From: Mobula hypostoma
Lineage: Eukaryota
Length of the DNA stretch: 64,000 bases
Direction: 5' to 3'
NCBI RefSeq assembly: GCF_963921235.1
Contig: NC_086108.1
Location: forward strand, 34,660,001 to 34,724,000
Made by a program: the position numbers and the translations under genes. Within the stretch, counting starts at the first letter, position 1. Each line of letters opens with the position of its first letter. A model generated the notes under the pieces. The model was not told where the DNA came from. It worked only from the letters and a program-made list of their open reading frames with translations, and did not search any database. Positions 1-64,000 of the stretch are shown here, in pieces.

Positions 1-650
1 AAGATAATGACAAATACAAAAAAAATTAGTAAATAAATAATAATGAGAACATGAGTTGTTGAGTCCTTGAAAGTGAGTTCATAGGTTGTTGAATCAGTTC
101 AGTGTTGAGGTGAGAGAAGTTATCTACGCTGGTTAAGGAACCTGATGATTGAAGGGTAAAAAATCTTCTTGTACCTAGTAGCATGAGACCTAAACCTCCT
201 CTACCTCTTCCCCAATGACAGTAGCAAGAAGAGAGCATTATGGTGGGGTTCTTGATAATGAATGCTGCTTTCTTCTGATAACACTCTTTATTTGCTCAAT
301 GGTGGGGAAGGCTTTTCCTGTGATGAACCAGGCTGTATCTACTACTGAATATAGGCTTTTCTGTTCTTGGGAATTGGACATTGGACATTCGTAACAGTCC
401 GTGATGCAACCAGTCAGGATACTCTCTACTATGCATCTATAGAAGTTTGTCAGGATGTTAGTTGATATGCTGAATCTGTACAAACTTCTAAGATAGAAGA
501 GGTGCTGCCTATATAATGACACTTGCTGGTCCAAGTATGGATCCTCTGAAAAGGAAATGCCAAGGAATTTTAAGTTACTGACCCTCTCCACCTCTGATCC
601 CCAAATGAGGAATGGCTCATGAACCTCCGGTTTCTTCCTCCTGAAAAAAA
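1..650 (-). mobile_element. Rex1/Babar-like LINE 3' fragment
   Basis: ORF 238-591 ERVSNLKFLGI...NFYRCIVESILTGCIT, typical RT C-terminus, followed by an AT-rich 3'UTR. Confidence 0.8.
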
Positions 651-671
651 AGATTAAACCCTAATTTGAAT

Positions 672-805
672 ACCAATCCTGATGAAGGGTCTTGGCCTGA
701 AACATCAAGTCTTTAATCCTTTCCAGAGGTGCTGCCTGACCTGCTGAGTTCCTCCAGCATTTTGCACATGTTACTCTGGATTTTCAGCATCAGCAGAATC
801 TGTTG
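672..805 (+). ncRNA. Penelope-derived solo repeat with degenerate minimal hammerhead ribozyme core
   Basis: CTGATGA(679-685)-AGGGTCTTGGCCT-GAAA-CATC. Confidence 0.55.
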
Positions 806-1039
806 CGTTGAGGATGAAGTGATGTATTATGGAAGATGCAGCAGGGAACGAAGTGAACATACAATAAATGGGAGGATATTGAGTAATGTAAAGGAGAGAT
901 CTTAAGGCACATGTCCACAGATAAAATGGTAAAGTACAGCATGAACACTGGCATTTCCATAGCAATGTGAAAATATATGCAGGTATGTCCTTCTGCAATG
1001 AACAGGACATTTCCATTCTTGCTAATTAGTAATTGCTCT

Positions 1040-1605
1040 GAATCATAAGCAAAATAATGAGAATTGTTGTCAACTGGATTATCAAATGGCACTTAGACAC
1101 CAATAACCTAACCACAAATGCTAAGTTTGGATCTTGCAAGGGCCATTCCACATGGCCTCAGTACAGGCTTGGTCCAGACATGGAACAAAGAGCTGAAATC
1201 TAGAGTTAAGATAAGAGTGATTACTCTCGACATGGAGGCAGTTCTGACTGAGTATAGCATCAAGGGTTGCTGGTAAACTGAGCATTATCATCAGCAAGGG
1301 GACAACGTTCCAATGGCTGAAGTCTTACCACACCTAAAGGTCAATGGTTGTAGTTGTCAAAAGTCAGAGTAATACTGCAGGAGTTTCTTGGTATTCTTCT
1401 TTGTCCAACTATTTTCAACTTCATCATTGACCTTTCTTTGATCATAAAGTTATAAGTGGTGATGTCCACTGATAATTGCACGGTGACTACTTAGCAAATG
1501 AGGTAGTCCAACTCCATATGCAGCAACACCTTGTAGGCACGGGTTGATAATTGGCAAGTGATTTTCATGCCACAGCACTGCCAGGCAATGGCCATCTCCA
1601 ACATG
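1040..1605 (+). mobile_element. Ancient CR1-clade RT fragment
   Basis: Degenerate LD..A.D.V.HQGLLVKL and GVP.GS.LGP.IF remnants. Confidence 0.55.
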
Positions 1606-1759
1606 AGCTGCTGCCACAAAGTGCCTAAGTCCCAAGTTCAATCCTAATCTCAGCTGCCATCTGTATGGTGTTTGCACGTTCACCCTGTGACTGGGTGGAT
1701 TTCTTCTGGGTACTCCTGTTTTCTCCCACATCCCAAAATTCATTTGTTATGTATGTCTC

Positions 1760-2120
1760 ATATAACTTGGGTGATCATGGTCTTTCCATGACTATGCTTA
1801 TTCTTGGCAAATTTTTCTACAGAAGGAGATGGCCATTGTCTCCCTCTGGGCAGTGTCTTTACAAGACAGGTGACTCCAACCGTTATCAGTACTCTTCAGA
1901 GATTGTCCGCCTGGCATCAGTGGTTGCATAACTGGGACTGTGATATGCACCAGCTGCTTATACAACCATCCACCACCTACTCCTGTGGCTTCATATGACC
2001 CTGATCAGGGGGCTAAGCAGGTGCTACACCTTGCCCAAGAGTGACCTGCAGGCTAGCTGAGGGAAGGAGCACTTTACACTTCCTCTAGTAGAGATGCATA
2101 GTATCTCCACCCTGCCACCG
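1760..2120 (-). mobile_element. RTE-related SINE, second copy, nested in a V-SINE (1610-2240)
   Basis: Reverse complement of 14443-14800 (ctgcaggctagc...ggagc..ttacac.tcct..ggtagaga). Confidence 0.6.
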
Positions 2121-2249
2121 AAAATCCCAAAGTTTAATTGACCGCTGTAAATTACCCATAATGTGTCGGTCAGTGGGAGTATCTTAGCCAGGGGAGGTTG
2201 TTGAGAACATGGGAGGGATAAATACATTTTATGTAGGGTTAGTTCAAAG

Positions 2250-2805
2250 TAAATTTATTATCTAAATACAAAAATGTCACCATATACAACCCTGAGATTC
2301 ATTTTCTTGTGGACATACTCAATAAATCCATAATAGAATAATACTAGAATCAATGAAAGACCACTTGGGTATTCACCAGTGTGCAAAAGACAACACATTA
2401 TGCAGATAAAATAAATAAATAAACAAACAATAAATATCGAGAACATGAGAAGAGTCATTGAAAATGAGTCCAAAGATTGTGGGAACATTTCGAGGGTGGA
2501 GTGAGTGAAGTTATCCCCTTTGGTTGAAGAGCATGATGGTTGAGGGATAATAACTGCCCCTGACCCTGATGGTGTGAGTCCTGAGGCTCCTGAACCTTTT
2601 GTTTGATGGCAGATGTCCTGGATGGTGGGAGTCCCGGATGATGGTTGCTGCTTTCCTGTGACAGCATTTTAAGTAGATAGCTCAGTGGTGGGGAGGGCTT
2701 TACCCGTGATGGACTGGGCTTTATCCACTACTTTTTGTCAGATTTTGCTTCAATGGCATTGGTGTTTCCATACCAGACTGTGATGCAGCCAGTCATGTAC
2801 TCTCC
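2250..2805 (-). mobile_element. Rex1/Babar-like LINE 3' fragment
   Basis: TGCITVWYGN remnant; 3'UTR shared with the copies at 1 and 25830. Confidence 0.75.
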
Positions 2806-3224
2806 ACAACACAACACTCTCCCTTCAACCAGTCCCCGCAGCACAAATAAAACTGCCTCTTCCTCTACTACTTCCAATTTTTGTTTTATTTGTCCATGGG
2901 ATGTGAATATTCTTGTCAAAACCTGCAACCATTCTTTATCCCTAATCACTCCTGATCTGATGCAGCAATTAAAACTTAACTGTATTGGTAGATCTAGAGT
3001 AAGGAAGGCCGATATCCTTGCCTTAACAATATTGATCATGATAGTTCAGTAGGTTAACAGTTACATTGAGGTTTACATGGATTTTAATTCTGAACTGTCT
3101 TGTTGGGACTTAAACTCACGTCTCTGGATCATTGGTTGAAACTGCTACTCTGGTAATTTAAAAGCCCGATCTCTTGTGATGACCTCCCTTATGATGGTCA
3201 TAGCACAGTAGCTGCCTCAATTTA

Positions 3225-3610
3225 ACTTGCAGTGTTAGGGCAACAATGCTTTCTGGAAGAGTTATCAATTGACATCAAGCAACATAAAGAGATATTTTGG
3301 AGAAAGAGTAAAGGTTTGGTCAAAAGGGTAGGGTTTGAGGAGGAGAGGGAGATAGAATGGGAGACATGCAGAAATTCCACAGCCTGGGACATTTTTGAAT
3401 GCAACACTCATCTGAAAGCGGATCGATACATCTGAGAGCACTTGAGGCTAGAGTTGGAGAGAGGCTGACAGCTCTGATATTGGGATTGGAGATAATGCAG
3501 GTAAGAAGGAGAAACCCCATGAAGAGGTTTGAAAACCAGGGTGAAAGTCCTACTCTAAGGGCGTTACCTAATTGGGGTCTACTGTAGGTCAGCTAGCAAA
3601 GGGATAATGA
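3225..3610 (-). mobile_element. Ancient L2-like 3' fragment (similar + strand remnant at ~6370-6715)
   Basis: Purine-rich ttggtcaaaagggtagggtttgaggag...gaaattccacagc pattern typical of L2 3' ends; very degenerate. Confidence 0.4.
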
Positions 3611-3857
3611 GAAACAAAGATGGATAAGAGTGACTTTAGTGACTCATTTTGCCCCTGATATTTGTCCTCTTTTACTCATATTGCTTGGGCCTTCCCTATG
3701 CCCCTAAAAAGCAACAAAATGGCTGAAATATCACCATCTTCTCATGATGTTACTGGAAAAAGCAGATATAGTGACATCTATGCAGTGAAGCTATTTACAG
3801 GAAAATGGAGTGGAAGTTATCATTGGTTTCAATAGGAAATATCATTCAAACATTTAT

Positions 3858-4690
3858 CAGAATCAGGTTTAATTTCACTTGCGTATGTCATGAAATTCGT
3901 CATTGTGTGGCAGCAGTACATTGCAATACATAATAAAACCTGTAAATTACAGTAAGAAGCATATAAATATATATATAAAGTTAAATAGGTAGTGCAAAAA
4001 GAGAAGAAAAAGTAGGGAGGTAGTGTTCATGGATTCATTGTCCATTCAGAAATGTGATGGCAGAGGGGGAGAAGCTGAATGGTTGAGTGTGTGCCTTCAG
4101 GCTCCTGTACCTCCTTTCTGATGGTAGCAAGGAGAAGAGGGCATGACCTGGGTGATGGGATGCCACCTTTTTGAGGCATTGCTCCTTGAAAACGTCCTGG
4201 ATTCTAGGCAGGCTGGTGCCCATGAAGGAGTTGACTGAATTTATAACTTTTTGCAGCTTATTTTGATATTATGCAATGCCCACACTATACCAGACAGCGA
4301 TGCAGCCAGTTAGAATGCTCTCCACTGTACATTTGTAAATAATTTGCAAGTGTCTTTGGTGCCATACCTAATCTTCTCAAACTTCTAATGAAATATAGAC
4401 GCTATCATGCCTTCTTTGAAAATGTACTATCAACATGTTAGGCCCAGGATAGATTTCAGAGATGTTGATAACCAGGAACTGGAAATTGCTCACCTTTTCC
4501 ACTTCTGATCTCTCAATGAGAACTGCTGTGTGTTCCCTCAGCTTACCTTTTCTGAAGTCCACAAGTAGTTCATTTGTCTTACTGAAGTTGAGTGCAGAGT
4601 TGTTGCTGTGACACCACTCAATCAGCTGACCTAACTCACTCTTGTATCTTTCTCGTCACCATTTGAAATTCTACCAACACCAGTTGATGT
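3858..4690 (-). mobile_element. Rex1/Babar-like LINE 3' fragment
   Basis: ORFs 4377-4562 (MDFRKGK...EKVSNFQFL) and 4035-4223 (HHPGHALFSLLPSERRYRSLK). Confidence 0.8.
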
Positions 4691-7600
4691 TGTGTTATTG
4701 CCAACAATAGTACAACATCACATTCATGTCACCAAGATCTCTTTCCTGATTGATGGAAGATTGAATAGTGACTGCAGTAAAAATGAACAGTGTGCAAAGT
4801 TCCGAACAGAATCATGACATTTTAATCATCGTTTGTACAGTGACCCAGCAGATGAATCTAGAAATGGATGTCGACATTTAAACAGGAGCATTTAAGTGAA
4901 AGCCACATGTTTGCAAACAGGAAGTACTTGGGATTGAATTGCACACTAATCAGATTATGTTGGAGAATGTCCAGGTCTTACTAAAATGGGCCAGGTCTGA
5001 CAAACACAGGCCTACTGTCTACAATCGCCAGCTGTGGTCACCCTGAATATGTATTCACCCGAACCAAAGCACCCAAGACTCTGAAGTGGCAGCTGTGCGC
5101 TGGGGAAGCACCACTCCCAAAATTGCTCTCGATGAGTTTAATGCCTGGCACAGACTATTTCTGGCCCTTGTCAGCTGTCAGAGCTCGAAGAGTTCTTAAA
5201 TGTCACTGAATGAGAGATATATAAAATTGGATCAAGTGTAATAAAAGTCAATGTAAGAAAAATAGCTAAAATGTTGATAAATATGTTAGTAAAAATGTTG
5301 GTAGCATTCCTACACTGAAATCAAAAGCAATGTGAATTCTAAACCAGACCATTCACAGTCTCAGACTTGAAAGGGGGAAACCACCCCATAGTAGAGGATT
5401 GGAGCCTCCACTTGTTTTGCTTAGGACCTTTGCATTTGGATCATCACATGTTGCTTCCCTCAGGAACTCTGTCAACTCCATTATTATGTTGTAAATGCCT
5501 GGGATACTCTAAGGCTTTGATGGATTGACTCTTTTCTGCCCACCGATTCCGATCTTCATGGGACGTCTTAATAAGGTTCTGGCCCAGAGGTTCCAGGGTT
5601 GTTGATTTGCTGCAAGTTGTCTGTTCTTGGGTAGGGCTGAGGTTAAGATCCTGTAAGTCCGTTTTCTGATTTATTCTGTACTTGCTTTCCCTTTTTTTTA
5701 GCCCTACTTGATTCCACTTGGCTTGTGACATGCCCCGTCGTGGGGGAGGGGCGCTAATTCTTTGTGCATGCTCTGGGTATCAAGGAGTGATGTGGGGTGG
5801 TTTCAGTGGTAATTCACTGAGTACACTGCTGGGCGGGGGAGTGCAGTGGATTCTCTATTAGTTCATTTAGCGTACTCTTGGCATGGGAGTAGGAGATTTC
5901 ACGATTTTGCCGCAGTTGAACCCTGCTGTCAGAGTTAAACCCTGCTAATCTAACAGAACACTGGTTCCACTGTCAAGGTAACAGTGGCTGTGACTGGGTA
6001 TGAAGATCACCAGCACAGTTACATTTCTTAAACATGAAAGGTTAATGCTTAGTTAGTGTTATTTAAACCTAGAGGCCTCTTCAACAACCACTCTGTCATA
6101 ATCACAGATCTGCTTCAGTTTTTGAGTATGTCGGTTAGGTGCTCCTTGAATGATAAAACATAAAACAAGAAGAAATGAGGGAAGGTAAAATAAAGCTTAA
6201 AGTGGATGGAATCTGGTACCAGTCTCTTTATAAATTAAATGTTATTAATAGCATGGAATTCCAGAGTGATGAACGTTGCTTTGAGGATTACATTCCACAG
6301 TCCTCTCTATTTTCTACATCCACTGGATTAAAGAAAGAAGGATTGTGACACTCAAGAAGTGAGTTTTTGCATTGGCAATTATTTGAAGACCATTCCTCCT
6401 GTGGGCTGAAAATCTGTGACAAAGCCTACAAATGTACTTCATTCCATCCACGTCCCTGTAGCCCTACTTATTCCCAATCCTCTGATTTAGGCTTCTTGTG
6501 CTTTCCCATCTTCTTCCCAGTGATGACAGTTTCTCCAACTGCCCAAGCTTTAACATTTCTTCCCTAAACCTCTGTGACTCTCCACCTCTCTCCCTCTTTA
6601 AAATACCTTTGATATCTAGATTCTTAACTTACTATTATGTCTGATAAAAATCCCCTGGAATACAGGTGAATGATTTATTACATTAAAGAGGCTACATAGA
6701 TGTAAGTCAGTGCTTGGAGAACATTGTCATAGATCTGGAAGATGAGTTTGTGGTTTTGCTTTTATAAACAGTTAGATGGGGATATAAATTTTATGCACGA
6801 GCGCAAAGATGCATAAAGAGCTGCTCAGCCTCTCTCTTAGTCTGCATCATATCACCTGTTTTATCTCCACCTACTACCATTAGAATGAAATACCATTGAC
6901 CGTAAATGCTAACTCTCTTTCTTCATTGATGCTGCTTGACCTCCTGTTTATTTCCAACACCCTCAAATTTTTTACAAAAATGTGAGCAATTTCAGATTCT
7001 AACCACATACAGATTCTGAAACAAAACCAGACTGCCGGAAGAACTGAGCAGGTCAGAAAACATCTGTGAAAGCCCAGGGATTGTTGATGGTTCTGGCTGA
7101 GCTGCTGCATTAAGACTTTCTCTGTGGTTTGAGGATGAAAAGTGTATTGGAGGAATGAGAAAAAATGACCACAAATTTATTAACCTGTTTTCCCCTGATT
7201 CCAGAGTTGGAGCAGGCTCACCAATCTGTTTTTCTCTCTCTACACGTTGTCTAACCTGAGAAGCTCCACAACATTCAAGATTTATGGTATTTTAATGTGT
7301 TAATGTGTTGTCTTTAATATGGTTGATATTACCAAACAGCTTTATAGGCTATAACTGTCATGATTTTATCCACAGTGAATAATTTGAGCCTTTATAAAGG
7401 TCAACACTAATTTAAACAAAATAGGCCTATTTCTTGTGATATTATTTGCCTGAAGTAATTATGACTTGCAGCTTAATTTAACTGCCTCTGTTAATTAATG
7501 AACAAAGTTCTTGATATCATTCATTTCCAATGCAACATGCTTGATTAATCTGCTCAGTGCAGCAACGTTCAACATGGTTTCCTTTGTTCTTTCAAAAGTC

Positions 7601-7989
7601 CTGCTGTTAATTCTAAAGGCATCTAAACAACATGTTTGTTCAGGCTTTACATTTCCCTTCCTCGGTCAAGTAAAATCATGTGCTACCGCCTTCAATTTTC
7701 TCGAAGAAGGCAAGTGGTTCTGGGAATGCAAATATCTAGTTGTCTGCCAAGATTACATTACATGTCACAATACATTACAACTCCAAGTGCATTTGTACTA
7801 ATTGGGTCATAGTCTACACTGTAGGCTAGATTTCTTTGGTTTTCAATATGACTGTTGTTCAAATAATGAAGGTCTTTCATATCTGGAATTATTTTGGTAA
7901 ATCTCTTCTGCCCTCTTTCTTTAAAGCCTTGACATCCTTCCTAAAGTATTGTGCCCGGAACTGTACAGCACCCCAATCAGTGTTTTATA

Positions 7990-8820
7990 GAGGATTTACC
8001 ATGCCTTTATGGCTCAATTTAATATCAAAGAATGTATACAGTATACAACTTGAAATCCTTACTCTTTGCAAACATCCACAAAACAGAGAAACAAAACCCC
8101 AAGGAACAATTGACAGATAACATTGGAAACCCAAAGCCCCCCCACTCCCCCGTTCCCCTCCCACGCACAAGCAGCAGCAAAAGCATCAACCCTCACCCCA
8201 CTTGATCCAGCAAAAGTATCAGCCCCCCACCCCCACCACCCACCATGCGAGCAATAGCAAAGCACACCAGAGACCTTGATGTGGAGTCCATCAAAAAATA
8301 CTGCCCATCCCAACACTTCAACATCTCAGACATATCCCTTCCGCTAGCGAGGGAGAGAGTGACATCATTCCTGCCTCAATAGTTCGCTGTTCTGATGGTC
8401 CAGTCTGCTACGTTGCTTATCTGAGCCCTCCAACTCAAAGCGAGAGAGAGAGACTCAGACAGCTGCACACACCGCCTGCTGTCTCGATGTTTCAATCTCC
8501 CGCAGCACTTCAGTCGACGTAATCGGTGAGGAATCAGGTCATCCACAGGGCCACACCCCTAAGCCGCATGTCCTCCAGGCCACACCTGGAGATCCCAAAA
8601 CACCAGGCTGCTCGGTTACTTCCAAGAGCGAGAACTCACCGCCGGTGAAGAATGTAGTTTCAGTGCAGCTGTAGATCATGGACTCTGAGAGGACCCCTGC
8701 CATCTTGAAAAGGGGGAAAAAAATTACATGAGAAAAGGAGATATGAACTGCTTAGTGGATGAACTAGAAGAAGTTGTCCAGGTCTGCAAAAACTTCTGGC
8801 ACCATCTTAAGCTCCTCCTA
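7990..8820 (-). mobile_element. Non-coding, probably non-autonomous retroelement with Rex1-like 3' tail
   Basis: 5' end reads ggagcttaagatggtgcc on the - strand; 3' end resembles those at 2260, 25850 and 58350. Confidence 0.5.
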
Positions 8821-9239
8821 CTCTTCAATTGAGGCAGTGACTTAAGGGCTCACAGCACCCAATATGGACTGAAACAAGTAGCATTTTCTTGGAGAATAAA
8901 CAAGATGTCACAATTTTAAAAGGGGTACAAGTGGAAAGAAATCTTGTGAGAAGATTTCTCATTTCTCTGCTTCTATTTATGTTGGATCATGCATGATTCT
9001 TCAAACAGTTTGTCAACCCGCTCTGCAACTTTTCAAAAACTCTTCTCACAAGATTTCTTTCTTCTTGTACCCCTTTTGGAATTGTAACATCTTGTTTACT
9101 CTTCCCAGCAAATGCTTCTTGTTTCACTCCAAACTGGGTGCTATGAGCCTGCAAGTCTCTGCCTCAGGTGAAAAAGACTTACATTTTTTATTGTGCCATT
9201 AACAGTGTTGTAGCATTTCAAATGATCTGGGACAACATG

Positions 9240-9555
9240 ATAACAAAGTGGCTCGTGTAATGCTTTACGGAGGCAGTGACCGAGATGCTGCTCTCTGCAG
9301 GGAGTTAGTACGTTCTCCCCATCACTTTGTGGGTTTCCTTCAGATGCTCGAGTGTCCTTCCACGTTCCAGAGACATATGGGTTAAGGTTAGCGTTAGTAA
9401 ATCGTGGGCATGCTAGGTTGGCGCCAGAAGCATGGCCATGCTTGTGGGCTCCCCCCGGCATACCCCCCAACTGTGCTTGGTCATTGATGCTAGCAAGGCA
9501 TTTCACCGCATGTTTCAATATTTCAGTGTATGTATGACAAATAAGGCTGATCAAT
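9240..9555 (+). mobile_element. tRNA-derived V-SINE (HE1-like head/core) with a non-CR1 tail
   Basis: V-domain ggagttagtacgttctccccatcactttgtgggtttccttcagatgctc...ccttccac. Confidence 0.7.
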
Positions 9556-9639
9556 GTACTTCATGGCAGAGAAAGGTTGCTGTTGTAATGATAGCTGTAG
9601 TCTGTGAGCTCACACAATGAATAATGTAACAATGACTAG

Positions 9640-10325
9640 ATCTACAAGTTGAGTCAGTGGTGAGGAAGGCAAATGTGATCACAGTATTCATTTTGAGAGG
9701 ACAAAAGCAAGGATGTAATACTAATGCTTTATAAGGCACTTGTGAGGCCTCACTTGGAGTATTGTGAGCAGTTTTGGGCCCCTTATCTAAGAAAGCATGT
9801 GCTCACAGTGGAGAGAGTTCAAAGGAGGTTCACGAAAATGATTCCAGGGATTGAAAAGGTTATCGAATGAGGAGTGTTTGATGGCTCTGGGCCTCTACTC
9901 ACTGGAATTTAGAAGAATGATGGGGAAGGGGGGGATCTCATTGAAACCTATTAAATGTTGAAAGACTTCAATAGAGTAGATGTAGAGAAGATGTTTCTTC
10001 TGGGGGAAGAGTTTAGAATTAGAGGACATGGCCTCAGAAAAGAGGGACGCCCATTTAGAATGAAGATGAGAAGGAATTTCTTTTGCCAGGGAGTGGTGAA
10101 TCTGGAATTTGTTGCCACAGGTGGCTGTGAAGGACAAATCATTGCATATTTTTAAAGCAGGGGTTGATGGATTCTGGATTAGTCAGGGCATGAAGGGTTA
10201 TGGGAAGAAGGCAGGAGACTGGGGGTGAGAGGGAAATGAATCCGCCATGATGAAATGGTGCAGCAGACTCAATGGGCCAAATGCCCTAATTCTGCTCCTA
10301 TATCTCATGGTCTTATCTCTGTTTC
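9640..10325 (+). mobile_element. CR1 3' fragment
   Basis: ORF 9955-10155 RIRGHGL...RRNFFCQGVVNL; 3' end ctaattctgctcctatatctcatggtc. Confidence 0.85.
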
Positions 10326-11311
10326 TTTGATGTTGCTTGAGGAGTAAATTCCGGCCAAGATACCAAAGAGTATACTTGCTGTGGCTTGAAGGAAGGATGT
10401 TTAGCAACCTCTTGAGAAGGCAGACAAGCTTCGTTTAGTCTCATTTGAAAAGTGCCTCTTTGAAGAACTAAATGCCTTTGAATCCAAGTTCATAACTTTC
10501 CCAAAATAGTTTTGATTTGAAAGCAACTGCACTGAAATGAAAGTTGCCTGAATTGCGCGTATAGCTGTTGAAATTTGCCAATTACTTGGTGTCATGCAAA
10601 GATATTTGCTTTGGAGTTAATGACTGCACCAGTGGAAAGAGCGGCTTATTGTTCTTTACAGCTCATTTGCTGAAGTAAATGATGAGCCAAGTTTGAGGCC
10701 AGATGAGGACATATAAACAATTAACTAGCAAACCACAGTATAACAGATGTTTCACTATAAGGTTATGGGTAATTTGTGCAGAATTGAAAAATCATCAATA
10801 ATAATAACGAAGGAGTTCTAAATCTTTGGAGTAAATAATCAGTGTGACTTGTCCATGTAAAAGTTTTTACTTAAATCAAACTCTTTCAAGTGCCTCCTAG
10901 AAACATTCGCACCATAAACAGAACAGGCTTAAAGGGCAAAAATGTGCTGAGAAGTTGAGATTTCCCAAATGTCTGTGCATTGATCCGTAGCAATGAAGGA
11001 CGTAAATTGACTTTCATTTAAAGGTTACACTTTAGCTGCATGAGACAGACTTTCCCAATTCATTGCTAATGATGGTTGTAGGGTCCTCTCTGTGCAGGCA
11101 TTTCAAACTGATTAAAAGGACTTGCTTAAAAGTGCTACAGCACTCATTGGCAAAGAGGACTTGGGCACTGAAAGTGGTAGGAAAGGAATTCAAAAGGAGA
11201 AAACTTATTTGGGTTGGTTACCTAAAACAATTAGTTTTAGGGTCTGATGAACTAACACTGACCTATGCAGGGGCTTTCTTTTTAATTTCAAAAGTAAACT
11301 TTAATCATGTA

Positions 11312-11855
11312 TACTCCCAGTGGCCACTTTATTAGGTACACCTCATTAATGCAAATATCTAATCGGCCAATTATGTGGCAGCAATCAAGGAATGCCAAAA
11401 AGGTCAAAAGGTTTAGTTGCTGTTTAGACCAAGTATCAGAATGGAAAGAAATGTGATCTAAGTAACTTTGACCGTGGAATAATTATTGGTGCCAGATGGG
11501 GTGGTATGAGTACCTCAGAAACCACTGATCTCCTGGGATTTTCCTGCACAGCAGTCTCTAGAGTTTACAGGGAATGGTGTGAAAAACAAAAAAATAACAT
11601 TCAGTGAGTGGCAGTTCTGTGGGTGAAAATGCCTTGTTAATGAGAGAGGTCAGAAGAGAATGGTCACACTGGTTCAAGCTGACAGAAGTCAAATAACTCT
11701 TCATTACAGCTGTGGTGTGCAGAACAGCATCTCTGAATGCACAACATGTTTAACTTCTAAGCGGATGGGCTACGGCAGCAGGAGACCATGTACGTAGATG
11801 CAGTGACCATTTTATTAGGTACAGGAAGTAATTAATAAAGTGGCCTCTGAATGTC
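11312..11855 (+). mobile_element. Internally deleted Tc1-like DNA transposon
   Basis: TIRs cagtggccactttattaggtac / taataaagtggcctctg; remnant N-terminal HTH KCDLSNFDRGIIIGAR.GG.S.SET.DLLGFS.TAVSRVYREW. Confidence 0.85.
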
Positions 11856-12024
11856 TACAAAAACAGTATGTGGCTTTCTTTACATTCATAATGTCGTCCG
11901 GTGTATACATTCTTTGTATTATTGTGTCTCTACAGTTATAGTGTTAGTACATTCTATATACTAGACACGGTTGTGTGGGGAAGGCCTTGTCTGTGTTTTT
12001 GAGGAGGAAACAAAGTTTATTGCT

Positions 12025-13178
12025 GAAGACCAAAGAGATGAGTATGGACTTTAGGAAAGGGCAGGCTGACCACTCCTCACTATACACAAAGCTCATCCTT
12101 GGAGAGAGTTAGAAATACCAAGTTTCTGGGAGTTGACATAACAAATGATCTTACCTGGCCCCTCAACATAACCATCTTAACCAAGAAAACACAGCAGCAT
12201 CTCCACTTCCTGAGGGGGTTGAGGTGAGTGAGGCTCTCCCCCTACCCACATTCTAACGAACTTTTACAGGAGCACTGTTGAGAGCGTCCCGACCAGCCGC
12301 GTCACCGCCTGGCACGGGAATTTAGACATCTGACTGCAAGTCCCTACAAACAATTGCGGGGACTGCTGGGAGGGTCATCAGAGTGTCTCTTCCACCTATC
12401 AAAGATATCAGGAGTGCTGCATATGCAGGCCCATTAGCATTGTCAATGATTCCTCTCATTCATCCAACAATCTCTATGACCCCTAATATCAGTCAGGAGG
12501 AACTGCAGCATTAGCACAGGATCTGATAGGATGGGAAACAGTCTCTTCCCCCGGGCCATAACACTACTGAATTCCCTGCCACCACCCAGGTCTTATCACC
12601 CATGGAACGCCAGTAGCGTTGACAAACAACAAACAGCAGAAGAGATGAAGAGACAGGGGGATGAAAGGGCTGCATGTCTCCAGAATGACAAAAACAGGCA
12701 CAGAAGGAGGAGAGAGGAAGAGACAAAGGAGCTGAGAAATGCACATCTCCAGGATCAGAGACAAAGAACAAACAGCAGAAGAGATGAAGAGACGGGGCTG
12801 AAAGGACTGCACGTCTCCAGAATGGCAACGAGAGGCACAAGGGTGGCAGATAAACCAGAAATGATGCCATCAAAAGTGTCCTTCGTTAAACAAATTTGCT
12901 TTGCTACACATCGTTCTTCTTTAATAAACTGAGGTTTTCTACTTCAGTTTCCAAAGCAAAGTGATACCAATAGCATTCAGCAAAATTTAATGTTCATTCT
13001 GGTCACATCAGACTGCACTACCCTTCTCTCAATGGGTGCCCCAATGGGTCACCCTGTTGTCTCGTATCATTTTATGTATTATATGTATGAGTTATATGTA
13101 CTATGTTGTGTACTTTTGGAGGAGTGCTTGGCGGTATATATGTGTATGATTGCATGGCAATAAACTTGAACTTGAACT
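12025..13178 (+). mobile_element. Rex1/Babar-like LINE 3' fragment, split by an insertion at ~12620-13065
   Basis: Degenerate DFRK, KFLGV, FYRSTVES, NSLFPRAITLLN; tail aataaacttgaacttgaact at 13158-13178. Confidence 0.7.
12620..13065 (+). mobile_element. Probable Helitron remnant with 69-nt (23-aa, EET-periodic) coding repeats and a 3' hairpin
   Basis: Three ~69-nt units at 12632-12840; hairpin gggtgccccaatgggtcaccc at 13034-13054 followed by CTCG/T (degenerate CTAG/T). Confidence 0.55.
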
Positions 13179-13179
13179 A

Positions 13180-13830
13180 AGGGCAGGGCAGTGGACGTTG
13201 AACAGATGAACTTTAGTAAAGCATTTAACAAGCTCCCTCATAGTGGGCAGATCTAGAATATTAAAGTAAATTGATCCAAGGAGATTTGGTAGATTGGATT
13301 CAAAATTATCAAGGCAATCGAAGGCAGAGGACAATGGTGGAAGGGTGTTCTTCTGACTGGAGGTCTGTGACCAGTGATGGTTCACAGGGCTGTGTGTTGG
13401 GACTTGTTTGTGATGTGTGTTAATGATTTGGACAAAAGTGTGGTAGGCTGATAAGCAAATTTGCAGACGACACAAAAATTGGCAGAGCTGTGTGCAATGA
13501 GGAAGATCATCAAGGGATGCTGGTTGTTAAAGACTGGTTGGAAATGCAGGTGGATAAACAAAAATGAAGTTTAATCTGGACAAGTTGCACAAAGGAAGGG
13601 GGAGAGAATACAGTAAATGGTCTGGTCCTTAAGTGCACGGAAGTATAAAAGGGTGTTGAGGTGCTCTTGGTAGGGGGTTAAAGAAGCATTCTGCATTCTC
13701 GCCTTCATTGGCCAGCGCATCGGGTATAAAAACTAGTAAGTCATGTTGCAGCTGTATAAAACTTTGGTCAGGCTGCATCGGGAGTATTGTATGCATTCTG
13801 TTTGACGCATAGCAGTAAGGACGTGGGAGC
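13180..13830 (+). mobile_element. Degenerate CR1 RT fragment
   Basis: agcaaatttgcagacgacacaaaaatt (SKFADDTK) at 13453-13480. Confidence 0.75.
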
Positions 13831-14442
13831 TCTGATCTGTAATCTACAGTTGGCCATCCCGCCTCTCTGCTACTCACTATGTTCCTGGCTGATCTTTTAT
13901 CATAAGGCACTTTCCTGTACTACCTCTTTATTCCCCTAATATTTAAAAATATATCAATCTGCTTTGAACATACTCAGGTGACTAAGTTTCTTAGGTGGAA
14001 ATTTCCCATTGATTTACTAATGAAAATTAAATCTTCTTATCTCACTCCATGATGATAACTTATTACTTTGAGTTGGTGATGCCTGGTTGTAAACATTAAG
14101 GGAAGCATCAGCTCTCTACGTGCGCTGTCAAGTCAAAGGACAATTTAAGTCTTTCAATGAGATCGCCTCTTTTCTAATAAACTAAAGAAATTATAGGCAA
14201 TGACAGTTACCTCTGCCATTCTAACTATGGTTCTGCTACTCAGTCATTGAATGACTGTGTCTCCATTAGTCAATCTACAAACGTTTGTATGTTGGAGTAA
14301 TGGAACTCATGGTCTCTACAACACTTTTCATATTTTATTACTACCGACTTTGTATTCTCTTATTGGTATTTCCAACAGGGTCTACTAGATAGAAATACAA
14401 AAGGTGCTGAGTCTTTCCTTTACGATTCAGTCAGTACAACTT

Positions 14443-14830
14443 CCACGGTGGTAGGGTGAAGATACTGTATATCTCTACCAAAGGAGGTGTAAGGCGCTCC
14501 TTCTCTCTGCTAGCCTGCAGGACACCCTTGGGCGAGGTGTATTACTGGCTTAGCCACACCCCGCTAACCCCAGATCAGGGTCATGTGAAGCCACGGGAGC
14601 AGGTGCAGCCGGAGCATATCACAAGTCCTGGTCATGCGACCGCTGATGCCAGGCAGACAACCTCTGAAGAGTATTGATGATGACTAGGGTTACCTGTCTT
14701 GTGAAGACACTGCCCAGAAGAAGGCAATGACAAACCTCTTCTGTTGAAACATTTGTCAAGAACAATCATGGTCGTAGAACGACTATGATCGCCCACATCG
14801 TAGACATGGCATATACAGAACGAACGAACA
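14443..14830 (+). mobile_element. RTE-related SINE/non-autonomous element
   Basis: BovB/Bov-A-like agaaggcaatgacaaacc motif and (gaac)n tail; homologous to the inverted copy at 1760-2120. Confidence 0.6.
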
Positions 14831-15175
14831 ACTGTAGTTACTATACTACTATTCTATACTATATACTGTACTATACTACTGCAATGAAAATCATGATAGA
14901 ACTGGGAAAATTTCTAATCTGGATCAATCAGCAATTTGCTGGGTAACTCCGTCACTCATAGAGTTTAATCACACAGAAGTGGGCCCTTCAACCCCCTTTA
15001 TGCCCACCTGCACTAATCTCATTTGCCTGCAATTGGGACCATACCCTTTCATGTCTTGTCCTTTTATCCTCAGGCACATATTGCTAGGGTGCCTAAGACT
15101 TTTGCACAGTATTGTATATTATGTCTTTCCAGTTACTGGAATACTACTGAGCTAATACAAAGCTAAGTACTCTTA

Positions 15176-15395
15176 TCAACACACACAAAATGCTGGAAGA
15201 ACTCAGCAGGCCAGGCTGCATCTATGGTAAAGAGTGCAGTTGTCGTTTCGGGCTGAAAACCTTCATCAGGAAGGGTCTTGGCCCGAAACATCAACTGAAC
15301 TCTTTTCCATAGATGCTGGCTGGCCTGCTAAGTTCCTCCAGCGTTTTGTGTGTGTTGCTTGGATTTCCAGCATCTGCAGGTTTTCTCTTGTTTGT
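15176..15395. repeat. Palindromic (head-to-head) Penelope-derived repeat with hammerhead core on the - strand (15242-15269)
   Basis: 15179-15265 is the reverse complement of 15271-15357; - strand reads CCTGATGA-AGGTTTTCAGCCC-GAAA-CGAC. Confidence 0.75.
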
Positions 15396-15451
15396 GATTT
15401 TAAGTAGTCTTATTTCTGTTTCCCAACCACCTTCCTACTTTAACCTATATA

Positions 15452-15521
15452 AAGTACTGTGCAAAAGCCTCAGGCACCCTAGCTATGTATTTTCTCGCCT
15501 AAGGCTTTTGCACAGTATTGC
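15452..15521. mobile_element. ~70-bp Tc1-type palindromic mini-MITE (half copy at 15078-15117)
   Basis: agtactgtgcaaaagcctcaggc ... gcctaaggcttttgcacagtattg. Confidence 0.7.
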
Positions 15522-15671
15522 ATTTGTGTCTGTCTAAATGCTTCTTAAATGTATCTGATTCCAACACCACGTCTGGCAGCAAGTTTCAGATTCAGAACAA
15601 CGAATAGTACAGTATTGGACAGGCCATTATTATGAGGTCAGATTTGAATGGCCTCTTAGTATGTGCTTGGT

Positions 15672-16200
15672 TCAAGTCAAGTTTATTCAAGTTCAACTTT
15701 CTTGCAGTTGCATCAAAACACAACGGACATTTGTGTACATAAATTTTACAAGACATTGATGGGAAAGACCATGAAAAATAAGACATTAGTGCAAGAACAT
15801 CATTAAAAGCAAGCCCATGCTGGTGCACAAGGTGGTCTGTAGTGTTCCATTGCTGAGGGGGGAATAGGATTGTGCAGGGAGGTGCGTAATCCTGATGGTT
15901 ATATGAATATGGCTGTTCTTGAACTTGCTGGTATGGGACCTCCTGTCTGATGGTAACAGTGTAAGAGAACATGACCTGAATAGTGGGGGTGCTTGATGAT
16001 TGATGCTGGCTTCTTGTGGCTCGGCTTCATGTGGCTGCTTTCAGTAGTAAGGAGGGTCCACTGCTCCACTACTCTCCACAACCTCTTGTGTTCTTGAGTG
16101 TTGGAACTGCCATACTACGCCATGATGCAAGCCATCAAGATGCCTTCTACACTGCATCTGTACAAGTTGGTTGGAGTATTTGGTGACATGCCGAATCTCC
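15672..16200 (-). mobile_element. Rex1/Babar-like LINE 3' fragment
   Basis: ORF 15899-16081 ASIIKHPHYSGH; (ttcaag)n-type tail near 15672. Confidence 0.7.
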
Positions 16201-16533
16201 CTAAGTCTCTGAAGTGGCTGTTGCTAAGCAAGTGATGGTCATATAGTGTGATATTGCCTTTCTCAGTCTAACAGTGGGGTAGATGTCTTCACCCAATGTC
16301 CCCAGAGGAGTCAGACCTGCCAAACTTGCACATGATTTATTACAAATTAATCTGCTTGTTATCCTTTGCAAAGAGAGGGAGGTGTGATAGGGTGGAGGGT
16401 AGACTTCACAGGTTTCTTTAAACCAAAGGAAAAGATGATAACTTTCTTCAAATCTTTTACTTTCTTCTTTTTGTCTAAGAATAGCATCAACTTGCAAATG
16501 TTTTACAGAACTCTTCCATCTTTTTTATTTCAG

Positions 16534-16626
16534 TATGAATTCAAGGCCAAGAACATTAAGAAGAAGAAGGTGAATATAATGGTGTCAGTGGATGGGGTCA
16601 AAGTTCTCCTCAGGAAGAAGAAGAAG
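16534..16626 (+). CDS. NOS1AP: NOS1AP/CAPON coding exon (PTB domain; [31 protein letters not shown]), 93 nt, phase 0-0
   Basis: Polypyrimidine tract + CAG acceptor (16531-33) and AAG|GTGGGT donor. The peptide matches the NOS1AP PTB segment I recall ([31 protein letters not shown]). Confidence 0.95.
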
Positions 16627-18254
16627 GTGGGTTGACCTTGGCCAGCATTTGAAATAGTGATTAACAACAAAGCCCACAGGCCTTCTCGGTGACCATTCAA
16701 TCGTCATCCACTAATGAAGGTTGATGATTTACAATTCCCTTGATTCGTTGTTTGCAGCCAGAAGCAATTTGTGTGGAATGTATTCATTTACAGCTGGTAT
16801 AGATTACTGTAGGACTTTGAGCCCAGTGCTTTTATAAACCTCTGATTTGGTCACTGATGGAGTATGTAAAGGTCTGTGCCCTGGGCCACGGTAGTAATTG
16901 AATGTGACTCATACTGAATGCCGTACTGTGTGAGATGGTGAGATTATTACTGATGGTCAGGTACAGCTATTAACATTTACAGGAGGTGCTCAGAAACAGG
17001 AGGCTTCAGGCAATCTGCAACAAGGCTGATTTTAAAAAAATCTCCATAAAATATTCTTCTACATTGGTGCAACAAGGTAAACAACAAACTGGGTGAATGG
17101 GCATTAAGAACAGTTGCAGTTTCCCAGCTTTGGAATTAGATTTAGATTATAACGCTCCTACACATGAGTGGCATTATATGCAAATTAACCTTTGCTGAAT
17201 TCACTTAAATTAATTCTCATAACAACAGTGCACAAATGTACAGTCTACTAATTATTGTGCAGAATGATCTTAAAGAGTAATCTTTCTGGGTAAAGGATGG
17301 GGATAGGAGCACAGGGATGTGTTTTTTGCCAGATGTCTGGGGACCATCTGATCAAAGAAGGGACCCAGTGCAAGCTTTTCAACATCTTCCTGAGGTGACC
17401 TTCCTATTACCTAATGATTCTCTTTACAATAATCTGAGAAAATCAAGCATGTCCCTTTCCCACTGCCAAAGAGAAGGCTGCTCATTTATGGCTGCAATCC
17501 AAACCTGCCATGTGCCCACGAGAGAGGATATGGATTTCATGGGACAGTGTTAAGCATGTCTGGTCCACATTTATCTGAATAAGCTATTGAAGGTAAGGGT
17601 TTGGAAATCCACCCTGTTTGTTTATCACTGACACTTAGACCTTTTAATGATTTGCTATGAGAATTTAGATTTCAAAAGGTACACTGTCAGTGTCATTGGA
17701 AATCCACACAACAGGTGCCATGCCAAATCTTGCAGTGAATGGGATTCCAGCATCTAACCAGAACTATTTGTGTCTAGTTTATATCATAATCCTCCTTAAC
17801 AGGAGTGATGTTTTGTGACTGGTGGGCACGTTGCTGATATTGCTTAGTCGTTATGAACAGTGCGGCTCCAATTGTTTTGAAGTGAATGGGTGCTGATTTA
17901 TTTTAGACTCGCAAAGCTGTGGCAGTGTAATAGTTTCTGCACAAGGACTGCAGGCCTGTTGCTTTCTGCGTAAGGAGCAGTGATGGGTGCTCAGTAATAA
18001 ATTAAGGTCTGTAATTATTTGTCATCCTGGTGCCTTTCAGAATTACTCATTACACGAGCAGCCACAGGCACAAGAGCCAGGAGCTACTACAGGGAGTACA
18101 ATGGCAGTACTGATTAAATCCAGTTTCTTGGCTAATCATATCTGCTTTCATTCTCACCTCATTGGTATGAATTTACAGTATGTAGAAGCAGAACATTAAT
18201 GTCCTGAGTATGCACCTTTCCTTGCTGGAACAAATGGTCAACTTCAAACTTTCT

Positions 18255-18622
18255 ATATAGAACAGTGGGAGCCCTTCAGCCCACAATGTTGTTCCGACCT
18301 TTTAGCATACTCCATTATCTATCTACCCCCTTCCCTCTACATAGCCCATAACCCTCCATTTTTCTTTCATCCATGTGCCTATCTAATAGTCTGTCAAATG
18401 TCCCTAATGTATTAGGCTCTACCACCAATCCTGGCAGTGTGCATGCAGGCACTTACCACTCTCTGTGTAAGAAAAAACGTACTACCTCTGACACTTTCCC
18501 TAAACTTTTCTCCACTCATTGAAAATAATGTACTCTAGTACTAGCCATTGCCACCCCAGGGAAAAAGATGCTGGCTGTCCACTCTATCTGTGTCTTTATA
18601 ATCTTCTACCTCTCTGTCAAAT
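18255..18622 (-). mobile_element. CR1 3' fragment, interrupted at ~18622 and resuming at ~20246
   Basis: ggcccttcagcccacaatgttgt 3'-end motif; accactctctgtgtaa; host resumes as tcctctcatcctcctt after the insert. Confidence 0.7.
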
Positions 18623-20245
18623 CGCTCTGGCAAGATGGTGGCACGAGTGGTCGCAACGGCTTCTACGGGGTCAACAAAAGGTGCTACCGTTATACGAGGG
18701 GTGATTGATAAGTTCGTAGCCTGAGGTAGAAGGAGTCAACTTTAGAAAACCTAGCACATTTATTTTTCAGCATAGTCCCCTCCTACATTTACACACTTAG
18801 TCCAGCATGGAGCATGGCCTAAGGTAGAAGGAGATGAGTTATTAACTTCAAACTTTCTGCATAATCACTCAAAGAGTTGAACTGCACATGCATGTAACGA
18901 GAGCTGTATAACTCATCCCCTTCTAAATTAGGCCACTGACTTATCAATCACCCCTGCTGTGGACCACTTTCTGGAGGTCCAAGACGCTGACTTCTTCAAA
19001 GAAGGGATCCGTATACTCCACAACCGCTGGACTAGGTGTGTAAATGTAGGAGGGGACTATGTGGAAAAGTAAATGTGCTAGGATTTCTAAAATTGACTCC
19101 CTCTACCTTAGGCCATAAACTTATCAATCACCCCTTGTATTTAGACGTGTATGTAATGGTGGCAAGATCGTGTTATACAGTAAGAACTCAAAGGACTGCA
19201 GGTCTACACCATCAACGTGTTGCTCGCTGGTGGAGATAATGAAAGAGCTGTGCAACATGCTACTGCCTGAGTTGAGTCGATGGAGACTTGCAGTCAAATA
19301 GCAAGTGGCCGCCATGGCTGCTTTTCTTGTGATCGTAAGACCCCTTTGGACATTGTTAACCTGGTACGCCAAAGTTGGATTTGCTAATTTATTGGATGCG
19401 AGCAGGAGCGGATGGAGGGGGCCTATTTCCTGGTCGTAGCAACGACTAGGCCTGAAGTCACAGTGCCGCCATTTGCAGCTGCCCGAAGTGAGGGGACGAA
19501 GCCATTGCATTTCACCGGGTCACTGGTGTGGCTCGATGTCCAGAACAGAGTCAGAGATGCCCCCTCCCCCACAGAGTTTCGTTTGGCAGAAGGCGAGCTC
19601 TGTTGTGGCAGACTGCAGATTTTTAGCAGCACTCAATGGACTCAGGCCTCAAGATGTGGGGACTCTGGCTTTTCAGCTACTGGAGGAGAGGCGGCCGAGC
19701 CATTGCGCTCTACCGGGAGCAGTGTAGCGCAGTTGTGGTGACAGCAGATTTCAAATGGATTGAGGGGTCTGGGCTATATACATATATATTTGTCTGGTTG
19801 TGTTCATACTAATATTCTATATGTGCGATGACTGGGCCTCAACGCCTTGGTGTCGCCTAGCAGATGTTGGGGCAAAGACTGGGACTCAAAGCCATGGTGT
19901 CACCTAGTGGGCGTCGGGAGCCAGTCAACCGATGATATTGGTGGGCTGTGGAGAGGGTCTTGACTATATATACAGTATACACACATATTCTGCATCATAT
20001 TTTATGCTGCTATTCTATACTGGTTTGTTGACTTGCTTTCATCAAGCCATGGCATTGCGGGGGGAATGGGGAGGGTGGGGGCAAGGTAGGCATCGGGACT
20101 CTTATTACGTGATTGTAATCTTGTATGTGCTTACTGTGTGTGACTGTAGGTAATGTATCTTTGCACCTTGACCCTGTAGTAACGCTGTCTCGTTTGGTTG
20201 TATTCATGTACGGTTAAATGACAATTAAACTTGAATTGAATTGAA
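18623..20245 (+). mobile_element. ~1.6-kb GC-richer retroelement-like insert (contains the mariner MITE)
   Basis: Starts ctctggcaagatggtggc, ends attaaacttgaattgaattgaa, and splits a CR1 fragment. Confidence 0.5.
18695..19137 (+). mobile_element. Mariner-derived MITE with long TIRs and TA TSD
   Basis: TA-cgaggggtgattgataagtt ... aacttatcaatcaccccttg-TA; internal transposase C-terminus FFKEGIRILHNRWTRCVNVGGDYVEK*. Confidence 0.88.
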
Positions 20246-20274
20246 ATGTCCTCTCATCCTCCTTCATTCTAAAG

Positions 20275-20357
20275 CAGGGGTTCGCAACCTTTTTTATGCC
20301 AAGGACCTTTACCATTAACTGAGGTGTCTTTGGACCCCAAATAGTGAAACCCTACTG
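20275..20357. mobile_element. Small hAT/Charlie-like MITE
   Basis: caggggttcgcaacctttttt left end, degenerate gaaaccctactg right end. Confidence 0.45.
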
Positions 20358-20714
20358 AAAGCGGAAGCCTCAGCTTTTGAACTCTGTTCTGCAAATTCTG
20401 TTGTTTCACTCTGATGCCACCCAGCACAGCCATTACATCCTTTCAGGAAATGCTTTAATCACCTCAGTATGCTCAGTTACCTTCATGGAGGTGATAACTC
20501 AATTTACTCTGATTGGATTCATACTTCCCCTCGCCTACTAATATCTAAATGCAACATGTTATATGAAAAATAAGGAATACAAAAAAACTATAAGACATGC
20601 ACAATTCCTTGTGCAGTTCACATATTTTTTTTTAAAAAATCTCACTTTCAACAGGTGTTTTTATTTCTGTGGAAATGAATAATTGCTATCGCGTGCAGCA
20701 ATAACCCTTGCACA

Positions 20715-21020
20715 GTGGAGCAGCTAGTTCCAGCCAACCAGTGTCTGTCCTGATGTAGGTAGGGTGTGATCTGAAAGGAGTTTGTGTGTTCTCCCTGTGA
20801 CCTTGTGGGTTTCCTCCGGGTACTCTGGCTTCCTTCCACATCTCAGAGACCTGTGAGTTGGTATGTTATTTGGGCCACTTGAATGGTAGAATCTGGGGAG
20901 AGTTAGCAGCGATGTTGAGAGAATCAAATGTGATGAAGGTAAATGGGTGTCTGATCATCCTCACAGACTCAGTGGGTCGAAGAGCCTGTGTCCATGATAT
21001 GTATATCTCTTATGATTCCA
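20715..21020 (+). mobile_element. V-SINE (HE1-like)
   Basis: ggagtttgtgtgttctccctgtgaccttgtgggtttcctccgggtactctggcttccttccacatc; CR1-like tail gggtcgaagagcctgt. Confidence 0.75.
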
Positions 21021-21109
21021 TTAACAATGTTTGACTGAAGCAATATCTAGCTATTTATTATGATTTATAATTTATAATGAAGTAAAGCCATATTCCTTGT
21101 AAAAGAAGT

Positions 21110-21144
21110 GTATGTGCGCGCACGTGTGTGTGTGTGTGTGTGTG
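21110..21144. repeat. (TG)n microsatellite
   Basis: gtgcgcgcacgtgtgtgtgtgtgtgtgtgtg. Confidence 0.9.
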
Positions 21145-21399
21145 CTTCTATATGTTTACCTGGAGCTCCAAGGGGATAAGATTCTCATAGTCAGGTGCAG
21201 AGAGTTAGTTGCTGGTGGACTTGCTGACATATCCATCATTTAGTTTTTTTTTAACCCTTTTCCCAGCAGAGGAGTGTACAGTTCCCATAGAGCCTGACAA
21301 GTGGAGCTGATGCAGAGAGTAGTTTGTCAGCGCTGTCTCAGTATGTGATGCTGTTCCACACACTAGCGCCACTGAACTGGCCTGAGTGGTTTATTGTTA

Positions 21400-24300
21400 G
21401 CACATAGTACAGTACAGTATAGGAGAAGGCCCTTCAGTCCACCACGTTGTGCCAAAATAATTAACTAGTGTTTCAACATTGAACTAAACTAGTCTCTTCT
21501 GCCTACACGCTGTCCATAGCCTTCCATTCTCTGCACATTCATGTGCTTATCTGCGAGCTTTTTAAATGCCTTGGTCATATCTGCCTGCAGTATCACCCCG
21601 GCAGAGCTGGGGTAAACACCCACCACTCTGTGTGATTTTAAAAAAACATATCCATTCATCTCTTTCAAACTTAGCCCTCTCACCATAAATGCATACCCTC
21701 TAGTTTTAGACATTTTGATACGAGAAACAGGATAGTGACTGTCTCCTCCTCCAGTGCCTCTCACAATCTTATAAACTTCCTTCAGAAAAAACAATTTTCT
21801 CCAACTTCTCCTTATAGCACATGGCCTTTTATTGCTCTGGCAAGCCTCTTCTGAATGCCCTCCAAAGCCTCCTCACCCTTCCAATAATTGGGGTGAGCAG
21901 AAATGAATACAATACTCCAGAAGTTGCCTTACCAGAGTGTCATAAAGCTACAACATATAGTAACTTCCTGATTCATGATGCCTTGACTAATAAAGGCAGA
22001 AGGATGTCATCTGCGGTTGTTTGTTGAAGAAGTAATATTTGCTATAGACAAAACTTGACCAGTTGATGTATATATGTATATTTTCAGAAGACATTTAATA
22101 AAGTACTGTTTCAAATTTTGTTTCAGAGAGTAATGAAGGTGATTCTCTGGATGTTGCCTGGATTGGAGAGCATGCCTTATGAGAATAGGTTGAGTGAACT
22201 TGGCCTTTTCTCCTTGGAGCGACAGAGGATGAGATGTTACCTGATAGAGGTGTATAAGATGATGGGAGGCATTGATCATGTGGATAGCCAGAGGCTTTTT
22301 CCCAGGGCTGAAATGACTACTATGAGGGGCATAGTTTTAAGGTGCTTGGAAGTAGGTACAAGGGGGATGTCAGAGGTAAGTTTTTCACACAGAGAGTGGT
22401 GGGTGTGTGGCATGCATTGCCAGTGACAGTGGTAGAGGTGAATACAATCGGGTCACTTAAGCAACTCTCAGACAGGTACTTGGGGCTTAGTAAAATAGAG
22501 GGCTATGTGGTAGGGTAATTCTAGGCAGTTTCTAGAATAAGTTATGTGGTCAGCACAACATTGTGGGCCGAAGGGCCTGTAATGTGCTGTAGATCTCTAT
22601 ATTTCGATGTAATATATTGGTGTGGATAGAAGTTTGGCATAAATTAATATTTTCTAGTTAGCAATCACTAACAAGCAGTGATCTTCAGGAATTGGCGCTG
22701 GGCCTCAACTATTTCTAATTTGTATGAATAATTTAGATTATGGTGCCAGTGGTATGGTTGCTTAAATCTTGCTGATGATGCAAAGAAAGATGGTAACGTG
22801 ATTTGTGAGGAGACCAGTAGAAGGTGAGAAGGGATACTGATCCGTTAACTGAGCAGGCAATGATTCAGCAAAGAGATCGTTACGTAGAAAGTATGAAATT
22901 GACCATTTTAATGATGATGAATAATAAAGAAGCTTATTATATTGAGATGTGAGAGCTTTAATCTGCAGAGGGATCTGGGTCACCGTGCACAATTTGCAAA
23001 TGCTTGGTATGTAGAGATAGCAAATAATTAAGAGGTTTTCCTCTGGAGCAGTCCTGATGAATAATTTCGGCCCAAAGTGTCGACTAAATTTCCCTCTATA
23101 GGTGTTGCCTGACTTGCTGAGTTTCTCCAACATTTTGTGTGTGTTACTCAAAAGTTTAAAGGTGTGCTGGGCAAGTTTTTATTTTACACAGAGAGTGGTG
23201 GGTGCCTGAAATGAGTTGGAGGCAGATACAACAGAGGCATTTAAGAGGCTCTTAGGCATATGAATATGCAGAGACCGGAGGGGTCTTGCCTTGTGCAGGC
23301 AGGAAGGATTAGATTTATTAGGTGTCATCAGTTTAACAACATCATGAGCCAAAAGTCCTGGTCCTATGCTGTACTGTTCTATGTTTTGTGTTAAATAATT
23401 AGAGAAATTTAAAAGATATATATTATTTATTACTGGGAGAATTGAATACAACAGTCATGAAATTGGAGGGAGAAGCAGAGCCAGACCTTGTAAAAGTGGT
23501 AAATTCTCTCTCTTGAAGATGAATTAGTGAACTAGGCAGATTTTATGGCAATATAGCAGTTTTATGGATATACCTGTTCATTCCATATGTAGCTTCTTGC
23601 TCTGATTTAAATCCTCAACTGTTATGACATGGTTTCAAATGCAGAGTGGTATGCAGATTTTGCAGGTAATTAAGAATGCAAGATAGCTATTAGCAGGCAG
23701 CAGAGGACTGTGACGAATGGTTGTTTTTTAGACCAGAGGAAGGTGAATAGTGGCAATCCCCTGGGGTTGGTGTTTGGATCATTTTTCTCTGTCTATACTA
23801 ATGACCTACAAACGTTTGTACATTTGGGGTGCAAGCCACAATTGGATGAAACAAAATTTGGCAGTGCTTTGAACTGCGATGCTGGTGATAAACTCCAACA
23901 GGGTATAAACAGGCTGATGCAATAGGAAGGTGAGTTGCAGATGAGGATTAATCCAGAGAAATGTGAGGTGATGCTTTCTGATAGGAAGAATAAAGAGAAG
24001 CAATATTGAACAAAGGGTACAGTTCTGAAAGGGGCGCAGGAATGGAAGGAGCCAGGAAAATGGGTGCACAAGTTTGTGGAAGTTCAGGTCATTTTGAGAA
24101 AATGGTTAGTTATGTTTTATGGGTTGACGTATACAGTATATAAAGCAAGGAAGTCATATTGAACTTTTATAAAGCCCTGGTCCAAATTCTGCTGAAGCAT
24201 TTTTGGTCATCACAAATAGAAAGGATGTGGGGGCACTGGAGAGGACCCAGAGACAATTCACCGGAGTGATTCCTGGGATGAGGGGCTGCAGTGACTGAGA

Positions 24301-24620
24301 TAGGTTGAACATGCTGAAATTGATTTCCTCAGGGAAAGCGGAGGGAAGACATAATAGGAGTTTATCAATGATAAAGGGGTTGCACAGAGTGGATGGTGGG
24401 AGACTGTTCCCATGGTGAGACGAGGCCGAGAACTAGAGGTCATAAGTGTGAAATAAAAGAGAAGAGTAAGTCCACGTGATATGAGGAAAAACATTATTGT
24501 GCAGTGAGTGTGTGTTTGGAATACCTTCATTGCTTGCAGGTTTCATTGAGTCCCTTAAGAAGCAAATGGATAAATATATGGTGAGGATAAACACAGAGAA
24601 GGGTCCAAGAGTGGAACCAG
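21400..24620. mobile_element. Cluster of degenerate CR1 fragments (21400-21990 minus; 22125-22610, 22610-23390 and 23660-24620 plus)
   Basis: ORF 22118 RLSELGLFSLERQRMR..LIEVYKMM; ORF 21489; ETKFG/INPEKC remnants; CR1 3' tails at ~22600 and ~23380. Confidence 0.75.
23048..23150 (+). repeat. Penelope-derived solo repeat, degenerate hammerhead core
   Basis: agtc-CTGATGA...ggccc-aaag-tgtc-gact; stem I pairing agtc/gact is retained. Confidence 0.6.
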
Positions 24621-25295
24621 TAAATTGCCACGGTTGCTGAATAACCTGCTATGCTGTGCCTGCTTTAAAATGAAAAGAGCAGGTTTTTGGAGACTCATTG
24701 AGCAACTGTAACCACTGTGCTCCAAGATAGAGAGAGGGATCTGGGTATATCAGTGCACTAGTCGTGGAAGAGTAGTAGCAGGCACTACACGTAGTTGGCA
24801 AAGCTGACAGACTATTGCAGTTGCATGCTGGGCTAACTGAATGCAAAGGTAGAGAGGTAATGCTTCAGCTACATTAGTGAGATCATCAGTGAGTGTTAAT
24901 TAACTGGATTTTCAGAAGGCCTTTGACAAGGTGTTGCTGCTAAACAGGATGGAAATAGGAGAGATACTAGCATGGACAGAAGATTGGCATACTGGCAGGA
25001 GGCAAAGAGTGGGAATAAAGGGAGCCTTTTCCAGTTGGCTGCTAGTGACCAGTGCTGTTTTGCGGGGGCGGGTGTTAGGTCCACTGTTTTTCATGTTGCA
25101 TGCTAATGATGCAGATGACAGAATTGATGGCTTCGTGGTCAGTGATACAAAGATAGGTGGAGGGGCAGGTAGTGTCTGCAGGGGACTTGGGCAGATTAGG
25201 GGAATGGGCAAAAAAAAGTGGCAGATAGAGTACAATGTAAGGAAGTGTATGGTCGTGCACTTTGGTAGAAGGAATAAAGGCATAGACTGTTTTCT

Positions 25296-25587
25296 GGACC
25301 TCCAAGAGGACCACAACACTTTTGAAGGGGCTTGGAGACTTGCGTGCCTCAATAACCCAGAGAGTTATATTGGCTGGAGTCGGGGCCTTGTGCTTTGACT
25401 CTTGGTAGTGTCACTCTTGCCAAAGAGGTCAAAGGGTAGATGTCAGACTGAGAGAAGTCCACCAGGTTCGGGGGTTCAGTTCAGGGCTAACAACCGTGAC
25501 TGATATTCCTGAGTCTTTGCCAAGGACAGACAGAGATGGAGGACCTTCATTGCTGCCCTAAACGCCAGTGACATAACAGGAAGTAAC
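25296..25587 (+). mobile_element. Short non-autonomous RTE-derived element (5'UTR-like part fused to RTE C-terminus/3' end)
   Basis: 3' part reads LAKDRQRWRTFIAALNAS, an RTE-type C-terminus; imperfect TSD agactgttttct / aaactattttct. Confidence 0.6.
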
Positions 25588-25822
25588 AAACTATTTTCTA
25601 AACGGGGAGAGAATTCAAAAATCAGATGTGCAATGCGACTTAATGCAGGATTCCCTAATGGTTAACTTGAAGGATGTGTTAGTGGTAAGGAAGACTAATG
25701 CAATTTTAGCATTCATTTTGAGAGGACTAGAATATAAAAGCAAAGATGTAATGCTGAGGCTTTAAAATGCATCGGTCAGACCACACTTGGAGTATTGTGA
25801 GCAGTTTGGGCTCCAAATCCAA

Positions 25823-27870
25823 GGTAGCAAATACAAAGTACAAGGTAAATTTATTATCAAAGGACATATATTTTATTTATTACCCTGAGGTTAATTTTCT
25901 TGAGGGCGTTCCCCGTAAATACAAAGATAAAAAATAGAATCAATGAAAATGTACACACAAAGATGGAGAAGTAACCAATGTACAAAAGACAACAAATTGT
26001 GTCAATACAAAAAGAAAAAAAACAAAATAATAATAAGTACATAAATAAGTAATAAATATTGCAAAAACAAGTTTTTGAATCCTTGAAAGTGAGTCCATAG
26101 GTTGCGGAATTAATTCAGTGTTGGGGTGAGTGAAGTTAAGCCCTCTGGTTCAGGAGCCTGATGGTTAAGGAGTGATAACTGTTGCTGAACCTAGTGATGT
26201 GGGACCTAAGGCTCCTGTACCTGCTTCTTGATGACAGCAGTGAGAACAGAGCATTGTGTGGATGCTGGTGTCCTTGATCGATGTTCTTTCTTGAGGTAGC
26301 GCTCTTTATAGATGTGCTCAAAGGTGGCGAGGGCTTTTTCTGTGTTGAACTGGGCTGTGTCCATCGCATTTTGTAGGCTATTTTATCCAAGAGCATTTCT
26401 GTTTTCAGCAGGCTGTGATGCAATTGGTCAGGATACTCTCCATCAGGAATCTATAGAAGTTTGTCAAAGTTTCAGATGACATGCCGAATCTTCTCAAACA
26501 TTTAAGAAGGTAGAGCTGCTGCCATTCCCTCTTCGTAATGGCACTTACATACTGGACCAGGACAAATCCTCTGAAACGCTGACCCTCTCGACCTCTGATC
26601 CCCAAATGAGGACTGGCTCATGAATCTCCAGTCTCCTCCTCCTGAACTCAATAATCAGCTCTTTGGTTCAGCTGACATTGAGTGAGAGGTTGTTGTTGTG
26701 GCACCATTCAACCAGATTTTCATTCTCTCTCCTTTGTGCCGATTTGTCACCACCTTTCGTTCAGCCAACAACAAACTTAAATATGGCATTGGAGCTATAA
26801 TTACCCTCACAGTCATAATGATAAGGTGAGTAGAGCAGAGGGCTTAGCTCACAGCCTAGTGGTGTAACTGTGCTGATGGAGATTGTTGAGGAGATGTTGT
26901 TGCCAATCTGAACTGATGATGGTCTGCAAGTGAGGAAATCAAGCATCCGGTTGCACAAGGAGTTATTGAAGCCAAGATCTTGGATCTTATTGATTAGTTT
27001 TGAAGGGATTATAGCATCGATGCAGAGCTGTGGTTAAATAAAAACTTCCTGGTGTATACATCTTTACTGTCCATGTGTTCTGGGGTTGAATGAAGAGCCA
27101 ATGAAATGGCATCTGCTGTTGACTTGATGTGACAGTAGGCAAACTGGAGTGAATTCAAGACCCTCCACAGGTAAGAGTTGATATGTTTCATCACTAACCT
27201 CAAAGCCCTTCATAGTGGATGTAAGTGATACTGGATGATAGTTATTGAGGCAGATTACCACGTTCTTCTTGGGCACCATTATGATTGAAGCTTGATTGAA
27301 GCAGGTGGGTACCTCAGACTGTTAAAGTGAGAGGTTAAAGATCTCAGTAAATTAGCCATTTGATTAGCACAGGTCCTTGGTACTGGCCAGGTGCTCCGTC
27401 AGGGCCAGTTGATTTCTGTGGGTTCAGCATCCTGAAGGATGCTCTGAGGTTAGCCTCAGAGACTTGCAATCAGTGTCGTACGTGCCTGTGAGAGTTCGTG
27501 AAGGTGCCTCCATGTTCTGTCTATCAAAGCGAGTATAAAAGGCATTGAACTCATCTGGGAGCAAAACCTTATTGTCACATATGTCGCTTGGTTTTACTTT
27601 GTAGGAGTTGATAGCTTTCAAGCCATGCCACAGTTGTCGAGCATCCTTCTCTGATTCAAGGTTTGGCCCAGAATTGGCACTTTGAATGTGAGATGGATTT
27701 CTGGAGGTCGTACCTGCACCTCTTGTACTTTCCTCAGTCACCATATGAGAATGCCACTGATGTAGCCCTCAATAGATAATGGGTCTCCTGGTTCATCCAG
27801 GGCTTCTGACTGGGAATACCTTGAATGATTTTATGTGGACACAGTCATCCACAAGTGTCTTGTTCTGTGT
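25823..27870 (-). mobile_element. ~2-kb degenerate Rex1/Babar-like LINE nested in a CR1
   Basis: Collinear ORF pieces: PDEFNAFYTRFD, CLNNYHPVSLTS, STADAISLALH, PLGCELSPLLYS, ESILTNCITA, ALFSLLSSRSRYRSLR. Confidence 0.88.
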
Positions 27871-29774
27871 TTTGTGCTGGCTTTGGAGAGATTCCACAGG
27901 CAGTTTTTCAAGAATGATTGCGGGAATGAAAGTGTAAATGAATATTATCCCGGGAATGAAAGTGTTAACAAAAATTACCATGTAAACGAAAGGGTTAATG
28001 TTTGATGGCTCTGGCCCTGTACTCACTTGTCTTAAGAAGAATGAAGGGGGATTTTATCGATCCTACCTAATATTGAAAGGTCTAGATGGAGCGGACACGG
28101 AGGGGATGTTTCTAATAGTGGGATAGTCTTGGACCAGAGTGCACAGCCTCAGACTAGAAGGGGTCCCTTTAGAACAGAGATGAGGAGGAATTTCTTTCAC
28201 CAGAGCAAGGTGAATCTGTGGAATTCATTGCTACACTTGGCTGTGGAGCCAAGACTTTGGTTATATTTGAAGTGGAGGTTGATCGGGTTTTGATTAGTAA
28301 GGATGTCAGTGGTTATGGGAGAAATCAGGAAAATGGAGTTGTGAGGAAAAATAAATCAGCCATGATCAAATGGCAAAGCAGACTTGATGGGCTGAATGGC
28401 CTAATTCTGCTCCTATGTCTTATGCTCTTTTATGTACAGTTCTGGTCTCCTTATTTAAGGCTATCTGTTAACGTGTTGGAAGCAATTTGGACATGATCTG
28501 TAAGGCTAGTCCTTGAAATCACTGGTGTCTTATGAAATAAAGTTGGATAAATAGAGTTATAAGAGACTACAGATGCTAAGTGCTGGAGCAAAAAAAAACT
28601 GCCAGTGTAATTCACCAGGTTAAGCAGCATCTGTGGAATTTTTTGTTGGAGAACTTTCATCTGGACGGAAAGATAAAGGGGAAAATTAAAGTGACAGAAA
28701 ACAGGAAGTTCAGGGTCACTCTTGTGAGTCACGCTCTGTATCACATCCAATTCTTTAATTTTCTCTACTTTAACCCTTCTCTGCAACGGAAGTTTTCTCA
28801 CTTTTCCAGTTCATCTTAATGGTCATTGACCTGAAGCATTAGTTTCTGATTGCCTCCAGGTATCTTTTCCAGCATCTGAACTTTCTTTTCTTTTTAATTA
28901 CTGACAGCAAAACGCTCGAGGACTCTAAACTGAATGCACTTGGAATTTTCCATTCTACATTCGCACCTTGTCCATTAGTAAATCAAAAATGGTACCAACT
29001 TTGAGGGCTATTTTTAACCATTTTTGGAGCAAACATTTATTTCACGGTTCCCTCATTCACTCTGCTTTAGCAGTGCCTCCTGTTTTAAGGGTTTGTACTC
29101 TCCGTTAAATTTTAGTAACCATGTTTACTTCTCAAGCTTAAGAAAAATTAAGACTGTGGTGTAGGATACCGCAGAATTAACAACATGTCTCTTTGACTGG
29201 CATAAACAGGAATAAGTAATTCCTGGAGAGTATTATTAGTTCTGATTTAACATGATCTTAGAATTACTTGAGCAGCTAAGTGAAAGATACTGGGACACAC
29301 ATTACATCACCCAATTGCAAAACTACGTTGGCAGCGTTGGACTGGTGCTCTTTATTGGTTTAGCAGATAACAAGTTAAACCAAGGCTTAATTTCTATTTT
29401 AGCATTTCCTGATCAAATTCTTTTGAGTGATTTTTTTTGGGGAGATTTTGGATCCTGTTGTTTTAATAATGACAACAATTTGGAGTGCAGTTGATTGATT
29501 TCATAAATGGCAAAGAAAAGTAAGTTGAAAATCATCATTCTCTTCACCATATGAAGGGAAATTATATAGTCGTTTTTAACAAATTGATTTCATTATGTGG
29601 GAGCATTGTGGCTCGTAATTTGTGGCGGTTTTGGCATATTTTATTGCAAGCACTTTTTGCACTCCTTTCCTGTAGTGCGTTAGCAGGTTGCAATAGGAAG
29701 GACAAGTTTTTGTTGTAGTGATTTGTTGGTGTTTTGCTATTTTGGGTTATTAATTGTGTTGTTACATACTTTAG

Positions 29775-29846
29775 ATGATCAAGAGTCTAGAAGCAAAAGA
29801 CGAGGACAGGAGAGTGACCCCGACTTCGTTCTGGATGACTCTCCTT
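29775..29846 (+). CDS. Candidate alternative 72-nt NOS1AP exon (MIKSLEAKDEDRRVTPTSFWMTLL in phase 0)
   Basis: TTTAG acceptor after ~54 nt with no AG, CTT|GTAAGT donor, length divisible by 3, no stop in the NOS1AP frame, TGCATG at 29915-29920, non-repeat context. No homology support that I can recall. Confidence 0.4.
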
Positions 29847-32039
29847 GTAAGTTGTTTTGGAATATTAAATCTCTGTGTCATTCCATTAGTCGCAAATATA
29901 TTTATTTTAAGTTATGCATGTTCCAAGTTGCAACTTTTCCAAAAGAAGCTACACATAACAGTGAGCTAACAATGACAAATGGGTTAAGACATGACCTTCT
30001 GACTGTTTAATATTGTTAAAACAAAATTGTTGGTCTATTTAATGGATTTTTATAGATGTCCCATTGAAATCATAATGCGTACCTGTGATGTTTTATAGAC
30101 ATTTATGTAAAGTCATGTGGTTTCAGTTCCAATATGACAAACTTAAACCTATCAGTTCTTAGCTTACAGACTGAGATCTCAGCAGTAGGCTTCTTGAAGA
30201 ATATATCACAAAGCAGTCAGCACTCCTTCAGCCACAGGAGTGTGCGGCTACTTATGGTTGAGCGCTGCATTGATGGATGGGTGTGGGAGAGAATGCTCGC
30301 AGGACGTCAGTGAGACCTGGATAGGCTGGTGCAGAGCAGTGCCCACTGAAGGCATTCTCCTTTTGCAGGATTAGCTATGAAGACCCTTCAGAGCTAATAA
30401 TATTTCCACATTTTATTATGGTGTAGATTGAGACCATTCAATCCATCAAGTCTATGCCAGCTCACTATTATCCCATTTTCCTATTTATTTCCCTGTAAAC
30501 TATTCTTCCCACATTTCCATCAACTGTATCCAGATCTTGTCACACACCTACACCAGAGGTAGGTCACGGTGGCCATTTAATCTACCAGGTCTTTGGAATT
30601 TGGGGATACAAGGGGAGGATTGGGAAGAAACCAATATGATCACAGGGAGAATATGGCGAACTCCGCACAAGCTACCAGAGCTGTGGCCCAGCAGCTGAAT
30701 CATCTGCAACATGGACTGGCCTGAGTGTAGTCTATGAATTCCTGCACGTGTTTTAGCTTTCCCTGCAGTCAGTCTGCCTGCTCCCATTGGCTGAAAGAAA
30801 TACAGACGAAGTCCTTGTCCTTGAGTGTGGAGTTTGGGTGACCTCTCTAACGCAGGAATGAGCAGCGAACGGTGAGGTCGTCAGCTGCAACAGGCCGTAA
30901 TGATTTTGAAACTTGGAGGCCAGAAGTCCCTGTGACCTTTACCTTTGCAAACAAAGTAGTCTAGGTTTCTGTGTGAGGTGATAATAAATCATCCCATTTG
31001 AGTGTTGGCCATTTAAATAACACCGTTTCAGGATAAATGTGGTTCATAAATCTTGTTCAGTGAGCAACTAGTCATTATTTTGTTTCAGACTGGTGAGGTT
31101 GAAGGGCAAGCTGGATCTGCATTTGGATTGGGTGTGGTGGGATGGAACCATACATCAAAACAAAGGTGCAAAGATCCCGTTGGAAAGCTGGGAGTTCACA
31201 TTCTTGATAGAAGCAGAGACAGAAATAGATGAATCTTTACTTCACTCCATATTGAGTTGTTTTGCAACAGGGCAATGCCTCTTTACTTTCTTGTGAGTTG
31301 ATCGTTAGAGGCCTTTCTAATTCAAGCATATTGCTTTATGGATAAACGTTACCCAGTTTTCTAAAGCAGAATACTTCGTACTTTTTTTAAATGACATGAT
31401 TTTAGGAAAGAATAGACATTCTCAGTTTAAGAATCACACAGCTTTTATCTTTGTCAGTTGCTTCAGGCATTGTGACTTAAAGCTGAAGGCTGACCTTTGT
31501 GATGGTTCTGGTCTGACAGGAGAGACATAGTGTGGTGGGGCACTGGAAATGTGGAGCTTATTATTGTAGCTCCAATTTTAATGCGGAGTAAAGTGGTCTA
31601 AAACTGAACATGACTGACCACTAAACAACTTTGAATTAAAGAGCCTTGGGGGCAGCAAGCTCATGGAATTCCAGTGTCGCAATCCCAAGGACTGTTGACA
31701 ACTTACACATGACTGATACTAAAGTGTGTTTAGGCAGTTGATATTCTTTCCTGGGGCTCCCTGAGACACCTTTCTGTTGTTATGATATTGGTGCTAAACA
31801 AAACAATAGGATAAAGGTAGAATTTTGCTGCAAAGCATTTGGAACAGGAGATCTGTTGGAAAGAAACCTAGACCGACTCTTACAGCAGAAATCGTCTCTC
31901 AAATCTGTATCAATATCCTGTAAGACTGACTGAAAACAAGCAGAGCAGAGTCAGGGGAAGGTCTCATGTATGTTAAGAACTTGAGGACATTCAAAGCAAT
32001 GGTTATTGAAGCGGTGAGACTTGTTGCTCATGTACAGAT

Positions 32040-32410
32040 GTACCACTCAATTCCCCCTCATCTCCATTCTAAAAGGACAACCCTCTACTCTGAGATTGCA
32101 TCCTAAGGTCTCCCAACGTAGGAAACAGCCTCTCCATATCCACTCTTTCGTGGCTTTTCTAACATTTCGATGAGGTTACCCTCATTCGTCTGAATTCCAC
32201 TAAGTAGAGGCCCAGAGCCATCAAACACACCTCATACGATAAGCCTTTCCATCCCAGAATCATTTTTGTCAACCTCCTTTGAAGCCTCTCCAATGTCAGC
32301 ACATCCCTGCTTGATCACAGGCCCAAAACTGCTCAGAATACTCCAAGTGAGGCCTTTATAAAGTCTCAACATCACATCTTTTTTTTATATATATATATTC
32401 TAGTCCTTTC
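32040..32410 (-). mobile_element. CR1 3'-region fragment
   Basis: ggcccaaaactgctcagaatactccaagtgaggcct (RPHLEY..QFW on the - strand). Confidence 0.75.
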
Positions 32411-33003
32411 GAAGCTTGGTACTGTAACTGATGAACAGCAGGTTAAAGTCGAAGTAATATGCTCACTTTCCATCAGCTGCTCTCCAGATTCTGCTACTCA
32501 CCAATACACTTGGGGGCAATTTACAGCGGATAATTCACCTACCAACCTACATCTCTTGGGGGTGTTGGAGAAAATCCAGACCATCACAGAGAGAATGTGC
32601 AATCCCCGCAGGGGTCACTCCCAAGGTCAGGACTGAACCTGGGTCACTGTAGCTATCAGGCAGCAATGCTGCTACCTGCATCGCTGCGCTAGACTGGAAG
32701 CCAGTGGGAATCCGAGAAGATGCCGGTGAGCATAATGGTGGAAGTCAGCTACAGGCTTGGCAGTGCTTTAGAACTGAAGGTGGAAGCCGTGAGGCAGACC
32801 AGAGGAGTAGCAAACCCACCAATGAATCCCTATCAAAGAAATGATTGGCAAGATCCCTCAGCAAATGTTGTGCATCGATTTACTGTACCACTCCTCCAAC
32901 GGTACATAGAAACATAGAAACATAGAAAATAGGTGCAGGAGTAGGCCATTCGGCCCTTCGAGCCTGCACCGCCATTTATTATGATCATGGCTGATCATCC
33001 AAC

Positions 33004-36000
33004 TCAGAACCCCGCCCCAGCCTTCCCTCCATACCCCCTGATCCCCGTAGCCACAAGGGCCATATCTAACTCCCTCTTAAATATAGCCAATGAACTGGCC
33101 TCAACTGTTTCCTGTGGCAGAGAATTCCACAGATTCACCACTCTCTGTGTGAAGAAGTTTTTCCTAATCTCGGTCCTAAAAGGCTTTCCCTTTATCCTCA
33201 AACTGTGACCCCTTGTTCTGGACTTACCCAACATCGGGAACAATCTTCCTGCATCTAGCCTGTCCAATCCCTTTAGGATTTTATACGTTTCAATCAGATC
33301 CCCCCTCAATCTTCTAAATTCCAACGAGTACAAGCCCAGTTCATCCAGTCTTTCTTCATATGAAAGTCCTGCCATCCCAGGAATCAATCTGGTGAACCTT
33401 CTTTGTACTCCCTCTATGGCAAGGATGTCTTTCCTCAGATTAGGGGACCAAAACTGCACACAATACTCCAGGTGTGGTCTCACCAAGGCCTTGTACAACT
33501 GCAGTAGTACCTCCCTGCTCCTGTACTCGAATCCTCTCGCTATAAATGCCAGCATACCATTCGCCTTTTTCACCGCCTGCTGTACCTGCATGCCTACTTT
33601 CAATGACTGGTGCATAATGACACCCAGGTCTCGTTGCACCTCCCCTTTTCCTAATCGGCCACCATTCAGATAATAATCTGTTTTCCTATTTTTGCCACCA
33701 AAGTGGATAACTTCACATTTATCCACATTAAATTGCATCTGCCATGAATTTGCCCACTCACCCAACCTATCCAAGTCACTCTGCATCCTCTTAGCATCCT
33801 CCTCACTGCTAACACTGCCACCCAGCTTCGTGTCATCCGCAAACTTGGAGATGCTGCATTTAATTCCCTCATCCAAGTCATTAATATATATTGTAAACAA
33901 CTGGGGTCCCAGCACTGAGCCTTGCGGTACCCCACTAGTCACTGCCTGCCATTCTGAAAAGGTCCCGTTTATTCCCACTCTTTGCTTCCTGTCTGCTAAC
34001 CAATTCTCCATCCACAGCAATACCTTACCCCCAATATCGTGTGCTTTAAGTTTGCACACTAATCTCCTGTGTGGGACCTTGTCAAAAGCCTTTTGAAAAT
34101 CCAAATATACCACATCCACTGGTTCTCCCCTATCCACTCTACTAGTTACATCCTCAAAAAATTCTATGAGATTCGTCAGACATGATTTTCCTTTCACAAA
34201 TCCATGCTGACTTTGTCCGATGATTTCACCGCTTTCCAAATGTGCTGTTATCACATCCTTGATAACTGACTCCAGCAGTTTCCCCACCACCGACGTTAGG
34301 CTAACCGGTCTATAATTCCCCAGTTTCTCTCTCCCTCCTTTTTTAAAAAGTGGGGTTACATTAGCCACCCTCCAATCCTCAGGAACTAGTCCAGAATCTA
34401 ACGAGTTTTGAAAAATTATCACTAATGCATCCACTATTTCTTGGGCTACTTCCTTAAGCACTCTAGGATGCAGACCATCTGACCCTGGGGATTTATCTGC
34501 CTTCGATCCCTTCAATTTACCTAACACCACTTCCCTACTAACATGTATTTCGCTCAGTTCCTCCATCTCACTGGACCCTCTGTCCCCTACTATTTCTGGA
34601 AGATTATTTATGTCCTCCTTAGTGAAGACAGAACCAAAGTAATTATTCAATTGGTCTGCCATGTCCTTGCTCCCCATAATCAATTCACCTGTTTCTGTCT
34701 GTAGGGGACCTACATTTGTCTTTACCAGTCTTTTCCTTTTTACATATCTATAAAAGCTTTTACAGTCCGTTTTTATGTTCCCTGCCAGTTTTCTCTCATA
34801 ATCTTTTTTCCCCTTCCTAATTAAGCCCTTTGTCCTCCTCTGCTGAACTCTGAATTTCTCCCAGTCCTCAGGTGAGCCACTTTCTCTGGCTAATTTGTAT
34901 GCTTCTTCTTTGGAATTGATACTATCCCTAATTTCTCTTGTCAGCCACGGGTGCACTACCTTCCTTGATTTATTCTTTTGCCAAACTGGGATGAACAATT
35001 GTTGTAGTTCATCCATGCAACCTTTAAATGCTTGCCATTGCATATCCACCGTCAATCCTTTAAGTGTCATTTGCCAGTCTGTCTTAGCTAATTCACGTCT
35101 CATACCTTCAAAGTTACCCCTCTTTAAGTTCAGAACCTTTGTTTCTGAATTAACTATGTCACTCTCCATCTTAATGAAGAATTCCACCATATTATGGTCA
35201 CTCTTACCCAAGGGGCCTCTCACGACAAGATTGCTAATTAACCCTTCCTCATTGCTCAAAACCCAGTCCAGAATAGCCTGCTCTCTAGTTGGTTCCCGAC
35301 ATGTTGGTTCAAAAAACCATCCCGCACACATTCCAAGAAATCCTCTTCCTCAGCACCTTTACCAATTTGGTTCACCCAATCTACATGTAGATTGAAGTCA
35401 CCCATTATAACTGCTGTTCCTTTATTGCACACATTTCTAATTTCCTGTTTAATACCATCTCCGACCTCACTACTACTGCTAGGTGGCCTGTACACAACTC
35501 CCACCAGCGTCTTCTGCCCCTTAGTGTTACGCAGCTCTACCCATATCGATTCCACATCTTCCCAGCTTATGTCCTTCCTTTCTATTGCGTTAATCTCTTC
35601 TTTAACCAGCAACGCCACCCCACCTCCCCTTCCTTCATGTCTATCCCTCCTGAATATTGAATATCCCTGAACGTTGAGCTCCCATCCTTGGTCACCCTGG
35701 AGCCATGTCTCTGTGATCCCAACTATATCATAATCATTAATAACAATCTGCACTTTCAATTCATCCACCTTATTACGAATGCTCCTTGCATTGACACACA
35801 AAGCCTTCAGGCGCTCTTTTACAATTCTCTTAGCCCTTATACAATTATGTTGAAATGTGGCCCTTTTTAATGCTTGCCCTGGATTTGTCGGCCTGCCACT
35901 TTTACTTTTCTCCTTAGTACTTTTTGCTTCTACCCTCACTTTACACCCCTCTGTCTCTCTGCACTGGTTCCCATCCCCCTGTTGTGAACTAACCTCCTCA

Positions 36001-36056
36001 CGCCTAGCCTCTTTAATTTGATTCCCACCCCCCAACCATTCTAGTTTAAAGTCACC
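33004..36056 (-). pseudogene. CR1 ORF2 (APE endonuclease + reverse transcriptase), one 1-nt frameshift near 35296
   Basis: ORFs 35256-36035 (NARSI, GITETW, GGGVAL, GDFN) and 33004-35331 (YRPVSLTS, QHGF, LDFQKAFDKV, GVPQGSVLGP, FADD). They join if GTCGGGAACCA is restored to GTC GAG GAA CCA. Confidence 0.93.
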
Positions 36057-36975
36057 TCAGTAGCCCTCGCTAATCTCCCTGCCAGGATATGGTCCCCCTA
36101 GGATTCAAGTGTAACCCGTCCTTTTTGTACAGGTCACGCCTGCGCCAAAAGAGGTCCCAATGATCCAAAAACTTGAATCCTTGCCCCCTGCTCCAATCCC
36201 TCAGCCACGCATTTATCCTCCACCTCATCGCATTCCTACTCTCACTGTCACGTGGCACAGGCAGTAATCCCGAGATTACTACCTTTGCGGTCCTTTTTCT
36301 CAACTCCCTTCCTAGCTCCCTATATTCTCCTTTCAGGACCTCATCCCTTTTCCTACCTATGTCATTGGTACCTATATGTACCACGACCTCTGGCTCCTCA
36401 CCCTCCCACTTCAGGATATCTTGGACACGAGCAGAAATATCCCGGACCCTGGCACCAGGGAGGCAAACTACCATCCGGATCTCTGGACTGCGTCCACAGA
36501 ATCGCCTATCTGACCCCCTTACTATCGAGTCCCCTATCACAACTGCCCTCCTCTTCCTTGCCCTACCCTTCTGAGCTACAGGGCCAGACTCTGTGCCGGA
36601 GGCACAGCCACTGTCGCTTCCCCCGGGTAAGCTGTCCCCCCCAACAGTACTCAAACAGGAGTACCTATTGTTAAGGGGCACAGCCACCGGGGTACTCCCT
36701 ATTACCTGACTCTTCCCCTTCCCACTCCTAACCGTGACCCACTCGTCCGCCTCCCGTGGCCCCGGCGTGACCACCTGCCTGCAACTCTTCTCTACCAACT
36801 CCTCACTCTCCCTGACCAGACGAAGGTCATCGAGCTGCAGCTCCAGTTCCGTAACGCGGTCCCTTAGGAGCTGCATCTCGATGCACTTGGCGCAGATGTA
36901 GACGTCCGGGAGGCTTGGAGACTCCAGGGCCTCCCACATCTGACACCGAGAACAGCAAACTGCCCTCACACTCCT
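36041..36975 (-). pseudogene. CR1 ORF1 (C4 zinc finger, coiled coil, SGNH esterase); start codon apparently ATG>AGG and a 1-nt deletion near the C-terminus
   Basis: Motifs CSRC...CAKC, GDSIVRG, VVVHIGTNDI, DGLHLNPRGT. The paralogue at 60730 has ATG at the position equivalent to AGG 36975-73. The paralogue at ~60395 reads GGG ACC AAT where this copy reads GGG ACC AT-. Confidence 0.88.
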
Positions 36976-37999
36976 ACTGCCCCTCTCCTCAAATAACAAC
37001 AGAAAATGAATGCCAAACCTTCCTCGCCTTGCCCGTTTCCGCCTAAGCCCGTTGAGCCGCAGCCCTTAAGCCTTCACTCTGCTCCCTGCTCACTCCGCCG
37101 CCCGCAAACTACGCTGCCCGCTCTATGAGGTCTATGTTTTCTATGTTTTCCCTTTGAGGTCTAAAGTTGAAATCACTTAAATGGTGACTGAAAACGTAAG
37201 TGTTCACTATTGATGACCAAACCCAAACACAGTTAAACATTGAAAATCCAAATAGCTTTGAAGCAGTGACTCCATACTTGCTATTACTTAAATGCTGCGT
37301 AGCAGTTACCCATCCATAATTTCCAAATGTTGCTTCCAAATTGAAAGTGTGTGGCAAAAATTCATTCAGTTGCCTTTATTTCATGAAGGTTGGCTGCATT
37401 ACCCAGATCAACACAGAGTGGCAATGTGAGACAATTTTTTGGATTGTCTATTACCACTAATTAAAATTTGCCCAAAAAAGGTTTGGGAGTGATGATGCTT
37501 CTCCCATTTTACAAAGGCACAAGTACATTAATGGGTGTTCATGCCCATGGCAGAAGTAGCAGATGTGATGCAAAGGGAATTTGAGGTCCTGATTTCTGTG
37601 AAGAGACAAGATTGTTCCATTATCTACCGTTCCTCCGTCAGTGTCATTTGTTTTGCTCCCTTCACATCTGTCCACCCCAAGTCTGCAACTTTGTACATTT
37701 ACGCTCACCTGTATGGAACGCTGGCATATTAACACAAGGACTATAGGAGATGGTGTAGACTGGAGGATTCCCGAACTCTTCTATGCCATAAATCAGTACT
37801 GTACCATTAAGCAAGAGGTTCTGTGGACCCCAGGTTAATTCCATTGACAACTCCATTATGATGTGGCTTGCTATCTTACCTGTAGCCTAGTTATCTGCCT
37901 CACCAAATTCTTGAACCTCTAAACACCCTACACCCCACCTTTTTTGGGGAGTGTATTACAGATCAGTGTCACCTTCTTTTGTGGGGGAAAGGTTTCTTG

Positions 38000-38860
38000 A
38001 TTTAGTTAGGTAGATAGATACTTTATTGATCCCAAAGGAAATTACACTGTCACAGTAGCATTACAAGTGCACAGATATACAAATATTAGAAGAGAAGTAA
38101 GAAAGAATAAAACATAAGTTATCTCAAACAGTCTAACAGGAGGGGGCTATCACTTCCCCGGCTATAGAACCTAATGGTCAAGGGTAAGAATGACCTTAAA
38201 TAGCGCTCTTTATGCAGTGCAGTTGTCTTAGTCTATTACTAAAAGTGCTCCTCTGTTCAGCCAAGGTAGCATGCAGAAGGTGAGAAACATTGTCCAGAAT
38301 TGCTAGGATTTTTGTAGGGTCCTTTGTTCCACCACAGCCTCCTGTGTGTTCAGTTTGACTCCTGTAGCAGAGCCAGCCTTTCTAATCAGTTTATTGAGCC
38401 AGTTGGCATTACCCGTGTTAGTGCCATTGCCCCAGCACTCCACTGCATAGAAGATTGTACTTGAACATGTGAAGGAGAGGCCTGCATAATCCAGAGGACC
38501 TCAGTCTCCTCAGAAAGTAGCGGCAGCTCTGGCCCTTCTTGTACACAGCCTCTGCATTGGTGCTCCATTCAAGTCTGTCATCCAAGTGCACCCCCCAAGT
38601 ACCTGTAGGTCCTCAACACATCCACATTCTCACCATCAATAGTAACAGGGAACAATACACGCCTAGTCTTCTTAAAGTCCATCACCATCTGTTTGTCTTA
38701 CTGATGTTGAGCTGCAGATGATTCAGCTTGCACCGTTTGACAAAATCCTCCACCAGGGCCCTGTATTCATCCTTCCATTCTCCCTTTATGCACCCAGCTA
38801 TTGCTGAGTCATCTGAGAATTTCTGTAGATGACATGACTGAGTGTTGTATCTAAAGTTTT
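38000..38860 (-). mobile_element. Rex1/Babar-like LINE fragment (second subfamily)
   Basis: QKFSDDSAIAGCI-like RT motif near 38800; 3' end gggatcaataaagtatctatctac on the - strand. Confidence 0.72.
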
Positions 38861-40443
38861 ACTATAATCTGCGTTTTTCTCGAAGTTCTGAGGCACCCTC
38901 CGTTAGACCTGACCTTGTTATTGTTCACTCACCAGTGCCAATCTGTTGCAGAGTAACTGTGCACCTCTCTAACTAGAGTGGAGAGTTTTGCAGTGCTAGA
39001 AAAGGTCAAGTAAGTGTGGCAAGTTCAAGGTCACATCAAGTACAGAATAAAAAAGGGACCATAAATCAGATTAAGATAAACAGTAAAAGAGGCAAGGGAA
39101 AAAACTCAAGAAGTTTCTAATCAACAGTTAAAACCTGAAGAAATTAGATCTTATCCTTGAGACAGTTAATTTCAGTAGCAGCTCGGCTGAATAGCAATAA
39201 TTAACACATCACATAATTAAAAAGGCACTTGAAATGACTTGATTTAACTTTCTTTGGGTAATTTACTTTCCAAGTACGGAAATAACAAGTTGCTTAGTGC
39301 ATTTAAATGGTTGTGAGTAGGATGAACAGGCTTCAGTTATGACTTGCAATATTCGTCCACCTCTATTTGATGGCAAATTCTGTCAGCATATTCAATTGTT
39401 CATGAACAGCCACTGCAATGTAAGTCTCTTGCCTACCAACTCTGTTATCTCCTCTTCTATCCCACCATGTTGGTGTGATATTTAAACATCTCAGTCCGAT
39501 CTATCTCCTGTCTCCAGTACCTGAGGGAATGCAAACCAGGTTAATATGACCCATCTTGATCTTATGGCTGCTGTAAGACACTTTAGTGTCCATTTACTTT
39601 CCTTTAGTGGTGGCCATATTTTTAAATTCTGTAATTCTGGTGCAAGACCTTGACCCATCTTGAGCCAAGGGCAGCAAGTGTCATTGCTACTCCACGTCTC
39701 ATGGTCTATCCTGATCTGATGAGTTGTGTTGAGTTTGCATTTTCCCACCTGTCACTGAGTGATCGGCTCAGTAGGCACAGAGAATGAAGGCCAGCGATCT
39801 TCATGGTCAAGGACGGAGGCCGACGGGCCCCAAGGATGAGGGTCGGTGAGTCCCAGGTTCAGAGGTCTGTGCAGGGCAGCTCCAGAGACCCGAGTTCTGT
39901 CTGTTCTGCTGAACATTGTGGGTGTGCTATGTTGGTGCCAGAGGTATGGCGACACTTGCGGGCTGCCCCCAGCACATCCTCAGATTGAGCTGATTTCACA
40001 TGTGACTAATAATTCTAATCTAACCTAATCTGTGTATGTATCCCTTGGGTGCACTGGTTTCCTGTCACGTATCAAACCATGCTGGTTATTTGACATGTTC
40101 CTCTAATCTGCCAGTGTAGGTAAGAACAAAAGAGAAGTTGATGGGCAGTTGTAAGGGAGAATGAGTTGTAGGGGTGCAGGGAAAATAAGGAGAGGGAGAA
40201 TGGGCCCTAATGTGTTTGCTCCCCAGGGGCTGGCATAGAACTAATGGGCCAAATGGTCTCATTTTTCACTTTTATAGGAGCAAGATTAAATAAAAATTCA
40301 GGATTTAGCACAGACATTGCTCAGGTTATTTGATACAATTCACTCTATTTCCCAGAGATCAATTAATAATTTATTTCTAGAGTGTTGTTTTTACCTTTTA
40401 TTTTTAAACCAATTTTTAACTTTTATTTTCCTTTTCTCTTCAG

Positions 40444-40502
40444 AAAAAGGAATGGACCTGGGATGAGAGCAAGATGCTGATAATGCAGGATCCTATCTAC
40501 AG
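40444..40502 (+). CDS. NOS1AP: NOS1AP/CAPON next coding exon ([20 protein letters not shown]), 59 nt, phase 0-2
   Basis: Strong acceptor ttttattttccttttctcttcag and donor AG|GTGAGT. The peptide continues the upstream exon in frame and matches NOS1AP [20 protein letters not shown]. Not in the ORF track. Confidence 0.96.
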
Positions 40503-42509
40503 GTGAGTGGAAGGCCACAGTGGGCAGAGGTGTTGTGAACATGAACGTCAGGCTAAAAAAGTCATAGAGACTCCACCTGTTCCTGGAAAGGTCAAAGTTC
40601 ATGAGTGGCAAAGCAAGCACTCATATCGAAGGCAGTACACTGTTGTGTGATCAGACAATGGCTGGCATGTCACCACACCTACAATACCTCTGTCAAGCAG
40701 TAAGCACATGCAAGCAAATATCCGAAGTGCACACTCGTAGGATTGTCTGTTCAGTGACTCTGCAGCTCAATGAGTTTAGATTTATCAGATTAGTTCCCTT
40801 TAATGTGTTATGGTTGCCATGGAAATGCACAAAATGTTTCAGTGGGGCGCGTAAAAATGACAAATATTCCTAAGCGGTTGGATGTTGAGAGGAGTACCAT
40901 TTAAAGAAAAATGTTATTGTGTATCAGAACTTGACTTTCCTGATGATATTAACATCTTCAGAAAACAAATCCTTCAAAGTCCTGAAAGCACGGACTGTAA
41001 AGTTTAGGTATGTTGGTGTGAGGTAGTTAAGCGTACCAAATAAGAAGCCTTTTGTCATCTCAGTTCCCTCTTGGTTTTTAAATTTCACCACAATTCTTCC
41101 ATTCCACAACCCCACCATCAAGTCTTCTGAATCTCTTTTTTTGAAAGACCTATTTGTTACTAGTTTATTAGCAGGCACTGGGGCCCAGAGTTTTACTGGT
41201 GGCAAAGGGAGGATTGGAGCACAGGAAACTAGCAAGGAGTGTAGGTATGCTTAATTATCTGATTTTTGGCTAATTAGTGAGCAGAAGCATGACTTTGTGA
41301 GAGGCTAAAGATCAGATTAGGCACGTGTACCTACTCCAGCTTCCATGCTCCAATGTGCAGACCCACTTCGGATGGCAGTGGTCTCCCATGAAATCAGGTT
41401 GTCTTCAGCTGTGATCAGATTATGCATCAATGCAGTGCTGAACACAACCAAAAAAACCTCTTGGAAATGAGAAGGCAGTACAGGGAAGGTATCTGCTTGC
41501 ATTGCTATGAATTGGTGTTGGGTAGTTACACATTACATCATCCGTACCATTCCTGGAGATTAAATTGTTTAGTCCCTGTCCTCTCCACAGTTTATGTGTG
41601 GTTAATTTAGTTCTTATTAGGCACAAGCTAAACGATACATGGAAAAACTGCAAGTAGTAATATCTTATCACTTCCAGCAGGAGTCCTAAAAAGCTTAAAG
41701 TGCAATGCATTATTTAAAAAAGTTGTAACATAGCTGACGTGTTTTTGATGCTTAGATGTGGAAATTTTGCCCCAGATAGGTAAAGTTTCTAAATGGATTT
41801 TAGAGTCACTGCGTGTGCTTGTGTAAACAAGGAACTCTTAGGCTCACTCTTAAGTCTAACATTCAAATTCAGTGAGCTATTTTTCCATTAGCAATGCAGG
41901 TTTAAAGGCAAAATCATTATTTGGTTTATTTGCAAAGCCATGAGCAGAGTCCAGCATGGATGAAATCTATTATAATCTGCTAACCTTGGATTGCTTCACC
42001 TCTCAATTAAATATTGAATTTTATGGTGTTGTCATTAATGAGAGCATCTGAGTATATTTCCTGCTGTTTCTAGAATTCTTTGTTTGTATCTTAAAATACC
42101 ATGGCCTTGCCTTCAAGAGGAAACTTGCATGTTTCTCTGAGAGGTGGGAAGAACATTTCCAAGCTAAAACCAATTTGCTTATTACATCACAAATCTGTTT
42201 GATCTTCAGTAACATGCCACGATCTAGCTGTGCTTTGAATTTTAAACCCTTAGCTTGTTTCAAAGCTGTACGTACTTGCACCCGTCTCTAGCTCTGTAAT
42301 CTCCTCCATTAGCCCAACAAGATGTTTACCCTCATGGACATCCCAGTTTTCTTTGCTCTGCCAGATTTGGGTATGCTTTCAACGGTCTGGGCTTGGACTC
42401 AATAATTGCATACCGTACCTCTACCAGTCTTAACCCACCGTGCCTCTGCAAGATACTCCTTAAAATCTAATTCTTTTGGCTAGGTTACCTACAATCTCCT
42501 TATGTCACA

Positions 42510-44345
42510 TCAGAATTACAGTCAGTTTAATATCTCGGGCACATGTCGCAAAATGTGTTGTTGTGTAGCAGCAGTACATTGCAAAACATAATAATAATAA
42601 ACTATAAATGACAAAAAGTATATATTAAAAATTAAATTAAATAAGTAGTGTTATATAAAAAAGAGAGGGAAAAGAATAGTGAGGTGGTGTTCATGGGTTC
42701 ACTGTCCATTCAGAAATTTGATGGCAGAGGGGAAGAAGTGGTTCCTGTTTGGGCTCCTGTACCTCCCTCTTGATGGTAGCAGTGAGAAGAGGGCATTCCC
42801 TGGATGATGGGATCCTTAATGATGGATGTCGTCTTTTTGAGGCATTGGCCTTTGAAGCTTTTCTCAGTGCTGGGGAGGATAGTGCCCATGATGGAGGTAG
42901 CAGAGTTCACAACTTCCTGCAGCTGTTTGCAATCCTGTGCAGTGGCCCGCCAAACCAGACGGTGATGTAACAGGTTAGATTGCTCTCCACGGTGCATCTG
43001 TAGAAATTTGCAAGAATCTTTAGTGACATACCCCAGGTTTCCTCAAACTCCTAATGAAATCTAGCCGCTGTTGTGCCTCCTTTGTAATCGCATCAATATG
43101 TTGGGCCCAGGACAGATCTTCAGAGATGTTGACACCCAGGAATTTGAAAACGCTTACCCTTTCCACGTCTGATCCCTCAATAAGGACTGGTGTGTGTTCT
43201 CTCACCTTCCCCTTCCTGAAGTCCATACTTGGTCGCAGTGATGTTGAGTGCTAGGTTGTTGTTGCGACACCACACAACCAGCTGATCTGTCTTGCCCCTG
43301 TACACCTCCTTGTCACCATCTGAAATTCTGCCACCAATAGTTGTGTCGTTGGCAAATTTATAGGTTCCGTTTGAGCTTTGCCCATCTACACAGCTGTGAC
43401 TGTAGAGCAGTGGTCTAAATGCACATCGTTGAGGTGTGCCAGTGTTGATTGCCAAGGAGGGGGAGATGTTATCTCTGATCCGTACAGACTGTGCTGTCCT
43501 GGTGAGGATGCCAAGGATCCACTGGCAGAGGGAGGCATAGAGACCCAGGTTTTGCAGCTTGTTGATTGGAACTGAGGGTATGATTGTGTCAAACACTGAG
43601 AATCAATAAACAGCAGCCTGATGTAGGTATTACTATTGTCCAGCTGATCCAAGGCCGAGTGGAGAGCTGGTAAGATTGCATCTGCTGTAGACCTACTGTG
43701 TCAACAGGCAAATTGCAGTGGGTCCAGTTCCTAGCTTAGGCAGGAAATCATCAACCTCTCAAAGCACTTCATCATAGTAGATGTGAGTACCACTGCAAAA
43801 AGTCATTGAGGAAGCTCATCCTGCTCTTTTTGGGCACCGGTATGAGTGTTGCTCTTTTGAAGCAGGTGGAAACCTCCAACTGCAGTAGTGAGAGAATGAA
43901 GATGCCCTTGAACACTCCCTGACGCCTTGTGAAGGTTCACCCTCTTGAAAGATATTCTGATGTCATCTTCCGAGACAGAGATCACGGGGTCACCGGATGC
44001 TGCAGGGATTTGCACAGGCGTAGTTTCATTTCCCCTTTCAAAGCGTGCATAAAAGGTGTTGAGCTCATCTGGTAGTGAAGCATCAAAACCATTCATGATG
44101 TTAGGTTTCTCTTTGTAGAAAGGAATGGCCTGCAAAGCCTGCCAGCGTTGACATGCATCTGATCCTGTCTCTAACCTCAATCACAGTTGCTTTTTTTGCT
44201 TTTAAAATAGCCTTCCATAGGTCATACCCGGATTCTTGTATAGTTCTGGATCACAGGTCTTAAATGCCACAGATCTAGCCTTCAGCAGACTACAAATCCC
44301 CTGGTTCATCGACGCCTTTTGTTTTGGGTATGTCTGGTATGTTGT
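42510..44345 (-). mobile_element. ~1.8-kb degenerate Rex1/Babar-like LINE
   Basis: ORFs 43803, 43386, 43177 (GTPQRC...YKFANDTT), 43020 (DFRKGK...ERVSVFKFLGV) and 42710. Confidence 0.9.
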
Positions 44346-44454
44346 GTAGTAATGTACAGTGAAGCATCTTCGGCTGTTACTGTGCTAAATGCATCCTGTG
44401 AATGGAAGCTGCTATTGATGGATCTGAATATGCCAGTATGGACTGGATAATCTA

Positions 44455-45161
44455 ACCCCATCAGTTTTACAGTGTGTCAGTGTGGACATGGTGGAGGATT
44501 ACAAATACCTGGGGATACGAATTGACAATAAACTGGACTGGTCAAAGAACACTGAGGCTGTCTACAAGATGGGTCAGAGCCGTCTCTATTTCCTGAGGAG
44601 ACTGAGGTCCTTTAACATCTGTCAGACGATGCTGAGGATGTTCTACGAGTCTGTGGTGGCCAGTGCTATCATGTTTGCTGTTGTGTGCTGGGGCAGCAGG
44701 CTGAGGGTGGCAGACACCAACAGAATCAACAAACTCACTTGTGATGCCAGTGATGTTGTGGGGATGGAACTGGACTCTCTCACGGTGGTGTCTGAAAAGA
44801 GGATGCTGTCCAAGTTGCATGCCATCTTGGACAATGTCTCCCATCCACCACATAATGTACTGGGTGGGCACAGGAGTACATTCAGCCAGAGACTCATTCC
44901 ACCGAGATGCAGCACAGAGCGTCATAGGAAGTCATTCCTGCCTGTGGCCATCAAACTTTACAACTCCTCCCTTGGAGGGTCGGACACCCTGAGCCAATAG
45001 GCTGGTCTTGGACTTATTTCATAATTTACTGGCATAATTTACATATTATTATTTAATTATTTATGGTTTTATATGGCTATATTTATACTCTGTTCTTGGT
45101 TGGTGCAACTGTAACGAAACCAAATTTCCCCCGGGATCAATAAAGTATGACTATGACTATG
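44455..45161 (+). mobile_element. Rex1/Babar-like LINE 3' end (younger, sense orientation)
   Basis: ORF 44482-45000 YKYLGIRIDNKLDWSKNT...RKSFLPVAIKLYN; tail aataaagtatgactatgactatg. Confidence 0.88.
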
Positions 45162-45197
45162 CTTATTTACAATGGAATATAATGAAAGTTGAAAGGC

Positions 45198-45950
45198 ATT
45201 GAATTGAATTAAATTTATTTAAATCTTACATCCATCCCACAACGTGAGGGAGTAAAAATCTTTACGATTTGACTCTGTCGCAATGTACACTTATGTGAAT
45301 TTAAAAGTCTAATAGCTTGCAGAAAGAAGCTGTCCCATAGCCTGTTGGTCTTGGCTTTAATGCTGTGGGTCCGTTTTCCAAACGGAAGCAGCTGAAACAG
45401 TTTATGGTTGGGGTGACTGGTGTCCCCAGTGATCTTCCAGGCCTTCTTTCTGCACCTGCTGCTATAAATGTCTTTAATGGAGGGAGGTTCATGGCCACAG
45501 ATGTGCTGGGCTGTCTGTACCACTGTCTGCAGTGCCCAGCGATTTAGTTTGGTGCAGTTCCCATACCAGGCAGTGAAACAGCCAGTCAGTGTGCTCTCAA
45601 TGTGCCCCTGTAGAAGGTCTTGAGGATTTGGCAGCCCATGCCAAACTTTTTCAGTCACCTGAGGTGGAAGAGACGCTGTTGTGCTTTTTTTGCCACGAAG
45701 CCGGTGTGTACAGAGCAGTTGAGATTGTCAGTGATGTGTATACTGAGAAACTTGAAACTACTCACCCTCTCAACTGCAGACCCATTGATGTTGATTGGGG
45801 ACCGAACCTGTCGCCGTACCTCCTGTAATCCACAATCAGCTCTTTTGTCTTTTTTGGACATTGAGGGAGAGATTATTATCTTGTCACCACTGTGTCAGGG
45901 TATCAACCTCTCCTCTGTAGGCTGTCTCATCACTGCTAGAAATAAGGCCA
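45198..45950 (-). mobile_element. Rex1/Babar-like LINE 3' fragment, tail-to-tail with the preceding copy
   Basis: ORFs 45655-45861 (VERVSSFKFLSI) and 45215-45658 (ESTLTGCFTAWYGNC). Confidence 0.85.
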
Positions 45951-46445
45951 AGAGGGTGTCACTGCAATACTTATAATGATTACAGTTAATGAGTAGAAAT
46001 TAATTGTATTTTAATTTGAAAACTTTTCTGTACGTTTTTCTAATAAAGCACCAAAAATGTTTTATCATTGGTCCCAGTGATAAAACATATCAGACAAATC
46101 AGATACCTGGTTTATAAAAATGCAACAGGAGATCGCTATATCCAGCTGCATTGCTTTGACTTGAGGGAGCAAACCTTCCTCACAGCCTCACACCATTTAT
46201 TATTAAAATTAGCAGTTTTATTCTCTAGAGAACACTGCAGGTTCTCACGATGTAGTAGTTGGCACATTACCCTGTACCTTCTGTTACTTGGGCAAACCAT
46301 TTCTGTCTGACTCCAGCAAGATAAATCTCATTACAGCATTCTCTTGTGTCCAGATTCTCTCCTTGTATTGGTTAGGTTTTACTATTGTCAAGTATATCAA
46401 GAGCAGAGAAATTTGCAAGCCATTCATACTGATTATTTCAAAACA

Positions 46446-46975
46446 TACAGTAAAATGAAAAAGTCTTAGGCACATGTATATAGCTGGAGAGCCTAAGACC
46501 TTTGCACGGTCCTGTATTTGTCAATGTGGAGTGAAGAGCAAGTTTGTAAATCTGGTAGAAGCAAAGGATGTTGTTTGGAGCACTGCAGGAGGGGTGTGGG
46601 ACAGGTGGCAGAGATGGAGTGCCAGGGGCGGGGTTGGCGTGGGTGCAGGCACACCCAGATCTGAAACACCAGGCAAGGTTATTTGATTCCAACAATTGGT
46701 TTATTGTTCATTACAGACCGCCTCTCTGATGCTTCTCACCCCCTTCCCCTTTTCCCAACCTCGATTCCCCCTCTCCCTGCCCCCTTCCCACTCTCAGTCC
46801 ACAACGGAGACCCATTTCAGAATCAGGTCTATCATCACTCAGCTATGCTGCGAAATTTGTTTTTTTGCCGCAGCAGTACAATGTAATTCATAAAGTTTCT
46901 ACTGTACTGTGCAAATTCTTAGGCACTTAGCTATCTATATACTGTATATGTGCCTAAGTCTTTTGCATGGTGCAA
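46446..46975. mobile_element. Two Tc1-type mini-MITEs (46446-46517, 46899-46975) bracketing ~380 bp
   Basis: Same aaagtcttaggcac / gtgcctaagacttttgca TIR family as 15452-15521. Confidence 0.6.
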
Positions 46976-48431
46976 TAAGTACTTAGGGTTATTGCAAAGA
47001 AATATATGCATGCAGCAGTTCTTTAGTCAGACTGACACTCTGAATCACACTCACAGTTCAGTGGAGGAAACTGTCCTGTTGCCTGACTCTGACCTTTCAG
47101 TTCCATGGACTTGGGCAAGGTTCACTCCCACCAAGATTCAAAATTCAGATTTATTTGCCATGTAGTGAAATGTGTCGTTTATGTCAACAGGCAACACACA
47201 CGAGGGTGTGCTGGGGGCAGCCCGCAAGGGTTGCCACACACTCTGGTGCCAACGTAGCATGGGCTCAATGCTTGGCAGAACAATACAGGAAAAATTAGAA
47301 GCAACAAACAACAACATCAAAAACAGGTCTTGTTCTTCTGTCTCATCCACACACATATACAGACCTTTAGCCCTGGAAAGGTCTCCAGTCTCCAGTGGCC
47401 ACAGACTCGGGCTTTATCCTCCCCAGTGGACTCACATAGACTCGCAGACTCAGCCCTGGTGAACAGGCCTCAACCTTCAGGCAGCCGATTTGACCCCTGA
47501 ACCTCGATGCTTTGTATCAACCCCAGGACACTCCAGTCACCGAATACTAGCCCTCAGACTTCAGAATCGCCAATGAGGGAATGCTGAATATTAGGCCTCG
47601 AAACCTGTTCTCACCGATTCAGGAACCAAGGGGTCAAAAGAACCCGTTCCCACTGCCCACACAGAACTCCAACTCGGGAACCCACCAACAATGCAGTGAC
47701 CTGGGGAGCCCTCAGACACCCTCTGCCCGTTCGACGTCTGGTCACGGATGTCCAACAATCGCGTTACTATCCTTCAAATGTGGAGACTTAGATTCCGGTC
47801 TGTCCTTTAATTCCCTCACACCCTTGTTCCTAAACCCTAACACCCCTCTCAATCCCCTAAACCACCCTGACGAAGCTAAAATAAAACAATTAAAAATTAA
47901 ATGACTAAAAGTGAAACTGAAGCTGAGCTGTGGTTTGATGGAGGCTACAGATCAGTGCTGTGTTGGAACCAGCATAGGTCACTGACCAATAGCGCATAGA
48001 GTCTTACCCGTCAGGTCAAGGTGCGGTGTCTAACCTCAAAGAGGAGGCTGATGTACAGCCATCAGAATGAATGACTGGATAATACACAAAGTTCATGTGA
48101 TAAGGTTTGCACCAGCAGCTTTTGGTTTGAGTGCCATGTTGCTCTCAGGCCGACACTGTGCTCTGTGAAGTGAGTGTATGTTGTCAGTCAGATCAGGACA
48201 TTCATATACTGATGGTGCCATTCCAGGCGTAAAATCAGCTTCTCCTCCTGGCAGAACGTGCAGGATACATGTTGCTCCTGATTTTAAGATAATGCAGAGT
48301 ACCATGAAACACCATCTAATGTGCTGAGTGCCCTGCCAGCTGCCCCATGTCAAATAGATCAATGCCACAGCTTGCGGCTGTACGAGTGAAATACCTACAG
48401 AGGCCTGGGAAACCATGAAGTCCAAACGTCT

Positions 48432-48738
48432 GGGTGGCAGAGTGGCACGACCGATTGAGTTGCTGCTTCACATGGGTTCAAGCCTGACCTCTGGTGCTGT
48501 CTGTGTGGAGGTTTCGTCCTGTGGCCGTATGGCTTCCTCCCACATCCTGAAGAAGTGGAGGCTGCTAGTTAGATGATATCTGTAAATTGCCCACAGTGCT
48601 TTGAATCAGGGGTGGGGAGGGGGTGTGTTGCTGGTAATGTGGGGAGGTGAAAATGGAATCATTGTAGGATTAGTGGGTAATGGTCAGTGTGGGCCTGGTG
48701 GTCCGAAGAGCCTCTTTCCAGGCTGTCTTTATCACTCC
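48432..48738 (+). mobile_element. V-SINE (HE1-like); further degenerate copies at 1610-1740, 30420-30680 (-), 32510-32690 (-) and 40030-40270
   Basis: B-box-like gggttcaagcc, V-core, tail ggtccgaagagcctctttcc. Confidence 0.65.
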
Positions 48739-49869
48739 ACAAGTTAGTTAGCCTACTCATAGCTAGGAAGGTGCACTGGCTTGGGGCAACAGAGTACCCA
48801 ACTATCTTCCCTTGCCTGGACACACACAATTTTCGTGTGTGTATGTGTAAAAATCGTCCTCGGTCACTAATCATTCCCCATTGATGCTCCTTTTCCATTG
48901 CAATATTGTTGGGTACTGAAGCAAGGATGTTATATTATTGCAGAACAAGGACAGCCTGTTTTATGGTGAAACAGAGAACAGAATAGGAGAATTCTGGTTA
49001 TTTTTCAGACTTGTCTGTTGCTTTGCTGTCAGATGTGTGACTGAGAAAGTTGGTTTATTACTATCTCAGCTGTTAATCTAAGGAAATATCAGTTCCATTG
49101 TGAATAGATTGTTAGCACCCCTGTATCTTCATTTAACGTGATTGCTGTTAATTTAGATGTCTGATTTACAATGCAGCTTCCAAGACAGAATGGGAGGAGG
49201 TCATCTGCTGAAAGCTGTACTTACTGGTGCTTGATTACATGAGGATGACTTTAGTTCACCAAGTGCTATTTGTCATTGGTTGTATCAGTAAAGTTGGGTG
49301 AGAGGTGGCGGTGTTTTGTCCTTCCTAGTCAGCATCACATCAATGCATCATGGTACGGGGGGAGGGGGGGTATCGCTTTCAACCGATGGTGCAGTACCAT
49401 GTTATAGTTTTAAGATCCAAACTGGAAATAGCCAATTCTGCCTGGATGTACAATACTTTCTGTGGTGTGTGTGTATTTATAGATAAGGTATATAAAGAAT
49501 CCTCCTGTATTAGTTTTTCATCCATATCACCTTTACTGTTGGTTCAGACTTTCCATTGCAACACCGTTGTCAATGTTTACTGCACCGAAGTGTGGAGGTA
49601 TGGACGATATATTATTGCAGACCAAGAGCGACCTGTTTCATGATGAAGTAAAAAACAGAGCAGGGTATATATTTGAAACTTAGGCACCATATCTATATCT
49701 TTGCTGGCATATGTGTGACTCGGAAACCTTTTGGGCACAATTTTTCAAATGCTGTACGACACACATGAATCATTCTGGAAATTAGCACTTTAAAGTTAGA
49801 CCATAATATTCCACTTGATCAAAAATGCTCTAAATCTTGTATTGCTGGGCTTGCTGCCCCTAACCCTCC

Positions 49870-50662
49870 TCACTTACCACCATTCAGGGCCTAAACAGTC
49901 CTTGCACTTGAGCCAACACTTCACCTGGTATCTCGTGTTTGTAGTCCGGCCTCCTCTATGGGAGATCCAATGCAGATGAGGGGATTGCTTTGTTGAGCAG
50001 CTTTGCTTTGTCCGCCGCAAAAGGCAGGTTCTCTCGGTAGCTACCCATTTCAGTTTGACTTTGCATTCCCATTCTGACATGTCTACAGCCACCTCTACTG
50101 CCGTGATGAGGCCACACTCAGGTTGAAGGAGCAACACCTCATATTCCGTCTGGGTAGCCTCCAACCTGATGGCATAAACATTGTTTTTTTCCAACTTACG
50201 ATAATTTTTCCTCCCTCACACTTTTTCTCTTTGTCCATTCCCTATTCTGCTTACCCTCTTACCCCTTCTTACCTGCCTGATACCTCTTTCTGGTTCCCCC
50301 CTTCATTCCCTTCCTTCCATGGTCCACTGTCCTCTCCTATCAGATTCTTTCTTCTCCAGCCCTTTATCTCTTCCACCTATCCCCTCCCAGCTTCTCATTT
50401 CCTTCTGATTCCCCCACCCAGCTCCCACCTACCTTACCCTTCGCTTAGTCCGACCTATCATCTGCTGGTTTGTTCTCCTTCCCCTTCCGTCACTTCCTTA
50501 CCCTGCCTTCTGCTTCCTTGCTTTCTAGACTTCATGAAGGATCTCAACCTGAAATATCAACTGTTTATTCCCCGCCATAGATGTCACCTGACCTGCTGAT
50601 CTCCTCCAGCATTTTGTGTGTGTTGTTCACGATTTTCAACATCTGCGGAATCTCCTGTGTTT
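49870..50662 (+). mobile_element. Penelope-like element 3' fragment (GIY-YIG endonuclease C-terminus, pyrimidine-rich spacer, terminal pLTR repeat)
   Basis: GE...R.GD.F.E.L remnant and KEQHLIFRLGSLQPDGIN; ends in the same ~130-nt repeat found solo elsewhere in the window. Confidence 0.8.
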
Positions 50663-53579
50663 ATCCTTTGAACATTAATGTGTAGGTTGCTTTAAGCGTC
50701 CCTTGTATTAGGCTGGAAGGGGAAGAGTTAATGTAAACTGTTTGGCTTTCTGAAACCAGGATTATGCACAAATGGTGCAACACATTTCACTGAGATTTGT
50801 GGTTGAGTTGCGGACCTCTGGTTGATTGAAACACTGAGCTGTGCACCACATATTAATCTGCACTCTGTTAAAATAAAACACATTGGAATGGCCATTATCA
50901 CCAGATCAATGCACGGTCTAGTAAGATCAAAGAACATTGCTGGCCAGCACTCAGCAGCTTCTAATAAATTCTCTTAAGTCCCAGAACACGTTGGGAGCAC
51001 AAACTGACATAACAGAAACACACAGAAGTATGAGGTCTGAGATGCAAAAGAAACATTGAATTTAGTTGGGGGAAAAATCTAACTGAAAGGAAGCAAATGT
51101 GCATTGCTAAATTGTTCAGGGAGTGTTTCATGATTTTATTTTCCTTCACCATAGATAAAGCTGGCTGTTTTTGAGCCACGGTTGATAGGTTCTATGAATA
51201 TATCACACTGGCAGTGCCTATAGAGATCTGAGCCAAGTGAAGTGACCTTTCTCGTGGACAATAATGTTAACCTCAGCATTGTGTGCGTGGCCTTAATTGA
51301 TGTCTAGCAGGTCCAGAGACTTTCTAGCTGAGTGCTTTTGCTATGGTACTGATTAATCAGTCAAGAGCACCAAGTTATTACCATCATTAACAGTGCCAGT
51401 CCAATTCCAAACAAATTCTTCATTGCATATCTCTCTTCATTTCAAGGTGACTGTGGTAGTTGCTTGGATGTAGTGAATGTTCTGCACCAAAGTGGTCAGA
51501 TATTTCATACAGCCCTATTTGGCATTGGGGATGAGTGATTGGAAAAGACATGGTTGCATAAATAGTACAGCCAATGTAGAGAACAGTCAGCTAGAAGTTC
51601 CATTCCAATGTTCATACTCCACACTCAGCTCTTCAACTTGTTTTACCTTATCCATATAACTTGTTGTTCCTTCATCATATTTTCCTCTCACTTTTTCTAA
51701 TCTGGTGTTTTCTCAACTAGACGTAATGCTAAGTTTCACATTCTATCCACTCTCTTAGTAAACAAGTTTGCTCTGAATTCTTAATGATTTTCTCTGCTCT
51801 TGGTCTTGACTTGCCACGCAAATGAAGATACAGTATATGTCCTTTTTCCCATTCATTTCTAGATAATGGGCACACTAGCAAAGGCAGTGTTTATCTCCCA
51901 TCCCTAGTGGCCCTTGAGAAGGTGGGGAGTTCTTGTCTTGAACCACTGCAGTCCCTTTCATGGGAATTCTAGCATTTAGACCCAGCAAGGATGAGGAAAT
52001 TATGAGATAGTTCCATCAGGATGGAGTGTGACTTAGAAAGAAAACTGCAGACAGAATCCTTTCATAATTCCAAAGATGACAATTGAATAAGCAGAAAGCC
52101 TTTTCCAATCAAGTTTCAATTTGGCCTTTCCTTAGAGTTACAAAATTAAGAAAATGTATACTCTGGGGTTGCCTTTGGTTAGTGAGTGTTTCTGAAGAGC
52201 CTCCCTGGTGATTACATTTCATGATTAATTTCATTTACAGCTAGTTATGAGGACTGAAATTATTAGGTTTTTTTATTGTCGGTAAGAATTAATTATTTCT
52301 TTTTAAATGCCAAGAGAATGATTCCTTTTAAATGTGGAAATAGCTTTGACTGGATATCGCACTGTTTCTATGCCATGCACTCAGTACAACTGTAAGTAAT
52401 GGAAGAGTGATCACACAGATCCTGTGCTCCAGGTCAAATACTGCATGGACGAGAACAGAGGCTTGGCCTGTGATGAAGCTGGTTGAGTCAAAGTCCCTTA
52501 GCAGCCTATTTTGATCCTGTGCATTGGAGCCTTAATACCAGGCAGTGATGGAATCAGTCTGAATGCCCTCCACTGTACACCTGACAGATCTGTATGTAAA
52601 TTATGCAATTTTGTAATGCAGTGCAAAAGTCATGTGTGTGAAGCATGTATGCATTCACTGCACAGACATGTACATTAAGTTGTCAGTTCACTATAAAATG
52701 TCAGTTCTTGTTCCAAGTCTCTTGGCGTCCCTCCTGGAGATTATTATAGATCTATATTGCATATACTACAAGGCTGGCTTACAGGGCACCCTCCAGGTAA
52801 TATTACCAATAAAAGACTAGTGAGAGACTTAATCCTCTGAAAGACCATTTCGGCCGCCTGTGTGTGGAGCCACAGGAGATGGCCAAGATCTTTAATGTAT
52901 GTTTCTCTTTGTTATTTATTGAAGTGAATATCATGGATTCCAAAGAAATTAGATTAGATTATGAGGACACGCAGTCCTCTTTTATTGTCATTTAGTAATG
53001 CATGCATTAAGAAATGATACAATGTTCCTCCGGAATGATATCACAGAAACACAAGACAAACCAAGACTGAAAAACTGGCAGAAACCCACATAATTATAAC
53101 ATATAGTTACAACAGTGCAAAGCAATACCGTAATTTGATAAAGAACAGACCATGGGCACGGTAAAAAAAAGTCTCGAAGTCTCTTGAAAGTCCCATTGTC
53201 TCATGCAGACGGTAGAAGGAAGAGAAACTCTCTTCCTGCCATGAGCTTCCAGCACTGCAAACTTGCCGATGCAGCACCCTGGAAGCACCCGACCACAGCT
53301 GACTCTTGAGTCCATCCAAAAACTTCGAGCCTCCAACCAGCCCTCTGACACTGAGCACCGAGCACCATCTCTGCCACACACTTCTACCCCGGCCCCGGCA
53401 ACAGGCAATAGGCAAAGCCAAGGATTTGGGGCCTTCCCCTCCAGAGATTCTCGATCACACATTAGCAGCGGTAGCGAAGTGGGCATTTCAGAAGTTTCTC
53501 CAGATGTTCCTCCGTGCTTCTCACGGCTGTCTCCATCAAATCAGGATTGTGCACGGAATCCTACTTCACGAATACAATA

Positions 53580-56145
53580 AATGAGGGTAATAAGAAGTGA
53601 AGTCTTGGATTATATGCATGTTACAAGAAAGGGGGTATTTGCAGCCTTGAAGCACATTAAGGTGGATGAATCCTTGGTACTGTAATACCATAAGACGTAG
53701 GAGCAGTATTAGGCCAGTCAGCCTTTTGAGTCTGCTGCACCATTTCATCATGCCTGATCTATTATCCCTCTCAACCCCATTCTTCTGACTTCTCCCCATA
53801 ACCTTTGATGCCCTGACTAATCAAGAACCTAGCAACCTCCACATTAAAATGTACCCAATGACTTGGTACCTAACCAGGTGCACCACCAGACCTTATGGAA
53901 GGCCAGGGAAGAAATCACTGGGACCCTCATAGTGATATTTGTTCTATTGTTACCCATTGGCAAAGTTCCAGAAGACTGGAGGATGACAGGAGTTATTCCA
54001 TTGTTCAAGAAAGGTAGCAAGGACGAGCCAGGGAACTACAGGTTACTCTATGGAATTACAGGGACAAGATCTACCATCAGTTTGGATAGTCCTGGTCTGA
54101 TCAGGGATAGTCAGCATGCTTTATGCATGCGAGGTCATGTCTGATGAGCTTTTTGTAGTTCTGCCAAGAGATAATTTATGGGATAGATGAAGGCAGGGCG
54201 GCTGATGTTGTTTATATCGACAAGGTCACGCATGACAGGTTGATGTGGAAGGTTAAGTTGCATGGTACTCAGGGAGCTAACAAGGTGGGTTAAGGATTAG
54301 TTCAATGACGGGAAGCAATATGTGACGGTTGAATGTCAATTCTCTGAAGACCTGTGCCCAAGGGGCCAGGGCTGGGACCTCTGTTATTCATTATGTATGT
54401 AAATGATTTGGATTTGACTATACATGGCACGATTTGTAAGTTTGCAGATGGTAATAGTGTATTTTTTGTCATAGAGTCATAGAACACTACAACACAGAAA
54501 CCTCAGCCAATCTAGCCCACGCTGAATTATTAATCTGCCTAGTCCCATTGATCTGCAACCAGACCTTCACCCTCCATATCCCTGCCATCCATGTACCAAT
54601 CTAAATTTCACTTCGATGTTGAAATCGACCATGGATCCACCACTTGAACCAGCAGCTCATTCTACACACTCACCACCTCTGAGTGAAGATGTTCCAACTC
54701 ATGTTTCCCTCAAATATTTCACCTTTCACCCTTAACCCATGACATTTAGTTGTAGCCTCGCCAAACCTCGGTGGAAAAAGACGAGAAAATCTGCGGATGC
54801 TGGAAATGCAAGCGACCCACACATAGTGCCAGAGGAACTCAGCAGGTCAGGCGGCATCTATGGAAAAGAGTAAACTGATGAAGGGTCTCGGCTTGAAACA
54901 TTGACTGTTTATTCTTTTCCAGAGACACTGCCTGACCTGCTGAGCTGCTCCAGCATCTTGTGTTTGTTGCTCAGTGGAAGAAGCTTGTTTGCATTTGCAG
55001 TATCTATACCCTCATCATTTTGTATACCCCTGTCAAGTCTCACCTCAATCTTCTGCGTTCCAGGGATTAAAGTCATAACCTTGTCAAACTTTCTCTATAA
55101 CTGAGGTCCTCAAGTCTCTGTTCTCTATCAATCTTATTTATATCTTTACTGTAGGAAGGTGACCAAAACTGCTCACTATATTCCAAATTAGGCCTCACCA
55201 ATGTCCTATACAACTTCAATATAACATTCCAACTCCTGTACTCAATATATTTTATTTATGAAGGCCAATATGCCAAAAGCTTTCTTTACAAGCCTATCTC
55301 TCTCCACCACTTTCAAGGAATTATTGATCTATATTCCCAGATCCCTCTGTTCTACTTTACACTTCAATGTCCAAACACTCACTTATATAAGACCTACCTT
55401 GGTTGGTCCTCCCAAAAGTGAAATACCTCAGGCTTGTCTGAATTAAATTCCATCTTTCATTTTTCAGCCCACTTTTCCAACTGGCCCAGATCCTGCTACA
55501 AGCTTTGATAATCTTCCTCACTGTCCATAAGATCCCCAATCTTGGTCATCCAGAAACTTGTTGGTCCAGTTTACCACATTATCATCCAGATCGTTAATAT
55601 AGATGCATAACAACAACATACTCAGCACCATTTCCTGTGGCATACAGGACATTGTATACAGTTTTGGTCATCCTGTTATTAGGAAAGCTGGGCTGGGTGT
55701 ACAAGATGTTGACAACGATACTGCCTGGATTAGAGGGCTTAAGTTATAGGGAGAGGTTGATCACACTAGACCTTTATTCCTTAGAATTCAGAAGAATGAG
55801 GGTGACCTCATCAAAAGTTATAAAATTCATGAGGGGTATGGATAAGGTGGACAGTTGTTGCCTTTTCCCCAGGATTGGGGCGTCCAAAACAAGAGGTCAC
55901 AGATACAAGAGGGGAGAGATTTAAAAGAGACCTGAGGCGTAACTTCTTTACACAGAGGCTAATGGGCTGCAGACAAAGTGGTTGACGCAGGGACAATTTC
56001 AAGATTTAAGAGGCATTGGTACTGCTATATAGAGAAAAGGTGTTTGGAGAGTTATACGTTGAAGATGGACAACTGAGACCAGCAGGGAGAATGGTGTGGT
56101 TGACATGGAGTAGTTGGGCCAAAGGACCTGTTTCTATCCTATACT
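53580..56145. mobile_element. Nested CR1 fragments: + strand host (53580-54460, 55636-56145) with - strand inserts (53685-53860, 54470-55635)
   Basis: ORF 53863 KVPEDWRM..VIPLFKKGSKDEPGNYR; aagtttgcagatg at 54438; ORF 55637 LYSLEFRRMR; - strand tails at 53690 and 54470. Confidence 0.78.
54781..54972. repeat. Palindromic Penelope-derived repeat with hammerhead core in the loop
   Basis: Arms ~54810-54874 and ~54907-54972 are complementary; the loop reads CTGATGA-AGGGTCTCGGCTT-GAAA-CATTGACTG (54875-54907). Confidence 0.72.
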
Positions 56146-56303
56146 ACGGACTAACACTTTGACTACCTACAGTGTGACTGCTTTTAATTCCCACTGCCAA
56201 GGTGTCTTCCCACCAGGTAGCAGAAGCTCAGGAAAGAGGGGCCTTGCAGCATTATTGCTACATTATGTTAACTCCCATGTGTTCAGTTAATACTATGAAA
56301 GTA

Positions 56304-56986
56304 CAGGTTGAGTACACCTTATCCAAAATTCCAAAGCCAAAAATCTCAAAATCTGAAATTTTTGTTAGCATTGACATGATGTCATAAATGGAAAATTCCA
56401 CAAGATACTGGGAAGGTTCCCAGGCAATGTGTGGGTTTCTGCACATCATGGACAGTTCTGAGAAGTGACCGCACATACTGTATGACATGAACAAGTCTAC
56501 GATGCTGATTGATTTTATGCTTTACATAACGATATCAAACTTTTAAGTGTCACTGATGAAAATCTAACACCACAACAAGTCTACAAAGCTTATTGTTCTT
56601 ATACCTTACATAAAACCTTAAAAAAAAGTAAAATACGGAAACAGTGCACTGTAACCTTTTAATCAAAACATCCATTGTAGGTGGAGACTGAGAGCCTGAC
56701 ATTGTTTGTTGTATTCAACAGCTGATTCAGGTATTCTCCCGATGCTGTTTGTGTTACTCTGCACACATTATATTTTCATTATATTAATGGTCTGTGATAA
56801 TTTTTACTGTCAAGTGAATATGTGGGATGAACAAGTGTCAGACAAAGACTGCTTACCATAGCACATAAATTCAGAGTCTGAGATCATAGCGATCCCAAGC
56901 TATCTCATATATTCAAAAATCAGAAAAAATCCAAAATCCAAATCACTTCCAGCCCGAAGCTTTTTGGATAAGGGCTGCCCAACCTG
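56304..56986. mobile_element. Tigger/pogo-type non-autonomous DNA transposon
   Basis: TA-caggttgagtacaccttatcc ... ggataagggctgcccaacctg-TA. Confidence 0.82.
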
Positions 56987-57294
56987 TACGAGGTTTTTAA
57001 TGGCAAGTTCTCTGATTAATCTCCTTTTGAATAAATCTGCCCACTGCATTGGGGAATTAATCATTGCAGTTCCTAGCAACACTAGCATTCCGTTCACATA
57101 AGCAAAGTGGCAGTCACATAAGGAAAAACTGATTTTCTGCTATACAGAACCTTTTGATGACCTTAATTACCACGGCTGATCAAATTTGGTTTAGTTGGCT
57201 CAATGTATGACTAATGTGGAGTGATTTTTCTATGTTGGCTATCTTGTTGTCTGAATGTATTGCACGGAAAACCTAAAATAATAGCGGAAAATAT

Positions 57295-57505
57295 AAATAC
57301 GTGAAAGCCTACAGATGCTGGAAATCCAAAGCAACACTATTGAAATGAATAAACAGTCGATGTTTTGGACCAGGACCCTTCTGCCTGACCTGCTTTCCTC
57401 CAACATTTTGTGTGTAATAGCAGAAACTGCCAGAAGCACTCAGCAGATTAGGTGATGTCTGTGAGAAGAGAAGCAGGGTAATATTTTGGGTTGAAGGCCC
57501 TCCGA
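57295..57505. repeat. Degenerate/deleted Penelope-derived inverted repeat copies
   Basis: cagatgctggaaatcc, aaacagtcgatgttttggaccaggacccttc, gcctgacctgct...cattttgtgtgt. Confidence 0.55.
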
Positions 57506-59070
57506 TAAATGCTGGAGATACTTAGAGGTCTGACCTTTTGAATATCACTAACCTAAAATAATTCTGGGTTTACCTACCATATTAGGTATGTGCCTGCAAT
57601 TGTAGTAGTGGAAAAGTGATTTGTTGATGTACATTTCAAAGCTATAATTGTAAACTCAAATTCAATACTGGAATTTATTAATAACATCACTGTTATTTTA
57701 GCTATTGCATTACAGACCATTTATTTAATACTGGTGTAATTCATGTTCTGATCATAAATTATGCATATGATGATTTGTTTAGTATTTACCTAGTTATATA
57801 ACAGTAAGTGTTGATACCTAGGCATTAGTCATGTTACTATTGCTGTTGAGTGATGATACTGTCTTAACAAGCATTCATCTCCCTGATGAAGCCCAGTAGC
57901 AGGCAATTATTTAAATTAGATCAAATTTGCCTTCTCAAAACACTGCTCTCCTGGACTATTATCGAGATTACTTCAGGCTCTAATAGGTAACTAGATGTTT
58001 TTCTAAAGTTGCCTCTCCCAAGGACTTTCTATGATGCTTCATAGAGCTGCAAAGTCTTGTCTTTGTTTTTGCTTACAGTTCTCTCTCTCAATCCCCAATC
58101 TTGAGACAGAGAGGTGTGGTCTGAGACTTTACTTGTGGGATAGCTCACCTTCTTGTTTGTAAGAGGTTTTCTGTAATCTCGGGCTGAAAGGGAAAGTAAT
58201 ATTTAAAAAAATGCTATGTTATTTATTCTCCGTTAACTTGAATTTGTTGTCAAAATGTTTCTTTAGTTGGTGGATTACTAGTTACTGTTTATACATGCAT
58301 ATTTGAAGTCTGATTTATATATTCAAGGTGAAACAAAGCACAGTGTTTCAAAGTTTCAAAGTACATTTATTATCAAAGAATGTATAAATTATACAACCTT
58401 GAGATTTGTTTGTTTATGGGCAGTCGCAAAGCAAGGAACCCGAGAGAACCCAATTTTAAAAAATAAGACCATTCCAACAGTGCCCACAGAGAACGAGGAA
58501 AAAAAAACACAAATCAAATCGTATAAATAATAGAAGCAACAGCAACAGCATTCTGAACTAAACTGAGTCCTTAAACCCAAATCCCTGGAGTAGGCCCAAA
58601 GCCTCGGTATTCAGTTCATCATATTAGCAGGGTAAATCGCTGCAAAGTTCGTAGACACGAAGCACAGCAACCGGGGGCAGTCTTATAGCCTTAGCATCAT
58701 GAAGAGAGAAGCCGCCAGACTATCCAGGCTGGCGTTTAAGTAGTCCGAACCTCGCATTAGCTTCGAGTGCATAACACAGTGCATAGCTATCATTTGAACC
58801 TAGTAGCATTGTCCATTGGTTGGTTTAACTATTCTTTGCCAAAATTCCCTTCGTGATTCTATTGAAGAGTAAAATCTCTGTATTTCTAAGCTACACTTGT
58901 GACCACTCTCCCTTCACCCTCTCCCTCGTTCTGCTGTTTTCCCTTCCACTCACCACCATTCATTCATCCACTTTACTTGTTTTACTTCTTTATAGCCCCT
59001 TCTGTTGCCCTCTTTGTTATCTCTCTCTTACCCTCTCTTTCAGAGGTAACATTCTTTCAGAATTCTGCTC

Positions 59071-59123
59071 TGGTTTCCAAGGATGTGACCGTTGATCATG
59101 GTTTCCAAGGATGTGACCACTGA
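59071..59123. repeat. 28-bp-period tandem duplication
   Basis: tggtttccaaggatgtgacc at 59071 and 59099. Confidence 0.85.
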
Positions 59124-59764
59124 CTGTACACTCTAGCTGTTTTAGTTAACACTTCTGTGGAGGGTGTTTGCAGTAATGGCCAATTTGTTTAACAATAGCA
59201 GTAGACAGCAGATAATTAATTTACACATTAATATCCACTTTGACTGCTTTGTATATAAAAGAATTCAAATTATGTTGAATATTTTTATGGTAAGGTTTGT
59301 TTGGTAATTTCCACATATTTCTTGACTATAGAGTGACAACCTGGTTGTGTGTATACAACCACGTTAACTTCGGAAGGTGTAAGGACAATGGCAGCAACTT
59401 GTTTAAGGCAGTGATAGCTAAAGTCCTGGGCTGCTCATTACTTTTAGTGTCATATTGTGTAAGGAATGCCATTTGGGCCATCATTTCTAAGCTGGCCCTT
59501 TGAAAGACAGCTCAGTGAGACTCGCTGCCTGCTCTTTCCCTGTTCCTTGTCAATTTCTTCTGTTTCATATGTACCCAGTTCTCTTGTGGAAGTTACAGTT
59601 GAATCTGCTTCCATTATCTTATCAGGTGATGAGTTTTAGGTCAAAGCAACCAGTTGCCTCGCTTTGATTCTAATCTTATCATTACTTTAACTTTCTGTCT
59701 TGATCAACCCTCTTTCCAGTGGAAAGGGAACTAAGTTCAGTACTAGGACAGTAGATGAGAAGGC

Positions 59765-60529
59765 CCCCATTACAATTGTGACATTACGTTTATTACATGC
59801 CCTTTCCAGCTCCCTTTGCAATCTCAACCCTACATCTTGACTACTATTTGGAGGCCTGTATATGATTCACATAATGTTTTTTTTTCACCCTTGCATTTTC
59901 TTAACTCCACCCACAAAGATTCAACATTGTCCAACCCTATGTCACCTCTTTCTAAAGATGCAATTCCATCTCTTAACCACAGAGCCACACTACTGCCTCT
60001 GCCTTCCTTTCGATGCAATGTATATCCTTTGATATTAAGTTCCCAACTATGATCCTCTTTCATCCACGAGTCAGTGATGCCCACAACATCATTTCAACCA
60101 ATCTTTAATTGCGCCACGAGTTCATCCACCATATTCCAAATACTACGTGCATTTAAATACAGCACCCTCAGTCCTGCATCCTTTGCCTTTTTGAATTTTG
60201 CCTCTGTGGTACAATTTAACTCTTGGCACTGTCTGCATTTGTACCCAATCATTGGCTTGTCCTTCCTTACATTCATGTTACACCCACCATCTACTTGTAA
60301 ACCTGCTGGTTCATTCTCAGCTCTGTCATACTTGTTCCCATCCCCCTGCCATATTAGTTTAAACCAGTCCCAACATGTCTGGTAAACCTGCTTGCAAAGG
60401 TATTGGTCCCCCTCAGATTCAGGTGCAACACATCTCTTTTGTACTGGTCTCACCTGCCCCAGAAGAGGTCCCAATTGTCCAGAAATCTGAATCACTGCCC
60501 CCTACTCCAATTCTTCAGCCGTGCGTTTA
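59765..60529 (-). mobile_element. Internal CR1 fragment (third subfamily): ORF1 C-terminus, junction, endonuclease N-terminus
   Basis: Reads ...YKRDVLHLNLRGTNTFASRFTRHVGTGLN* then LRVLYLNARSI and GITDSW...VESLWVELR. No 3' tail. Confidence 0.88.
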
Positions 60530-62421
60530 TCTGGCACCTCAAGTGCATGGACGTCAGCGAGTTAGAACAGCAAGAAGAGTTTAAAAGGACGTAGCTTTAT
60601 AGAGCAGGAGTCAGAGGACCGAGTGACAGAGTCAAGGGAGACAGAGTAGGAGGGCTTTGGCTCAACAGGGCTTTGGTGATAACAGGCCAAAGCGAGGTCA
60701 GTTACTTGTGAAGAATAGAAACAGGAAGTATGTCTGCGAGACCGGTGTTCTGTACTGAGTGTCAGATGTGGGAAGTCCGGGAGACTCTCAGCCTCCCAGA
60801 CGGTCACAACTACGCCTGGTGCATTGAGCTCCAGCTCCTTAGGGACCAGCTTAGAGAACTGGAGATGCAGCTCGATGACCTTCGTCTGGTCAGGGAGAGT
60901 GAGGAGGTGATAGAGAGGAGTTATAGGTAAGTAGTCACACCAGGGCCTTGGGAGACAAGTAAGTGGATAACAGGAGAGGGAAGGGCAAGAGTCAGATACT
61001 AGAGAGTACCCCAGGGCTGTCCCCCTTAATAGGAAGGTTTGCTAAGGCTATTGGGGAGAGTTTAAACCAGAATTGCTGGGGGGTGGGAACCGAGCTGAAG
61101 AGACAGAGGATGGGGCGGTTTGCTCACAAATAGAGAAAGCTTATAGACAGTGCGAGAGGGAGGGTAGGCAAGTGATAGAGAAGGATACGCTCAGACCGAT
61201 GGTTTGAGATGTGTCAATTTTAATGCAAGGGGTATTATGAACAAAGTGGATGAGCTTAGAATGTTGATCAGTACTTGGAACTATGATATTGTGGCCATTA
61301 CAAAGACTTGGATGGTTCAGGGGCAGGAATGGCTACTTAGAGTACCAGGCTATTGATGTTTCAGAAAGTACAAGGAGGGAGGCGAAAGAGGTGGGGGCGT
61401 GGCACTGCTGATCAGAGATAGTGTCACAGCTGCAGAAAAGAGAGAAGTCATGGAGGGATTGTCTACTGAGTCTTTGTGGGTGCAAGTTAGGAACAGGAAG
61501 GGGTCAAAATCTCTACTGGGTGTTTTTTATAGACCACGAGGAGCAGATAGGGAGACAGATTCTGGAAAGGTGTAATAATAACAGGGTTGTCGTGGTCAGA
61601 GATTTTAATTTCTCAAATATTGATTGGCATTTCCCTAGAGCAAGGGGTTAAGATGGGGTGGAGTTTGTTAGGTGTGTTCAGGAAGGTTTCTTGACGTCAT
61701 ATGTAGATAAGCCTACAAGAGGAGAGGCTGTACTTGATCTGGTGTTGGGAAATGAACCTGGTAAGGTGTCAGATCTCTCAGTGGGAGAGCATTTTGGAGA
61801 TAGTGATCACAATTCTATCTCCTTTACCTGTTCATGTGTTGGAGAGGGATAGGGATAGACGAGTTAGGAAAGTGTTTAATTGTAGTAAGGGGAAATATGA
61901 GGCTATCAGGCAGGAATTTGGAAGCATAAATTAGGAACAGGTGTTTTCAGGGAAATGTACGGCAGAAATGTGGCAAATGTTCAGGGGGTATTTGCGTGGT
62001 GTTCTGCATTGGTATGTTCCAGTGAGACAGAGAAAGGATGGTAGGGTACAGGAACCATAGTGTGCAAAGGCCTTTGTAAATCTAGTCAAGAAGAAAAGAA
62101 AAGCTTTTGAAAGGTTCAAAAAACTAGGTAATAATAGAGATCTAGAAGATTATAAAACTAGCAGGAAGGAGCTTAAGGATAAAATTAGGAGAGACAGAAG
62201 GGGCCATGAGAAGGCCTTGGCAGATAGGATTAAGGAAAACCTCAAGGCATTCTACAAGTATCTGAAGAGCAAGAGGATAAGATGTGAGAGAATAGGACCA
62301 ATCAAGTGCGACAGTGGAAAAATGTGTATGGAACCGGAGGAGATAGCAGAGGTACTTAACGAATACTTCGCTTCTGTATTCACTACAGAAAAGGACCTTG
62401 GTGATTGTAGGGATGACATAC
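60530..62421 (+). mobile_element. Older CR1 (different subfamily): 5'UTR, ORF1 N-terminus, esterase deleted, degenerate endonuclease/tether; interrupted by the young CR1
   Basis: ORF 60730 MSARPVFCTECQMWEV...LQLLRDQLRELEMQLDDLRLVRESEE; ORFs at 61658 and 62217 are ORF2 homologues with stops and frameshifts. Confidence 0.9.
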
Positions 62422-64000
62422 ATGGATATGCAATGGCAGGCATTTAAAGGTTGCATGGATGAACTACAACAATTGTTCATCCCAGTTTGGCAAAAGAATA
62501 AATCAAGGAAGGTAGTGCACCCGTGGCTGACAAGAGAAATTAGGGATAGTATCAATTCCAAAGAAGTAGCATACAAATTAGCCAGAGAAAGTGGCTCACC
62601 TGAGGACTGGGAGAAATTCAGAGTTCAGCAGAGGAGGACAAAGGGCTTAATTAGGAAGGGGAAAAAAGATTATGAGAGAAAACTGGCAGAGAACATAAAA
62701 ACGGACTGTAAAAGCTTTTATAGATATGTAAAAAGGAAAAGACTGATAAAGACAAATGTAGGTCCCCTGCAAACAGAAACAGGTGAATTGATTATGGGGA
62801 GCAAGGACATGGCAGACCAATTGAATAATTACTTTGGTTCTGTCTTCACTAAGGAGGACATAAATAATCTTCCAGAAATAGTAAGGGACAGAGGGTCCAG
62901 TGAGATGGAGGAACTGAGCGAAATACATGTTAGTAGGGAAGTGGTGTTAGGTAAATTGAAGGGATTGAAGGCAGATAAATCCCCAGGGCCAGATGGTCTG
63001 CATCCCAGAGTGCTTAAGGAAGTGGCCCAAGAAATAGTGGATGCATTAGTGATAATTTTTCAAAACTCGTTAGATTCTGGACTAGTTCCTGAGGATTGGA
63101 GGGTGGCTAATGTAACCCCACTTTTTAAAAAAGGAGGGAGAGAGAAACCGGAGAATTATAGGCCGGTTAGCCTAACGTCGGTGGTGGGGAAACTGCTGGA
63201 GTCAGTTATCAAGGATGTGATAACAGCACATTTGGAAAGCGGTGAAATGATCGGACAAAGTCAGCATGGATTTGTGAAAGGAAAATCATGTCTGACGAAT
63301 CTCATAGAATTTTTTGAGGATGTAACTAGTAGAGTGGATAGGGGAGAACCAGTGGATGTGGTATATTTGGATTTTCAAAAGGCTTTTGACAAGGTCCCAC
63401 ACAGGAGATTAGTGTGGAAACTTAAAGCACACGGTATTGGGGGTAAGGTATTGGTGTGGGTGGAGAATTGGTTAGCAGACAGGAAGCAAAGAGTGGGAAT
63501 AAACGGGACCTTTTCAGAATGGCAGGCGGTGACTAGTGGGGTACCGCAAGGCTCAGTGCTGGGACCCCAGTTGTTTACAATATATATTAATGACTTGGAT
63601 GAGGGAATTAAATGCAGCATCTCCAAGTTTGCGGATGACACAAAGCTGGGTGGCAGTGTTAGCAGTGAGGAGGATGCTAAGAGGATGCAGGGTGACTTGG
63701 ATAGGTTGGGTGAGTGGGCAAACTCATGGCAGATGCAATTTAATGTGGATAAATGTGAAGTTATCCACTTTGGTGGCAAAAATAGGAAAACAGATTATTA
63801 TCTGAATGGTGGCCGATTAGGAAAAGGGGAGGTGCAACGAGACCTGGGTGTCATTATACACCAGTCATTGAAAGTGGGCATGCAGGTACAGCAGGCGGTG
63901 AAAAAGGCGAACGGTATGCTGGCATTTATAGCGAGAGGATTCGAGTACAGGAGCAGGGAGGTACTACTGCAGTTGTACAAGGCCTTGGTGAGACCACACC
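62422..64000 (+). mobile_element. 5'-truncated young CR1 copy (open RT frame running off the window), same subfamily as 32905-37123
   Basis: Reverse complement of ~33470-35047 with roughly 27 substitutions in ~1.58 kb by my manual count. Frame is open from ATG at 62428. Confidence 0.96.

Follow-up and report, generated by a model that had tools for sequence, protein, structure and literature searches.

In retroviral gag-pol genes and in the coronavirus IBV, a slippery heptamer of the form X_XXY_YYZ ends a structural ORF and the enzyme ORF lies in the -1 frame, an arrangement that recurs at the ORF1/ORF2 junction of the CR1 elements described here. According to the available sections of a frameshifting review (PMC5009743), the IBV frameshift site is U_UUA_AAC, which is among the most shift-prone eukaryotic heptamers; a minority of stimulators, located 12-15 nt downstream, are linear RNA that works together with trans-acting factors; natural G-quadruplex frameshift stimulators are described there as not known. 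In PRRSV, nsp1beta/PCBP stimulate frameshifting on a linear 3' motif (same sections of PMC5009743). The CR1 motif is comparable to it but is G-rich, and a factor bound to it would be an analogy with PRRSV.

Among LINEs, ORF2 of Dictyostelium TRE5-A and TRE3-A requires a -1 frameshift according to the legend of a review figure (PMC5911963). Like CR1, these are APE-type LINEs, although they differ in clade and host. SART1 and mammalian L1 likewise have an ORF2 to be translated from a bicistronic LINE RNA. Translation of SART1 ORF2 is attributed to an overlapping UAAUG (PMC3894237), and that of L1 ORF2 to AUG-independent initiation after a spacer (PMC5009743); both differ from frameshifting in that no ORF1-ORF2 fusion results. 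Chicken and turtle CR1 and ZfL2-1 share an esterase ORF1 and an endonuclease-reverse transcriptase (EN-RT) ORF2 with the elements analysed here, and the bird-type elements also share the junction motif. A full-text literature search, outside of which lie the original CR1 papers (Haas 1997, Kajikawa 1997, Kapitonov and Jurka 2003), returned no frameshift proposal for the CR1 junction. The available parts of PMC13343379, PMC4316615, PMC3905857, PMC4255032, PMC2734521, PMC4700185 and PMC5006619 do not mention one, and the term 'CR1' is absent from those of the frameshifting review (PMC5009743). By sequence comparison, we consider it likely that the CR1 junction is a programmed -1 frameshift site giving an ORF1-ORF2 fusion.

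Structure of the CR1 element and its ORF1/ORF2 junction

The window, that is, the whole 64,000-nt stretch of Mobula hypostoma DNA that was analysed, contains a CR1-type LINE on the minus strand (about 32905-37140) with a zinc finger/esterase ORF1, an EN-RT ORF2 and 3' repeats. ORF1 (36041-36975, minus strand) codes for a GDSL/SGNH esterase together with a Cys motif; in the window copy it is interrupted by one base near 36090. The esterase matched PF13472 (E 1e-16) and the ZfL2-1-type esterase structure PDB 4c1b (E 4.7e-42), the Cys columns were conserved, and the closest named ORF1 protein, from M. hypostoma, was 96% identical across the esterase. A database cluster look-up gave generic GDSL clusters only, and scans of viral contigs turned up no relative. 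ORF2 (33004-36050, minus strand) matched PF03372 (endonuclease) and PF00078 (reverse transcriptase), with the NARS motif at 35792, the first Met at 35405 and a frame break near 35300. Between the heptamer and the endonuclease lies a variable linker (35793-36043, minus strand), open in the -1 frame, and the 3' tail consists of three 8-base repeats (32905-32928, minus strand). A 3' end made of short tandem 8-base repeats is a feature of CR1-type LINEs. We take HER1 to be the name given to CR1 of sharks and rays. Other, more distant LINE fragments bearing reverse transcriptase were seen in the window at 9697-10301, 13116-13504, 24904-25819, 43243-45727 and 53869-55243, and several public gene models with host names (P0007, P0018, P0028, P0055, P0187 and P0197) are partly or wholly CR1 ORF1/ORF2.

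The first-pass annotation had proposed that ORF1 and ORF2 are joined by a -1 frameshift on TTTAAAC in three divergent copies, and the heptamer was found at all three sites (36050-36044 and 60363-60357 on the minus strand, 61061-61067 on the plus strand). The three junction regions are 53-54% identical across 330 nt. At the first site, the heptamer U_UUA_AAC forms the last codons of ORF1 (36044-36050), the stop TAG abuts it (36041-36043; TAG or TAA in other families), and a G run, the candidate stimulator, occupies 36024-36033, all on the minus strand. The second copy, from an older family, carries the heptamer followed by TAA (60354-60363, minus strand). In the third family (61061-61070, plus strand), the heptamer was as annotated, whereas the CAG reported after it proved to be decay of the stop in the single window copy, the family itself carrying TAG. 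The third-family junction belongs to a composite stretch (60727-64000, plus strand) with a 5' part of ORF1 and a deleted esterase, which from 62423 onward is 98% identical to the element at 32905-37140.

The ORF1 frame, which the annotation had obtained by repairing the window copy, needs no assumption at the junction, because intact sister copies end at the same Leu-Asn-stop: in L009, L018 and L030, ORF1 is uninterrupted over 336-339 codons and ends in Thr-Leu-Asn-stop. Sister copies 98-100% identical to the window element carried the heptamer in 30 of 30 cases, and 29 of the 30 had a -1-frame stop two codons ahead of it (36057-36059, minus strand, in the window), which shuts ORF2 upstream. 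Exactly as annotated, the -1 frame becomes open at 36056, and the ORF1 stop ends 16 nt further on, at 36041. ORF2 was also correctly described as having no early Met, the first being codon 216 in AVIMGDFN, after the NARS, ITETW and YRPP motifs. By comparison with L1 endonuclease, a protein started at codon 216 would presumably miss catalytic endonuclease residues. TTTAAAC by itself is common, with 15 matches over both strands of the window; it is the constant position at the end of ORF1, not the heptamer itself, that goes beyond chance.

Conservation of the heptamer in the M. hypostoma genome

In order to sample copies without regard to the junction, we searched the genome for the ORF1 peptide pattern DGLHLNxxG, which gave 19,502 matches (5 for the control), and took the first 100 listed. 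Exact TTTAAAC occurred 55-95 nt downstream in 79 of these copies, at an identical offset in 66; the remaining 21 comprised 10 with a one-base change, 5 with two and 6 in which it was lost or deleted, and each variant turned up at most twice. Among the 67 copies stopping at codon 27, codon 25 was TTA in 64 and a synonym in none, and codon 26 was AAC in 61, AAT in 1 and otherwise changed in 5. Codon 24 ended in T in 66 of the 67, coding for Gly, Thr, Ser, Ala, Asp, Asn, Val or Cys depending on the copy. An upstream Leu-Asn pair in the same copies (codons 5-6) varied between TTG (35) and CTG (30) and between AAC (39) and AAT (28), and the stop was TAA in 28. Ending in T is not peculiar to codon 24 in the ray genome, as codon 21 does so in 60 of the 67 copies.

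Counts over the whole genome were 22,141 for heptamer-stop-7 nt-GGGGG and 8 for the reversed control. With the same tail, stop-7 nt-GGGGG, the AAT variant was found 766 times and the TTG variant 313 times; changing the stop to CAR, a stop-destroying control, gave 364. A non-T first base gave 1,418 matches (control 113), partly from an unrelated repeat. Synonymous heptamer variants thus remain at the level of decay, and among the matches listed (100 each) variants were scattered across all family tags, as decay predicts. We inspected 20 variant places, of which 11 with G first were decayed CR1 copies adjoining G runs, one was a TTG copy, and 8 with A first belonged to an unrelated repeat. G_UUA_AAC may be a sub-variant in one ray family; a recurring A_UUA_AAC variant of CR1 was rejected, since all 8 inspected places were the unrelated repeat. 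That repeat family (L229-L236, G000:C1) looks non-coding, mimics the pattern with A first and begins beside microsatellite-rich sequence.

Additional protein searches found the heptamer exact in 11 of 12 copies of one family and in only 4 of 12 of an old, stop-ridden ray lineage, whose other copies differ from one another. In aligned sequencing contigs no differing letter was listed at 36033-36050 and the flanks varied, a weak observation from runs not recorded as RNA.

Reading frame of the linker

In a survey of 94 junctions, the start of the endonuclease could be located in 70, and in 54 of these the linker was in the -1 frame, with a length of 34-106 codons apart from one deleted copy of 13. 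Per 100 linker codons there were 0.46 stops in the -1 frame, as against 7.9 and 11.7 in the two remaining frames, and in 57 of the 70 junctions a stop shut the ORF2 frame no more than 5 codons upstream. Linker coding therefore starts at the heptamer. The junction thus has an X_XXY_YYZ in the ORF1 frame and a -1 ORF that is open from the heptamer and shut upstream, as is expected of a frameshift site. Ray and bird gene models built on broken copies pass from ORF1 into FKL (10 of 120). The motif DxExNPGP of 2A-bearing CR1 elements was not found near the ORF2 N-terminus in any of 272 loci. Inside the linker of the window family, the G-rich motif was seen a second time, there lacking the heptamer, at 35966-35981 (minus strand), perhaps as a trace of recombination or duplication.

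Conservation beyond the genome

ORF1 homologues ended in LN in 49 of 64 cases from sharks, rays, coelacanth, frogs, turtles, lizards, a snake and a hummingbird, and in 94 of 120 cases of the invertebrate type, and LN held at the ORF end although the tail after DGLH ranges from 26 to 39 residues. Amino acids without a T-ending codon (K, E, Q, M or W) directly precede LN in 2 of 49 proteins but occupy the two positions before that in 20 and 22 of the 49. In an ORF1 esterase tree, the ray, coelacanth, frog, turtle, squamate and bird sequences formed a group apart from the invertebrate type, arranged roughly by host with weak inner support. Two invertebrate-side proteins, P0053 and P0056, end in Q-G-N, which fits an alternative slippery heptamer G_GGA_AAC.

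A DNA scan of metagenomes gave 48 contigs, of which 29 stop short of the junction or gave no C-terminal match. The 19 that pass the end of ORF1 comprised 16 with TTTAAAC, 1 with TTTAAAT, 1 with GTTAAAC and 1 diverging earlier; contig L190 has G_UUA_AAC, as do some ray copies. Heptamer-bearing contigs include bird-type and annelid-type elements with about 40-50% DNA identity to the ray families: the best matches of L161 ORF2 were bird proteins, and the L188 esterase was 86% identical to a Ridgeia piscesae protein. Across 19 lineage representatives, the terminal Leu was TTA in 18/18 and the Asn AAC in 18/18, other conserved Leu/Asn columns being mixed; one His column was also invariant (12/12). 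This lineage set was hand-picked, in that 4 of 23 clusters were dropped as frame-shifted and a copy with an intact motif was preferred in 3; without selection, the heptamer was exact in 15 of 23 first-listed cluster members and in 52 of 61 copies. The comparison of TTA-AAC that the first-pass annotation had suggested as a check thus came out in its favour, the two codons being fixed across lineages that differ in their other Leu/Asn codons, and the codon ahead of them ending in T for many different amino acids. As expected of a frameshift site, the heptamer is conserved beyond coding need.

The G run and the search for a stimulator

The conserved G tract of the annotation was confirmed, with a different spacing, the G run starting after a 10-nt spacer from the heptamer rather than 8. 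Its five positions were G in 17, 19, 15, 19 and 16 of the 19 lineage representatives. In 17 of 18, the codon before the Gly codons of the run had G as its last base, across six amino acids, and GGG was the codon for both Gly residues (15/15 and 12/12), versus 51 of 165 elsewhere in ORF2. Judged from these codon choices, the G run is conserved as nucleotides.

Local folding of the 60 and 100 nt past the stop in 18 lineages gave no conserved stem-loop (z -2.4 to +1.6), and a G-quadruplex was predicted in only 3 of the 18 and is not conserved. The region past the heptamer has no C-rich partner for the G run as far as simple stems and duplexes are concerned, and a duplex scan of the G run in 22 long copies found no common long-range partner site; the CLPG codons, a candidate partner, matched partially and were rejected, the match being lost in annelid-type copies. 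By sequence, the CR1 site resembles a retroviral gag-pol site yet lacks the canonical 3' structure. It differs from the retroviral and IBV sites in that CR1 is a non-LTR element in which no 3' hairpin or pseudoknot was found, the adjacent stop and the G run standing in their place.

Alternative explanations of the junction motif

Ribosomes could instead finish ORF1 at its stop and start again on ORF2, in the manner of SART1 or L1, and the motif would then be a termination/re-initiation signal. Mechanisms of this type are described for those elements (in the available parts of PMC3894237 and PMC5009743), the stop is conserved to the same degree as the heptamer, and an in-frame ATG lies two bases past the stop in bird-type L161, L163, L166 and L170 and in ray family L094, with TTG, GTG or ACG at that codon in other lineages; in L177 the stop and an ATG overlap. 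However, the codon is TGG or TGC in abundant ray families, 38 of 54 linkers have no Met at all (16 have some), and in the window family the nearest ATG past the stop is out of frame, an in-frame Met not appearing until beyond most endonuclease motifs. A SART1-type AUG at or beside the ORF1 stop is absent from the window family and most ray families, and re-initiation leaves the exact in-frame X_XXY_YYZ, with ORF2 always at -1, unexplained. We regard re-initiation, the most serious of the alternatives, as unlikely, and frameshifting and re-initiation could be combined in one lineage, e.g. in L161, L163, L166, L170, L094 and L177, which retain the heptamer.

A separate RNA for ORF2, made through a splice acceptor or an internal promoter at the motif, seems highly improbable. 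TTTAAA is TATA-like and TAG offers a possible acceptor AG, but the splice-acceptor reading fails because the TAA families, 28 of the 67 copies, have no AG, and a pyrimidine tract is absent. Such an RNA would still be without a usable Met in most families, and contigs of four runs showed no joint near the junction, which is weak evidence as the runs were not recorded as RNA. Least probable of all is that the motif was kept for the sake of the terminal Leu-Asn of the ORF1 protein or by shared descent alone. LN forms the end of the last esterase helix by comparison with 4c1b, and the ray families share one ancestor; however, synonyms are excluded here and other conserved Leu/Asn codons are free to vary, the motif persists at about 40% nucleotide identity between lineages, and the alignment to the solved ZfL2-1 esterase chain ends four profile positions early. 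This explanation is largely refuted. Stop readthrough was rejected, the ORF1 frame shutting again after 37 codons in L013, as was transcriptional slippage at the G run, because the run lies downstream of the stop.

Proposed mechanism

The reading of the junction as a -1 frameshift site is supported as a prediction: given the conserved heptamer, stop and G run, and an ORF2 that begins one base back and usually has no nearby start codon, ribosomes likely slip by -1. Most ribosomes would terminate at the ORF1 stop and release the ORF1 protein (ORF1p), and a minority would slip on U_UUA_AAC, giving an esterase-linker-endonuclease-reverse transcriptase fusion. The slip would be a tandem tRNA slippage on the heptamer, during a pause that may be due to slow decoding of the adjoining stop, and the G run may stimulate it, probably by binding a factor or by interacting with the mRNA channel, not as a hairpin.

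More tentatively, esterase-bearing CR1 elements from annelids to birds may share a single Gag-Pol-style -1 frameshift since early bilaterians. Instead of an RNA structure, it would depend on the stop next to the heptamer and on a linear G run that a trans-acting factor, possibly ORF1p, recognises; this would be a new class of natural stimulator that sets the ratio of ORF1p to ORF2p and tethers the reverse transcriptase to the ORF1p particle.

Significance

CR1 has been called the dominant retrotransposon in most vertebrates (PMC13343379), and the translation of LINE ORF2 is treated as an open question (PMC3894237). If the frameshift reading is true, the CR1 reverse transcriptase would be made as a Gag-Pol-like fusion, which would explain the frequent absence of an ORF2 Met. 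The ORF2 N-terminus in annotations would have to be redefined, and CR1 would supply a structure-free -1 stimulator.
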